Source: Porphyridium purpureum (lineage: Eukaryota). Taken from it: a stretch of DNA of 64,000 nucleotides. The position numbers and the translations under genes were made by a program. This document shows, one piece after another, positions 1 through 64,000 of this stretch; position 1 is the stretch's first letter, and each line of letters begins with the position of its first letter. Where the stretch lies: assembly GCA_008690995.1 (NCBI GenBank), contig VRMN01000002.1, positions 2,108,001-2,172,000 of the forward strand. The letters are read 5' to 3'. Below the pieces are notes generated by a model, which worked only from the letters and a program-made list of their open reading frames with translations, was not told the DNA's origin and made no database searches.

Positions 1-1022
1 TAATTTTCGTTGCACGACGACTGCTCAAGCCACACTATCTGGTCTGCGCAGTCCATCAGAATAGACAAGGTCTCATCGCGGGCCGCGTTGCCCAGGCTTT
101 GGGCAGCATCCCAGCGCGCGGTGCGTGCATGCTTGGAGCACGGGGCAATAACTAGAGCATGCATCCACACACCCGGTATGTCCAGAATGTCGCAGATCTT
201 CTGCTGTGTTAACGCCACGATCTGACGCAACAGCTGTCTGGATGCGGCGCTGCCGCGAAACTCGCCGAGTAAATGCGGGCCTAGCGCGTCAATCACAAGA
301 ATGTGAGGCACTAGACCTGCATTGTTTCCGCTACTGCCTGTTGCCAAGAGAGACTCTGCGTTTGTTCGCAGTCTGCTTTGCAGCGCGTCCAGCTGCGCGA
401 GAAGTGTGCCCACATCCAGAATACTTGTCAGCGTCCAGTCGGGTGTTCCCTGATTCCCGCAAAGCTCCGAAAATCGCGCTCGGATGTCGAATAGCGGTTC
501 GCTGGCGGCTGAAAACCAATGCAGCTGCGCCGTGCTTCCGGACGCGGCGCACACAGAACGGGCGACTTGCATGCTGAATAGCGTCTTGCCACTCGAAGAC
601 GGCCCCAGGACAGCGGTCATGGCGCCTTTCCGCGCGTGCAGGACCAATCCGTTGGCGTCCTGTTCACCACAAGCATGCTCACACCTGTTCGACTGTCTTT
701 GACCATGGATCGGTATCGGATAGCTTGATTGTTCGTCCCAGAGTATTTCCCAAGCGCCCTCACACCGCTGCGTCGACGCATACAGCTGCTGCAGCACGCC
801 TCGCAGCTCGTCGCGTGAAAGGTGTAGAGAACCGGCGAGCTCCGCAATGCAACTTTTGTCCCCGCCATCGCGCAACGCGCTGCAAAGTTCGACCGGATGC
901 GCATACCCCGCAGAGCACAGCCGTTGCCGGACGGATTGTGGTGCAACGGGCGCGTACGCCTTCCAGACATCCGAATCAGACGCGTGCGCGGGCGGGTCCT
1001 TCTCCATTCTCTGTCTCGGCAT
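1..1022 (-). CDS. RAD51 paralog (RAD51C-like RecA-fold ATPase), 3' end runs off the window
   Basis: Not in the ORF track because it has no stop in the window. Manual translation from ATG 1022 is open to position 1. The N-terminus SVRQRLCSAGY...GAWEILWDEQ resembles RAD51C. Walker A GPSSSGKT lies at 582-605 and a Walker B-like HILVID lies downstream. Confidence 0.75.
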   Translation of the reverse strand, partial: MPRQRMEKDPPAHASDSDVWKAYAPVAPQSVRQRLCSAGYAHPVELCSALRDGGDKSCIAELAGSLHLSRDELRGVLQQLYASTQRCEGAWEILWDEQSSYPIPIHGQRQSNRCEHACGEQDANGLVLHARKGAMTAVLGPSSSGKTLFSMQVARSVCAASGSTAQLHWFSAASEPLFDIRARFSELCGNQGTPDWTLTSILDVGTLLAQLDALQSRLRTNAESLLATGSSGNNAGLVPHILVIDALGPHLLGEFRGSAASRQLLRQIVALTQQKICDILDIPGVWMHALVIAPCSKHARTARWDAAQSLGNAARDETLSILMDCADQIVWLEQSSCNEN

Positions 1023-1079
1023 CACTTTTCTTTACTGGAAGTTTGGGCTAGTCAGTCGGACGTCGCATTGACGGCAAGC

Positions 1080-2213
1080 TTACGTATGCTCCGTGGTGTC
1101 GTCAGTCCGGCCCATTTTCAGGTCGTTGATGCGCTCGAGCACAACCGTAGGATCATCGTACGCGGCGCGACGGGGGTTGAACAAAACGCGCAGAAGGAAT
1201 AGGACCGCAAGTACTACACACAAAGCGCCCACCGTCACGTAAGCGATGCCGAGGAACGAGTTGGCACTGCCATACCACGCGACCTGAAAGATAATAATTG
1301 ACTTGGTGCCGTCAAACGAGCTGACCGGATAATTGTTCGTGATCTGCACATAGTACGTGCCCCTGGTGAGGGTCTGGTTTTGCACAATTAAGTTGAGCTT
1401 GTTGAATTCCGAGAACGCGGCCAGTCGCATCCACACCATGAAAGGCGTCGATGTGATCAAATCATTGTCGGCATCTGTCCACGGCCCGGGCGGGTCACTA
1501 TCTGCTGTCGGACCTGCCTTGAATTTGGTGGAGCTATCTGTCGGCCACTCAATACCTTCCTGCGTGGTCGGAACCGGATTGTTACATTCGCGATCCTCGC
1601 ACAGCACGAACGTGTCGTTGAACACACTCCACGCGGTAAGGCCGCACGGAATCGGCGTACCTGTGGTGCTATTATCCAGAATCGGTTCGCACGTATCGAG
1701 CTGCCCGGTAGTCAGCGGCCACTGGCCTGCGAGCTGCGGCGACGACCGTGAGCGCGTGTAGGTGCGTACGTTCTGGAAGTAATTGGACATGCGATAGTAA
1801 AAGTACGCCGGAGGCTCGATGTCCTCCTCGATTGTGATTTCGACGGTGCATGTTTTTGTCTGGGAGAAGACGTCGCCGACGTCGCACTCTGGGATATTGT
1901 CGTACCGCACCTGTGCTGTCGAAGCGAGCGTCCCATTGCGCGCGAGAATGACGGCGCCAATGGGAATGCAGACGCACGCCATCACGAGATACATTGCGAT
2001 GACGAACTTTGGCGACAGAATGGGCGTGAGTGCCCAGAGCTCCTGCTGGCGAAACTTGTAGCACTTTGTGCCGGGGCCATGCGGCTCGTCCTGCATGTCG
2101 CTCTGCGACGCGTGCTTGTTCTTGCCCTTCTTGCGCGCCTTCCGCGGCCCGCAGCCGGGACAGCAGCACGCATCCTTGCCCGCATTTGCCTCGACATCCT
2201 CCTCATGCTCCAT
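1080..2213 (-). CDS. CDC50: CDC50/LEM3 family P4-ATPase flippase beta subunit (ALIS)
   Basis: Motifs YKFRQQELWALTPIL, YFYYRMSNYFQNVRTYTRSRS, PCGLTAWSVFNDTF and FMVWMRLAAFSEFNKL, plus two TM segments. First ATG at 2213. Confidence 0.95.
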   Translation of the reverse strand: MEHEEDVEANAGKDACCCPGCGPRKARKKGKNKHASQSDMQDEPHGPGTKCYKFRQQELWALTPILSPKFVIAMYLVMACVCIPIGAVILARNGTLASTAQVRYDNIPECDVGDVFSQTKTCTVEITIEEDIEPPAYFYYRMSNYFQNVRTYTRSRSSPQLAGQWPLTTGQLDTCEPILDNSTTGTPIPCGLTAWSVFNDTFVLCEDRECNNPVPTTQEGIEWPTDSSTKFKAGPTADSDPPGPWTDADNDLITSTPFMVWMRLAAFSEFNKLNLIVQNQTLTRGTYYVQITNNYPVSSFDGTKSIIIFQVAWYGSANSFLGIAYVTVGALCVVLAVLFLLRVLFNPRRAAYDDPTVVLERINDLKMGRTDDTTEHT

Positions 2214-3875
2214 CGCCACGCGCCCTCCCCAACCCCCCGCACCACCAACCCCAACCTAGGTCGTTAGTCACCCTGTGACTCCTTACTCCCCAGCCAACAT
2301 CTTTTCTCTTTTCTCTCCCCTGTTAGTCTCCCACAACACTCAATCCGAATTCCTATAAACCGCGCCTGTTTTCAGTCATAAGGACGTCTCCACTGGCTCC
2401 ACACCTTGACCGCTCCCGCTCCTACTGTACTTTATACAGAACGTACAGAACACGCAGAACAGTGCGTGGGGTACAGTGATGCGCTTTCAGGATTAGGGTT
2501 CAATTTAGCACTCTAGGGTAACGGCTAAGGAAAGGGTGTACAGGGAGGTACAGTGCACGTATTCGGTTTTTATGCAACCCGTACCGCAACCCATAGTAAA
2601 ACATAGTAAAAAGCGAGAGCTGTTAAACCGGTAGATTCCATAGAATTTGAACCAATAAACCGGCAAAACATGACGCGAAGTTCAAGACGCAAGGCAGCGA
2701 GCAGGTGCGCATTGGCGGGAGGAGAAGCAGCTTGAAGCGGCTTTGAGCACTTCTGTGCTGGTTCTCAGCGATGCCGCGCGATAAGGACGTCAATGCCTGA
2801 TTGCCGGTACTGCTGTAGTAGTTCCAACCGCAGCAAACCAACGAATAACCTTACCGCATGTGGACAAAGAAGCTTCAAATCTAAGTTTTGCACAAGGAAT
2901 GTGGTCTGGAAGAAAAAGAAGACACCCGAAACAGCATCATGCTTCCACGATTGCGTGTAACAAAACTTGAAGAGCGTGAGGTCAGGCAGCTTCGCAGACA
3001 GAAATCATCGACAAAAATAAAGCAGCTCGCCGAGCCGGTAGGCACGGTGCGCAGCAAAACAGAAAAGCCTGGACTTTATGACGTTGTGCATTTCTCAACG
3101 GGTCCATGTTGCTCGCATGTGTTGAAAACTGCTGCTGGGCTCGTCTGCAGAAAAGCAATCCAGCAGCAACGGTGAAAATGAAGGCAGGGACCATTCTGCG
3201 GCGCGAGCTTGCCCATCCCAAAGCGCAGCACATAAAGAAGGCCCAGAAGCACCTATCAATATCCCAGCCAAATATCCAACGCATCCGCGCATTGTTGGCT
3301 AGCGCCTGCTGCTCACACTGTCATCTCGCTCTCGACGACATACCACATTCTGCCCGTGCGCTATGATGAAACGACGATGTCCGCTCATATTGTCACAAAA
3401 CGTGACCCTCTTTCAGTTCAAGTGCGCCTACTGCATTTTTTTCTACATACGGAGCCGCGTTCCACGCACCATTCGAAGTCGTCTGGCATTGTCGGTGCAA
3501 TGCGGAGCACGACACCCGTATCCGCACTGCACACTCTTAAACACTCCAAAGGCGGCACACAGGCATCCTAGTACCGCAACTGCATGACACGCAAGTGCCC
3601 AGTGCGTCCGGATCGATGGATTCCTTAGATCCTGGTTGATAGAGCGGCATTCGGCAAAGGCACATCGATCGCTGAACAGTCTTCGGCTCAAGAGTGAGAG
3701 CACCATGGGCAGCGCATGAGCAACAGAAATACACTCCGTGACGTCCTGGCCACTTTCTCAGTTGGTAGCGGCGTACTGTCGTCGCTCGGCTTGAGTACTC
3801 CGGTGACCTAGCAACGCTGCTCCGCCGCCAGCTCCATGCTCCTTTCGCTCGCTGCCACCACCACTCGCAACACTG

Positions 3876-4960
3876 TCATCCCGCACGAAAGGATCCAATA
3901 TCGTCGTTGGCCTCTTCTCTATCCATTGCCAGTGCTCCTGTCTCCGCCTTTCGGATATTAAATACCATCGAGCAACAATTTTTCACTGACAATTCTGCTG
4001 AGCCTGCGCCGTGGATAGCTGACCTTCCACTGCATTGCGTTCCATGGCGCAGCCGATTGAATTCCGCAGCAGCGGTATGAAGCTCCTCCTTGATCGCATT
4101 TGCTTGTACGCGCACCCCAACAGTCTGCGCTCGCAAGCGGCTCGTGGCTTTCTCATAATTCTCGAACCCGGACGTGTCCAGCTCCATGAGCAGTGACTTA
4201 AATTACAGAGACTGCGCACCTCGCGACAGCTGGCCTCCGAGCCAGCGAGTCAGAGCATTGGATATGCACAGCTTCGACCGCGCCTGTTCGTGACGGTTGG
4301 GGCATTGTACTCAGTGTTCTTGGACGGAAGCCGCCTTGCGATCGACTTTCAGAAAGCACGCTGCGCACATTCTTCGTTTCATTCCGCATCAAAGTGATCC
4401 TTTCCCGAGCGCTTTCACGTGGTTGCACAGAACAGGTTCCAGCAGATGTCAATTGGCACGCAGCTGTTTGAGCTGCTCGAGCTGCTCAAGCTGATCGCCC
4501 CGTCCGCGCGGCCGTACTCTGCGAATTCGAGCTTCAGAAGCAGCTGCCCAGTGCGGACTTTAGCATGCTGGCTGCAGCAATGCACCGCAGTTCCGTGTGC
4601 CTGCCGGTCCCTTAGACAGCGCACTACGTTGCGAATCTCCTCTACTTCGGCGCAGTCTGAACAAACCATTGGTCCTTGAGCCCGCTTCATATGCGCCTGT
4701 GAACGCGCCGCCGCGAAATTACAGCCGGCTTGCGCGGCTCCCGCGTTAGTGCTTCCATCGAAGCGAGCAGCCAGATCAAGTCTCTCGCGCACTGCCTGTC
4801 CAGGCGCAGGCGCAGAGCCAGCGTCCGCTTCTCCGTTTCGGAGCGTGTTGCCTTCATCTGCTCGGTGCGATATAGCGGCGTCGACCTCGCGCGGCCACGG
4901 CAGGCTTGACGCGCAGCCTCCAAGGCGGTCACTCGCTCACGCAGTTCCGAGCTTCAGTAC
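3876..4960 (-). pseudogene. Possible decayed coiled-coil protein gene
   Basis: Successive short ORFs in different frames (4687-4932, 4415-4792, 4198-4452, 3876-4187) have helical E/R/L/A-rich composition, broken by stops and frameshifts. No family recognised. Confidence 0.3.
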
Positions 4961-5295
4961 TTCATGCGAAGTGTTTTGTGCAACCCGGTTGCATTTCTTC
5001 GTAGCCAAACGGTAACAAATTTCGGGGTGAGAATGCAACTCTATGCGCAACCGAAGGTTGCGCAAAATTTTTGCAATACGGCATGAAATGACGCCGTATT
5101 TCGGTTCTGACGGGCACGGTACGCGGTGGTTCCGATTTTTTGGCCCTCTGAGGGCACGGCCAAACCAAAATACAACTTCGGTTGCATTTCCGCTGTTCAG
5201 TGGGGTGATGGGTTTTGCGGGAAAGAAAGGAAAAAAGCGCGCGAGAGTGGGCTGGGAGGAGGGGGAGAGACAGAGGACGGCTGGGGTTGGCGGCG

Positions 5296-6449
5296 ATGGC
5301 TAAGCGGCAGCGGACGTGGGATGAGCTGTGCGATGGACTGTCTGCGCGACAGACGCACGCGCCGCCGCGGAGGAAGGGCGCGGCGGGTGCTGAAACGCAC
5401 GCGGTGGCTGGAAGTGGACAGCGTGGTGCGGGCACGCAAGAACGTTACGCAACGCGCAGCGGTTGGGTGCAGCAGCGGGGCAGGCGCCGGGCTCGCGCAG
5501 TCGTCGACGAGGAGGCGTGGAATCTGCGTCGACGCGTTCGGTGGGGGCGCTGACGCGTTGCCCCGCGTGCGCAACATCCATGCCCGCCAAGATGGTCGAC
5601 GACCACCTCGGCTCGCAGGTCTGCGAGTCGCAGCGCAAGTGGCGCGCGCAGCAGCACTCGCGCACGCAGGCTGCGGCATGGACTGCGCTTTGTGTTGATA
5701 ATGGCCGCACGCTGCATCTGAATGCTTCTATCGCAGACCAGCAGGACGAGCAAGCGCGTGCCGACGCAGCTGCGCGTATCGCAATGGGCGCCGCGCTCGG
5801 CGTCAGCGTGGTGGACGAGTTTGTCACAGAGCATGAGGAGGCTACCATTCTTGAATACGTTCGATCAAGTGACCTGCGCGAATCCTCGTTCAACGGCAGG
5901 CACATGGGATGCAAGTGGGGCGTCGATTGCGACCTGTACACGCGAAAAACATACGAGGCCACACGCGAACTGCCGGAGGTGCTTCAGAATATTATGGCGC
6001 GGTTCAAGAGCGTAGCTGCGCTTGCCACGCCTGCTCGTACAGACTGGACGCCAAATGAAGCCAATGCGATCTGGTACGACGCTCGGCACGGCGGGCATTT
6101 CCTCGGCGCACATGTTGACGACCGGTTCATGAGCAAGGGCCCCATTGTCAACTTGTCGCTGGGCGGCGACTGCGTTATGACGTATGAACGAGAGCGCGAG
6201 CAAGACGCGACCACAGGTCGACTCCAGCTCAAGTCAATTCCGCCCGAGCTACCTGCCGCCCTGCAAACGGTCCGCGTGCATCTACGTCGGCGGAGCCTGC
6301 AAGTGATGGACAAGGTGGTGCGGTATCGCTTCACTCACGAAATCCGCGCCGAAGATTTTCTGAGCGATGCTCGGTGTTCCATTACCTTTCGACACTCGCC
6401 AGTCACCGAGCACGGCGAAATGCGGCCGCGAGGACCGACGCTGTACTAA
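5296..6449 (+). CDS. AlkB-family 2OG-Fe(II) dioxygenase (ALKBH4-like) with putative N-terminal UBZ zinc finger; 5' end frameshifted or intron-containing
   Basis: HxD (HVDD), distal His (FTHEI), RCSITFR and IVNLSLGGDCVMTY. Main frame is open 5394-6449; the best upstream ATG (5296) is in another frame. Confidence 0.8.
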
Positions 6450-6484
6450 AAAGGCGAAATTATTGCGAAGGACATATGCCTAGT

Positions 6485-7443
6485 TCATGTGTGATACAAG
6501 TGGCTCATGAAGCCTACTACAAGCTGCTCCTCAGCGCGCAAATTGACCACAAATAGAGGCACGGGATTGAGCGCCTCGCTGCCGGCCGATATAATCAAGA
6601 AGCCGCCACCCAGAAAGGCAAGCACGCGCTCGTGCGCATACCCAAAGAGCATATGTATGCGACGTGTCTCGAAATATTCCACCTCGTGCCCTTCAAAATC
6701 GGGAATGTCCACAGCCTTCCTGTGCACGCACGTGCGCTTGACCAACTCGGGGTGCGCACCCAGAGCCTCGAGAAACATGATCGCGACCGCCTTGGCGTTG
6801 CACTCGCGATTCGTCTGCCAAAATTGAACAAAGCGTTCGTCCACAGAGAAGCAGCACGCATTCCATGCACTGTCTGTTTCGTTGCCGTACATGATCAGCC
6901 GCGAGTCTTCAGCGCTTGCCACGTACGGTCCTAGAGTTTGCGAGAGTTTGCACGCATGAAGAAATTCGGCCCACGCCGCTTCTTGAGAAGGAGTCTGTGC
7001 CAGGGCAGTTTCCGCTCCAGCACGCTCGCTCTGATCGTGCTGGGTGCCTTCCTCTTTCATGGCCAGTGCTCCTCGAATGAGCGCGGAACATTCGACGGGC
7101 ATCTTTGGGCGGAACGCAAAGTCCTCGCTGTCCGGATCGGCCCAGCGGTTGTGCGGTCCGTCGCGCATGCGCATGCGCCAGTAGCACCACCACTTTTCGG
7201 GATCGTCCCACTGCGCGCCCATGGAAGCGCAGCGCGTGCAGCCACGCGGCGCGCGCAGCGCGTGGCGCACGTCATCGAGCCGTTGGCGCGACGCGCGCCG
7301 CGCGCGCTCAGGAGCACATGCTCACGAACGCACGCGCGCCAGTGCCTGCATACGCCCGCCGCCTTCAGCTGAACAGGTAGGCACAGCCGCGGAATCACAT
7401 GCTCGAACACCAGCGCCTGCGCGTCCACATCGACTCGTTCCAT
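6485..7443 (-). CDS. F-box-like protein, split by an apparent frameshift near 7290-7320
   Basis: Frame from ATG 7443 gives LVFEHVIPRLCLPVQLKAAGVCRHWRACVRE (F-box-like). The body continues in the frame of ORF 6485-7270. Confidence 0.55.
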
Positions 7444-7626
7444 TCCCGCGCCACCTTCCGTCCTCCTCGACTCTCGTCATGCCCAACTCCCTCAACTCAC
7501 TGAGGAGGTACACCATCAATGTACTTTTTACTACTCAATTAAGTCCGTTTTATGATTTTTTCCCTTTTTCTACAAGACAGCCAACTCGAAAAAGCATTTG
7601 GGTGACGAGGGCAGGCTAGTAAGGAT

Positions 7627-7657
7627 GGAGAGAGAGACAGAGAGAGAGAGAGAGAGC
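7627..7657 (+). repeat. (GA)n microsatellite upstream of kinase gene
   Basis: gagagagagacagagagagagagagagagcg. Confidence 0.8.
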
Positions 7658-7735
7658 GCGCGAGGAAGGGGGGAAACGCCGCAAAGGTGTTTCGGGGGAG
7701 GGGAAGGGCGTGCATGATTGCGGGCAGCAGGCAAG

Positions 7736-10492
7736 ATGACGACGCGAATCGGGCCGTACCTGCTGCTGAGGACGCTGGGCACGGGGAACTTTGGCAAGGT
7801 GAAGCTGGCGGTGCATAATGATACGGGCGTGCAGTATGCAGTGAAGATCATGGACAAGGCGTGGATGCTCAAGCACGGCATGTCGCTGCAGGTCAAGCGC
7901 GAGATCGCTATCATGAAGGCGTTGTCGCACCCGAATGTGGTCAGCCTGTATGAGGTGCTCGCGTCGCAGACAAAGTTGTATCTGGTCATGGAGCTCGTGT
8001 CGGGCGGCGAGCTGTTCGATGTGATCGCACAACAGGCAGAGTACGGAGGCCTGAAGGAGGACGTCGCGAGAAGATACTTCCATGACCTCATTGACGCTGT
8101 GCACTACTGCCACCGCCGAGGAGTCTTCCACCGCGACCTCAAACCGGAAAATCTGCTGCTGAACGAGAAAGGCGAACTCAAAGTGACAGACTTTGGGCTT
8201 TCCGGCATTTCTGGCGTGCTCACGGGCCAGGAACTGCTCACGACAATGTGCGGCACGCCCTCGTACATCGCACCGGAAATTGTTCGTGAGCGTGGTGGGT
8301 ACGAAGGCTCCAAAGTGGACGCGTGGGCTTGCGGTATCATTCTCTACGCCATGCTCACAGGCTGCCTGCCGTTCGATGGCGAAGATCCAGCAGAACTCTT
8401 TCTGCACATTCAAACCGCACCCGTTGAGTTCCCACCGGGTGTTAAGGTCGAGCCACTCGCCAAGGCACTGATTTGTGGGCTGCTGGAAAAAGACCCCAAG
8501 TCGCGCTTGTCCCTGGAGTCAGTCAAGCAGCACCCATGGTTCCTGGAAAATTATATGGGCGACGATGCACCACACAAGCCCAAGCTGGACGTGAAAACGA
8601 TCTCCCTTTTTCGCCTGGAAGGCTTGTTCAGCGCTCCTGAAGACGCGGCAGCCCAAAAGAAGCCGCGGCCGAAAAGCGAGAATGATGCGGCCGCACGGAA
8701 ACGCGCAGAAGAAGCAGCAAACATTACAGCAAAGGAGCGCGTGCGGCGCGAGTCAAGTCAAAATTTGGCTGCGACCATGCGTGCGTCGAGGAGACCGACC
8801 GCCGGCCAAGGGCAAATACTGCCTCCGTCGCAGCAGCCTGCCGCGCAGGGCGCTATCTTTACGCCATTCCATACACATGAAAACCCGCAGCCAGACAGGC
8901 CTCGCATGGAGGCGCAGCGACCACCAGCTGACCGCCCGCGGCCTCCGCGCCCAGGCGCTCCGGCGCCTCGCGCACGAAAGCCGCCGTCACTCGCGTCGTC
9001 CTCAATTTTTAAGACCGGCTCGGATCTGTCTGCCACGGACTCGGGTGCCGAGGACGAGAACTTTGATATCCCGTCCATGAAAGAGGTGATTTCTCGCCAG
9101 GTGCTGCTCTCGCAATCGCAACGCGCTGCGTTCAAATCGTTTGCGGTCGAGGCCCAACCAAGTGAATCTCCTGCTTCAGATCAATCGCCTGCGCCTTTAC
9201 GAGGCTCTGGGCATGATTCCGGGTTCGGATCTGATGGTTCTGGGCCATATCCACGACAACTTCAAGAGCCCCCACCAGCACCGGAGCGGCTCCAGCCATC
9301 ACGACCGTCTGCACGCTTTGACGATGCTTCGGATGACGAAGACTCGGATTTTGAGGAAACAGCCGGCGGGCTCGACCTCGAGGAAAGTAAGATTGTCGCT
9401 GCACTTCGTGACCTGCAGGCTGCGTACGTGCTTGCGCGGCATCGGCGTCAGACTGAGTCTCTGTCGCTGACTGAGGCCTTTGTGGAGGTTTTCACGCTCG
9501 CTGAGTTTCGGGCCGTGTCCAAGGCGCACCCGGACTGGTTGCAGGCGACGGTGCTCTATTTCAAGTCGACCCTGGACGCTACAGAGAAGCGTGAGGACGA
9601 GTTTTTGCAGCTGCTACTTGAGCTCATGCTCACAGGCTCTTACAGCTGTTCGCTCAAAGGCGTGGACTTTGATCTCGAGATCAGAATGCTCATGCGTTTT
9701 GTCACAGACCTTGACCGAAAGATGACTGAGCGAGGCGGCCAGGGCGTGGAGCGGCTATCGGACCCAGCGCCAAGTTTAGCTGGGAATGCTGAGCTTTCGC
9801 TCGCGTCCATGCGACCGGCCTCCAGCCCTGCGTCTGCCGCGTCTGCCAAGCCAAGCACCAAACCTGTTCAGACGGCGATCCATTTTGACCGCAAGCAGAA
9901 AGTAGACTATACGCAACTCGCAAAGGTGAGCGAAGGCGGCGCGAAACTGCCGCGCACCAAGCAAAAGCCGGAAGATAGCGTAGCGCTGCGAGAAGCGGAG
10001 CTTGAGTTGAAGACAGCATCATTGACAAGTATGTCTTCGCTGGACACGAACAGTTCCTCTGGCAAGTCTCGGGTGGCATCGCGTGCCAAGCAGAGCATGT
10101 ATGGTATAGTTAGCGTAGGTGGGAATCGCGGTGCCTTAATGACTATTCTATCCGCGCTCGAGCTGGACGACTGCTTGAAAAAGTTTGAAAACGCATTGAT
10201 GACTCTGGCGCCTTCGGTTCATGACGTGTGCGTGCAGGCCAAGGGACTGACGGTGCGGCTCATTATCAAGGTCCGTCAATCGGAGGTTGGCATATCAGTG
10301 TCCTTCAAGAAACTGAAGGTGAACCCGAAGAGCACTGCGCCGATCGTTCCGCGGACAGAACTGCAGATGTTCAAGGACAAGACTTCTGCGTCGGGTCGGG
10401 GGTACTTTGACAATCAGGACTACTTGGATGCTGCAAACAAGCTGCGCACGGCTTTCGCCGAACAAGATGCACACGCCGTATTGCCTCATTGA
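7736..10492 (+). CDS. SNF1/AMPK-related (CIPK-like) Ser/Thr protein kinase with long C-terminal extension
   Basis: GTGNFGKVK, AVKIMDK, HRDLKPENLLL, DFG and TTMCGTPSYIAPE. First ATG at 7736. Confidence 0.92.
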   Translation: MTTRIGPYLLLRTLGTGNFGKVKLAVHNDTGVQYAVKIMDKAWMLKHGMSLQVKREIAIMKALSHPNVVSLYEVLASQTKLYLVMELVSGGELFDVIAQQAEYGGLKEDVARRYFHDLIDAVHYCHRRGVFHRDLKPENLLLNEKGELKVTDFGLSGISGVLTGQELLTTMCGTPSYIAPEIVRERGGYEGSKVDAWACGIILYAMLTGCLPFDGEDPAELFLHIQTAPVEFPPGVKVEPLAKALICGLLEKDPKSRLSLESVKQHPWFLENYMGDDAPHKPKLDVKTISLFRLEGLFSAPEDAAAQKKPRPKSENDAAARKRAEEAANITAKERVRRESSQNLAATMRASRRPTAGQGQILPPSQQPAAQGAIFTPFHTHENPQPDRPRMEAQRPPADRPRPPRPGAPAPRARKPPSLASSSIFKTGSDLSATDSGAEDENFDIPSMKEVISRQVLLSQSQRAAFKSFAVEAQPSESPASDQSPAPLRGSGHDSGFGSDGSGPYPRQLQEPPPAPERLQPSRPSARFDDASDDEDSDFEETAGGLDLEESKIVAALRDLQAAYVLARHRRQTESLSLTEAFVEVFTLAEFRAVSKAHPDWLQATVLYFKSTLDATEKREDEFLQLLLELMLTGSYSCSLKGVDFDLEIRMLMRFVTDLDRKMTERGGQGVERLSDPAPSLAGNAELSLASMRPASSPASAASAKPSTKPVQTAIHFDRKQKVDYTQLAKVSEGGAKLPRTKQKPEDSVALREAELELKTASLTSMSSLDTNSSSGKSRVASRAKQSMYGIVSVGGNRGALMTILSALELDDCLKKFENALMTLAPSVHDVCVQAKGLTVRLIIKVRQSEVGISVSFKKLKVNPKSTAPIVPRTELQMFKDKTSASGRGYFDNQDYLDAANKLRTAFAEQDAHAVLPH

Positions 10493-10624
10493 CGTGCATG
10501 ACGTGCCCCTAGGAGAAGCGGTCGGCGACGAAGAAAGTAGATGTTACGAAAAGTGCAAAAACATTGACCTTTTATCCTTCCGTCTTTTGAATGTACGTGA
10601 GTATCTCCGTACACCATGTCAGAC

Positions 10625-12250
10625 CTAGAGCGCGGCTTCCTGGATTCTTTGAGCTATGGTGCTGGCGTCCGGATCGACAGACTCGCCACGTGCGCGCGAC
10701 GAGAACAGCTCGCGCCGGATTTCAGGTGTTATTTGGTGGTGGAATTGCGCGCGAACAAGCCGTTTGAGGCGCTGCTTCTGCTCGTGTGTTAGCTCAGTCT
10801 TGTAACGCTGCGCAAACGTGAGGAGCGACTGGTGCCAAAGAACGGGCAACGATAGCTGTTGCTCCGAACGGCCGCCACGCGTCTGCACGTTCGCAGAACC
10901 AAACGACTCCAGCCGGCAAAAATGATCCACGAGAGCATCTACCACCTTGTACGGCAGCGTGTATTTCTTGTCCAGAAGCACACGAATAAATACAGAGTTG
11001 GCGCCCGAGTAGGGCAATTCTGCGATGCGCAAAAGTGCTGCGGCTGAGTGTAGCATGGGGATGGATACCTTGGACACGACGGAGCCTACTATCACGGCTT
11101 CGCGCAGCGTGCACATACTCGACGGCTCGCACAGCTCAAACAATACGCCTTTGAAAAACGCCTGTGGCTTGAACAGCGCCTTTTTTAAAGCTCCATACAG
11201 GTGCACGTTCAGCTTGCGATTCTCCTCGATATCATCTCGCACACGATGCAGTAATACTTGGTTGAAGAAAAGCTGTGCGTCTGGTGGCTTCAGGTTGCTT
11301 GCGAACAGCCGCGTCGCATACAGCACAGCGTGAGGCGACCATTCGTCCGGTCGTGTGAGCCACATAATTTCTTCCCAGTTACTGAGGGTCGGAATAATCT
11401 TGAACGCCTTTGGAATTTTGCCTGAGCGGTACCGTTTCAGCACGTCGCCGACGCGCGTAAAGACCTCGACGACCTTGGGGTCCAGCGTACTTCCACCGCG
11501 TTCGCCAGAATGCATACCATGCGGGTCTTGTGCTTCTCCGTGATCGAGGTGCATCATTGCAGCACGCTGCGCTGCTTCTTTCTCTTGGATCTTGGCAAGA
11601 ATGATGTCTGCCAGTGTTGTTCTCGGTTTGCTTCCCGCCGCCGGCACCAGGTCAGGATAGAGGTTCTGGTTGAACAATGCCAGCGCCGCCTCGTCCTGCT
11701 CATCCATCTGATCAATGTCGAGATAATCGTAAACATCACTGGCCTCGTCCGCGTCATCACCATCATCTCTGAAGCCGTCCGAGTTCACGCGCTTCTTCGC
11801 TTTCGATTTTCGTGACGCCACGACCAATTGCGGCGCGTCGTCACTGTCTTCGTCGTCACTGTCGTCCTCCACGGACAAAGCGTCAGCATCCGAGTCAACC
11901 AAGTCAACATCATGTGCGGTCGAGATCTGCTGCACCAACGCGCGGTGTCTGTTCTCCGCATCGACTTCCTCGCGCTGTTCGCGCGCCTGCTGCAAGACTT
12001 TCTGCATCATCAGGCTGTCCATGGGCACCTCATCCTCGTTTTCTGCATCCGCAGACGTCTCACGCAAGGACATCACAGGAATGCTTTTGCGCGCGCGCTT
12101 CGCCTTACGACTTGCCGCAATGCCGACGACCGGCTGACCCCTCCTGGCAGCGTGCGGGAGAACGGACGCGGGCGCCCCACTCTGCAGGTCGTCCGCGAGC
12201 GACGTCGAGTGCTGTTGAGGCGGCGCAGACGCCACCCGCTTCTTGCCCAT
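10625..12250 (-). CDS. BYSL: Bystin / Enp1 (40S ribosome biogenesis factor)
   Basis: [52 protein letters not shown] and ITPEIRREL. First ATG at 12250. Confidence 0.95.
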
Positions 12251-13487
12251 GCCTGCAGCCCACCCGTGAATCACCCCGAAACCCCGTCACAGAACTCAAG
12301 CTCCAATGTGTACCCGAGCAGCTGGTCAATGTGTCCGCCAGGCCGCCGTCGGCGTCTTCGGCACTCGGGAAAAAGAATTCGGGTTGGCGGCTTTAGAATG
12401 CGTGGCAGCAGCAACTAGACGTAGTAGACATGGCGAGGACGCGAGCTATACTTGGCGCGGCTTGCGACCACGGCTTCGTGTGACAGCTGCGGTCCAAGCA
12501 ATGCGCGCGACCTTTGGAGGCGAGGCTTTGGCGTAAGGGTCGTTGCACGCGCCGTAGACGTGCACGGAAGAACGATTTAGAGGCGTTTGACGCTTGTTGT
12601 ATGAGAATGATGACATGATCAGTTCTTTTGTCGTCATTCGGTAACCGCGGTCTTCCATGATCGACAAACTGGATGAATGGGCTCCGCTCGCCGGCCAATG
12701 ATGGTCAGGCTTGCGAATCTACATTTACGGATGCGTGTCTGCCGGCGCGAGCGGATTTGCTTTGGCTTGACACAAGATACGATTGATAAAAGTTTCTCTC
12801 CTATCTAGCACGGCGTGGGTCTGCTTCGTTTACATAACATGTAAGACCCGACCTAACCTGAGATCATCGGCAGTGGTCAAGCATTCCCGTGTCTACATCC
12901 AACGAAAGATCATTTTTACACTTTCGCCCGGCTGGAGTGACAGGGTTATTACAGTCATGAGACACATTCGAGTTTGCGCTTATCCCAAGCACGTCGTAAT
13001 AAATGCAAGGACGATTTCATACAGAAAACATAGTCAAACTTGAACAAGCAGTCAGCTGCAGGACGCACGGTCCTCGTACTCTGGCTGACACGCTTGTCGT
13101 CATCTTGCGTTCGATTTGTTCGTGCAATCAAGGCCGCATTCAAAGCTCGCCATCCGCGAGCCTCTTCCAACGCTGTCTTTTTCTGATCGGCAACGCCACT
13201 GTCTTCCTCAGATGCCGTCATCCTCCATCATTTCAGAGCGTCGATGAACGTGCGTGCTTCTGTTGACATACACGTACTCCCAATCATCAACAATTAAAAA
13301 GGATACTAGGAGGAAGGGAAAAGATGGCTCGTGCCATTCCCGCCAGCGAGAGCGATGTCCGAATGCGAGCCACTTACTGCGAAAGCCACGATGTACATGT
13401 CCACAAGCAGTCGAGAATGACTTCCGTCGCGACACGACGTCAAAGGCAGACAAGAGCCGGAATTTTAACTTGAGGGAGCTGACACAC

Positions 13488-15290
13488 TCACCAACCGCCA
13501 CCGCGACCGCCACCACCGCGGCTAGAGCCGCCGCCAAATCTTACGCTGGTGCCACTGCGGCCCATGCCACGCGCCTGTGCGCGCAGCTGCGGATTGAGTG
13601 CCCGAAAGCTGGCGTCCTGCACAAACGTTGTGTTCGGTGCACCCCAGCCGCGATTCCAGCGGTGATACATTGACGGTGAGATAAACTGCGGATACCGGTG
13701 ATGCAAGCGAAAGAGTCGGAAACGCATCTCGCGGTCCCATGCTCGCTGCTGGTTCGCGCGCATCATGGGGTTCACGCAGCCATTCCCGAAGGAGCTGGCA
13801 CTGCCTGTGCCTCCGAGCCCGCCACCAGGATAGTCAGCATCGTCGACGCCCGGCGGCAGGGCGTCGTCATTGTCGTCCGGGCGACTTGAATCATCTGGCC
13901 CACCAAGAGGAGTGCGACACACCGGACAGTCCAAATTGGAGCCGCGCTGTGCCCAGCTCGTGATACATGAACGATGATACTTGTGCCCGCACCTCATGAG
14001 CACCACATCAGACGGAGCGTTTGGGCGATTCGAGCCCTCTGCCATTCCTGCTGTCCCTTCTGCTGGTGCAGGCGCAACTGCAGGCGTGACCCTTCCCGCA
14101 GCATCGCTGCTTGAACGGCTGTCGTCGTCCTTCGCGTCGCTAGAGGCCGAATGCGAACCAGTCCTTTTGCGCCGCACAACTCTTTCGGTCACAACCGCGC
14201 TCGTGCTACCGCCTGCGCCAGCGCTCTCATCGGCGTGTATGTTTGGGGATAAAGGCATCGTTGCATCGGACTTTGGAAAGGTAATCCCTTCATTTCGAGT
14301 CCCACCGTCCGTGTCAGACGATCTTTCGTCCGGTACGCGCTCGGCAGACGTGTCTTGTGGAAAGTCGTCCAGACAGATAGGACAGCTTCTTTGCTGGTAC
14401 TCATTCGCGCGAGCGCGTGCGCGATCCTCCTCAATTCGCGTGAGCTGCGTCACCACACGACTGTACTCTTGAGTCCGCCTCTGCGTTTGCCGATTCGAAA
14501 AGTACGTCATTCCACCGAAAAGCGCCACAAACGCGCCAGGAATGAGCCACTCCTTCAAACTTTCAAGCCAGCCAGCCACACCGGAGCTACGTAGCTCCTT
14601 GCCAGAAACAATACGCCCAATATTGTGGACAATATCCTCTGCAGCGCGACCATAGTCCTCGTGTCGTAGGTACGGACGCGCTTCGGCAATGATCGCGTCA
14701 ACTGCCTTGTCTGGCAAGTACTGCAGCACACCCTTTCCTGTGGAAATATGCACGCGGCGGTCTACCACACTAATAAACACCAGTGCGCCAAAGTTGCACT
14801 GCGCGTCCCCCACGCCCCATGCGTCGTGTAATTGCTTGGCAAACGCTTCCGCATGGCGCGCAAGCAGGTATTCAGGGAGCTTGCTGGCGGACGCGCTACC
14901 AGTGCCGAAATCCATTTTGGCAATGATTGCCACTGCGACCTGTACGCCCACGAGCTGATTCCCACACGTTAACTTCTTGTACGGAACAAGGCCCTGCGCA
15001 ATCATTCCCGCGACGCCGTCAACCGTGTCCTGTTCGTCGCGGGACAAAATCTGATCGGGGTCGCACACCCACGAGTGAGCCACGCCGTCCGGCCGGCCGC
15101 AACTGGCCGGGTCTGTGTATGGGTTGGGAATCTCGCTCACCTTGCGCGCGCGTCCGGCTGCTTCGCCTTGCGCAGCGCCATTCGTCCACACGAACACGGT
15201 ACATAGCGCGACTATCAAGACGCACGCGCGGCGCGTACGGAGTGGCAGCATCGTAAGCGCGGCTTGTGATTGAGCGCTCCTCACGGCCAT
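13488..15290 (-). CDS. Membrane protein with TPM domain, TM helix, split RING-H2 finger and Gly-rich tail
   Basis: Signal-like N-terminus. TPM motifs VCDPDQILS, FAKQLHDAWGVG and DRRVHISTGKG. TM WLIPGAFVALFGGMTYF. RING CPIC...CGHKYHRSCI...CPVCR. C-terminus FGGGSSRGGGGRGGGW. Confidence 0.85.
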   Translation of the reverse strand: MAVRSAQSQAALTMLPLRTRRACVLIVALCTVFVWTNGAAQGEAAGRARKVSEIPNPYTDPASCGRPDGVAHSWVCDPDQILSRDEQDTVDGVAGMIAQGLVPYKKLTCGNQLVGVQVAVAIIAKMDFGTGSASASKLPEYLLARHAEAFAKQLHDAWGVGDAQCNFGALVFISVVDRRVHISTGKGVLQYLPDKAVDAIIAEARPYLRHEDYGRAAEDIVHNIGRIVSGKELRSSGVAGWLESLKEWLIPGAFVALFGGMTYFSNRQTQRRTQEYSRVVTQLTRIEEDRARARANEYQQRSCPICLDDFPQDTSAERVPDERSSDTDGGTRNEGITFPKSDATMPLSPNIHADESAGAGGSTSAVVTERVVRRKRTGSHSASSDAKDDDSRSSSDAAGRVTPAVAPAPAEGTAGMAEGSNRPNAPSDVVLMRCGHKYHRSCITSWAQRGSNLDCPVCRTPLGGPDDSSRPDDNDDALPPGVDDADYPGGGLGGTGSASSFGNGCVNPMMRANQQRAWDREMRFRLFRLHHRYPQFISPSMYHRWNRGWGAPNTTFVQDASFRALNPQLRAQARGMGRSGTSVRFGGGSSRGGGGRGGGW

Positions 15291-15465
15291 CCCTGCGTCG
15301 TATTCTTCGAGATTCACTCTACCTGGTCTGACCTCCTGGAGAGGACAGCAACGTCGCCATTGGATTTCTAGTAGAAAGGAGTTTGAATGGAGAAGTTTTC
15401 GTGATCTCTAGTTTCGGCAACTCACAACTTCGTAACGAGCTCCAAGGGCACCGTTATCCGCGGCT

Positions 15466-16698
15466 CTATGCCTGAAGCTCAGAAAGCGGAAGCCCTGGTG
15501 CAGCGTGTGGCTCTAATAGTACTTGACGACTTGCGAGCGGGAGGCCATTGGTATGCAAGCAATCTAGCACAGATAGATGGATCGCACTTTGTGCGCTTAG
15601 AAAGTCCAGATATGAGCCCTTCTTGACAATATACAGAAGCTCAAAGTCATGACTGTCGAGCGCGGTGTCCTTAAAGTACGCGGCTATGAATTCGACGTCG
15701 ACATCGAGCTTAGCAGACGCAACGGCACTCCGCAGGAGCTCTGGAACTGTACGCAGCGCCTCCACCGGGATGTTCTTCGAAAGATAGAAGGTGCTTGTTT
15801 TCTTACGGGACATGCCTGCGTCAAACTTGCTGATGCGGGCATTGCTGACATCCTTGTTTGAGAAAATCAGCAGCTCGCCATCCGAGGCTCGGATCGTCGT
15901 CGTCCGGTACCCAATGCTTTGCACAGTCCCACCCTTGGCGCTTCCAATAACCACAAAGTCACCCACACGGAAAGGCTTGTCCAGAAAAATCACAACAGCC
16001 GCTGCGGCGTCTTGCAATACCGTCTGTGTACCCAGTGCAATCGTGATTCCACCGACGCCGAGTGACGTCATGAGGGACTCAAGCTGTACTCCCGCGTTCT
16101 CTGCTAGCAGCAGCGCGCCACATACAAAGAAGAGCGGCCGCGCGATGGTGAGTGCCGAGTCGAGCTTGGCGGCGTTTGCCGGGTCCTCGGCGTATTCGGA
16201 TGAGCGAAACCAGCCGCGAGCGAGAATTTGGAGCAGCGTCCACGCGGCGCTCAAAACGGAGAGGCCCACGAGCAACACGACAGCAATCTTCCACCGATTT
16301 GCAAGCAGAGCGTGCTGGACTTCAAGCTCGAGCGGCAGCGACGCGATATACGCGGCGCCGCACACCAATGCGGCGAATTGCACGCCGTGTGCGTCCACGG
16401 TGACCGACTTGGCGAAAGCGACAAGCTCATCGTCCAGCTTGGTATGAGACGTGCCAGACACTTTCACGAGCCAGCGAATTGCGAGCGGGACGCCCCATGC
16501 GAATCCGTTGACGAGCGCAAGAAACAGCTCGAGCGCAAGCATCCATCGCGCCAAGGGCACACCCAACAGCCGCAGGCCGCCGAGCCAGCTGAGCGGCAGC
16601 TGCGTGGACGCGTTACTCAACAGCACCAGCCACACAATGTGCAGCGCGCCGAGCGCTGCCTGCGCGCCTACAAGCACTGTCCCGCGCTTCTCCGGCAT
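15466..16698 (-). CDS. MscS-family small-conductance mechanosensitive channel
   Basis: SLGVGGITIALGTQTVLQD...DKPFRVGDFVVIG...GTVQSIGYRTTTIR, with several N-terminal TM helices. Confidence 0.92.
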   Translation of the reverse strand: MPEKRGTVLVGAQAALGALHIVWLVLLSNASTQLPLSWLGGLRLLGVPLARWMLALELFLALVNGFAWGVPLAIRWLVKVSGTSHTKLDDELVAFAKSVTVDAHGVQFAALVCGAAYIASLPLELEVQHALLANRWKIAVVLLVGLSVLSAAWTLLQILARGWFRSSEYAEDPANAAKLDSALTIARPLFFVCGALLLAENAGVQLESLMTSLGVGGITIALGTQTVLQDAAAAVVIFLDKPFRVGDFVVIGSAKGGTVQSIGYRTTTIRASDGELLIFSNKDVSNARISKFDAGMSRKKTSTFYLSKNIPVEALRTVPELLRSAVASAKLDVDVEFIAAYFKDTALDSHDFELLYIVKKGSYLDFLSAQSAIHLSVLDCLHTNGLPLASRQVLLEPHAAPGLPLSELQA

Positions 16699-16882
16699 TG
16701 CCTCGGCCCGATCGCGCACAAATCTCCACCCACACGCCTCTCGCACAGCGCAAGCCCAGACGCGAAACGAAGGCGAACCCGAAAAGTACAGTTCATGACT
16801 TTTTTAACATTGAATTTAATCCGCAGTTTAATCCAGTGTACCTCGATCAAAGTACAGTTAGATTTTCACGGCTCAAACGAAA

Positions 16883-16954
16883 GTACAGCGAGTACAGTAG
16901 GTACACTTTGGACAGTGTGTACAGTGTGTACAGTGTGTACAGTGTGTACAGTGA
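16883..16954. repeat. 9-bp-period tandem array of GTACAGTGT (8 units, partly degenerate) in a divergent promoter
   Basis: gtacagcga gtacagtag gtacacttt ggacagtgt gtacagtgt gtacagtgt gtacagtgt gtacagtga. Confidence 0.9.
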
Positions 16955-17051
16955 ATTAGCCGGTAGTTCTTGAGTGGAATCTCTTGGTGGTCGGTAGGAA
17001 AGGTGATGGGGAAGAAGGACGGAAGAACGCGCGCGGCAAGACAGGCAGACG

Positions 17052-17948
17052 ATGGCACACGCGCATGCGCCGATGGCGGCGTTCCAGGCAGTCACACTGT
17101 CGCAGACGCTGGCTCTGCCATGGGGAGCCCGGCAAAGCGCGGTGGCCGCAGTGGCTGCGGCCGCGGCGGCGAGCTCGTCTTGCGCACGGTGTCACGAGCT
17201 CAGCAAGACCGCGCGCAGCCGGGGCGCGCCGAGCGCCGCGCTGGCGTCTCGGACGGTGAGAACGTACAGCGGCTGGGATAAACGACATACGCACTTGGAT
17301 TCCGTGCCGCCCGGCGGCAGCGTCAGGAGCCACGCGTCATCAGGCCGGAAATGCTCCATCGCAATGGCGACCGTGAAGCCTCTCATGACATCACTGGGGG
17401 GTGGTGGCGTGGGTGGTGGTGTACCTGCATCAAAAAAGAAGAACCACCATAATCGAGGACCGGACTTTAATGCCAATGTGGGCAAGCTCATCGAGACGCT
17501 TCGCGACGACTATCCGTGCCTGCTGGAGCGCGCGCCTAATTTGGACATGTTCACCGAAGATGTCATTCTCCGTGAGCATCTGACGGCGGACCTCCATGGC
17601 AAGAATAAGTACTGGGCATTCTTCTGGGCGCTTCGCGCTCACATGCGGCTCATGTTCCGCGAGCCGCGTGTAGAGATTCTTAATCTGTTTTTCGACGACA
17701 TGGACATGAGCGTGCAGCTGAGATGGCGTCTCACAGGGGCGCCGCGTCTCTCCAACACCACTCGGGTCGTTGACGGCATCTCGCTGTACCGCGTCAACCA
17801 GCACGGCTTCTGCTGGATGTGTGAGCTCACAAATGTTAACCCTCCGCGAAACTCATTCTACGCCGCGATTGACCGCATGGCCGTCTCGGTCGCAGGACAA
17901 AGGGTGCAACCAACGACTCCTGTTGCTAATTGTAATTGCACAGACTGA
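17052..17948 (+). CDS. DUF2358 (NTF2/SnoaL-like) protein, probably plastid-targeted
   Basis: FNANVGKLIETLRDDYP, LDMFTEDVIL, VQLRWRL and DGISLYRVNQHG. Ala/Ser/Arg-rich transit-like N-terminus. Confidence 0.8.
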   Translation: MAHAHAPMAAFQAVTLSQTLALPWGARQSAVAAVAAAAAASSSCARCHELSKTARSRGAPSAALASRTVRTYSGWDKRHTHLDSVPPGGSVRSHASSGRKCSIAMATVKPLMTSLGGGGVGGGVPASKKKNHHNRGPDFNANVGKLIETLRDDYPCLLERAPNLDMFTEDVILREHLTADLHGKNKYWAFFWALRAHMRLMFREPRVEILNLFFDDMDMSVQLRWRLTGAPRLSNTTRVVDGISLYRVNQHGFCWMCELTNVNPPRNSFYAAIDRMAVSVAGQRVQPTTPVANCNCTD

Positions 17949-17995
17949 AGAAGAACAGCGTGTTGTAAACAACCCGTATGTCTTGACTTGATCAA

Positions 17996-20900
17996 CTAAT
18001 ACCCAAGAGTATACTGCCGCACTTGGCCATCCTTTGTGAGCGACACGAGCGCACCGGGCGGCAATTGGCCGAGAAAGTGATTCATGTCGCCGTCTTGCTG
18101 TTCGTCGCTAAAGTCGCCAGCGAGTCGACCCAAGCAAATCGACTGGCCGTCTCGGTCTCTGCGCTGGATGGGCGAGACAGTCTCAGTGCGAGCACCATTG
18201 GGATCTTCACCGTCCAGCTGCCAAATCCACTCGTGCACAAATTTATGCTGATCCACGAAAAGCACCCGCGCCCCATCATTCCCGCAGCACACTCCCTTGA
18301 TCACAGCTTCATGTTGCAGGCGAGCACACACGCTTCCCGTTCGTGACTCTACCCATACAATCTCCTCGCCACCGTTCCAACAGAGCACAAAGTCGCCAGA
18401 AGCATCAAAGATTACTTTGACCTCATCAGACGTGCAACGCGTCCGCATGCTGGCGAGCGTCAACTCGCAGGTAAGACGGGGCACGAGCGAGATGGAGACC
18501 GTGTGATGCACGTCGTCAGCAATCACCCAAAGAAAAAGCTTGTGATCCGAAGTGACTGCCACCACCAAGAGCTCATTCAGGCGCCTGGCGCAGTGCAACG
18601 CGAGTGGAATGCCTTCGCCCAAGTCCAGCTCGCAATACGCGGCGGCCAGCGACCAAGGTAACCCAGCCCGACCCGGTTGGTCTTCGTGATGCGCGAGTCC
18701 AACGCCGGAATCTAGCCCAACGAGAGTATCGCGAGCAAACACCCAACAGCGAAGTGCATCTGAACCACCGGTCACTAGCAGCTCCATCTTCTCAAATACC
18801 ATGCAGACCGCAATGCACGGTCGAACTGAAGAGCCCCAATCGGAGCTGGTGGTCGTGCATAACACGCGCACGGTCGCGTTGGGAATCGAAAATGCGAAAA
18901 TCTCTCCAACGCTGCACATAGCATACATGATGGGCAGCCCTGAGACATCCTGAAATCCACCAAAACACATGGCCACGATAGTGTGGCTGCATAGCTGACG
19001 AGTGCGCGCCAACTGCAGCGGGTCAGTGTGCGCGAGGCCGGATGCACTGCCAGCCCTGATGCTGCACTGCACCTGTTGTACGCACAAGCGACCATCGTCC
19101 CATCCTGTGCACAGCAAGCCCGATGCCGCATCCAAAGCAGCGCATGCCCAAGCGGAACCATGCGGAGCCAATAAAAGGTCATCCTGTTTACATTCCCAGA
19201 TGCCTCCTCGCTGGTCGCTTGACAAATCGACGCTGCGGTCTCTACTTTCCGAGTGAATGCTTCCCGACCCCATGCCAGATGTCAATCCGTTCTCGGCCAG
19301 AAGCGTATTGTCACGCCACAGGCGCTGCTGCTCCAGCTTGAGTACCACAAAGCGTCTTGCGTGCGGCCGCTCAAAGAGTTGCTTGGGTGTTTTCCCAAAT
19401 TCAAGCAATGCCTTTTGGACCAAAAGCTCGGAGAAACCGGCACGCTCAAGCCTCGTTGGACTGCCGTTGTCTTGAGCTGCTGAGCTGGTCACCAAAGCTT
19501 CGAGAGCGTCCGTGAAATACAGAGTGCCTTTTTCGAGGGAGCGAGAGTGTATTCCAAAGACCAAGTCTATCCAAGCGTGCAGATGCTGTGTCACAAAGTC
19601 AGACTCGAGCGCCGCCCTGTTCACTTTCACAAAGCGGCTCGGCGAGCCTCGCGCCCATGGCGGAAGGGTTACATTGTCAAGCCGCCGGCCATCCTGCCTG
19701 CAACCGAGATCCAGCGAATCCACGTTTCGCAAAAAGTCACCGGGCTCTCCATGCGGGCTGTGCGTACTAAACGTGTCAGAGTCGACTGCACTCGAGCGCG
19801 CAAGCGCGCAAGCATCTAGCGGCAGTTCCCTTTCATGCAGGGCGAAAAACTCTGGCGTGAGCTCTTTGAGATCTGTCTGCGAGCTGCACACAGAGCGCCA
19901 ACTTGCGGCTATGCTGTGGAAAAGACGGTCGGCGTCATCAAAATTCCCGCTTTGCAGTCGCAACATCGCGTCCGGTACGGCTCGCACGAAAAAATAGAGC
20001 ACATAAGCCGCTGATGAAAAGTGCGTGCCACACAAGAAGAGCAGCTCGTTGCCGTCTTCACTCATGTCACGCATGGCCTCAAAGCGCGCACGGAACTGTG
20101 CCAGCCGCGCGGCATCGAGCGCCGGCGTGCTGAGTGACAAGTCCCGATACACCTTGGGATCGTCAAGATTCAGTTCCTCAGACTCATAATCAGACAATAC
20201 CCATGGAAACACAGGATACTGGGCAAGATTTGCAAAGCTTCGGTCCGCGAGCAAGTTCAGACTAAGCAGGTAGTCATAGTTGGAAAGACGCCCTTCGAGC
20301 CAAATATGCTGAAGCGTCGCAGCATCGCTAATGTGAAGCAAATTTGGCGTCTGCTGAGGCGTGTCACGTTGGTCGGGCGAGCCGCCGCTGAGAGAAAGCG
20401 CGAGAGCGGCAGTGTTGCGGAGCAGAGCGTCGTCGAAAAGAAGCATGAGTGACATGGTTCCGCCCAACTGAAGCATCACACCGCCCACTTCTGAAGCATC
20501 GGCAAACGCCATCGCGCTTGCACTCGCCGAGTTGGTTGCCAATCGTGCAAGCTTTGATTGAAAGCGAATTTCGAGCGCGATGTCAAAGATCCCGTACTGC
20601 ATTCCACGTACCTGTACAAGGCTGTCAACGGGGACACACGTTCCCAGTGGATCAAGCTCTTTGGAACCCTGAATGGGCACAAAATAAATAAACATGTTTG
20701 TGATGCGCAAAAGGCCCGGGATGCGCGAAAGCGTAAACTCGGCATCAACAGCTTCCTCGAAGCGCGTGAATTCGAGTGCCGGATTCTGTAGCAGCGTCAA
20801 ATCAAATCGAATACGCTGCCGGTGTTCATTCACGAGCCGCGCAACCTTTGATGCGTCATTGGCGGCCCAGCATGCATGCAGCTTGGCAAACAGGTGAAAC

Positions 20901-21478
20901 GAGACGCCTGTGTCTGTATTCCGGCCTTGCTCGCCCGCAAAGTGCAAGCAGACACGAATAGATACATTGCTCCGTCGGTAGGGGTGATCGTATCCACCTT
21001 CTTTCATCTTGAGCGTCCGGGACGCCACAAAAGTCACACTCCAAGCTTGCACCGAAGTCACAGAAAATGCGGCTGGGCCGGCGCTCTTGGTGGATTCCCG
21101 TTCCGAGCCAGACTGGCGACGTCCGTTTGTACCGCTGTGGGGAGAACTGAGTTGTGCGGCTCGTGCAGAATACAATGCTGCACAATGGGCGCAAGCACTG
21201 GCAGCAAAGTGCTGCATGTCCGCGTACGCCACACGCACGATCGGCTCTGCCCAGTCATCTGGCTCGAAAAACAAATTCTTGGAGCCCATTCGAACACGTC
21301 CACGCAGAGGAGTTATCGAAGGCTGGCCCGCTTCAGCTTTGGGCGCTCCACCACCGTGCTCAGCCGAGTGCACGGTGCACCAGGCGCGCGCGTCATACAG
21401 AAGCTGCTCCGCGTCCTCGAGCAAAAGCTGGCTGAACCTGCGCGTCGTGGCGCCGAGCGTGCGCCGCGCGGGGCGCAT
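17996..21478 (-). CDS. BEACH/WD40 protein, FAN (NSMAF)-like
   Basis: N-terminus RFSQLLL...RGRVRMGSKNLFFEPD resembles FAN. BEACH motifs LSNYDYLLSLNLLADRSFANLAQYPVFPWVLSDY, DLKELTPEFF and LHAWIDLVFG. Degenerate WD40 C-terminus. First ATG at 21478. Confidence 0.88.
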   Translation of the reverse strand: MRPARRTLGATTRRFSQLLLEDAEQLLYDARAWCTVHSAEHGGGAPKAEAGQPSITPLRGRVRMGSKNLFFEPDDWAEPIVRVAYADMQHFAASACAHCAALYSARAAQLSSPHSGTNGRRQSGSERESTKSAGPAAFSVTSVQAWSVTFVASRTLKMKEGGYDHPYRRSNVSIRVCLHFAGEQGRNTDTGVSFHLFAKLHACWAANDASKVARLVNEHRQRIRFDLTLLQNPALEFTRFEEAVDAEFTLSRIPGLLRITNMFIYFVPIQGSKELDPLGTCVPVDSLVQVRGMQYGIFDIALEIRFQSKLARLATNSASASAMAFADASEVGGVMLQLGGTMSLMLLFDDALLRNTAALALSLSGGSPDQRDTPQQTPNLLHISDAATLQHIWLEGRLSNYDYLLSLNLLADRSFANLAQYPVFPWVLSDYESEELNLDDPKVYRDLSLSTPALDAARLAQFRARFEAMRDMSEDGNELLFLCGTHFSSAAYVLYFFVRAVPDAMLRLQSGNFDDADRLFHSIAASWRSVCSSQTDLKELTPEFFALHERELPLDACALARSSAVDSDTFSTHSPHGEPGDFLRNVDSLDLGCRQDGRRLDNVTLPPWARGSPSRFVKVNRAALESDFVTQHLHAWIDLVFGIHSRSLEKGTLYFTDALEALVTSSAAQDNGSPTRLERAGFSELLVQKALLEFGKTPKQLFERPHARRFVVLKLEQQRLWRDNTLLAENGLTSGMGSGSIHSESRDRSVDLSSDQRGGIWECKQDDLLLAPHGSAWACAALDAASGLLCTGWDDGRLCVQQVQCSIRAGSASGLAHTDPLQLARTRQLCSHTIVAMCFGGFQDVSGLPIMYAMCSVGEIFAFSIPNATVRVLCTTTSSDWGSSVRPCIAVCMVFEKMELLVTGGSDALRCWVFARDTLVGLDSGVGLAHHEDQPGRAGLPWSLAAAYCELDLGEGIPLALHCARRLNELLVVAVTSDHKLFLWVIADDVHHTVSISLVPRLTCELTLASMRTRCTSDEVKVIFDASGDFVLCWNGGEEIVWVESRTGSVCARLQHEAVIKGVCCGNDGARVLFVDQHKFVHEWIWQLDGEDPNGARTETVSPIQRRDRDGQSICLGRLAGDFSDEQQDGDMNHFLGQLPPGALVSLTKDGQVRQYTLGY

Positions 21479-21938
21479 GTCGCGTGACCAGCGCAAACAC
21501 CACCGCCCGTGTCGTTCCTCCCCCGCCCTTTCACATGATGAGAGCCGCCCAGTCGCCACTTGCTCCAGATCCGTTCGGCAAGCGCATGCGTCACTTTGTC
21601 CAACCGATTTTTTAATCGCCACCGAACATTATTTTAATAGGATAATATTAAATAAGATATGTTTTAACTATTCGCGCATCTGAATTTTTGTTGATGCCAA
21701 TTTCAAATGTTTGAAAAGTGTTCGAAAGCTGGAAATGTCGGGAGTGAGAGTCTGGGTTGATGGTTGGCGACAAGACATAGCTGTGAGGTGCCCGCCAAGG
21801 ACGGACGAGTGAGAGAAAGACGGGCCGAGACGCACATTCACATACGGACATACGCAGACGCGTGCACGCGAACACGTTTTCTATATGTGCGCAAGCTACG
21901 AGCGGGCGTCAGGAAGCAGTTGAGAGTGCGCAGGGACC

Positions 21939-22838
21939 ATGGCGACAGCATCAGACGTCAGGGTCAGCCGGGCACGGACTCGTCTGTTTCAGATACTTGA
22001 GCGTGCGATTGACGATGCAGTCGAGCAGCAGATACAGGATGCGGACGCTTCGAGGGGTTCTGAAGCGCCCAAGGCCGAGGAGCTGAATGTGGAACAGATG
22101 CGGGACGCAATGCGCTGCGTGTTCTACCCGGCTTTGGAGATCATGGATGCGGCCATAGAGCGCAGAGTCGGTGCAAATAAGCGAGCGGGCGTACTGGTTG
22201 AAGCCGAGGACGCGCAGCTAGAGCGGCGGCTCGCAGACACAGTTTCAGAGCTGACGGAGCTCCGGAGCCAGGTGGAACATTACCGTGAGACGCTTCCACG
22301 CGGAGTGGCGAGCGTGTGTCACGAGCAACTCGAACGCGCAAACGATGAGCTTGAGAGGCTTCTTAGCAGCTTGAAAGAACCGGACCGCGCTACTGATAGA
22401 AATGGTCCAGAATACTCGAGCGTCACTGTCTCAAAATCCAAGCACTTGATGGTGTCCGAGCAAGTCGAAAGAACAATCCAGCTCATTTCAAATGTCAACG
22501 CAGAGGTCGCCGAGCTCGAGTCCAAGCTGAAAAGCGTCGATAGAGCCCTCGACATCGTCAAAGTCAATGACAAGGAGAACGCGGAAATCATGCCGCACCG
22601 CAAGGCTGCCAAGCTTTTCCGGCGCTTTTCTTATGAGGACGCTCAGTCGTCATTGGAGGTTGGTAGGGTGCCGAACGAGACGAAAGAAAACGTGTTGCAA
22701 GCTCGTCCCAAAGCCGAGGGAGCGACTAGAAAAAGAAAGACCCCTGATCACCAGCGGCACCCCGAAGGCGCACAAGGACCTTCACCAGGCAGGGTTCTTC
22801 GTAAGCGCCTGCTCGGCAAGCGACCGACCAATCTTTGA
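21939..22838 (+). CDS. Coiled-coil protein, candidate kinetochore Nsl1/Mis14 subunit
   Basis: Clean 299-aa ORF. The segment EDAQLERRLADTVSELTELRSQVEHYRETLP resembles the Mis14/Nsl1 core. Two KEN motifs and a basic tail. Confidence 0.5.
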   Translation: MATASDVRVSRARTRLFQILERAIDDAVEQQIQDADASRGSEAPKAEELNVEQMRDAMRCVFYPALEIMDAAIERRVGANKRAGVLVEAEDAQLERRLADTVSELTELRSQVEHYRETLPRGVASVCHEQLERANDELERLLSSLKEPDRATDRNGPEYSSVTVSKSKHLMVSEQVERTIQLISNVNAEVAELESKLKSVDRALDIVKVNDKENAEIMPHRKAAKLFRRFSYEDAQSSLEVGRVPNETKENVLQARPKAEGATRKRKTPDHQRHPEGAQGPSPGRVLRKRLLGKRPTNL

Positions 22839-23018
22839 AAGACAACACAGAGAATGGAAAGCTGTCCCAAAAGTATCGAAACAGCTTGCCGTGCATTTAC
22901 TACATGTTATGAAAAAATTTCCTGTCGTTCGCTTGTAAAATTAATCTTAATACATCAAAGAAAGAATGGCATTGCCTACGTCGCACCTCTTGCTCTGGCA
23001 CGCGAAGGTCAAGCACCC

Positions 23019-24898
23019 CTACACGAGCAAGTTTGCCGACGCCGTTGACGAGGTGCATGAGCTAGGAACCTCCTTTGCCAGAACGTACGCGCGCTCTGGA
23101 TTATCGGCATCAATATAGCCCTCTTCATTTCCTAGCACGGAAAGGCCAGACTCGTCCTTATCAAATTCGGTGATCTTCACACTGTGACGGAACGAAACGC
23201 GCACCCCAGAACTGGATGATGTCGTTGATATCGAGCGCCCATACGTGCCCAGCTCGTTCAACGACGAGTCTGCATGGTCTGCGGACGACCGTCGTAGCGA
23301 GTGATGGCGACTCGCGCTGAGCAGGTTTCGCGTCGCAGCCCTGTTGACTGCAAGCATGTCAAGGTCATTCGCAGAGTCAAACGTCGGACGTTGCAGAGCC
23401 TGGGACGTTTCGAGCCTGTCATCAAAGTCGCGCGCATTCCAGGAGGTTCCTAGGGGTTCTTCCGAGACATAATTCCTCTCGACGAGCACGATCTCCGGCG
23501 CCGAAGAGTGCTCAAAGTTTTGCATCTCCGCGTCCCACATTTGGAGCCGCTCTTGTACGCTTAAGCGCGTACGGTTCCCGCGGGTGTTTCCGTACACCTC
23601 GAAATATTTTTTGAACCGCCCGCTAGTGAGACTCCCACTGCTTGCTCGCCGTGGGTCGAATTCCACGGCAGGGCGGCCATTATCCAGCCTAGGGGACTGG
23701 GTGCCGCGCCGTGAGTTGGGCGGTACAAAGGAGCTTTCTGTCGACTGAAAGGAAGGCTGCCGCTGCCGCGGGCTCGATGCAAACTTACGGAATGAGAACT
23801 TGCTCGCACCCAGTGCGCTGCTCTCCTTGTGTAGGCTTGGCTGCTGCAATCCGCCCTGCGAAGCATACTCAGTGCTTGCATTTCCCTGACTTTGGAAACC
23901 TGGAATACTGTCAAAGCTCGTAAACTCACCGACCGCAGCAGCGCTGTCCGGCCCGAGATCAGATACGCCGCGTATCTTGCCGAACGCTTTCCGCACCCGC
24001 TGTCGTTCGCGCAACGGCGGTGACGCGAGTGGTCGTACCGCCGTGTCATCAGAAGGAAGAGCACTGGTGGATGACCCCAGGCGACCGGACTTTCGCATAC
24101 TGACACCTTGCAGTACCTTTTCTTCATGCGGTGTCTGCAACTCGGGGTTCGATATTCCATTGACAGAGTCGAGGTGCTGCCGCCGTGCACCTTTCGTTCG
24201 CAGAGAACTGCCATTCATACGGTCACTGCTGCTAAAACGGCCGGAAGTACGAGCAAAGCTGCCTCGTTCACCACGCTTTACGCTAGACGTGCCTCCGCCA
24301 CCAAAATCGCTCGCGTCTCTACTGCTACCAAAAAAAGCGCCTGGCTCCGCGCTGCCGAATTTCTTGGCACTTCTTAGCTGTGTCGGCCGGTCGGGTGTTT
24401 TGGGTTCACTACCTGCACGCTCTGCGAAGGGCCTGCTTTCACGCGGGCTTTCTTCCCCAACCCCGTCACAGCTTTCGGAGCGCAGAAAAAGTTCAGTCGG
24501 ATTCTGCCGTTTGGAGCTGTTTCCTCGCGGCTCCGCCGGCGCGTCTGCGGTGGTGGTGGACCGAGCTGTACTCGAAGCGTGCGACGTGTCTTCCTCGAGC
24601 GCCTTGTGGCCCGCGGGCTCGCCTTCTTGCACACGGAACAACCCGGGAGGAACGTCAAGCCTTCCAGCCTGCGCCGCCACGGCCGCGTGATCATCGGCGC
24701 TCGCCAGCCGCGAGGGCGGCGCTTGCTGCGCTTGCTGTGCGTGCGCCTTGGGCGCGAGCCCGCGGCGCTTCAATCGCGCGCCCGTGCGCAGGCGGCCACT
24801 GTCGTGCCCGGCGGCAGCGGCGTGGACAAGGCCGTGCCCACAAACACGGGCTTGGTGCTCTTCCTCGAGGACGAGCCCAGGCGCTGCAGCAAACTCAT
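23019..24898 (-). CDS. Ser/Arg-rich disordered protein with C-terminal RVxF motif; 5' end apparently frameshifted
   Basis: Long open frame 23019-25007 has no early ATG. A good-context GCCATG at 24898 (MSLLQRLGSSSRKST) is in another frame. VRVSFRHSVKITEF lies near the C-terminus. Confidence 0.6.
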
Positions 24899-25233
24899 GG
24901 CGCTGTGCGTTTCGGTGCGTCTCCGAACCTCCCGTTTTCCAGCGCGCGCGACGCGTACATCGAGCGGCGACCCCTACCCCCACACGCCCACGCTCAGAGA
25001 TAGACACAGAGAGATACCGACAGACAGAAACTCAAACTCGCACCTCCACAGGAACGCACGCGCTGCGCCCGGCATCTCGCGCTTACAAAATGCAGCACAC
25101 GTTCGCCGCATTTCGTGCCGCATTGCCACTGTACACGAACTGTACATTTACAGTGGACACGCGGTTTTGAATTTGCGAGTGGCGCGGTGTGGAAGCGGGG
25201 TGAGGGTTGTGGAGTAGTGGTGGGGGAGTGGGG

Positions 25234-26555
25234 ATGGAGCGGGAGGACGGCGGCGCGATTGTGGTTCTGCCGGAGCTGCATGAGCTGTTTGTGGTGTACG
25301 ATGAGGTGTACTTTGGCGGCGCGCTGCAGGCGGCGTGCGCGTGCGGTGGTCGCGCGCGTCCATGACGCGCTGCGCAGGCCTGTGCAAGCGCGACGCCGCC
25401 GGCGCCGTCGAGATCGTCATCAGCGAGCCGCTCATCAAGTTCCGGCCAAGCTCGGACCTGCAGGAGACGCTGCTGCATGAAATGGTGCACGCGCTCGAGT
25501 TTACCACCGCGCCAGCCGCGCGGCGCCGGTTGTCCGACCCCATCGACCGCGACGGCCACGGCCCGTTCTTTCAGATGCACGTCGCTCGCATCAACGCCAG
25601 CAACGACGCGCGCGACCCATGGCGCCCAAAGAAGGGTTACCACCTCACTGTGTACCATTCGTTTACCAATGAGGTCGACTTTTACCTCACACATGTGTGG
25701 AAGTGCGACAGGTGTGGCAAGGTGATCAAGCGGAGCATGAACCGCGCGCCCAGCGAGAAGGACTGTCGCGCGTACCGCGTCGATGGTAGGCTTTGGAAGC
25801 ACGACGGTAGCCCGCATCACAACTACAATCGTTGCGGCGACTCGACGTGCGCGCCGCACAACCATATTCGCTCGTGCGGTGGCGTGTATGTGAAAATCAG
25901 CGAGCCGGCCAAAACGCCAAGTGTGAAGAAGCAGCCGCTCAAGCAGGAAAATGCCGGCAAAGTGCCGGAAGAATCCGCGTCTAGATCGGCCAGGATCACG
26001 GCCAAGCATCATCCTTCCGCGTGCCCTACTAATCCGGCCAAACGGCAGACTCGGCTTGTGGTTGTGAGCGGTGTCTGCCAAGGCGAGCATGCTGACCGTG
26101 TTCTGGCGGAGTCATGTCTGCAGGACAGCGAAAGTGTACCCGAAAGCTGCCCGGCTGGCAAGCGCCGCCGTCACCAGGACACTGAAAGTCTGCAAGAGTC
26201 GGATGAGCAGTGGACATGTGCTGTCCGTGGTGGAGTTACATGTACCGCGGACGAGGACGAAGCAGCGGTTGTTGCGGCGCAAAGCGCATTTCTTCGTGCT
26301 TTAGCGGCCCGGCGCCGTGAGAGACAAGAGCAAGCCGAGCCTCCGCGCGTGTCAATTGTCACCCCAGATGCCATCACAACATGCAAGCTTTCCGTTCTCG
26401 AGTACATAGACGATGACGTTCAAGTGGTGCATGAGCGAGTGTCTTTTCCTGCGTCGCGGTGCCAAGGAAGGCCCAGTGCGTGCGTAAAGGAGGCGGAGGA
26501 GGCGAACAAGGAAGGGACGGAGGCCGGCATTGATGTGATTGACCTGACTATATGA
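25234..26555 (+). CDS. SPRTN: SprT-family DNA-protein crosslink protease (Spartan), 1-nt frameshift at about 25333
   Basis: ATG 25234 gives PELHELFVVYDEVYFGGAL. The main frame continues VRWSRASMTRCAGLC, HEMVH, HGPFF, VYHSF and WKCDRC...IKRSMNRAPS...CGGVYVKISEP. Confidence 0.88.
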
Positions 26556-27258
26556 TCAAGCGTAGACGCAGACGCGACCGAGGAACTCGAGCCGCTACCC
26601 GGCAGCGTCGCGAGTGCGTGGCACGTCCTCCGCGCAACCCCACGCAACCACTGAGCCAGCGCACATTTCCAAATCGCACCATCGTCTGAAGTGAGTGTAC
26701 CCCCGTGCCGTATTTATATAAAAGCATCGTGTTTTGATAGAGCCGTGTGGACAGGCGTCGGTACAGTGGCTGATTGCCTGATGCGTTTCGGCGCCATGTT
26801 TTGCTGGCCCGGCCGCCAGACGTAACGAAGCACCGTAACACGCTGCGTGACGACGCGACTCGGCAGCGAGGAGCGAGCGAGCGAGCTGGACTGGACTGAG
26901 CGCGCGCGCGCGTGTCTCTGTCTCGACTGCGTTGCCTGCAGACACGCTGACTTGCGCAAGCAGGGCGTCGCGGCGAACGTCACGGACACGCGCACGTGAC
27001 GTGGCGTCTGCGCTCGCACTGTTTGAAGCGCTGCGCGAGGATTCAAGGCGAGGGTGGCGCGCTTGGTGCGCAGGTGTGCTCCGGCACCACGGGGAACGGA
27101 GGGCGAGGTCCGTTCCGGGAGAGCTCCACGCATCCGTCGCCGCACAAAGGCGGAGCGGTCGGGAGCGTCGCCCGGGTGCGCGCGCTCGGATCGATTTGTC
27201 GATTGTTTGATTCGAGTGCTTGGCGGGCTGCCGTCGGCAAGCAAAATTCTGTACTTCT

Positions 27259-29097
27259 ATGGGGAACAATGATGGCGCTCCGCGCGGGCAAAAGTCGAAA
27301 GATGACGCATTGTCACTGGTGAGAAGACTTCCGATATCGTTTGCCGCCAGTTTGCAAATGCGCAAACGAACCAAGATGCCTTTGCAGAAACCGATGCGCA
27401 CGGTTTGGGCAGAGCTACGCGGCAGCACGATTCTGTTCTACCAGCTTCCTGAGGGAGTGAAAACGAGTTCTCCGCGGTCATCCCGGGCGGGTGATGGTGC
27501 GGCAAGCAACGCTACCGGAAGCGCCTTCCGCACACCGCGGGGCTCAAAGGTGAACACGCTGCTGAGCGATGAGCAGTTTTCCTCTGGGAAAGTATCAGCA
27601 GAAGATATCACACTCATCCCTTTGCAAGACGCAGTGATCAAGAGCGTGGACAAGAAGGGCGTACTGATGATCAAGTGTACGGCAAACGAGGAGGCGATCA
27701 CATACGAGCTCAAGCCCGCGGCGGTAGACTTTGACCGCTGGATGCGTGTGCTCAATTCTTCAAAAAGCCAGCGCACGGTAGGACTGAGTGACTTTGAGAT
27801 TCAGGCGGCCCTGGGCAAGGGTGCGAGCGGGAAGGTTTTTTTGGTGCGCGACAAGCTGACCAACGAGGAGCTGGCGCTGAAGGTGATTGAAAAAAGCGTC
27901 GTGTATGAAACGAACGACGCATATAGGCACGCGCTCGACGAGCGGCTCGTACTGGAGCTTGCGTGCGAGCACCCGTTCATTCTCAATCTGTTTTACGCGT
28001 TTCAAAGTGACAAGCGGCTCTACCTGGTGACAGAATACTGCGCCGGTCATGATTTGTTTGACTATCTCAAGGCACGAGGGCGGCCGCTGCCGGAACGGCG
28101 CGCACGGCGCGTGGTCGCAGAAATTTTGCTTGCGCTGGAGCACGTGCACTCCTTGGGCGTGATCTACCGTGACCTTAAACTTGAAAATGTGTTGCTCGAT
28201 GCGCAGGGCCACGTCCGGGTGGCGGACTTTGGGCTGAGCAAAATTGTAACCACACCGGAGGGCGACTTGTTGCAAGATCAGTCTGGCATCAAAGTACAAG
28301 GCGCGCGTACCTTTTGCGGCACCCGCGAGTATGTGGCACCAGAGATGCTCGTGGGCAAGCAGTATGGCCAGTCGGTGGACCTCTGGGCGCTTGGTATTCT
28401 GTTGTACGAAATTCTTTGCGGACGGACGCCGTTTTATGCGTCCAATCGCGATGAGGTGTACGACCGTATCGAATCAGCGCCGCTCAAATTCCCGCGCCAC
28501 CTTTCCAGCGAGGTGGTCAGCCTGATTCGCGGTCTGTTGGACCGAAACCCCAAAACACGGCTGGGTATGGGTAGCGCTGGGATGAACGAAGTGAAATCGC
28601 ATCCTTTCTTCAAGGATTTAAATTGGTCCTCCCTGTACGACAAGCCAGACCACGTGGACAACTTGGTCATGAGCCCGGAGCCTACTGCAGACGACGCCAA
28701 GGACTTTGAAGGTATCGACAAGGATGAGCTCGGGTTTTGGATTGAGGACGAGCGCGAGGTAGGTGGGAACAATGTCAGCAGCCGCAGCAATGGCTTGTGG
28801 TCCATGTTTACACCAAGCAAGAGCCAGCGTTCGCGTAAAAGTGCGGCGGCTGGTGCAAGTAGCGGGGGCATCGCCGGGTACGAGTTTTCCGGAAACTCGT
28901 CCCTGGAAGGTTCGCGACAGCACTCGCGCTCTGGGTCACGCAATTTGAGCCGCGCGAACTCGACGGGCAACACGGTGTCAGAGAAAAATGTTGCCATGAC
29001 AAACCAGGGACTCGCGCCGGACCTCCGGGAAAGTAGTAGCGGGCTTCCGGCGAACGCAAGACAGACACAACACCAAACTTCCAAGGACACCACTTGA
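27259..29097 (+). CDS. PH-domain AGC-family Ser/Thr kinase (Akt/S6K/RSK-like)
   Basis: MGNN N-terminus and PH-like region (VWAELRGSTILFY...FDRWMRVL). Kinase motifs GKGASGKV, YRDLKLEN, DFGLSK and TFCGTREYVAPE. Confidence 0.92.
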   Translation: MGNNDGAPRGQKSKDDALSLVRRLPISFAASLQMRKRTKMPLQKPMRTVWAELRGSTILFYQLPEGVKTSSPRSSRAGDGAASNATGSAFRTPRGSKVNTLLSDEQFSSGKVSAEDITLIPLQDAVIKSVDKKGVLMIKCTANEEAITYELKPAAVDFDRWMRVLNSSKSQRTVGLSDFEIQAALGKGASGKVFLVRDKLTNEELALKVIEKSVVYETNDAYRHALDERLVLELACEHPFILNLFYAFQSDKRLYLVTEYCAGHDLFDYLKARGRPLPERRARRVVAEILLALEHVHSLGVIYRDLKLENVLLDAQGHVRVADFGLSKIVTTPEGDLLQDQSGIKVQGARTFCGTREYVAPEMLVGKQYGQSVDLWALGILLYEILCGRTPFYASNRDEVYDRIESAPLKFPRHLSSEVVSLIRGLLDRNPKTRLGMGSAGMNEVKSHPFFKDLNWSSLYDKPDHVDNLVMSPEPTADDAKDFEGIDKDELGFWIEDEREVGGNNVSSRSNGLWSMFTPSKSQRSRKSAAAGASSGGIAGYEFSGNSSLEGSRQHSRSGSRNLSRANSTGNTVSEKNVAMTNQGLAPDLRESSSGLPANARQTQHQTSKDTT

Positions 29098-31131
29098 TGG
29101 CTACCTGTCACGTGGCCTTTGGTTGTTTTTCTCACTTCATGCATCATCTATTTTTCTTATAAAGGAAGCAGAGTTGAGCAAATTCCGATTCGCTCAGGTA
29201 TCATGCTTGACGACGAGCCCGAAATTTTGGGAATGTATATGCCGAGATGCTCGCATTATCCGCGTCCTTTCATCTCTCTCTCAACTGCAAAACGCCGGTG
29301 GCATGCAATAGGACACTTCGGCAACAGCGCAAAGACTCGTAACCTTTGAAGGGGTACAAGCAGTCGGTCCGCAAATACCTACTCCCGGTCGGCATGCCCT
29401 CTTTCGTGAGCTGGGTGGGCAAACGGCAGGACTCTTGGCTGACAAATGGACAACGATGTCAAACTTGTCGGTCTCGGAAAATGACGCACTTGATTCCTCG
29501 CCGACATCAGAACAGTGGCTCGTGAGATCTACTGCTCCTTGGCAAGCGCGTCGGCGGAGCTGGATTGGATTTCTGCTCGAGTCACTCGAAGAAGGGAAGA
29601 CAGCTAATATGCCAAAGCTGCGAGCCTCCAGTGGCGGCAGCTTTTTGAGCGAACCACACATGAAAGGCGCCCCGGCAAGGAGCGACCTCGGGTTGAACCG
29701 AACTGCTGTTCTTGTGCGGCTCTGATGCGACGCTTCTGCCTGGATGGAACCAATGACCCGTCGCGGCACCAAGAGTCTCATTGAGCTCGTTACTCTGCAT
29801 GTGTTCACCTCGAAGCAGTTATCGAGACGACGGTGGGCGTATGCTCAGCTGGCGTCGAATCCTTACCATCCTGTCTTGCACGGTCCACTAGCGTTTCACA
29901 GACTCCGAGTATCTCGCTCTGAACACATTCCATCAACATAGCCCGCTCAACCAAGTCCACTGTGCTAGGGCATGCGGCCTGTAAATGTGAATTCGTCATG
30001 CCCACGCAGTGTGACGGATGCGACACGATTCCGGCGGTGCATGGCAAGATAACACCCGATCTTTGATACTCAAACACACACTGTGTTTTCTCATGTACTG
30101 TCTGTCGTCTTACCACATCATGTACTTCCCGAAAGTCTGCTGGTCGCTCACCGAAGCAACGACACCTGCAAGTGTTCGGCGAAAGCCGTCGTTTGCTTCT
30201 TCTTCCCGGTCCTCTTCCATATTTGGGGATGAAGACAGCGACCCACGTCGGGTGTGTGCTGGCGTAGGAGCAGGAGGAAGCAAAGTGCACCATTCGTCTT
30301 ACAACTTGATCTCAATCATGCGAAACTTGCTGGCGTGGGCAACCGCAACAACAAGCCCCATTCACCCATTCCCTCGACAAAATACGCCCGCGAGACGATA
30401 CATGAGACACTTCTACGCGCTTCAGTCTCGCGATGGCCTGACCGGTCGAGCGCGACACCGGAACATTGACCGTGAGCATCCTTTTTTCCCAGGCACATGT
30501 ACGTGATTTTGCCAGTCTTTCGTGCATGGGGTCCTCGCGACCAGTTCGAAAAGACCGGGAGGGTCGCAGCGCGATAGAGTGAGTCGCGCAATATCTATCC
30601 ACGTCCGTGATTTTAGTGGATGGCCAGCCATTGGTGCAAGGGCAAAGTTGAGACGGCTTCTCAATCTCAGTTACATGTAATAAGCAGTCAACGACTGCCT
30701 GCTTCGGCAGAATTGCGCCGATGTGTGGGCGCGAAAAGGAAGCGATCCGAACATCCATAATGCCACTGCTTGACGACCCACGTAACGCACGCGTCACCAC
30801 GGTCGCCCGTCAGGATCTTTAGTTTCTTTGTACATTCTAGTTAAGTGTGAAAGGAGTAGAAAGTTATACTGCCGCGCGACTCACGGAGATGGTTGACGCC
30901 CATGTATTCGCAACACCTGGAGGGATCCACAAGCCGAGCATCACCACGTATGGTTCTTCGCCTTGAAAAAGACCTCTTGTTGACACAACACACAGTGAGC
31001 CCGCGTTACACTGTTCCGGCGTTGATTTGACTTATAGCATGCGCCCGAGCAAACCATCACGTGCACGCCGGACTGTCATTCAAAGCAGTGCTCCCACGCG
31101 TCTTGCGGTATTCATCGGTCACGATGCTCAG

Positions 31132-31790
31132 CTACGAATGCTTCGCTCTCCTCCTTCGCACATGGTTCTTCCCCGATGCAGCCGACTGATGTACCGTCAT
31201 CTGTGCCAAGCCCTGCGGGTTCGATTCACTGACCAACGCTTGGATGAGAAAACGCGGCTCGAACTCTTCGGTTTCGGACAGTTGTGAACTCGTTTCCTCC
31301 ACACTGACCTTGGACCATTCGCGATCTGGCCCAACCGCAGCACGTTTGGAGTTGCCTATCCTACCAGCCATTGGATTTTCGCTCGATTCGCTCTGGGCCG
31401 GAAGCATGAGCGCTGACCCACCGAGGCTGGAACATTGATGCTGCGTACGATCATTCACGTCATAAGACATGCAGAAAATACCCTCAAGACATCCTCCGAA
31501 CAAATCGTCTGTCAGCGTGGCCAGGGCTTCTTCAAGCTCGACGCTATCCATGATCGTTCCTTCCGGTTCTTGTACGTCTTGCACGCAGCCAAGAACCGTC
31601 GGGTCAAGGGCGCTGCCTGTGTCTTCGGTCATGGACAAAGTCCTCTTCCCCGAGCTGCTGGATATTCCCGTCGTCCAAGGCATCTTGACAAACTTCTTTC
31701 AGTCCAGCCCTTCTCGCCCTGCACGACCTCGTCCAGTGACGCTTCGAGGCACCACCGTGGGTTAAGTGTTCCCAGCATGCGACAGGCGAC
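31132..31790 (-). pseudogene. Possible decayed gene (acidic, Ser-rich fragments in three frames)
   Basis: Protein-like segments LEASLDEVVQGEK, LKEVCQDALDDGNIQQLGEEDFV and MTEDTGSALD... occur in successive frames. No family recognised. Confidence 0.25.
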
Positions 31791-33145
31791 GGCAGTAAAC
31801 TCACGAAGGACCTGCAGCTACTTTGTAGGCATCCTATGGCACTTACACAGATTTTAAGATTCGGACGCAAATCTGAGAAGCCAAACTTGCGGTGGACAAG
31901 CCGCAGATGGATTTTATATTTCACGGTGCGGTATTCCGCGCGGGCTGCCACCGCGATCACAAAGCCGCGCACAGTTTAACTGATTGACGCCCACGTATCC
32001 GGTCTGTGCGCGCGCGCACGATGTGCCACCATGTGACGTTCTTCCACCGCAGCACTAATTCAACCCGGTCGCACACGCCGTTTCCCTACCTGTGCTGGAG
32101 TATCACCTGTGAAGCGTTTTCGAAGACAACCCACGTCCATCCCTCCTATCCAACCGCGTTTTTCTACCGCACGTGTGTGAGTGTGGGCACAAATGCGGAA
32201 TTTGTTTGTGCTTTCAGCTCCGCGCATGTCCTTATTGACCGCTTGTTTTCGCTCGCGGTATCTGCGTTGCACGCGTGACGCAGGTCACTTCTCGGACGAC
32301 GCGAAATCGAGGCGGTTGCTCATTGCGCCAACAGCACAACAGGCACACCAACAGCACCGACCGCCCTTCGCGCGCCGCTGTCCAACGCACAACCCACCAC
32401 ATTTCTGCGTCCACACGTGCGCGTCGCGATTGCCGCGAGCGCGCATGCCACCACGTGGTGTCACGCCGCCAACATCTTCCGCGACAACCGACTCATCATT
32501 AACCGCGTTGTCCTTCCACCCCCATCGCTCCACCACGCCACGTTGACAAAGCGGCGTGCATTCATTCCGCCATTCCCACCACCACCACCACCACCCCTGT
32601 ACCATGAATGGCGCATTGCATCTAATGTACAGCTCTCTCCCATGTGTAGTGTACAGTGACGTAACCCTCTCACACACGCATGGACGCACCTGAATCACTC
32701 GCACCCACATCAAAAATCAATCGACGCCGCCATGATCATCTTGATAGCAAAACACCAAACGCGCGTGTATGACGCGCTCGAATTCAGCGCGGCAAAGCCA
32801 AGAGAAAAGAGAAAGGGGGACAAGAAACGAACGAAAAAACAGTCCGACACGGTTGAAATCAAGCGACTTGCGTCACGCGGGACAAACCGCGCGGCTTGAC
32901 ACCAGCGCCGCTGTACACCCTCCGCGTTGGTGCCGAATTGAGCGCGTCTGAGTTAAGAGCGCGTGGGGGTTACTGGGGGGGTTCAGTTGTGGGTGTTGCG
33001 GGCGTGTGCGCAGTGCGGGTGAGGCGAGAAGAACGTGAGGGAGCTGGGGGCGTGAGGAAGGGTGGGGGTTGGGGCCTCGCGGCGAGCAGTGTGCGGGCGT
33101 GGCGGCGGCGGGCGGGTGAGGGGAGACGCGCGCGGGCCGCAGAGC

Positions 33146-34835
33146 ATGATGGGGAGCGCGCACGTGGCGTCGGTGTCGCCGGTGGGCGGCGGCGTTGGGT
33201 GAGCACGCCGCGGACGTGGCTGCGGCGCGCGTGCCGGCGCGTGGGCCGCCAGGCGCCGCGGCCAAGGCAACAAACCTGCGGTACGGCGAGCCGATCAGCA
33301 TGGAGGGCGAGCTCGAGAAGGAAGGAAAGCGGTTTAAAGGGCGCAAGAAGCGCCACTTTCGGCTGCGCGACAGCGCGCTGCACAACCACCGGCGGCGCGG
33401 CTCGCCGCCCAGCTGGACCGTCTCGCTTATCGACGCGCGCGTCAAGCACGTCGAGGACGGCTCGACAGACTTTGTTATCGTGCTCGGCGACAATAAGGAG
33501 CTGCGGCTGGTGGCCAACAACGAGGTCGAGAAAATGATGTGGGTCGATGCCGTGTCGCGCGCATCTGTGCGCAAGATTGGCGCGCATTACGGCGTCACGG
33601 GCATTATTGGCACCGGCAGCTTTGCAGAGGTCCGGCTCGGGTACGACAAGGTGTCGGGCGACCACGTCGCGATCAAGATCATGAAGAAGAACAAGAAGGA
33701 CAAGGAGCTCATGCAGTCGGTCGAGTGCGAGCTCAATTTCGTCCAGAAGCGCATTCTGGACCAGTACGTGGTACAGACATACGACGTGTTTAACACCAAG
33801 GACAACCTGTTCATTGTGATGGAGTACATGAAGGGCGGCATGCTGTACGACATTTTGAGCACAGAAGGTTCCTTATCGGAGCACCGCGCGTCCCAGATCA
33901 TGCACGACGTGTTCATGGGCATCAAAGCGATGCACGACCAGGACATGGTGCACCGCGACCTCAAGCCGGAGAATGTGCTGTGTAAAAGCACGACGTGGCC
34001 ATTTGAAGTTAAAGTTGCCGACTTTGGCCTCGCGGATTTCGTGCTCGAGAACCAATTTGGCGACAAGTGCACGCGCGGTATGTATGGCACGCCGTTTTTT
34101 GTTGCCCCTGAGGTGGTTCGTGGCGAGGCGTACGGACCCGGCGTCGACGTATGGTCGCTCGGCGTTCTTTTGTATAACATTATTTCGGGCGAGCTGCCGT
34201 TCGATGGCAGCAATATCAAAGAGGTACTGCGACGCGTCAAGAAGGGCGAGTTTAGTTTTCCGGAAGAATACTGGAGCCACATCTCTCCGGCATGCATGGA
34301 CTTGATCCGAGGTATGCTCACGCTCGATCCGAAGCGGCGGTTCACGATCGATCAATGTCTGAAACACGAATGGATCCAATCCTGTGACCTGTCGCACGCT
34401 GTCCTCGATATTGGACGCGCCAACCTAGGCAGCGAGGCAAGAAAGAGCAAGATGACGAGCATGGCCATTGATGACATTGTCGAGGCGCTGGAGCTTGAAG
34501 ACAACGAACTCGAAGCGCAACAAGCGGCCCAGGGAGGTAGTGGCACCACACCCGTCTCAGTCGGAGCGCTCAGCCTGAACGACGCCGCCAAGCAAACAAA
34601 CCATAGCAATCGCAGCAGCAGCACACAGAGCAGCACGCAAATGAAGCGCGAGCCCAGCGGCCGGACTGGTAAGCAAAACAACAGCAAAAAGAGCAACTCG
34701 ACGACCAGCGGCGCTTCAGAAGATAAGATGTTCAAGTTTGGCGCGATCACGCTGCTGAAGAGCAAGAAGCAACGCGACGCAGAACGCCGTCAAAGTATGA
34801 TCAGCACAGTCTCTCAAGACATGGACGATGAATAG
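33146..34835 (+). CDS. PH-domain CaMK-family Ser/Thr kinase; 5' end apparently frameshifted
   Basis: PH domain EGELEKEGKRFKGRKKRHFRL...KMMWVDAV. Kinase motifs GTGSFAEV, HRDLKPEN, DFGLA and GTPFFVAPE. ATG 33146 is out of frame across a GGG run; first in-frame ATG is 33300. Confidence 0.9.
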
Positions 34836-35034
34836 TGTCGCTCAAGTAAACAGTTATTTTGTGCTTATAAGGTAAGGTTTCTTTTTGTAGATTCTTGGCG
34901 AGCTTCTGGGTTAAGGGGTTACGCGCGACTTTTTCCTGAGTCTGTCTACCATGTATGGACGCCTGCCGATGATTTGCAGGACAACCGCATAGCTTTCGCG
35001 CTCGACGCGTTGACCCTCGTGCCGATACCGACTT

Positions 35035-36480
35035 TCACAGTTCCGCTTCTCCTTCCGCTTGTTCTGGCGACAACTCATGCGGGAGTGGAGGCGCGTTTGC
35101 CAGCGCCTCAATGATGCGAGCGTAGATGCGTATGCCCTCCAGGAAGACCTTTGTGCCCAAGTGCTCGTTAAATTTGTGGAGCAACACGGGTGAGTTGTTC
35201 ATCGGACTGAATCCAAACACTGGAATCTTTTTCGCCCGAACAAAGCGGCCGTCAGTAGACGCCGGAAAGATCATCTTGTGGAGCTTGAGGTCGGACGTCG
35301 CCCGAGCGAAAACGCCCGCCCATGGGTTTTCATTCTCGTCCAGGCTTGTTTCATCGCCCTCCTCTACGCGATGCACAAAAGATACGTGGATACCGCAGTT
35401 GGTGCAAGGCATCCACGACGCAATCAGCTCATCTACTTGCGCGGCGCTGACAAACGGCGGTATCCGAATGTCAAGAATCGCCTCTGCGTGCGACGGAATC
35501 ACATTGATGGCGTCGGCCGAACCGGCATGCACATGGTTGATATTTACCGAGACGACCTCGCCCAGCTCCTTTGCGCCGCTGTTCACCTGCTCGACAATCT
35601 CCTGTCTGTACGTGGCTACGTGTGCCAGGATCTGAACGAGTGTGAGCGTCGCGGTCGACGCTGGCACCATGGCGCCGTGCCCGGGCGCGTCGCTCACCGT
35701 GATGCGGGTCCAAAACGGACGCCGTTCTGCCCAACACAGCTCAAACTCCTCTGTGGGCGACGCCAAGCCTTCGTCTAGCTCGACGCCTACGTTTAAAGCA
35801 GTGAACAGACTACTGTCGACCAGCCTACCCATGCCGTCGACGCCCCCAATTTCTTCGTCCGGAACCCACACGACGTGGATCGAGCGCCGAAATGTGCGGT
35901 TCGGCTGCTGCCTAAGAAGTAGCTTGAGCGCCTCTAGGTACTGAATGCCGACGGACTTCATGTCCTGTACGCCACGCGCAACAATGTGATCGTCACTGGA
36001 CTGCGCGTTGGACAGCATGACTGCGGGCACACGCGCCGCCCCAAACGGCGGAAAATCCCAGTTACTCAGGTTGCCCGCTGGCACTACATCCGTATGGCTG
36101 TTGAGCATGATGGACGGTGCGTCACGGTCGGTCCCTGTGATGGAGCACACGAGCACGGGCTTCCCGCGCACAAACGAGTGTGCGTGGGTCTTCATTTTCG
36201 GCACCCCGAAGCACAGCTCGGTCAGCAGCGTCAATGCAGACGCATACGCTGGCGTGGGCTGCGCTGTGTCCAAGCGCAGGTACCGTTGCAAGTTGTGAAT
36301 CGCGGCGTTCTGCGCTTTGGCATCGAAGAACGACGCCGATCCATCATCGCCGCCGCTCCCCGCACCAGCCGCCACATGCTCAAACATGAGAATTCCGACT
36401 GCCCCAAGAATAATGCAGATCCATGGCACCTGCCGCCGTACGCGTCGGCTGGATGCGTCCGCGATCGTACCCATCTCCAT
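35035..36480 (-). CDS. ACY1: Aminoacylase-1 (peptidase M20A) with N-terminal hydrophobic segment
   Basis: IMLNSHTDVVP, ARGVQDMKSVGIQYLEA, VPDEEIGG, LDEGLASP, FPASTDGRF and GFSPMNNSPVLLHKFNEHL. Confidence 0.95.
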   Translation of the reverse strand: MEMGTIADASSRRVRRQVPWICIILGAVGILMFEHVAAGAGSGGDDGSASFFDAKAQNAAIHNLQRYLRLDTAQPTPAYASALTLLTELCFGVPKMKTHAHSFVRGKPVLVCSITGTDRDAPSIMLNSHTDVVPAGNLSNWDFPPFGAARVPAVMLSNAQSSDDHIVARGVQDMKSVGIQYLEALKLLLRQQPNRTFRRSIHVVWVPDEEIGGVDGMGRLVDSSLFTALNVGVELDEGLASPTEEFELCWAERRPFWTRITVSDAPGHGAMVPASTATLTLVQILAHVATYRQEIVEQVNSGAKELGEVVSVNINHVHAGSADAINVIPSHAEAILDIRIPPFVSAAQVDELIASWMPCTNCGIHVSFVHRVEEGDETSLDENENPWAGVFARATSDLKLHKMIFPASTDGRFVRAKKIPVFGFSPMNNSPVLLHKFNEHLGTKVFLEGIRIYARIIEALANAPPLPHELSPEQAEGEAEL

Positions 36481-37978
36481 CTTCCGCGGCGTCGAGCTCC
36501 GTCTCGCCACTTCCACTTGGCGCGACGTGACTCGATTTCCTGTTTCACGTCAGAGGTACAGTGAAAATAAGTACAGTAGAAGTACAGTGTCTCAGGTCGT
36601 GGCGGCTGCGCGCGGCGGCGAGCGAGGCCAGACAGAGACGGGAGGAAGAAGCGAGCGACAGAGACAGGATCTCGAATCTGCACCGCACGATGTGAACAGG
36701 AAGAGCGCTCGCACGCAGGAAGCGCTAGCGCTAGTGCTAGCATCTTGATATAGTATTGAGCGAGTCGTTGCGGCGGCGCGTGGGGCGTGGATGATCGGGC
36801 GGAGAAAAGGTTTGTTGCTGAGAACGACTCGTGAGTGTTAGTTGTGTGTGACGCACGTGAGAGCAGCGCCGATGGGTTCCGGCCGGGATGCCGCGATACA
36901 GGCAGTGTCAGTGATGATAATATGATCAATGTTCATTCACCTAGTCGCGACGTCATTGTCGCGCTGCGGAGACTCAATCACATCATTTTTATAAGTTTCA
37001 GCCTTGTCTGAGCACTGCTGGTGTGTCGGCCGGCCAACGCGCGGATCAGAGGCTTGCTCACGCGTCTGAGCACACCCGGAAAGTATGACGGCGTCGTATG
37101 ATGCATTTCATCCAGATGAGACTAACCCAAATCTTCTCCGAATCGTGGTCGCCTTTCTCACATGGTAGTGACATGTACGAATCAAGATTTCCTTGGGTGC
37201 CCATCTTTTGGTGCAAGGACAAGAGCACGGTACGTGAATAGAACGTTTCAATCACCACATTGGTGCTGCGCGGCAGGCGGCGTATGTGATACAGGATGAA
37301 AACAGAATACACCACTCCGACTGCATTTTAAAACCAATGCCTTGGGGAAACTATATTCTTATGTCAGTTCTGCTTCTGATTCTATCCGATGCCAGCTGCG
37401 CGCACCCTGCTTGTTTTCCTGCCCAGACTCCGGAGTATGATCCGGCTGGCTTCAAGGAATCCGTCGATGCCAGCGACCGCGGGTATGGAGACTAATACTT
37501 GAGTCAATGCGTGTGCTTGTGTCTGTGGCTGATTCATTGTTGCTTTACGAAACTTTTTCTCAGTGTCACCTGGAGGCCTAATATCGGTTAGGGAGGGAGA
37601 TCAGTGGCAAAAGAAGTCAGGTATGTTGGTGTGGTTACTCTTGAAATTCTGGCTTGCTGGTGACTTGAAGGCACTTTGTGGTGCGCAGCTTTCAAAGATG
37701 AGAATCGCGACAGGCGGACAGAATCAAGATATGTTGATTTGTTTTTTGTGTACTTATTTCTTGTCAGCTGAGAAAGCCGCACACCGCAACGTACTGCATG
37801 CATTTCGCCAGACTGTTTCCAACGAAAGGTTGCTCATAGTGTGAAGCTGAGGTATGATATGCTGACCATTGGGTTTTGCAGACAGTTATCCTTATTTCTC
37901 GGTTATTTGGTGTCTTTTGGTGTGCCTCCTGTGCTTGTCTCCCGATGGCTGTCGAGCTGTTTATACACATTTATATAA

Positions 37979-39232
37979 CTACAATAAGTACTTGATCACC
38001 AGGTAGCGCATTGCCAGACCGGCTGAGCAGCACGCGACTTGGAAAAGCATCAGCACTTCGCATAACCGTTTTTCCGTCAGCGGGCCAGTGCAAAGAAGCG
38101 TCAAGTTGACAAGGTTCAAATGCGACTTGATTGGTTCGAGCTTCTTCGTTTCCACATTGTACTTTGGCAGGCGATGTCGGGGACAAGGCACGATGCCGAT
38201 GAGTTGCGGCAGCGAATAAACAAAGTTGATGAGCTGCGGAATAAAGAAAAGAAGCAAGATTTCAGCGTAGTGGCCCAGGATTGCGCCCATGGCAAATGTC
38301 ATTCCAGCAAAGTAGCAAAATGTATCACCCACGAAAACGCGGCTCGGGAACCAGTTATGTCTCAGCAGGCCTAGCGTGACCATGACAAAGGGCAGCATGA
38401 TCTCCACGGAGAACATGTTGTTACTGCGAAGCAGCGCGAGATCCTCCACGTGCCGGTGTGGATTGAGCTGCATCGCATTGTGGATCAGTATGAAACAGCC
38501 GATCACGAAGGACTGACCGGCCTCGAGCCCATTGATGCCTGCATAAATATTGATGGCGTTGGTGCAAAAGATGGACAGCAAAGCCATGTAGATGAAGTAC
38601 AGCAGGCCGATATCCAGCAGCGTCTTGTCAAAGAGAAGCGATCTGAGCGGGACTGGAATCACGATCGACGTCGAGCCCGAGTAGTTTGCAAGCAGTGGCA
38701 TGCAGCCAAAGAGCGGCAAGACCATCTTGTAACGCCAGCGCAGATCCAAAACGTCGTCGGCAAAGCCCAGCAGGGTCATAAAGGTCACTGATGCCAACGC
38801 GGAGGTGTACAAGACAACGGAAGACAGGTTTGAGTCGTCGTGAGGCAGAAGCGAGCTCCTTCCTGCATCCAGAGGCAGGAAACTGTGCACCCACGCGGGC
38901 GCGTGTGCGGCGCGGAGCGCGTGCGAGTGCAGCAGGCACAGGATCACGATGAAGATTGTTGCTGGGACGATCCCGAGCGCCTCGGGCACTTTCACGGCGC
39001 CCTGCGGCGTGCCCTTCTTGTTAATATCGTAGCCAAACATCTGTGCCTTTTCCATGAGCGCCTGCGCCGCGGGCACCATGCGCGCGGTGAGCACCATACC
39101 GGCGACGGCAAGCAGCAGCGCGCGCGCCACGACGCCGACCATGTACGCATCTCCTGCCTCGATGCATGCTCGCAGCAGCACACCCACGGCCGGCACAAGC
39201 AGCATCCCCGCGTACATCCATCCCGCGCCCAT
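37979..39232 (-). CDS. DPAGT1: UDP-GlcNAc:dolichyl-phosphate GlcNAc-1-P transferase (ALG7/GPT)
   Basis: GYDINKK, LLGFADDVLDLRWRYK, FCTNAINIYAGINGLEAGQ, PSRVFVGDTFCYFAGM and PCPRHRLP. Confidence 0.96.
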   Translation of the reverse strand: MGAGWMYAGMLLVPAVGVLLRACIEAGDAYMVGVVARALLLAVAGMVLTARMVPAAQALMEKAQMFGYDINKKGTPQGAVKVPEALGIVPATIFIVILCLLHSHALRAAHAPAWVHSFLPLDAGRSSLLPHDDSNLSSVVLYTSALASVTFMTLLGFADDVLDLRWRYKMVLPLFGCMPLLANYSGSTSIVIPVPLRSLLFDKTLLDIGLLYFIYMALLSIFCTNAINIYAGINGLEAGQSFVIGCFILIHNAMQLNPHRHVEDLALLRSNNMFSVEIMLPFVMVTLGLLRHNWFPSRVFVGDTFCYFAGMTFAMGAILGHYAEILLLFFIPQLINFVYSLPQLIGIVPCPRHRLPKYNVETKKLEPIKSHLNLVNLTLLCTGPLTEKRLCEVLMLFQVACCSAGLAMRYLVIKYLL

Positions 39233-39551
39233 CGTGCCGTGCGTTCCTGCTCCCCGCCACGTCCTCCTTCCCCCTCTCGCTGTCCTTCCCCCTCTCGCTT
39301 CTCTTCCCCCCCACCTCATCCCTCAACTCAACACGCCTCCATCCACTGTACACCCACCATCCGGGGGTTCCGGTCTCATCCGATTCGCACCTGCGGTTGA
39401 TTCTTCAACACAGCTGTACCGCTCAACTGGACACCCATCCATCCCACAAGCGCCCGCTCGCCACCGCACGCACACGTGTGCTGAACCGCGCCGCAAACCG
39501 CGACTTTGGCTAGGGTTCCTGCTCCCCTTCACGTGACTTGCCCATTGGTTC

Positions 39552-39623
39552 AATGGCTAAATGGCTAAATGGCTAAATGGCTAAATGGCTAAATGGCTAA
39601 ATGGCTAAATGGCTAAATGGCTA
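39552..39623. repeat. Perfect 8-bp tandem repeat (AATGGCTA)x9 in a divergent promoter
   Basis: Directly visible between DPAGT1 and the CCA-adding enzyme gene. Confidence 0.95.
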
Positions 39624-39774
39624 ATATGGTTTATTGGGTTATTGGTTTGGCGAGTGACGGACGGTTTGGAAGGTGGAGGAGCGGGGAAGGAGGAAGGGAG
39701 AGGGGGCAAGAGGAATTGCGGTTCGGGAAGAGTGCCAACGCGGGGGACGTGGTGTGGGGACTGTGCGGTGGTGG

Positions 39775-42246
39775 ATGGCGGGCGACGCGGCGTGTGAGCA
39801 AGTCTCGCGGGGTGTGGTGGGAGCTGGGGAGTCTGCGCGCGACCGGACTGCGCCTGCCCGCCCGCTCGAGCGTTGGGCGCCGCGCGGAGCGGCTGGTGCC
39901 GACAAGGGTGTGGTTGGTCGCGGGCGGTGCGTGCGCGGTGTGCGTCATTGCGGCGATTGCAAGGGGGAGCTCGCGAACGAGCGGAAGGTTGATCGAACGG
40001 GGAACGCTCAGGCGCCGCTAGATATGCGGGGCGCCGCGCGCCGCGTAAAGGTTGCAGTTCCGCTGGCGTTTTGTACGGTTCGAGCGGGTTGTGCGAGTGG
40101 GCGCGTTGTGGCGTCAAGTGGCCTGGTGCGGTCGTGGCAAGGCGAGCGCCAGCTTTTTCGCGGGTGCGACCACTTACGGAGCAGGTGCGTGGCGTGTACG
40201 CGGGCATTCGTCCAGACTCGAGCGCATCCGTGCGAGCTTTCCAGGAGCAAATCTTCTGGAGTGATCTCTGCGCGCGAACTGGGGCTCCGGCGGAGGCGGC
40301 AAGTAAGGGCGAGCCTGTTGCACGTGTGGTCATCGGGACGCATCCAGCCGCGCTCGGTATCTCCGCGTCACTCGTCTGTGCTCGACTCGCCCGCCGCGGG
40401 ATTCCAGCGCGAGGCTTCATACGTCGCTCTTTCAAACAGCAACACAGCCACGAGTAGTAGCAGCAGCGGCGGCAGCAGCGACAATAACAATAACAAGAGC
40501 GGGTCAAAGTACAGCGGTGCGCCCAATAGGAGCACGCCGGGCTGGAACGCAGACCAGTGGGTTAACTCTTGGGCCAAAGCTCGTACGCCGAGTATGGCGA
40601 CCACGCAAGACACGCCGCCCGTTACGCTGGGCGACGCCACAAAACTTCAGAACATGTGCCTCACTGAGCTGGAGCAGAAGCTGTTCTGCGCCTTGCGCGA
40701 GGTGGTGGAGAAAAATAATCTGGATGTAACGCTCCGCGTGGCCGGCGGGTGGGTGCGAGATAAGCTGTTTGGCAGCCAAATGGAGCATGTCGACATTGAC
40801 ATTGCACTGGATACAATGCTGGGGCGTGAGTTTGCCGAGCTCGCGAATGAATATCTCCAGAAGCACGAGGAGGAGCGACACCGCATAGCTGTGATCCAAC
40901 GCAATCCAGATCAGTCTAAGCACCTGGAAACGGCGCGTATGCTCATGTTTGGTTTGTGGATTGATTTTGTCAACCTGCGCACGGAGAAGTACACCCACGA
41001 TAGCCGGATTCCGGAGATCGAAATTGGCACGCCGTTCGAGGATGCGATGCGACGTGATCTAACGATTAACGCGCTGTTCTACAACATCAACAATGATACG
41101 GTGGAAGACTTCACAGGGCTGGGCATCTCGGATCTCGAAAAGCGCATCATTCGAACTCCCTTGCACCCGCTTACCACACTGCTTGATGACCCTCTGCGTG
41201 CGCTGCGCGCCATCCGTTTCACCAGCAGGCTCAACTTTAGCGTCGATCCAGACTTGTACGCGGCCATGAGTGACCCGCGCGTGCATCAGGCGCTGTTGAG
41301 CAAGGTATCGCGCGAGCGCGTTGGCAAGGAAGTTGACTTGATCATGTCCGCGGCGCAGAAACCCATACAGGCGCTCGGGCTCATGTGCGAGCTTAGCCTC
41401 TTTAATGTGGCGTTCCAGACGCCCCCGGATAAATCGCGCTTGCTTGGTCCTGAGCCGGAGGATCTCGCCTACGCCTGTCTGGGATGCTTGATCAACCTAG
41501 ACTCATTGTTCCATCACTACGCTCCAAATGCGCGCAGTGAGCTGAGCCGTGATGATCTGCGCATAGTGCGCTACGCCGCGCTTACAGCGCCGTTGGCCGG
41601 CCTCAAGTATATCAACGAGAAGAGAAAGGAGACGCCGGTGCTCAAATATGTACTACAGACACAGCTGCGCATTCGCGCAAAGGACGTGGACACAATTCAT
41701 GTGATTCACGAGGCGTCGTTGGAGGTCAAGGCCTTGGTTCGCGATCTGAACTCGGAATCCCCGCCCGACGCCGATACGTTTCGGCTTCGCACGGCGCTCA
41801 TTCTGCGCGAGGCCGGCACCTGGTGGCGCACGGCGATCAAGACGGCGCTCATTACAGAGCTAAACCCTGCTTGCGCCGCCCATACGTACGCGAACGGCAT
41901 CCACTGTGACCCTAGCGCACTAGCGGTCGACCAGGCGCGATTTGCGACACAGTACGCCGAGTTTGAGCGCGCAGTCACTGCGCTCGAGCTCGGCGACATT
42001 TGGGAGCTGCGCCCTTTCTTCTCTGGTAAGCAGCTGATGATTGATTTCCCAGACATACCACGAGGCCCGGGGATCGGGCTTGTGCTCGAGCGCATGCTCC
42101 ACTGGCAAATTTTGAACCCGGCGGCCACCGCCGCTGAGTGCCGCGAGTGGCTCGTGCCTCAAATTGGTCACATTCTCGAAGAAGTGCATAGCAGCGGCAG
42201 TGAAAATGGCAGCCGAAGCGGCAGCGGAAAGAGTGCAAAGCGGTAA
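39775..42246 (+). CDS. CCA1: CCA-adding tRNA nucleotidyltransferase (class II); start uncertain (39775, 40024 or 40594)
   Basis: LRVAGGWVRDKL, DIDIALD, NPDQSKHLETA, IDFVNLRTEKY, DAMRRDLTINALFYN and DDPLRALRAIRF. Confidence 0.93.
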   Translation: MAGDAACEQVSRGVVGAGESARDRTAPARPLERWAPRGAAGADKGVVGRGRCVRGVRHCGDCKGELANERKVDRTGNAQAPLDMRGAARRVKVAVPLAFCTVRAGCASGRVVASSGLVRSWQGERQLFRGCDHLRSRCVACTRAFVQTRAHPCELSRSKSSGVISARELGLRRRRQVRASLLHVWSSGRIQPRSVSPRHSSVLDSPAAGFQREASYVALSNSNTATSSSSSGGSSDNNNNKSGSKYSGAPNRSTPGWNADQWVNSWAKARTPSMATTQDTPPVTLGDATKLQNMCLTELEQKLFCALREVVEKNNLDVTLRVAGGWVRDKLFGSQMEHVDIDIALDTMLGREFAELANEYLQKHEEERHRIAVIQRNPDQSKHLETARMLMFGLWIDFVNLRTEKYTHDSRIPEIEIGTPFEDAMRRDLTINALFYNINNDTVEDFTGLGISDLEKRIIRTPLHPLTTLLDDPLRALRAIRFTSRLNFSVDPDLYAAMSDPRVHQALLSKVSRERVGKEVDLIMSAAQKPIQALGLMCELSLFNVAFQTPPDKSRLLGPEPEDLAYACLGCLINLDSLFHHYAPNARSELSRDDLRIVRYAALTAPLAGLKYINEKRKETPVLKYVLQTQLRIRAKDVDTIHVIHEASLEVKALVRDLNSESPPDADTFRLRTALILREAGTWWRTAIKTALITELNPACAAHTYANGIHCDPSALAVDQARFATQYAEFERAVTALELGDIWELRPFFSGKQLMIDFPDIPRGPGIGLVLERMLHWQILNPAATAAECREWLVPQIGHILEEVHSSGSENGSRSGSGKSAKR

Positions 42247-42745
42247 GATGGAACCAAAACTTGGTTTGTAATGCCGTGGCGGAATTGTAAAGAGGGGCAT
42301 CGTCTTTTCTGTACCTTCCGCAGATTGTCACTGGATATTATGGGAGGACAAGGGGATTTTCCTATCTCATAGAAAGCGACAACGCGGGGTGAGAGGCTCA
42401 CACCCCCGTCACCCAAGAAAAACCGACTCTATTCTGCTATGTTTCGCAACCACCTCAACCATCGCACGCACTCTCAGTCACCAACTCATGCTAGCACGAT
42501 GTACCTTGCAAGCCCTCACTGGAGTATAACCGTACGTCGATGCTGACCCAAGCTGTTTGGAAACCCATCCACTCCTGCCGCCTCCATTCTTCCCCGACAC
42601 AAAGCTACAGGCACCTTTGCGACCCGCGATAAAGTCGCACCCCGCGGCGTCCCAAATTTGGAATGGGTCGAAATGGTCGTAGAGTTTGTTGCAGCACAGG
42701 TCGACTTGAATCGAGGAGGCGCAAACGAAGCAGGAAGAGAAGCAG

Positions 42746-43669
42746 ATGTGCACCGGCACTGAGGTCGCAAAGCGCGCGCCGCGCGCTGATCCAGTGCGCG
42801 TTGCCATCAGCGCAATGCTCGCGGTTGCCGTCAGCCGCGTCGTTTTGTTCCCGATCGACACGTTCAAGACCCTGTTGCAGTCGAGTGCGAGCGTCGGAGG
42901 CCGTGTTGGAGGACTCGACGTGCCACCGTGGCGTGTGGTGCTAGACGTTGTGCGCAAGCGCCCGTTCACGATCTACCATGGCCTACTGCCGTCGATCCTC
43001 TCGTCTGTTCCCGCGCAGGCGCTTTACATGACCGTCTACGAGCTCACGCGCGCGCATCTGCCTGGCAATCAGTCGGACAAGGCGCAGGATTGGAGTCGCG
43101 TGGCCATCTCGGCGGCCGCGGGCAACGCGGTGGCCGCACTGGCGCGCGTGCCGGCAGAGCGAATCAAGCAGAAAATGCAGGTTGACCCGAGCGCGACGCT
43201 GCTAAGCGCTGTGACGCAGAGCTGGCGCCGGGAGGGGTTGCGCGGCATCTACCGTGGCTTTGGAGCGCAGATAATCAGGGATGTTCCGTACGCAGTTGTG
43301 TTATACGTGACCTACGAGCACCTGCGTACACGTCAGATTGAGATGCAGCTACAGAGAGTACATTTGTCGCCGTCTGCGATCGCCGGCCTTTTGGCATCGG
43401 TCTCGACCAACCCGCTCGACGTGGTCAAGACCCGCGTTATGGCCGATGGCGAACCTTTGCGCTCAGCCATGCGTAGCGTCATTCAAAACCCGCGGCTCAT
43501 GCTTCGCGGCATGGTACCAAGGTCGTTGCAGAAAATGCCTTCGTCGATGATCTACTTGGCGTGCTACAGGCTATTTATGAACCTCAACCTTCCCGCATCT
43601 CTCACCAAGGTGTCTGCAAGGAAGCGGATCCACCACAGACTGCGACCGCAACCCCACAGCCAGCACTAA
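42746..43669 (+). CDS. Mitochondrial carrier family protein (SAM-carrier-like)
   Basis: Three PxD/ExxK signatures (PIDTFKT, PAERIKQ, PLDVVKT) and RDVPY. Confidence 0.88.
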   Translation: MCTGTEVAKRAPRADPVRVAISAMLAVAVSRVVLFPIDTFKTLLQSSASVGGRVGGLDVPPWRVVLDVVRKRPFTIYHGLLPSILSSVPAQALYMTVYELTRAHLPGNQSDKAQDWSRVAISAAAGNAVAALARVPAERIKQKMQVDPSATLLSAVTQSWRREGLRGIYRGFGAQIIRDVPYAVVLYVTYEHLRTRQIEMQLQRVHLSPSAIAGLLASVSTNPLDVVKTRVMADGEPLRSAMRSVIQNPRLMLRGMVPRSLQKMPSSMIYLACYRLFMNLNLPASLTKVSARKRIHHRLRPQPHSQH

Positions 43670-43734
43670 CATGGTCGCGACTCAGCTCAGAAGTAGAAGT
43701 AGAATTTTTCTGTATCCTGTAATTGATTGACATC

Positions 43735-44850
43735 TTACCTGCTTGCTTGCCGCCGGCTTTTACCCAGGCGCTTCGGTTTCCCGCCCGATCCTTTACTCCA
43801 ACTCTTCTTGCCCACCGCACCCGCCAGTCTCCTGTCTTGACCGCGCTCGCCGCGAAATCCATCGTCCTTTTCGTTGAAGCTCTTCGCGTCGTTGCGCTTT
43901 GCGCCGCGTTTCGGACCCCCGTATCCATGCTTGGCGTCACGCGCCGCTCGACTCATTTTCCCCCCCGTCGGTGACGCTTTACCGCCTCGAGCCTTCTTGT
44001 CGGTCTTTGCGTGCCCCGCTGCGGCATGATGCACCTTGAACTTGCTGGCATCAATTTCCTCAACATCGAGCAGATCGGTCGGAAAGTCGTCTTCAATGTC
44101 ACTTTCTCCGTGGCCCTCGCCATGCTCGTCGTCGACATCGTCGACATCAAACCCACGCTTCTTCAGCAGCGCCTTCTTGGCCCGCTCCTTGCTGACTTGC
44201 TCCACCTGTTTGATCATCTTGTTCGCTGCCTCGCGCTTCATTTGCTCCTTCTCGCGCTGCTGGCCACGAGCCGTCTTGCCGCGCGCAGCCTCTCGGTCCT
44301 TGCGCCTCTTCTGCGCGTCCGAAATTTGTTGTTGTTCTCTGAGCAGCTCCTCCCTGACTTTCGACATATGCACGTCCGACTTGATCATTTCGGCAAAGTA
44401 GTCGGCCGGTCGCCGCGCGTGCTGCGGCAACCGACCAAGCGCGCGCTCTGCGGCCTCACGCGCCACCTGCACAAAGGCTGCTTCTCGCTTCAAGTCATCA
44501 TTCAACAAGGCCTCCCACTGGACCTCGTCTGCGGCAGTGTCATCGGCATCCTCTCCGGCAGCGTGCGCGTCGCCAAGCGTCACAGTATCGTGCGTCGCAT
44601 GTGCCATGACCATGGCCTCGTCCCACGGCCAGTCGCGCTCAAACCGGGTCAGCTCGTTGAGTTTCAGGCGCATCTGCTCGCGCTCATTAATCGCAGCCAC
44701 GACGACCCCGCCATCTGCGCGGCCCTGCTGCGCCGCGATTTTCTTCCGCAGCGCATCTAGCGCCACGACTTGGACCTCCTCGTCGCCGACGTCGTCAGCC
44801 AGCGCGGAGCGCTGCCTATCACTGCCTGCCTCACTGTCGCTCTCCGCCAT
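43735..44850 (-). CDS. EBP2: rRNA-processing protein EBP2
   Basis: NDDLKREAAF, RPADYFAEMIKSDVHMSKVR, RDAKHGYGGPKRGAKRND and KRLGKSRR. Confidence 0.93.
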   Translation of the reverse strand: MAESDSEAGSDRQRSALADDVGDEEVQVVALDALRKKIAAQQGRADGGVVVAAINEREQMRLKLNELTRFERDWPWDEAMVMAHATHDTVTLGDAHAAGEDADDTAADEVQWEALLNDDLKREAAFVQVAREAAERALGRLPQHARRPADYFAEMIKSDVHMSKVREELLREQQQISDAQKRRKDREAARGKTARGQQREKEQMKREAANKMIKQVEQVSKERAKKALLKKRGFDVDDVDDEHGEGHGESDIEDDFPTDLLDVEEIDASKFKVHHAAAGHAKTDKKARGGKASPTGGKMSRAARDAKHGYGGPKRGAKRNDAKSFNEKDDGFRGERGQDRRLAGAVGKKSWSKGSGGKPKRLGKSRRQASR

Positions 44851-45238
44851 GTCGCCAACTGCAGACACAACCTTCACGCACAAACATTAACGCGCGCACA
44901 GCCGCACCCCGCCTTGCCGCACTCGCGCCCGTCATCCACACACGCACGCACGTCGTCTGCTCTGCTGCTTCCGTCCTTGTCCTGCACACGCCGGTGCACA
45001 CCACTCCGACGAACAAACCCGGCACGCGTCCAATAATTAACTATAATTAAAAGGTGAAACAGAACATTAAAAATCATTTTTATATTAAAACGGACTGTTT
45101 TAACAGACGCGATCCACGAGCGAAACTGTACCTGTTGCTGTACTCCAGTTCGGGCTTGCGTTGGTCTTGTGGCGGCAGTTGCGGAAGCTGGTGGGGAGTA
45201 GGACGTGGTGGCGTTGTTGTGGGTCTCTGTGCAGCGCA

Positions 45239-46600
45239 ATGGATGGTCGGAAGCGGCCGCATTCCGCGGATGGAAGCGCGTCTCAGTCGATGTCCGAGGC
45301 TGGCGCGGCGGCCGGAGCGCCCGGAGCCGGCCACGCCGTGGGGATGCCGCCGCAACAACCACCGGTAAACCCGGCAAAGCGGCCGCGCATTGTTGATGTG
45401 CCCTGCCAGCTGCGCACGACGCAGGAGCTGCCGGTGCCACCAATGGATCCGGTCCTGCTGCTGTGGGCCGCCGATCGGAGCGAGATGCTGCGCCCGGCGC
45501 GATGCACGCCCATCGACCGGAAAGCGGCGCGCACCATTATCCCTGACGACTTGCTCGGCACAGGCTGGATCACGCTTGGTGACGCCGTCTTTCTCAACGG
45601 ATTCACGGAACCGGCAAATCTCACTGCGCAGCAAAGACGCTTGCTCGAGAAGGCAGAGGATGAGCTCGGCCTGAGTGGCGCAAAGAAGCGCGTCAAGCGC
45701 GAATCCTGGATGCGAAAGGTCGACTATGATGAGTTTGAGGACCTCCCACAGAGAAGAGCCCCAGGCGACCTTGCGGAAAAACTTAGGAAGGAGGCCTCTT
45801 CATTGAGCGGAGCCGTGCTCACCAAGCTGAAGCCGCTGTCAAAGACAGCCACCAAGCCACCGGGCCCAATGCTGCCAACTAAGAGACTGGATGAACTGTC
45901 GCAAGCCGAGTATATCAAACGTGTTGAAAGCACGTTCGCCAAGAAGAACGCAGCCGCACATCGGTTTGCACAGGAGCAAAAACGTCGCGGCCTGACGGTG
46001 GTCAGCGAGGTGGACGTGCTCCCCAGTATTTACGCCTGGCCTCGCAACTATGTGCATATGCATTTTGAAAAGAACCCTGTTGCGGATCTTGCGCAGACCG
46101 TTTCGCCCGAAATCTTCAAGCACATCGTCACACTAGGCCGCACCATGGCCACGCAGACAAGGACGCAGGAGCAAGTAATGCAGTACTTCACGCCTGATGT
46201 CGAGCTGGACGAGCAGACCGCGGAGGAAGTTGCGTCGCTGCGAACGACTGAGGGCATGCTGCGCTACAAGCATCTGCGCGACTTTTCCATTTTTATACGT
46301 AAGCGAAATGAGGACCTCACGCTCATGCAGGACTATATCATCGAGGCAGAGCTCGGGGAGGAGCCGAAAGCCGGCACGAAGGGCGTCGCTCCCATGGTGG
46401 GCGTAGCGACATATTTACAGGTGAGCGCGCGGATGAAGCTGCGCAAAGTGGCAGTTGACCCGTCGGAAGTCAGGCCGCTCATCTCGGTGCAGCAGGTGAA
46501 GAAAAGTGAGCTTGAGCTACGGGAGGACCGCCAACGCAGCCTCGAGCTTGTGGGCGAGAACCAAATGCTCCAGGATGCTCGGGAGTTGGAGGAAGATTGA
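45239..46600 (+). CDS. PAF1: RNA polymerase II-associated factor Paf1 (divergent)
   Basis: CQLRTTQELPVPPMDP, ESWMRKVDY, YIKRVESTF and VDVLPSIYAW...HFEKNP align in order with Paf1 blocks. Confidence 0.72.
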   Translation: MDGRKRPHSADGSASQSMSEAGAAAGAPGAGHAVGMPPQQPPVNPAKRPRIVDVPCQLRTTQELPVPPMDPVLLLWAADRSEMLRPARCTPIDRKAARTIIPDDLLGTGWITLGDAVFLNGFTEPANLTAQQRRLLEKAEDELGLSGAKKRVKRESWMRKVDYDEFEDLPQRRAPGDLAEKLRKEASSLSGAVLTKLKPLSKTATKPPGPMLPTKRLDELSQAEYIKRVESTFAKKNAAAHRFAQEQKRRGLTVVSEVDVLPSIYAWPRNYVHMHFEKNPVADLAQTVSPEIFKHIVTLGRTMATQTRTQEQVMQYFTPDVELDEQTAEEVASLRTTEGMLRYKHLRDFSIFIRKRNEDLTLMQDYIIEAELGEEPKAGTKGVAPMVGVATYLQVSARMKLRKVAVDPSEVRPLISVQQVKKSELELREDRQRSLELVGENQMLQDARELEED

Positions 46601-46749
46601 GCCACGACTCGCAGCGAGCGCTTTGGTCTGCGTGTGTAACTTTGACTCGTTGTGAACCACGTGACCGCGCTTCGCGAAGAATAAACGAATCAAGTCGTGG
46701 ATCGACGCTCAACACCTGTCTTGTACGGTTGCATAATACGTTCCTGCGT

Positions 46750-47124
46750 TTACTTCTTCTTACCCGCGTTCCTCGCCTTGATTTCTTTGAGCGCGGCGTC
46801 TCTCGCGGCCTTTCTTACCTCTGGCTTCTGTGAGCGCTTGGCCTTGATCTGCTCCAACGAGGCGCCCTCGATGGGCTTCGGGGCGGTGGCCTTGCGCGCG
46901 CGGACGCGCTTCTTCGAGTTATCCTCTGTGACGCCCTTCTTATGCAGGCGGCGATACAGCACCGTCCAGTTAAGGTTCGCGGCCTTCCTTCGCATGAGGA
47001 ACGACGCGCGGGACTTGGCGTTCAAAAAGATGTGCGTCTTGCCATCGACCCGAATCAGGCGCGAGCCATGGCCCGGGTAGATGCGGTAGCCGCTAAACTG
47101 GCACAGCTCGGTCTTTACCACCAT
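46750..47124 (-). CDS. RPL24: 60S ribosomal protein L24 (eL24)
   Basis: KTELCQFSGYRIYPGHG...WTVLYRRLHKKG...IEGASLEQIKAKRSQKPEVR. Confidence 0.97.
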   Translation of the reverse strand: MVVKTELCQFSGYRIYPGHGSRLIRVDGKTHIFLNAKSRASFLMRRKAANLNWTVLYRRLHKKGVTEDNSKKRVRARKATAPKPIEGASLEQIKAKRSQKPEVRKAARDAALKEIKARNAGKKK

Positions 47125-47626
47125 GGTGCGCGCGTCTTTCCTTCCTCAATCGAGTGCCTCGCTTCCGACTCCCTTCTGTCCGTCGTTTCCACGCTTCGGT
47201 CTCAGTCTCTCTCACCACTCTAGCTCTACCAAACCCTTCAAGTCTTACGAGTTGTGCACACAATGTCATAGTAAAACGCTGTGTTTCTCGTAGAACTTTG
47301 TGGTTTCATCGGCGATGGCCGTGTACGGCGCAACCACGCGCCACTCGCGGTACAGTGTGTCGGGGCTATCAGGCACAGAAACACACACGGGTTAGAATAA
47401 GGGTCGAGCATTGGAGAGAACCCTCAATCTAACCGCGGCATCATCGGTTCGCGCGGTATCGCTCGCGTTTCTCCCTGAAAATGGGTTTTTTAATACTCCG
47501 CATCATTAATTAATGATGAGCGTGGACGCGGCACTTGCGCTGCGCCGTTTCGTGCGTGAGGGAGGCGGGAGGCGGGACGCGCTGAATGCGGGCGCTGCGG
47601 GTCCGGCAGGCGGCGTGTAAAAGGTT

Positions 47627-49528
47627 CTAGCCAAGTTGAGGGTCCAATGGCCTTCCGTAATCGTCGCCGCCTTCGTCGCCGGCAATGTCGCCGTCCAGCA
47701 CCAGCAGCTCATCCGAGGAAAACACCTGGCCCACAATGCTCCTGCGGATCAGCATCAGCGTGCCAATCACGGTCGGGAAAAAGATGCTGGTGGCTGGGAT
47801 GACCTTGAGCACGAACAGCAGCGCAAGGCACGCAGTCTGAATGAGTGTGTAGAGGAAGACTGTGAGCGGCTTCACCTTGCGCATGGGAGAGTCGCTCGGG
47901 TAAAGCTTCGGGTCAACAAACATGAGACGAATGCGCTGGAAAAACTGGTTACCCGTCATCATGTTGCGCCCCAGGTAGAGAAACAGTCCCGAGATGACTG
48001 CAATAGGGATCTTGCGCAACAGTGGAAGAAACATCAGTGACGCCGCAATCAATCCATGCACCGCAGCGCCAGACACGCGCGACTCAACAACACTGGTCAC
48101 GACCTCCTTGTAGCTGTCATCGGCGTCCGACGACTCACCGTCCTTGTCCGAGTCCACAGCGGCGCTGCCCTCGCGCCCGTAGTTGGCAATAGAGCGCACG
48201 TGGTTCAAGGACTGTACGGTTGCCGCGCACATCCAGGGCAACCCAAACAATGAGCTCACCAAGGTGCATATGGCAAGCATTAGCAAGTCCAAGTGATACC
48301 CAACGCCCTTCTTCAGCTTATGTGCCGGCTGGTTGACCACACGCACCGAGATGTTTTGGTCGAGGTAGAATAAACACGTGAGTAGAAGCGCCGGCACAAA
48401 CGCGATGAGGCGCACATGCATCGGCACGGCGAAGATGGGCACAAGCAGCTTGCGTCCATTGGCCAATGCAAACTTGGCCGGAACTTGCAGCGACTCTAGC
48501 TGGATGGACGAAATGCTGGGCAGCTGCGCAAGCGCGGACATGGTTGCAATGGCCGTGATGGGACCAAAGTCCGACAGGAACGTGCGAATTGAGCGGCGCA
48601 GGTAGCGCGAGCGGCGAAACTCTGCGAGCGTGCGGCCAAGGATAAAGGTGCCGAGTGCCAACGTCATGGCCATGAAAGGCTTCGTCTTGTCAATACCGGC
48701 ATTTGCGAAACCGCCTAGCAGCGACCGCGTCGCTTCGTACAGGAAATTGAGCGCAATAAGCGCATTGAATACATCATCTGTAAAGCGCGTGCAGTACCGG
48801 ATCAGGTCCGACACGTTTGCGATGCTAAGAATGAACAGGATGAATGAGGTCCAGATGCCCACCCACGCATACGTGCCGAGGAAATTGACGCCTGCGCGTG
48901 TGCAATATCCATACAGCGCGGTCGTGAAGGCTAGCGTGAGACCCGTGGGCCCAATGATGGTCAGCGGCTGTCCGGAGAAAATGGCATACACGACTCCGTT
49001 AAGACCCGCGGACAGCAGAAACTCGACAACGCCCATGGCGCCATTGGTGAGCACCGACGTGAGTCCCCCGAAAGCCACAACGGGAGCGAGGCACGCAAAG
49101 TACATGAACAGCACTGCTGGAATGGTCTTGGGTACCATGCCATCCTTCCAATCGGACCAGTACCAAGGCAAGCGACGCTTGATATCCCCCCGCAAACCTT
49201 CAGTCCAGCGGCTCGGCTCGAAGCGCGTCTCTCCATTTGGGCCAGACAGTGAGTCGTCAAACGGCAAGCCGGCAGATTGCGCCGACGCAGACGACGCCTG
49301 CATGCGCGTGCACGGCCTGCTTTTGACGCCGGTCGGCACGCGATCACGCCAGCCGGATCGCGCGCTCGCAACACGCTGACGTCCAAACGACAGCGCCACC
49401 GGCGCCGCCCCTGCCTGGATCGGGCGCCGAGGCTGCGCCAGCACAGCCAGGGTCATTTTGCCGGCGAGCGCATTTTGACCTGCGCGCCGCGCAGGCCGCG
49501 CGTCGACAGCCGGGAGCACAAACGCCAT
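47627..49528 (-). CDS. SLC4/BOR family anion (bicarbonate) transporter with plastid transit peptide
   Basis: DIKRRLPWYWSDWKDG, FMYFACLAPVVAFGG, GQPLTIIGPTG, TRFTDDVF, LKKGVGYHLDL and GLPWMCAATVQSLNH. MAFVL transit-like N-terminus. Confidence 0.93.
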   Translation of the reverse strand: MAFVLPAVDARPARRAGQNALAGKMTLAVLAQPRRPIQAGAAPVALSFGRQRVASARSGWRDRVPTGVKSRPCTRMQASSASAQSAGLPFDDSLSGPNGETRFEPSRWTEGLRGDIKRRLPWYWSDWKDGMVPKTIPAVLFMYFACLAPVVAFGGLTSVLTNGAMGVVEFLLSAGLNGVVYAIFSGQPLTIIGPTGLTLAFTTALYGYCTRAGVNFLGTYAWVGIWTSFILFILSIANVSDLIRYCTRFTDDVFNALIALNFLYEATRSLLGGFANAGIDKTKPFMAMTLALGTFILGRTLAEFRRSRYLRRSIRTFLSDFGPITAIATMSALAQLPSISSIQLESLQVPAKFALANGRKLLVPIFAVPMHVRLIAFVPALLLTCLFYLDQNISVRVVNQPAHKLKKGVGYHLDLLMLAICTLVSSLFGLPWMCAATVQSLNHVRSIANYGREGSAAVDSDKDGESSDADDSYKEVVTSVVESRVSGAAVHGLIAASLMFLPLLRKIPIAVISGLFLYLGRNMMTGNQFFQRIRLMFVDPKLYPSDSPMRKVKPLTVFLYTLIQTACLALLFVLKVIPATSIFFPTVIGTLMLIRRSIVGQVFSSDELLVLDGDIAGDEGGDDYGRPLDPQLG

Positions 49529-49739
49529 GTCTCACACTGCGAATTACCGTACGGTCGCAGCAGCCGAGTCAATCGCCGAGCGCGAGATCTTCCAATGGAC
49601 GACGCGATGTGCGGCACAAACCCCCCTCTTGCCAATCTCATCCGCGCGTTGCGTGTGCGCTTGCGCTCGTCTCGCACGTTCCATGCAACCACATTTTACA
49701 GTACGCAGCGCAGCTGTACCCTATCAGAAATGACTCGTT

Positions 49740-50723
49740 TCAGTAGACGCTTTGGCCGCCTGGCGCGACGTCCGGTGAGAGCGCAAGTTGTTGCACAAAG
49801 TCCGTCAGCACATGAACGGGCGAGATGAAGTAGTCCGGTCGGCTGTACCAGTAGTTGACGGCCACGGTCGGCGCGCTGGACGCCACATGCTGCACGGCAT
49901 GGACCCAGTTGCACGGCAGATACAGCATCTCGCCGGCGCGCAGCGTGATGCGCACGGCAGGAGCCTCGGGCGCCAGCACGCGCAGCGCGGCCGCGTCGGT
50001 GATGTCGCTCGTGATCCACGGAATGCGCGGGCTTTCTGGTTCGAAGCACGTGCGCCACTCGCTCGTGGCAGCGTCGTACTCGTACTGCGCCTGTTGCACC
50101 CATTTGCGCTCCAGTAGCGCGAGGTCGGTCGGGGCAAGCAGCGTAAACTGCTTGCTTCCAGAAACCATGAAGTACAGATTTTCGTAATAGTCACGATGCG
50201 CTACCGTCGTGGACGCTTCGTCGCCAATCCACAAATTGACTGCGTCGGCTTCCGCGCCAAAAGCCGCGGGGGCAAAGCGTGGCTCGATCACGTCCGCCAT
50301 CAGCGCTGGCAGTTCAAGTCGCAGTGAATCGTTCTGCTCACTAAGATACGGCACTCCCGCCGAGTAGTCCTTCTCGCAAAGCTGCCGGCAGAATTCCGCA
50401 AACTCCATGACTCGCCGCTCGGGCTTGACAAAGACTCCGTGCTCAACATGGTCACCTAGCCCGGCAGGCGTGTAATTGACGCTGACGCGAGTCGAATCAC
50501 CAACCGCAGACCGCAGCCCCGTCCAGGACGTCCAGTTGGCTCGCGCCGCCCACTCATCCATGCCGTCTTCCAGCACGACCGGCACAGAGCGTGCAACAAA
50601 GTCGCGGAAGAATGAATGCGGATCGAGCCCGATGCAGCTACGCCGCTCGACGGTTTCTGATGACGGCACCCAAAGCTCGCGAGCCTCGGCCGCGAGCGCA
50701 CGCAGCCGCTCGTGCATGGCCAT
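49740..50723 (-). CDS. JMJD7: JmjC-domain hydroxylase JMJD7-like
   Basis: FFRDFVARSVPVV, YLSEQNDSL, ADAVNLWIGD, HRDYYENLY and GEMLYLPCNWVHAV...AVNYWY. Confidence 0.88.
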   Translation of the reverse strand: MAMHERLRALAAEARELWVPSSETVERRSCIGLDPHSFFRDFVARSVPVVLEDGMDEWAARANWTSWTGLRSAVGDSTRVSVNYTPAGLGDHVEHGVFVKPERRVMEFAEFCRQLCEKDYSAGVPYLSEQNDSLRLELPALMADVIEPRFAPAAFGAEADAVNLWIGDEASTTVAHRDYYENLYFMVSGSKQFTLLAPTDLALLERKWVQQAQYEYDAATSEWRTCFEPESPRIPWITSDITDAAALRVLAPEAPAVRITLRAGEMLYLPCNWVHAVQHVASSAPTVAVNYWYSRPDYFISPVHVLTDFVQQLALSPDVAPGGQSVY

Positions 50724-50780
50724 AGCACACTAGACAGCGCTCGTACGCGCACACGCACAAAGCCGAATCTTTGTAGTGAT

Positions 50781-51416
50781 CTAATCGTGCAACCGGTGCA
50801 GCGAGCCGCTGCCTCGCGTGGCAGTTTGGAGCTCGTCCTCAAGAAGTCGAATCTTGCTTTCTTGCAGCGTGAACTGCATCGACACGCCAGTCGTCGAGTA
50901 CTCGGCCTCTTCTTTCTGCTCCGCGTACGCATTCACCAGGTCAAAGACGGTGCCCAGACACTCGAACGGTGCAGAGATGCTGCAGCGTGAGTATTCCACA
51001 ATCTCGACACGGTCGGCCAGCTTGAGGCACTTTTGCGCCACGCCTCCGTAAGCTCGCACCAGACCACCAGCGCCCAATTTGATGCCGCCAAAGTAGCGCA
51101 CCACGAGCACCAGAACTCCGTCCAGCTCGTTGCTTTCAATGGCGCTCAGAATTGGTCGCCCCGCGGTACCTGACGGCTCGCCGTCATCCTCCGCCTTGAC
51201 TTGCAGAGTGGTAGCTGCGGCTGACGCCGAGCCGGCTGCCGTGCGGGCAAACGCTCCACAACGGTATGCGAAGCAGTTGTGAGACGCCGCGGGGTCACGC
51301 AACTCATCCACCAGCTCCAGAGCGTCCTGGCGGCTCCGCACGGGTGCCGCAAACGCGACAAAGCGCGATCGCTTGATGATTTCCTCGTATCGCACCAAGC
51401 GCGAAACGGTATACAT
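50781..51416 (-). CDS. IMPACT/YigZ (UPF0029) family protein
   Basis: IKRSRFVA, ASHNCFAYR, DDGEPSGTAGRPIL and VVRYFGGIKLGAGGLVRAY. ATG 51416 chosen to avoid overlap with ICMT. Confidence 0.9.
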   Translation of the reverse strand: MYTVSRLVRYEEIIKRSRFVAFAAPVRSRQDALELVDELRDPAASHNCFAYRCGAFARTAAGSASAAATTLQVKAEDDGEPSGTAGRPILSAIESNELDGVLVLVVRYFGGIKLGAGGLVRAYGGVAQKCLKLADRVEIVEYSRCSISAPFECLGTVFDLVNAYAEQKEEAEYSTTGVSMQFTLQESKIRLLEDELQTATRGSGSLHRLHD

Positions 51417-51524
51417 CACCTGGGACGGCGTTTGTCGGCCTCGCGGTCGTCGGCTCCGTGCGCGACGTGGTAACACGCAGATTTCCGCACTCGCTGTGAT
51501 CTCGGCGCGCGCAGCGACGCAAGC

Positions 51525-52106
51525 ATGGGAACGATCGTGTGGGAGCTGTGCGTGTGGCTGGTCGTGGTGGTGTACTACCATGTAGCCGAGGTGGTGATGG
51601 TAATTCTGTACAATAAGAGCGAGCTGAGTTGGTCGTCGACTCTTATCACTCTGCCTTACCTGTTGGCGCTAGGCATTGGCTTCGTCGAGTTTGGACTCGA
51701 GTGGTGGTGGCTGCACGAGTGGAAGCGATGGCTCAGCATGCCGTGCCTGCTTGTGGGCACGTGCGTGACGCTCGGCGCAGACACATTCCGCAAGTTCGCG
51801 ATGGCGCATGCGCGAGTGTCTTTCACCCACCGCATCAAAGAGGAGAGGCGTCCAGAGCACGTGCTCGTCACAGATGGCCCGTACGCGTGGTGCCGTCATC
51901 CAGCTTACTTGGGCTGGTTCTGGTGGAGCATGGGCACGCAGATCATGCTCGCCAATCCCGTTTGTTGCCTGCTATTTGCCGTACTCGCGTGGCGCTTCTT
52001 CAAGATACGCATTCCGTACGAAGAATACTACCTTGAGCAGATGTTCGGCGAGGCATATGCCATCTACAAGCTCAAAACGCCGACCCGTATTCCATTTATC
52101 AAATGA
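51525..52106 (+). CDS. ICMT: Isoprenylcysteine carboxyl methyltransferase (STE14)
   Basis: SFTHRI, HVLVTDGPYAWCRHPAYLGWFWWSMGTQIMLANP, RIPYEEYYL and TPTRIPFIK. Confidence 0.95.
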   Translation: MGTIVWELCVWLVVVVYYHVAEVVMVILYNKSELSWSSTLITLPYLLALGIGFVEFGLEWWWLHEWKRWLSMPCLLVGTCVTLGADTFRKFAMAHARVSFTHRIKEERRPEHVLVTDGPYAWCRHPAYLGWFWWSMGTQIMLANPVCCLLFAVLAWRFFKIRIPYEEYYLEQMFGEAYAIYKLKTPTRIPFIK

Positions 52107-52190
52107 CGTTTTTCTTTTCCGAGTATGTGCATGCCAAATGATCCTACGAAAGATGGAAACCGAACAACGGTATTGGTTGCGAAACAGTCA

Positions 52191-53342
52191 TCAGTGCTCG
52201 ATGCCTAGCTTTCCAGGCGTTAAAGTCACCCTTCTTGCTTTGGAATGGGCACCAACTCGCTGCCTCTTTTGAGCCCAAAGCTCATCAACATTCAATTTGA
52301 TTCCCTGCAAGTATGGTAGCTGTAGCATCTGGTCCTGTCGTGTAGATCCAGCTTGGGCAGCATCGGGCGACCCACGCTTGCTTGGCGTCATTGGAACATA
52401 TGGCTTTAAAGGAACATTCTTCTCCACGACCGCCGTCGCAGCAGCAAAATGGTCGTGATCACCAGCGAGATAGACTGGTTCGTTGGTGCCAGACTCGTCA
52501 CAGTTGTTCGGCGACAAGTCGGCTGCCACGCCACAGCTTTTCAATTGTACATGGCTTTTGCCTTCCACGCTCGGCTTGGTCCTGGGTTTGCGAAGAATGG
52601 ACACCGGCTGCTTGGGTATCCGCTGAGCCTTTGAGATGGATGTTCTGAGTGATTTGTCCGGCCTGGGCAAACGAGACCCAGTCGTTTGCTCTGTGTTCTC
52701 CAAACTTTCACGTGGTGTCCGAGGCACACTGCTTTTTCCGCGCGTCCTCGGCGGACTTCTAAACGGTACACGCTGCAACGTGACGAGTTCGGACGGGACA
52801 TCGATTGCTGCACGGAAAGGCGTCATAGGCTGTTCACGTCTATTCTGAATCTGTGTCTGATCCGAGCTGCCTGACAAACGTACCGGGGATGTGAATGCAG
52901 GCGGCGGCGACGCAAGCACCCCTGCTCGTTCCTTTCCTTGTTCGAATGAACCGGCGTCAACATTCCTATCTACGCTACTAAAGGCCGCGCTTTGGTATCC
53001 ACGGGCTCGAGCCACCGACATGGTGTCCAAACGGCTCCAGCGCGGAGCCTGCTGGAGCTCCGTGATCGCTTGATCTGCCGGCGCACCTGCGGATACCTGC
53101 GCATCACGAGCGGCATGCGTTTGCTGGCTCTGACGTCGCGCGGGCGAGCTCAACACACCCTTCTCATCCGCATACCCCACAGCATACAGAACCAGCACAA
53201 TGAGCACACCCAGCGCCGCCATCGATGCCAGCACGGCCGCCAGCGCCGTCGCCGTCGCCGGCAGCGCGTGCGTGGCCAACATCGCCTGCCCAACCACGCC
53301 ACACACGTGCCGCCAGCTGCGACCCGCTCGCAAGCTAGCCAT
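52191..53342 (-). CDS. Hypothetical single-pass membrane protein with disordered S/T-P-rich tail
   Basis: 383-aa ATG-initiated ORF filling the gap between genes. Hydrophobic ALAAVLASMAALGVLIVLVLYAVGY. Confidence 0.6.
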   Translation of the reverse strand: MASLRAGRSWRHVCGVVGQAMLATHALPATATALAAVLASMAALGVLIVLVLYAVGYADEKGVLSSPARRQSQQTHAARDAQVSAGAPADQAITELQQAPRWSRLDTMSVARARGYQSAAFSSVDRNVDAGSFEQGKERAGVLASPPPAFTSPVRLSGSSDQTQIQNRREQPMTPFRAAIDVPSELVTLQRVPFRSPPRTRGKSSVPRTPRESLENTEQTTGSRLPRPDKSLRTSISKAQRIPKQPVSILRKPRTKPSVEGKSHVQLKSCGVAADLSPNNCDESGTNEPVYLAGDHDHFAAATAVVEKNVPLKPYVPMTPSKRGSPDAAQAGSTRQDQMLQLPYLQGIKLNVDELWAQKRQRVGAHSKARRVTLTPGKLGIEH

Positions 53343-53556
53343 CCAAGCCGCGGCAATTTCTGAACCAATTTCTATATTTTCTCTATCAAAACTCCGTAGT
53401 TTAATATGATGTAGGAATTTTGTCTTTTATTTTTTTCTTTCGCATGTCGCCACGCGGCAAGGCTGGCGATGAAGAAGAGCGGGCGAAAGCAAGGGAAGGC
53501 GACCGGAAGGGAAGCAGGGAGGTGTGAGAGGCGTGCAGGCAGAGGACGGGGGAGCG

Positions 53557-56500
53557 ATGGCGGTCGCTTCGCTCGATCCAGAGGAGGTGGACTTCATCCG
53601 GTTTGTGAAGGAGGGCCATTTGCGACTGTGCGCGGATGGACAAACGCGCGCCGACGACGCGCCGGAGCTTGTGGTTCCGCGCGTTCAGGACGACCTGATT
53701 GCGGCGGACTCGCGAGCGGGGTACTTGTTTGTGGGCGATCCTTCAGCATGTGCTCTCGCGGTCATGCGCCTGCGCGACTTTGAAAAGGAGGCCGAAACGC
53801 ACAGGGAACTCAAGCCAGACGCCGCGTTGCCACAAGCAGACACAGTGAAGCGGTTGGTGCTCGGAGAGGCGAACTATGTGTGCTCAGTACACGTATCCAG
53901 CGCAGATGTGGTGCAGGCGTGTATGTTCGCGGAAGGGCGTCGCGGTGATGCGGACGATGACACGGACGGCTTCACGGCAATGTTGGCGGTCGGAACAAGT
54001 GACCACCCACGTGCAACACGTGCAGATCAGGTACTGATTTACGACATGGCACACATTCACGCTTACATAGACGATCCGTCCAACCGCGCGACGATGCCAG
54101 CACCCGCAGTCACTCTCAGACCACGCGCACCTGAAGTCAGGATATCAAGATTTACATTCGTGCCCGCCAGTGTCCGGGCGACTTTTGCAGACCGCCCGTC
54201 TCGGTGCCCAGCAGACGTTATGTGGGTTCTCACGTCTGGAGCAGTTGAAATACGGAGCGTGACCCGGCAAGATGACGCGCTTGAGGTACACCGTGCAAAG
54301 AACGATGCAGATTTTGGAAGCCATGCCAGCGTGGTCGGCCCGCATCGTGTTTGCGTCGCCACGAGCAGCGCGTCCGTCCTATTCTATGACATTGATGCTC
54401 TGTCGTCATCGGCAAGTGGCGCGAGTGTGTCCCATCTCAGTGCGGACGATACTAGGCGGGTCCCTGCGCCAGCTTGCGATGAAGGTGAAGGGACAATCAT
54501 CATACACTGCGGATTGCTGTCACCTGTTCATCTTCTGGTCATCTACTACAATTTAGAGGATGCGATGAGCAACTTTGTAGTTGTAGATATGCAGACCTGG
54601 CAGCGAACGTCGCTCGGCATGCTGTGCCCGAGTATGGTGGAGATGGATGAGCAGGAGGACGAACAGTTTGATGAGACAGATCTAGCACCGCATATGTTTG
54701 TCCGCTGTATTCCGGACATGTCGTGCGCTGTCGTCGCGTCGTCGCAGTGCACCGATCTGGAAGTACTGCACTTCGATGCGGACCAAAGCACATGGCTCAA
54801 CTATCTTCTCCAAGAGGGTAGTCAGGCGAGTCTTCCGATGGCTATTCAGGGCCATGGTACTGAGGACACATATCCTGTGGGCCTTGCGCTGGACCTCACG
54901 CGTATGGATCCGGTCCTGCACCGCGATGCTGCGTCGGGTGCGTCGGATCTGCCGCCTATGCCTCGCGTTCTGGTTTTGTCCACAGCCTCGGTCGTGGTTC
55001 CCTTTTGCGTTGCTGATGACCGGCGCGACGTCCGGTGTGGTCTCTTGGGACCACCTGCGGTGCCCGTGGCGATCGCTTGGTCAGACTTACTGCGCAGTGT
55101 CAGCGCTACTCCAGAGATACAGCTGAGTGGGGATAAGGGGCAAACCCAGGCGCTCGCAAGCGCAGCATCGGCGCTCCTTCCCGACGATAGTTCTGTCGAC
55201 GAAAAATCTGATAGCGTGGACGGGGACGACGACGACGACGACGAAAAGGCTGGACGCTCATTTACAAGTCCAGCAGAAAGCGACAACCTGACAGATAGTG
55301 CCTCGAGGAGCTCAGGGTCGACGGCAAATGAGCAGGAACACGCTGACGCGCTGAACGAGCTGAAAGCTGTCTTGGAAGGTGGACTGGCTCTGGGCAAGGA
55401 CCCGTCGAGCGGAGCCGGTCGTGAAGAAGGTGGAGGCCGGAGCCGCGTTGATGCATCTGCATTAGGTCGTGAGACTCAATCGGGATTGTTTGCTCCGCAG
55501 CGCGTTGCCACGACGAGTGTGGAAATAACTAGTGATTCGATTGGGGCCAAGGTGCCGCCCGCATCCTTCGATGCGCCCGCGATTGCATCGTTTCCCGCTC
55601 GAGACGAGGCGCAGGCAAAAGAGACCAGACAGGGCGTCAGCAATGTTGCTCCCTTTGCGGTCCCATCGAGCGCATCCAAAAACGACAGGCGCGACGCCGT
55701 CGCTCGCGCGGCCGAAGCCCGCGCGCTTGGAGCACGTGCGCCGAGCGAAAGTGCGCCTAAATCCCATCAGAGCGGCCCTACTTCTCTTGAGACGCCCGTG
55801 CTTGAACCATCATCGGCTGAGAAATCGTCGACATCATCGCAGGCGGCGAACGCTTCTGATGCGACCGGAGTGACAGACGCGCAGTCACTGAAGCCTGAAA
55901 CGGGTCCGCCCGCACGGCCCGTGCCGCCGCGTGCGGACGACATCCAAGGTCAGGTTCAGGTGCTCATGGATGAAATACGGGAGGAGATGAACCAGACTGC
56001 GCAGCTTGTGGCAGACACGATCCAGACTGTGGAGACAAGGGACATAGAACTTTCCCACTTTTGCAAGCTTGTACGCGACGATGCTGGAAGTTTGTCTCGC
56101 AAACTCAAGGAGACTATGCGCATGCAGCGACTCCGTTTTGATCAGGTCCATGATCACGTCGATTGGCTAGGTAAAGCCAATGGACAGTACCAGCAAACGC
56201 TGTTTGAGATGAAGCGCAATCAGGAGCGCGCGCGGCTGGCAGCGGCGGCGGTGGAACATGCAAGCGAAGAAGCTGCGGACATTGATATTTATGAGCACAA
56301 ATTTGGAAATTCGCGGGCTGCTCGAAGTGTGCGCGCGTTGGAGGAAAAAATGGGGCTTGTGCGTGAAATGCTGGCGGGACTGAACGCGCAAATAGATCGC
56401 GATGCAAAAGCTATGCAGGAGTCAGAGCAAATTGGCGAGGCGCATGCCCAGACGCAGAGCCGTGCCACGCCATTGAGGTCCGTTTCGAGTGATGTGTATC

Positions 56501-59500
56501 GTCAGATCTACTCCACAATGAGTGCGCAGGGTATGCGCCTGAAACAGATAAGCTCGTTGCTTGAGAGTATTGAGAATGATGTTCTTTATTACGAGGGGAA
56601 TGGATCGTCCGAGCAACTTTTGCGGCGCCCAGGGAATGAGGATATGACTAGTACCCCATCTTCATCTCACCTTCAGAATCTTGCCGTGCGCCGAAGAGCA
56701 GGAGAATCACTTTTGGCGTCACCGTCTGCGTCGCGCTCATCTTATTCCTCTCATGTGATGATGACGCCATTGCCGCCGCACGCGCACAAGACCAGTCCAT
56801 CAACGGGAGTTAGGGCGTCAGGGCTTAGAGATCGCCCTAGCGCTTATAAGTATTCCGCGGCAAGTGCAGCAGGCGCGACCGGAAGGTCGACGACGAAATC
56901 ATCGCACGCATCGTACGCGTCAAGCACGAGCGGGACCCCATACTCGCAGCGCTCGCAGGTGAGCGAAGGAACACTGCGGGCTCTAAAGACGCTTTCATGT
57001 CGAAAGGAGCATCACGCCATTCGCGCAGATGCAAGATACGAAGCACTTTTCCCGTCACCAGCTGCCCCAATTGCGAAGGCGCCTTCATCAAAGGAGAAAG
57101 ACGGCAAGGCGACGACTCTGACTAGTATGAAATCAAGAGTATTTGAACCGCCGCAGCAGCCGGTACGCGCGCCAGTGCCGCCCAAACAATTTTCAGATGC
57201 GCGTCAGTTCGCGCAGGAACCGGTACATCAGGACAGCCGAGGCAAAACACACGATCATGGAGGCTTGTCGGCTGCCGACACACCCAGCGCATTCGGCTTT
57301 GATGCGCGTGCCGATGCACGTAGTTCGCACGCACCAGAAGATGATAGTCTTTATCGAGAGTCGTGGCATCGGGGATTTGAAGGGTCAGCGGTTAAGGATT
57401 CAGGATTTCATGCTGCGAAGTCTGACCCGAACGGTGCGAAATTACAGCAGTCCGCGTTGAAGACGGCAGCGCCTCAGCACATGCAAAGGCCGCAAGCTCG
57501 ACCGAATACGGGAGGTCTGCCGCCAGATGACTCGGTGTATGACAAGCCAAAGTCTGCAGCACAGCAGATGCAAAAGCCACAAGCTCGACCGAATACGGGA
57601 GGTCTACCGCCAGATGACTCGGTGTATGACAAGCCAAAGCCTGCAGCGCAGCAGATGCAAAAGCCGCAAGCTCGGCCGAGCGCAGGAGGTCTACCGCCGG
57701 ACGACTCGGTGTATGACAAGCCAAAGTCTGCAGCGCAGCAGATGCAAAAGCCGCAAGCTCGACCGAATACGGGAGGTCTACCGCCAGATGACTCGGTGTA
57801 TGACAAGCCAAAGCCTGCAGCGCAGCAGATGCAAAAGCCGCAAGCTCGGCCGAGCGCAGGAGGTCTACCGCCGGACGACTCGGTGTATGACAAGCCAAAG
57901 TCTGCAGCGCAGCAGATGCAAAAGCCGCAAGCTCGGCCAAGTGCAGGAGGTCTGCCGCCGGACGACTCGGTGTATGACAAGCCAAAGTCTGCAGCACAGC
58001 AGATGCAAAAGCCGCAAGCATGGCCTGGTTTCGGCAACATTTCTGGGGCCAGACAAGAGTCGGCTTCTGGCTCTGTAAGTGGTGGCAACCTTTTCTCAGA
58101 TTCGCGAACGGCACCTTCATTTACTGCTTCATCTTTCGCGGCCTCAAAGGATGGAAAACCAGAATTGGTGTCGAGCTTTAGTTTCGGTACCGCGCAGAGT
58201 GAATCTTCCAATGCATCGTTTGCACAGCCATCTCGTGTTGACATCAATGCAGCGGATGTGAAACAGGATCAGGACAAAGGCTCCTCGCCTTTTGGAGCTT
58301 CGCCACAGGAAAAGCCATCATTCTCGAGCTTTGGGGCAGCGTCTGCACGCAGCGGAAGTCTAGCCGGGGGGTTGAGTGGTCTAGGTGGGATAGCGGACGC
58401 ACTTTCTCTTGGTGATTCTGCGGCGAGCGGCAACGCAGAGACACCAGGACCGCCGTTTGGATCGACAGCGCCGGCGTTTGGATCGTCGCCACCGGCGTTT
58501 GGGTCAACCGCAGCAGCGTTCGGATCGACTGCGCCGGCGTTTGGATCGACTGCGCCGGCGTTTGGATCAACTTCTGCAGCGTTTGGATCGTCTGCACCAG
58601 CGTTTGGATCGTCTGCACCAGCATTTGGATCGTCTGCACCAGCGTTTGGAAAGTCAGCCATAGGATTTGCAGGTCAGTCTAGTGGGGGTCTCTCGGGGCC
58701 GACATCCTCGACTCCGTCTTCGGGGACCGGGGTCGGCTTTGGGAATGCAAGTGCACTCGGCGCGTCTTCGGCCCCCGGGAACACGCCCGCGTTTGGCTCT
58801 ACTGCGGCAGGTACGCCTGGTGCCGCTTTTCCGAGCTCCTCTACGTCGAACACTGGCTCTTTGTTCGGGCAAAGTGCTCAACTTGGCAGCGGTTTTGGAC
58901 AACCTTCAGCGTTTGGAGCCACCACACAGATGTCTTCGGCCAAAGGTACAGGTTTTGGCAATGCCAAATCTGGCAGCACGGCTTTTGGATCAGCGTCTCC
59001 GTTGGGCAGCGCGCCAAGCGCGTTTGGTTCGAGTTCGCCGCTTGGAAGTCTAGGGCCACAGAACACGACCGCGTTTGGCTCTGGCGCAATGAGTGGTACA
59101 GTCAGGCTTCCCGGCGGTGGATTTGGATCGGCTAGTGGCTCTGCTGGTACGAGCGGCTTTGGTGCGCTTGCGAATGGTGCAAGTACTGGCGGTGGATTCG
59201 GGCAGCCGTCTGGATTTGGCGCTGTGGCACAACAGGGCTCTACAGGATTTGGTACGCAGGGCTTTGGAACATCAGCACAACAAGCTCCAGCGTTTGGTAC
59301 GCCGTCTGGATTCGGCGCCGCCCAGCAGGCTGCGCCCTTTGGCGCCTCGTCTGGGTTTGGTGCCCCATCTGGTTTCGGAACCGCTCAATCAGGTTTCGGC
59401 CAGTCTGCTGCACAGTTTGGACAGTCAACGGCGTTTGGATCTTTGAACGGCATTGGAGCTGGCCAAGCGGGCGGAAATTCCGGTTTTGGTGGGCTCGCAC

Positions 59501-59577
59501 AGCAACCCACGTCGGGCTTTGGTGGACAGCCTCAGCCTCACGCGCCGGCTCCTTCTTTTGCCGCGCGCAGAATGTAA
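53557..59577 (+). CDS. NUP214: Nucleoporin Nup214/Nup159-like
   Basis: N-terminal beta-propeller-like region (DTYPVGLALD...PPMPRVLVLST), central coiled coil and long C-terminal FG-repeat domain, in Nup214 order. Confidence 0.85.
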   Translation: MAVASLDPEEVDFIRFVKEGHLRLCADGQTRADDAPELVVPRVQDDLIAADSRAGYLFVGDPSACALAVMRLRDFEKEAETHRELKPDAALPQADTVKRLVLGEANYVCSVHVSSADVVQACMFAEGRRGDADDDTDGFTAMLAVGTSDHPRATRADQVLIYDMAHIHAYIDDPSNRATMPAPAVTLRPRAPEVRISRFTFVPASVRATFADRPSRCPADVMWVLTSGAVEIRSVTRQDDALEVHRAKNDADFGSHASVVGPHRVCVATSSASVLFYDIDALSSSASGASVSHLSADDTRRVPAPACDEGEGTIIIHCGLLSPVHLLVIYYNLEDAMSNFVVVDMQTWQRTSLGMLCPSMVEMDEQEDEQFDETDLAPHMFVRCIPDMSCAVVASSQCTDLEVLHFDADQSTWLNYLLQEGSQASLPMAIQGHGTEDTYPVGLALDLTRMDPVLHRDAASGASDLPPMPRVLVLSTASVVVPFCVADDRRDVRCGLLGPPAVPVAIAWSDLLRSVSATPEIQLSGDKGQTQALASAASALLPDDSSVDEKSDSVDGDDDDDDEKAGRSFTSPAESDNLTDSASRSSGSTANEQEHADALNELKAVLEGGLALGKDPSSGAGREEGGGRSRVDASALGRETQSGLFAPQRVATTSVEITSDSIGAKVPPASFDAPAIASFPARDEAQAKETRQGVSNVAPFAVPSSASKNDRRDAVARAAEARALGARAPSESAPKSHQSGPTSLETPVLEPSSAEKSSTSSQAANASDATGVTDAQSLKPETGPPARPVPPRADDIQGQVQVLMDEIREEMNQTAQLVADTIQTVETRDIELSHFCKLVRDDAGSLSRKLKETMRMQRLRFDQVHDHVDWLGKANGQYQQTLFEMKRNQERARLAAAAVEHASEEAADIDIYEHKFGNSRAARSVRALEEKMGLVREMLAGLNAQIDRDAKAMQESEQIGEAHAQTQSRATPLRSVSSDVYRQIYSTMSAQGMRLKQISSLLESIENDVLYYEGNGSSEQLLRRPGNEDMTSTPSSSHLQNLAVRRRAGESLLASPSASRSSYSSHVMMTPLPPHAHKTSPSTGVRASGLRDRPSAYKYSAASAAGATGRSTTKSSHASYASSTSGTPYSQRSQVSEGTLRALKTLSCRKEHHAIRADARYEALFPSPAAPIAKAPSSKEKDGKATTLTSMKSRVFEPPQQPVRAPVPPKQFSDARQFAQEPVHQDSRGKTHDHGGLSAADTPSAFGFDARADARSSHAPEDDSLYRESWHRGFEGSAVKDSGFHAAKSDPNGAKLQQSALKTAAPQHMQRPQARPNTGGLPPDDSVYDKPKSAAQQMQKPQARPNTGGLPPDDSVYDKPKPAAQQMQKPQARPSAGGLPPDDSVYDKPKSAAQQMQKPQARPNTGGLPPDDSVYDKPKPAAQQMQKPQARPSAGGLPPDDSVYDKPKSAAQQMQKPQARPSAGGLPPDDSVYDKPKSAAQQMQKPQAWPGFGNISGARQESASGSVSGGNLFSDSRTAPSFTASSFAASKDGKPELVSSFSFGTAQSESSNASFAQPSRVDINAADVKQDQDKGSSPFGASPQEKPSFSSFGAASARSGSLAGGLSGLGGIADALSLGDSAASGNAETPGPPFGSTAPAFGSSPPAFGSTAAAFGSTAPAFGSTAPAFGSTSAAFGSSAPAFGSSAPAFGSSAPAFGKSAIGFAGQSSGGLSGPTSSTPSSGTGVGFGNASALGASSAPGNTPAFGSTAAGTPGAAFPSSSTSNTGSLFGQSAQLGSGFGQPSAFGATTQMSSAKGTGFGNAKSGSTAFGSASPLGSAPSAFGSSSPLGSLGPQNTTAFGSGAMSGTVRLPGGGFGSASGSAGTSGFGALANGASTGGGFGQPSGFGAVAQQGSTGFGTQGFGTSAQQAPAFGTPSGFGAAQQAAPFGASSGFGAPSGFGTAQSGFGQSAAQFGQSTAFGSLNGIGAGQAGGNSGFGGLAQQPTSGFGGQPQPHAPAPSFAARRM
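57481..58020 (+). repeat. 87-bp (29-aa) coding tandem repeat, 6 copies plus a partial, inside Nup214
   Basis: Units start at 57481, 57568, 57655, 57742, 57829, 57916 and 58003. Consensus MQKPQARP(NT/SA)GGLPPDDSVYDKPK(S/P)AAQQ. Confidence 0.97.
58453..58650 (+). repeat. 21-bp (7-aa) FG repeat array, AFGS(T/S)AP-type, 10 FG units
   Basis: FG codons recur at exact 21-nt spacing from 58456 to 58645. Confidence 0.93.
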
Positions 59578-59763
59578 ATTTGTACAGAGTGATTCTTTCA
59601 GCAATAGTGTGAATGTGTCGTGATCTGACATACTGCTTGCATTTTTTTAGTATTCCATACGATGTCGCGCGCGCGTGTGTGCGTCCTAGTGCCCGTAAAT
59701 CTGGACTCATGACGTTGGAGCTGCCGCCATGTTCCGCATAAGCTGATCTGTAAGCTGAGAGAC

Positions 59764-60300
59764 TCACTGTGGCATTCCGCCTTCGGCCATTCCCGCGGGC
59801 AGGTTGTACTTTTGAGCGATCTGCTGGAACTCTTTTTGCATCAAGGCCTTGCTCTGTGCGTATGCCTCAAGCATGGCCTCCGTGACGGACGCGGACACTG
59901 CGTCGGCGCCCTTCTGGAGCAGTTCGTCGCTGATGTCACAGCGCACGGGCACCTGCTGCCCCGTGATCACCATCTTGACCATGCCGTCCTTGCTGGTGAC
60001 CTCGAGCTCGCGATTCTTGAGCTCGTCCTGCATGACCTTTGTCTCCTCTGTGAAAAGCTTTGCGGTCTTCATTGCTTCCATGATATTGCCCATTCCGCCG
60101 AACGGGTTCCCGCCGCCGCCGGCCGGCTTGCTGTCGCCGCCTCCCATGCCCGGGAAGTTGCCAAACAAGCCGCCGCCCTTCTTGTCCTGCATGACGAGCG
60201 TCGCGCTGGCGCGGCGCACGGCGGCCGGCTTGGAGCACAGGGTGCTCTGGCGCGCAGACAGCGCCGCGGCGTTGATTCCACACGCAGATACAAACGCCAT
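59764..60300 (-). CDS. YbaB/EbfC family protein, plastid-targeted (STIC2-like)
   Basis: MAFVSA transit peptide, MGNIMEAMKTAK...MQDELKNRELEVTSKDGMVKMVITGQQVPVRCDISD. Confidence 0.9.
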   Translation of the reverse strand: MAFVSACGINAAALSARQSTLCSKPAAVRRASATLVMQDKKGGGLFGNFPGMGGGDSKPAGGGGNPFGGMGNIMEAMKTAKLFTEETKVMQDELKNRELEVTSKDGMVKMVITGQQVPVRCDISDELLQKGADAVSASVTEAMLEAYAQSKALMQKEFQQIAQKYNLPAGMAEGGMPQ

Positions 60301-60851
60301 GTCTCTGTTGCTCCGCGTCGCGTCAACTCTTTCTTACTCTCTCACACACACTCACACGCTGCTCCCGCACACGCTCCACGACTCGCGCAGCTCCTTCTCA
60401 CGCACAGCGCGCCGGCCGAACAACTGAACACCGCGCGCCGCAAAAGATCTCGCGCAACACTGTACTTCGACTTCCATACCAACTGTACTTTTATAACGTT
60501 AAAGAACGGGATCCGCCAGCCGAGCGGGCGCGGCACGGGTGTGCCGGTGGGAGCCGCGGGACGGCGCGCTGCGCCCGCACGCGGTGCGCGCAAACGCGCG
60601 AATGACTCTCCGATGCTTCCCTTGTGCACACAAGGACAGGACTGTGCACGCTCGGTTCGATGGAACGGTGGAGCGGCCAGCTAGTGCGGCGGTCTCCGCA
60701 TCGGCGCACGCGTACAATCTCACGCACACGCAGGCCAGCGTCGCACGCCAATCGGTTCGGTCCAGTCTAGTCTGATTCGGTTCGGTTCAAACCGGTCGCT
60801 CCCAAGTGAACTGGAACACATCCGGTTTGAACCGGTATTGATACCGGTTTA

Positions 60852-61181
60852 TGCGTGGCCGGACGCGACAAAACGCATAGTCTTTGATGATAGCGTCTTC
60901 GTGAAGCACGCGTATACCAAACGTGTACCAATAGTAAACTACTGGTGGCTAGCTGAAGCAAGAGGTCCACAACAAGACGACTTTACTCCTTAACACAACC
61001 TAGCTCTTGCCTCAAAAGGAGACAGAGCGCCGACTCGTCGGCCGTCTCTCACACTCTAATGATATACTACTGTGGTTAACCATTACGGTCACCAACCAAC
61101 GGAGAGTTGTCATCATTAAGTATTTGATGACTCCTCATCACGTCATCAGGCAGGCAGAGAGGGATGACTATATTCCACGCA
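60852..61181 (-). repeat. Putative 3' LTR (330 bp) of the copia element
   Basis: TG...CA termini with a perfect 7-bp inverted repeat (TGCGTGG at 60852, CCACGCA ending 61181), directly after the polypurine tract. The 5' LTR is outside the window. Confidence 0.65.
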
Positions 61182-61188
61182 CCCCCTC
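61182..61188 (-). other. Polypurine tract (GAGGGGG) of the retrotransposon
   Basis: Typical copia PPT, about 30 nt after the pol stop and adjacent to TG. Confidence 0.75.
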
Positions 61189-61219
61189 ATCACTTCTGCG
61201 CTGGCTGCAAAGGAACGAA

Positions 61220-64000
61220 TCACACTCGCTCGACAAGGTGCCAGCGGGTGTACGGATCACTGTCACACGACATCTTCTCATCATCATGGCTGTACGCATA
61301 GCCGCGCATGCCAGCGTCATCGTCGCAGTCGTCGGGCTGCATGAGCATCGCGAAGGCGTTGCCACGGTTTGCGGCGGAGCGAGCATGCGTCATACGCTGG
61401 GCGATGCCAAGGGATAAGCTTGCACCGTACAGGCCCCACGCGGCTGCATGGCCGCGAAACACGTCGGTGGCAATCGGCTTCGTCAAGCCGTCAGCGATGT
61501 TGTCGCGCGTAGCGACATAGACGAACCTGACGAGTCCGTCCGCTGCTATCTCGTGCAACCATCTCAGAGAGATGCGCTGCATCTTTGGCGCATGCAGTAG
61601 CCGGTCACTGTGGCCGCGCTCCACCGCGCGCAAAGTCGACTCGTTGTCGCACCGCACAACGGTCGGAGGCCAGCGCCTCAAAAGTTCTTCCGCCAGTGTC
61701 GCCACTGGGAACACGCTGCCTTGCGCTGCGTCGTGCAGCGCTACCAACTCAGCCTCGGTCGTCGAGGTGCTGACGCGCCGCTGGCGCCGACTGGTCCAGT
61801 CTACAAGGTGTCGGCATCTGCCATTCGATATGAAGAGCACGGCGCCGCTCGTGGATGACGGTGCCGAGAAGTCGGCATCAGCCCACGCGTGCAACCGAAC
61901 GTCGCGACTGCCTGTCGCGGGTATGTCGTATTGCAGACAGACGTCCGCATGCTTCTTCAGATACCCGACGATCTCGTCGAGCGCGCGATCCGCGCTTGGC
62001 CCCCACCGGTCGACATAACGCGCCACATGCGCCGTGGCATAAGCGATGTCTGCTCGCGTGGTTCGGCTGAGCCACAGCAGTTGGCCAATCACTGTTCGCT
62101 TGTTTGTCGGGCACGCGCGCCCGCCGGGTCCATTGTCGTCGACCCGCTCGCTGAGTGGCGTGCTGCGCACGCGCAAGTTGTCCGCGGTGTGGCCGTTCGC
62201 CACATGGGTGGCGTACACCCCCGAATCCAGTATCCATCGGCCGCCGTCGCGATAGATGTGCATGCCGAGATACTTGATAGGGCGCGTACGCGCCGAGTCT
62301 GCAATGTATTCGACCTTCTGGTCGATTCTGAAGACGGTCTTCAGTTGTTTGACCGCCACTCGTACCGCATCCGCATTGCCGAAGAGTGCGCCATCGTCGA
62401 CGTACATGCTCAGCGTGAGCATGCTGCCGTTCGCGTCGCGGCGCCAGTACTGGTTCTTGTCCGCGTTGGATTCTTGCCATCCAAGCCGCCGGACACGCTC
62501 GCGAGCGTCGTGGCTGAAGTCGCTGCCGCTCCTTTTCATTCCGTACAGAGCCTGCGGTAGCTCCACGACAGGCTCGCTGCATGCGGCCATCTTTCTGTAG
62601 TCGGCTTCGCTGACTAGACCCTTCACGACCGGGACCAGGTCGCGCAGATATCCGAATGTCGGACGGCCGCCCAATGGTGCACTGGGGTAGGCACACGTTA
62701 CGTCGAAGAAGGCGCCGTCGGCGGATGGTCCATGGAGCATGAGCGCCATGCTCATCGAGGCGCGGATCGCCAGCAAACCTGGTGGGCGATCAAAAGGATA
62801 CGGTTCTTCGCGCGCGCGACGCCCATCGGCGTCCAGCACGACGCATCCTTGCGCGACGATGCGGCACTTCGTCTTGTGGAACGACGAAGGCATTTCTGAA
62901 TTCTTCTTGTTGAAGAGGAGCTTCAACTTAACGAATTGCGCGTTCGGAACGCGCGCCGCCACTGCCTTGTCCATCGTGCGGCGGAAAGGCAGAGCGCCGG
63001 TGCTGGTGAGCGCACGAAGCTCGGATGCTAATGCATGGCGGCCGGCGGGCGTGGCCATCGCCACCGCTGTGGCCACAACTTCTGCCACCCCCAGACCTGC
63101 CGCTTCGTCCTCTGGTCCCCCTGTCGCCGCGCTTGTATACATTGCGTCGCTGCTACTCTCTGCTCGCGTCGCGTCGTTCCGCGTCGCGTCGCTCGCTGCT
63201 GCTGCGTGCACTGGAAGCACACCCAGTTCCGCTGCGCGCGCGCGTAAGCCGGCTGGTTTGCGGCCGCGCATGAAGAATGCTGGCCTACCCGCGATGGCAA
63301 GCCAGTCCTCACCAAAACGGGCAATGCCTTCGGATATGGCAATGTCCTCGGCCGGACTCCACGGCAGCTCAATGCGCCGATACTGTGCTCGTGACGCGAG
63401 CTTTCCGTGCTCGTCTCGGTAGCACTGGCAGTGCATTTGCCTGCATGCGCCGTCACCAGTGTGACGTCGGCTGGGCGCCGGACCCAAAATGCATTTCTCG
63501 CATTCGGTGCTCCCACCGACTATTTTCTTGCACTGTGTGCAGAATGCACGGTCCGGTGCATTGTCGCGTGCTCGCGACCATTGATCACCCGTCGCAATGG
63601 CCTCATCCGGAGGCCGCAGTGCCAAACGTCGCAATGGCCACTTGTCGGGAAGTGGCTTCCATTCGCCGACCTTCCTGATCGCAGATGGCCGCAAGTCGGC
63701 AATGGGCAGGGCGAGCAGGTTTATGGGCTGCCGCGGGTCATTCGGCCTCGGTGCCGTGAACCCAACGACGATTGCAGGCACGCCTTTCGGCTCAAATTTG
63801 CCGCGGCTCTCATCGTATATGAGAATGCCGCTCCCGAATGCAGGGATGGGCTTGTGCCATGTCAGACCGAGCCGTTGCTCGAAGCTGGTCTGCTCCTGCT
63901 TTGCGCCGCGCCAGGCGAGGTTTCTGGCCAGGCAAAAGTAGGCGGCGGCGAACGGATACCACGCGGTCGGCAAGCCAGACTGCATCAGCAGTGCTCGCAC
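61220..64000 (-). CDS. pol: Copia Pol polyprotein (partial): integrase C-terminus/SH3-like, Cys/His cluster, Myb/SANT-like domain, RT, RNase H
   Basis: Integrase end RALLMQSGLP..W..A, PAFGS and KFEPKGVPAIVVGF. RT motifs KCRIVAQG, DVTCAY, QALYGMKRSG, YVDD (62393-62404) and YLG. RNase H motifs ADADF, STSTTEAE, CDN and NIADGLTK. No stops over 926 codons. Confidence 0.95.
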   Translation of the reverse strand: MRALLMQSGLPTAWYPFAAAYFCLARNLAWRGAKQEQTSFEQRLGLTWHKPIPAFGSGILIYDESRGKFEPKGVPAIVVGFTAPRPNDPRQPINLLALPIADLRPSAIRKVGEWKPLPDKWPLRRLALRPPDEAIATGDQWSRARDNAPDRAFCTQCKKIVGGSTECEKCILGPAPSRRHTGDGACRQMHCQCYRDEHGKLASRAQYRRIELPWSPAEDIAISEGIARFGEDWLAIAGRPAFFMRGRKPAGLRARAAELGVLPVHAAAASDATRNDATRAESSSDAMYTSAATGGPEDEAAGLGVAEVVATAVAMATPAGRHALASELRALTSTGALPFRRTMDKAVAARVPNAQFVKLKLLFNKKNSEMPSSFHKTKCRIVAQGCVVLDADGRRAREEPYPFDRPPGLLAIRASMSMALMLHGPSADGAFFDVTCAYPSAPLGGRPTFGYLRDLVPVVKGLVSEADYRKMAACSEPVVELPQALYGMKRSGSDFSHDARERVRRLGWQESNADKNQYWRRDANGSMLTLSMYVDDGALFGNADAVRVAVKQLKTVFRIDQKVEYIADSARTRPIKYLGMHIYRDGGRWILDSGVYATHVANGHTADNLRVRSTPLSERVDDNGPGGRACPTNKRTVIGQLLWLSRTTRADIAYATAHVARYVDRWGPSADRALDEIVGYLKKHADVCLQYDIPATGSRDVRLHAWADADFSAPSSTSGAVLFISNGRCRHLVDWTSRRQRRVSTSTTEAELVALHDAAQGSVFPVATLAEELLRRWPPTVVRCDNESTLRAVERGHSDRLLHAPKMQRISLRWLHEIAADGLVRFVYVATRDNIADGLTKPIATDVFRGHAAAWGLYGASLSLGIAQRMTHARSAANRGNAFAMLMQPDDCDDDAGMRGYAYSHDDEKMSCDSDPYTRWHLVERV

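What the first reader, a model, noticed from the sequence alone, without database searches (positions are those of the whole stretch)
63221..63376. Myb/SANT (telobox-like) DNA-binding domain embedded in a copia retrotransposon Pol
Seen: the normally variable linker between the integrase SH3-like tail and RT reads RRIELPWSPAEDIAISEGIARFGEDWLAIAGRPAFFMRGRKPAGLRARAAELG, in frame in an unbroken pol. Known: this fits the single-repeat Myb pattern W-S/T-x-x-E-D-x-x-I/L-x-x-G-I/V-x-x-F/Y-G-x-x-W-x-x-I, with helix 3 R-x-x-x-x-L-R/K-x-R as in TRF/telobox proteins, although the third Trp is replaced by Ala. Integrase C-termini are where targeting modules sit (chromodomains of Ty3/gypsy chromoviruses, the Sir4-binding motif of Ty5, the AC40-binding motif of Ty1). 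I do not know of a Myb domain described in a copia integrase. Inference: this lineage may have captured a Myb/SANT module to steer integration to safe DNA or chromatin sites in a gene-dense genome.
Basis: partly seen in the sequence, partly recalled or inferred. Interest (0 to 1): 0.88.

Follow-up and report, generated by a model that had tools for sequence, protein, structure and literature searches.

The report
Myb- and zinc-tipped copia integrase
A jumping gene, likely of the red microalga Porphyridium, carries a Myb-type domain and an unnamed likely zinc-binding module at the predicted tail of its integrase, and three of four insertion sites seen sit beside the same five-letter DNA word, so the Myb domain likely helps aim insertion there.

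Summary
The Myb is real. It lies in frame in an open copia pol between integrase and RT, and Pfam PF00249 hits 8 of 9 family segments (best E 7.8e-7). It is kept at this position in 13 of 162 related proteins (RT-RH identity 33-68%); all 8 Myb clusters looked up are Porphyridium purpureum. (1) Just upstream lies an unnamed C4-H-C-C-[C/H] module, found in 41 of 162 relatives and likely older than the Myb. Families carry one module or both. (2) Three of four insertion sites have a 5-bp stretch (a paired duplication at one site) followed by GTACA, always on the 5'-LTR side (chance about 3e-4). One is this window's own empty allele. GTACA is 2.8-fold enriched upstream of genes, and no telomere repeat is near. 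(3) The LTR ends are 5'-CG...AG-3', not TG...CA. (4) The closest full-length relatives join gypsy-type Gag and protease to copia-type RT. Best reading: an integrase-borne DNA reader aims insertion at a promoter-type word, as in R2's ZnF+Myb but in an LTR element. Which domain reads the word is untested. I found no such element in the papers searched.

The parts
61220..64000 (-). 3' part of a single open pol frame (integrase end, linker modules, RT, RNase H); runs off the window end
63860..64000 (-). end of the integrase catalytic core (residues 1-47)
   Evidence: aligns at 40-62% identity (residues 1-60) to relatives that carry rve upstream
63617..63859 (-). SH3-like integrase C-terminal domain (residues 48-128)
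   Evidence: PF25597 hits relatives P0026, P0029, P0031, P0038; not hit in P0001 itself
63416..63541 (-). unnamed Cys/His module, C-x2-C-x9-C-x2-C-x9-H-x5-C-x4-C-x-C, predicted to bind two zinc ions
   Evidence: 41 of 162 proteins, first four Cys invariant; pLDDT 87-89; no consistent Pfam or PDB family
63215..63361 (-). single Myb repeat (W214 to L262), third Trp replaced by Ala, basic helix 3
63080..63094 (-). LGVAE motif, predicted protease cut site between integrase and RT
   Evidence: same or similar motif at two Gag/protease junctions and before RT in P0008; cleavage inferred
61901..63091 (-). copia-type reverse transcriptase (YVDD at 62393-62404)
   Evidence: PF07727 E 1.5e-6; 16 synonymous and 3 non-synonymous variants among copies
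61433..61900 (-). RNase H
   Evidence: alignment to relatives
61223..61432 (-). 70-residue C-terminal extension beyond where the aligned relatives end
61182..61197 (-). polypurine tract
   Evidence: sequence
60882..61179 (-). 3' LTR, 298 bp, ends 5'-CG...AG-3' (TG and CA lie 2 and 3 bases inside)
   Evidence: contig of exactly 298 letters in X6; loose ends at 60881/60882 and 61179 in X1, X3, X4, X22, X6, X10, X15, X16
60877..60881 (+). ATAGT, inferred 5-bp target-site duplication; in the empty allele it is followed directly by GTACA
   Evidence: X10 record 1 and its loose end; the 5-bp length comes from the TGGAG pair
59764..60300 (-). host YbaB/EbfC gene; the LTR end lies 582 bp upstream of its ATG, same strand
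   Evidence: PF02575 E 1.6e-14

Best explanation
This is a recently mobile copia-type LTR retrotransposon, likely of Porphyridium purpureum, whose pol carries a Cys/His module and a Myb repeat at the predicted integrase C-terminus, and the Myb likely acts as a tethered DNA reader that helps place insertion next to the word GTACA. Mechanism: protease would cut at LGVAE (inferred), leaving integrase as core, SH3, zinc module, Myb. The tail would bind promoter-type DNA and hold the integration complex so that the 5-bp staggered cut falls directly beside GTACA, with the 5'-LTR end facing it (position shown for 3 of 4 sites; binding inferred). The older zinc module would add affinity or stand in for the Myb, since families keep one module or both (distribution shown; role inferred). 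The benefit would be insertion into short intergenic, gene-upstream DNA of a gene-dense genome (inferred).
For: Domain real and retained. 13 of 162 proteins carry it (two are near-identical); Myb core identity has median 32% against 42% for RT-RH, while the spacers align poorly. All 10 Myb rows in the tree fall in one clade of 19 (97/98*). Helix 3 is basic: R in 9 and 10 of 13 at two columns, R/K/H in 13 of 13 at a third. Target: flanks behind the LTR read AGTTG-GTACA (X3) and TGGAG-GTACA (X6; TGGAG also ends a left flank in X22), and this window's empty allele reads ATAGT-GTACA (X10). Chance that 3 of 4 share any 5-mer is about 1e-5 per offset and 2.4-3.3e-4 over 26 offsets. The mirror motif is in 0 of 5 flanks on the other side (Fisher p 0.048). 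GTACA is 2.8-fold enriched within 300 bp upstream of 28 window ORFs. Precedents: R2 uses Myb plus zinc finger to read a motif upstream of its site (PMC12222951, passages); CoDi-A copia integrases end in a putative chromodomain (PMC2774666, passages).
Against: Only four sites, the motif was seen after the fact, and one site (ATTCT-CCTGT in X4, X16, X22) lacks it. P0002 and P0003 lie inside the Myb clade with open frames and no Myb, so it is dispensable in some lineages. Net charge of the Myb segments ranges from -7 to +7, and is +1 in P0001. Variants within the Myb (1 synonymous, 1 not) and the zinc module (1 and 2) show no purifying signal; numbers are too small. P0001's own Pfam score is below the cut-off and its model is only moderately confident. 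No binding was tested.
Confidence: 0.5

Rival explanations
1. The integrase core, its SH3 domain or the zinc module reads GTACA. The Myb does something else with DNA, such as gripping the element's own unusual LTR ends or adding non-specific affinity.
For: The motif abuts the duplication. The zinc module is basic (median net charge +5, 29 measured), confidently folded and more widespread than the Myb (34 against 5 of 108 representatives with integrase followed by RT). The LTR ends are non-canonical and differ from each other. The LTR holds one GTAC (about as many as chance gives).
Against: Five Myb-only families have lost the zinc module yet several have near-identical open copies. Integrase cores usually give weak, symmetric preferences (own knowledge), whereas this one is one-sided (3 of 4 against 0 of 5).
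Confidence: 0.25
2. A host factor sits on GTAC(A) promoter words and tethers the integrase, as TFIIIB does for Ty3. The Myb would be a SANT-like protein or chromatin contact, not a DNA reader.
For: GTACA is enriched upstream of genes, and two flanks carry further GTAC copies. Ty3 is recruited through its integrase C-terminal region (PMC8632968, passages). Two family Myb segments are acidic (P0034 -5, P0090 -7).
Against: A host protein bound directly against the cut would likely block it; in Ty3, TFIIIB binds from about -15 outward. The best PDB matches are DNA-binding Mybs (E to 2.5e-11), while SANT domains other than RSC8 (E 2e-4) rank low.
Confidence: 0.15
3. The Myb is a captured passenger without a targeting role, and the shared flank word is chance or reflects promoter composition.
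For: Few sites. No within-family selection signal in the module. Lost in P0002 and P0003.
Against: Both core Trp positions are kept (11 of 11 rows that cover the first, 13 of 13 at the second) across families 33-68% identical in RT-RH. Chance stays at 3e-4 with upstream composition.
Confidence: 0.06
4. The Myb is a telobox that aims the element at telomeric repeats (one form of the first reader's idea).
For: Tbf1, Trf1, TRF1 and TRF2 match the family profile over all three helices.
Against: This copy lies between genes. TTAGGG occurs 3 times in 64 kb, none near the site, and no printed flank holds it. The telobox helix-3 signature is absent (recalled motif).
Confidence: 0.04

Closest known systems
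R2 and R4/Dong non-LTR retrotransposons (PMC12222951, PMC7998251; passages seen)
   Same: A Myb domain, in R2 together with zinc fingers, in a retroelement protein, linked to site-specific insertion.
   Different: There the modules are N-terminal on an RT-endonuclease that inserts by target-primed reverse transcription. Here they follow a DDE integrase in an LTR element, the zinc module has another ligand pattern, and the word lies directly beside a 5-bp duplication.
CoDi-A Ty1/copia elements and Ty3/gypsy chromoviruses (PMC2774666, passages; its supplement not opened)
   Same: An extra host-type module at the integrase C-terminus, thought to direct integration.
   Different: Those carry a chromodomain, a histone reader. 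Here it is a Myb plus an unnamed Cys/His module, with a DNA word at a fixed distance.
Ty3, Ty1 and Ty5 targeted integration (PMC8632968 passages for Ty3; Ty1 and Ty5 recalled)
   Same: Integrase C-terminus-dependent insertion near gene starts.
   Different: They use short motifs or surfaces that bind host proteins; no folded DNA-binding domain is captured.
PyRE10G1 of Porphyra yezoensis and the red-algal GalEa-like CoPorcru1/2 (PyRE10G1: title only, PMID 18071621, in a reference list; PMC3587641 passages)
   Same: Red-algal copia-order elements; mixed gypsy/copia features are reported for PyRE10G1.
   Different: GalEa has HX4HX30CX2C, a TGGTAGCAGAGC primer site and TG...CA ends. This family has H-x3-H-x6-C-x2-C, a GGTTATGAG primer site and CG...AG ends, and its gypsy-type parts are Gag and protease. 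No direct sequence comparison with PyRE10G1 or CoPorcru was possible.
TRF/Tbf1 telobox Myb domains (PDB 8x6d, 6k5u, 1ity)
   Same: Single repeat, Gly in helix 1, long loop before helix 3; profile match over three helices.
   Different: Helix 3 reads [DG][VL]RS[RKH]A..LGL instead of LKD(K/R)WR (recalled), and no telomere repeat lies at the sites.
PIF/Harbinger Myb/SANT protein (recalled)
   Same: A Myb-like domain serving transposition.
   Different: A separate protein of a DNA transposon that binds the transposon's own ends.

Membership tests
Myb/SANT domain (PF00249) | Profile match over the whole repeat | tested here: met
   Model positions 1-43 of 46 in P0020, P0021, P0025; 8 of 9 segments hit, best E 7.8e-7. 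P0001 alone covers 3-28 at 22.2 bits, below the cut-off.
Myb/SANT domain (PF00249) | Three-helix helix-turn-helix fold | tested here: inconclusive
   Three helices predicted at pLDDT 54-68. VIA-align rows are mostly homeodomain/Myb-type HTH at Z 2-3 only; c-Myb R2 Z 2.3, rmsd 2.9, 45 aligned.
Myb/SANT domain (PF00249) | Three spaced Trp/aromatic core residues | tested here: inconclusive
   First two Trp conserved; the third position is Ala in 11 of 13. Some natural Mybs have the same change (recalled).
Myb/SANT domain (PF00249) | Sequence-specific DNA binding by helix 3 | not testable with these tools
   Basic helix 3 and a target word are indirect.
TRF/telobox Myb | Helix-3 signature LKD(K/R)WR (recalled) | tested here: not met
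   Alignments.
TRF/telobox Myb | Association with telomeric repeats | tested here: not met
   None in the printed flanks or near the window site; host telomere repeat assumed TTAGGG-like.
SHAQKYF/CCA1-class Myb | SHAQKY motif or class profile | tested here: inconclusive
   6nvz E 0.22, helices 1-2 only. No NCBIfam Myb hit for 9 of 9; that library may lack the model.
Ty1/copia | Order PR-IN-RT-RH with copia-type RT | tested here: met
   IN-RT-RH in the window with PF07727; PR-IN-RT-RH in P0008, P0019, P0020.
Ty1/copia | Copia-type Gag and protease | tested here: not met
   In relatives P0008, P0019, P0020, P0060: PF03732, PF19259, PF13975 (gypsy type), no PF14223 or PF22936. The window's own Gag lies outside the window.
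Ty1/copia | LTRs ending TG...CA with a 5-bp duplication | tested here: not met
   5-bp duplication seen at one paired site; ends are CG...AG.
Half-tRNA-Met-primed copia (hemivirus/Osser type) | Primer site complementary to half tRNA-iMet | tested here: inconclusive
   Loose ends in X1 and X10 give GGTTATGAGCCCAGC right after the LTR. The match to the tRNA anticodon arm is recalled and the host tRNA was not available. The class is described in PMC6317226 (passages).
GalEa clade | HX4HX30CX2C finger, TGGTAGCAGAGC primer site, TG...CA ends | tested here: not met
   Features; this family differs in all three.
Known zinc fingers (PHD, zf-CXXC, CXC, zinc ribbon) | Profile or fold match of the Cys/His module | tested here: inconclusive
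   15 members hit 23 Pfam families, none shared by two members. Best PDB hit is L37e at E 0.027 on the first half only. The module was not folded alone.

The most novel reading that the evidence does not exclude
A lineage of hybrid LTR retrotransposons (gypsy-type Gag and protease, copia-type RT, CG...AG ends) has evolved R2-style direct, oriented sequence targeting. Its integrase ends in interchangeable DNA readers, an undescribed zinc module and a captured TRF-like Myb, and each Porphyridium family's helix 3 sets its own target word. That would be a natural, modular, sequence-addressable DDE integrase.
Probability: 0.3. Interest if true: 0.9.

Novelty: new variant of a known kind. Interest (0 to 1): 0.76.

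Why it matters
LTR-retrotransposon targeting is known mainly through histone readers or host-protein tethers. Myb-based DNA reading is known from non-LTR elements. A Myb on a copia integrase with a fixed, one-sided target word would join the two. One small genome holds families with the Myb only, the zinc module only and both, so which module sets the site can be read from existing genome data. The zinc module is itself an unnamed domain spread over 39 of the 150 nearest representatives. A DDE integrase with a swappable DNA-reading tail would also interest people who build insertion tools for algae.

Tried and rejected
LTR read as TG...CA at 60852-61181 from a 7-bp inverted repeat: rejected by the loose ends and the 298-letter contig. 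Degenerate Myb in P0003, P0002 or P0004: rejected, scores at shuffle level. SHAQKYF class: not supported. zf-CXXC or PHD likeness of the zinc module (spacing recalled): no such hit. Single-sequence fold failed (pLDDT 37.9). Foldseek found no match with E <= 0.001, and VIA-align rows covered only residues 65-116, so the zinc part was barely tested. The word search on residues 130-280 found nothing among 2286 candidates. The metagenome scan gave 43 generic copia loci only; the viral scan confirmed none of 38 stretches. No whole genome was held and the Atlas could not read the queries. Selection among copies is clear overall (26 synonymous, 16 not, p 5e-6) but comes from RT; the modules are uninformative, and the variant table was cut by 4 rows. 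RNA depth on the element in X22 is mostly under 7 with both strands, against 56-215 over most of the EbfC gene: expression not shown. Trees left out 12 of 161 proteins with short or no RT-RH, among them Myb-bearing P0062 and P0090; the careful tree used 36 of the 149 rows. Literature searches for a Myb or SANT domain in a copia or LTR integrase and for Porphyridium elements showed none in the listings; only 11 papers were opened, by passages. Repbase, subscription journals and supplements were not seen and could hold a description.
Full report
Observation. The minus strand carries one open frame from the window end to 61220, 926 codons (P0001). Pfam PF00249 hits it at E 0.0064 in the whole ORF and 1.6e-4 alone, below the curated cut-off and over helices 1-2 only. 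On its own this would be suggestive, not conclusive.

The family settles it. A profile search of 1.84 billion representatives returned 150 best hits. Iterated local profiles found the Myb in 13 of 162 family proteins, with the next score at 9.6 against 52.6 or more, and in 6 of 8 further cluster members. P0001 and P0008 align over it without gaps, beyond all 5000 shuffles. Pfam covers positions 1-43 of 46 in P0020, P0021 and P0025 and hits 8 of 9 segments, best E 7.8e-7. A two-sequence profile gave 24 PDB hits, 23 of them Myb/SANT proteins by name or my knowledge. A nine-sequence profile reached E 2.5e-11 on c-Myb; its best matches across all three helices were MYB24, Tbf1, Trf1 and TRF1. AlphaFold2 gave three helices at pLDDT 54-68, with only weak HTH fold matches (Z 2-3). 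All 8 Myb-bearing clusters looked up are Porphyridium purpureum proteins annotated only as Copia, TNT-1-94 Pol or hypothetical; P0030, P0040 and P0090 were not looked up. The window's genes lie on a contig of the same length as named P. purpureum proteins, so the host is very likely that species.

A second module. Directly upstream (63416-63541) lies C-x2-C-x9-C-x2-C-x9-H-x5-C-x4-C-x-C. It occurs in 41 of 162 proteins (next score 4.8). The first four Cys are invariant, His is in 37, and the last ligand is Cys in 30 or shifted to G-H in 9. It folds at pLDDT 87-89, is basic (median +5) and matches no family consistently. It is spread through a broad branch of 87 tree rows, while all 10 Myb rows fall in one clade of 19 (97/98*). 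The simplest history is an old zinc module, a later Myb gain, then losses of either (inferred; the root rests on two generic copia rows). P0001, P0019 and P0062 have both; P0023 has the Myb and half the zinc module; P0008, P0020, P0021, P0025 and P0030 have the Myb only (P0030 is a fragment); P0002, P0003 and P0031 have the zinc module only. Neither occurs in 43 generic copia loci. An LGVAE-like motif stands before RT and at two Gag/protease junctions of P0008, so both modules are predicted to stay on the mature integrase.

Element ends and target. Runs laid on the locus show loose ends at 60881/60882 and 61179 and a contig of exactly 60882-61179. The LTR is therefore 298 bp with ends CG...AG; TG and CA lie 2 and 3 bases inside. 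The primer site reads GGTTATGAGCCCAGC, the half-tRNA-iMet type (match recalled; class in PMC6317226, passages). X10 holds the empty allele of this site, ATAGT then GTACAC. Two other 5'-LTR flanks read TGGAG-GTACAT (X6) and AGTTG-GTACAA (X3). TGGAG also ends a 3'-side flank in X22, which gives a 5-bp duplication; that X22 row is a consensus of 25 reads at 0.84 agreement and comes from another run than X6. A fourth flank (ATTCT-CCTGT; X4, X16, X22) lacks the word. By hand, the 0.63-agreement rows of X4 and X6 resolve as a mix of the primer site and one X3 flank and add no new site. Three of four sharing a 5-mer has a chance of 2.4-3.3e-4 after allowing 26 offsets; 0 of 5 flanks on the other side show the mirror word (Fisher p 0.048); GTACA is 2.8-fold enriched upstream of 28 window ORFs. 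Depth in X3 (58.5 on the host gene, 189-218 on most of the interior, 690 on the LTR) suggests a few full copies and some solo LTRs, but the tool warns that depth is no copy number. Differing flanks, an empty allele and about 1% divergence with a synonymous excess (26 of 42, p 5e-6) point to recent activity.

Mechanism. Shown: the domain, its position, its retention, the zinc module, the LTR ends and the word at 3 of 4 sites. Inferred: the cut site, DNA binding, and which domain reads the word. I favour the Myb as a tethered reader (0.5), because its helix 3 is basic and conserved and because R2 uses Myb plus zinc finger this way (PMC12222951, passages; PMC7998251, passages). The word touches the duplication, so reading by the core, the SH3 domain or the zinc module remains a strong rival (0.25). 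A host tether as in Ty3 (PMC8632968, passages) is third (0.15). Telomere targeting is disfavoured.

Comparison and novelty. Extra modules on integrase tails are known: chromodomains in chromoviruses and CoDi-A copia (PMC2774666, passages). 'Myb' was absent from the main text of the fungal and plant LTR surveys I searched (PMC3248453; PMC6317226) and occurred only as host genes in a 2025 review (PMC12477314). Five searches for a Myb or SANT domain in LTR integrases listed no such description (listings only). PMC2836005, PMC2806351, PMC5445492 and PMC3587641 were seen as passages; the PyRE10G1 paper only as a title. Repbase and supplements were not seen. The closest full-length relatives have gypsy-type Gag and protease before a short H-x3-H-x6-C-x2-C integrase; this was not testable for the window's own copy. 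An earlier unreviewed note of this scan on the same genome (e1-10699422) reports a Myb-tipped integrase with a fixed target word at four of five sites. It agrees, but it may rest on the same family and runs, so I do not count it as support. I rate this a new variant of a known kind, interest 0.76.

Noticed in passing
P0008, P0019, P0020, P0059, P0060 (relatives; the matching part lies beyond window position 64000): Gypsy-type Gag (PF03732, PF19259) and protease (PF13975) are fused in one frame to a copia-order IN-RT-RH: a likely gypsy/copia hybrid. A local Gag-PR profile hit strongly only 12 proteins of this subclade.
   Followed up: partly
window 60882-61179: LTR ends are CG...AG, so both joined 3' ends would be G, not CA. 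TG and CA are recessed by 2 and 3 bases.
   Followed up: partly
window 60594-60881 and the X10 empty allele: The site lies in a patch of CGGTT/GGTTCA repeats with a 13-bp inverted repeat (60783-60795 / 60822-60834); X3 has a loose end at 60594. It may be a small DNA-transposon remnant.
   Followed up: no
window 60451 and 35975; X4/X15/X16/X22 flanks: The 9-mer TGTTGCGCG is in two different insertion flanks and upstream of the EbfC gene; possibly a second promoter word.
   Followed up: partly
window 60594-60910, run X3: The junction contig has depth 33.9 against 58.5 for the host gene, as if the insertion were on one of two alleles.
   Followed up: no
window 61223-61432: About 70 extra residues after RNase H, absent from the five aligned relatives.
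   Followed up: no
window 53557-59577: Intronless 2006-aa Nup159/Nup214-like gene (PF16755, E 2.6e-4) with about six 29-residue tandem repeats and an FG-rich tail.
   Followed up: no
P0041: A family member ends in an AAA_28 NTPase domain after RNase H (E 4.6e-13).
   Followed up: no
150 representatives: A very short integrase finger, H-x3-H-x6-C-x2-C, is in 41 of 150 and may mark this whole branch.
   Followed up: partly
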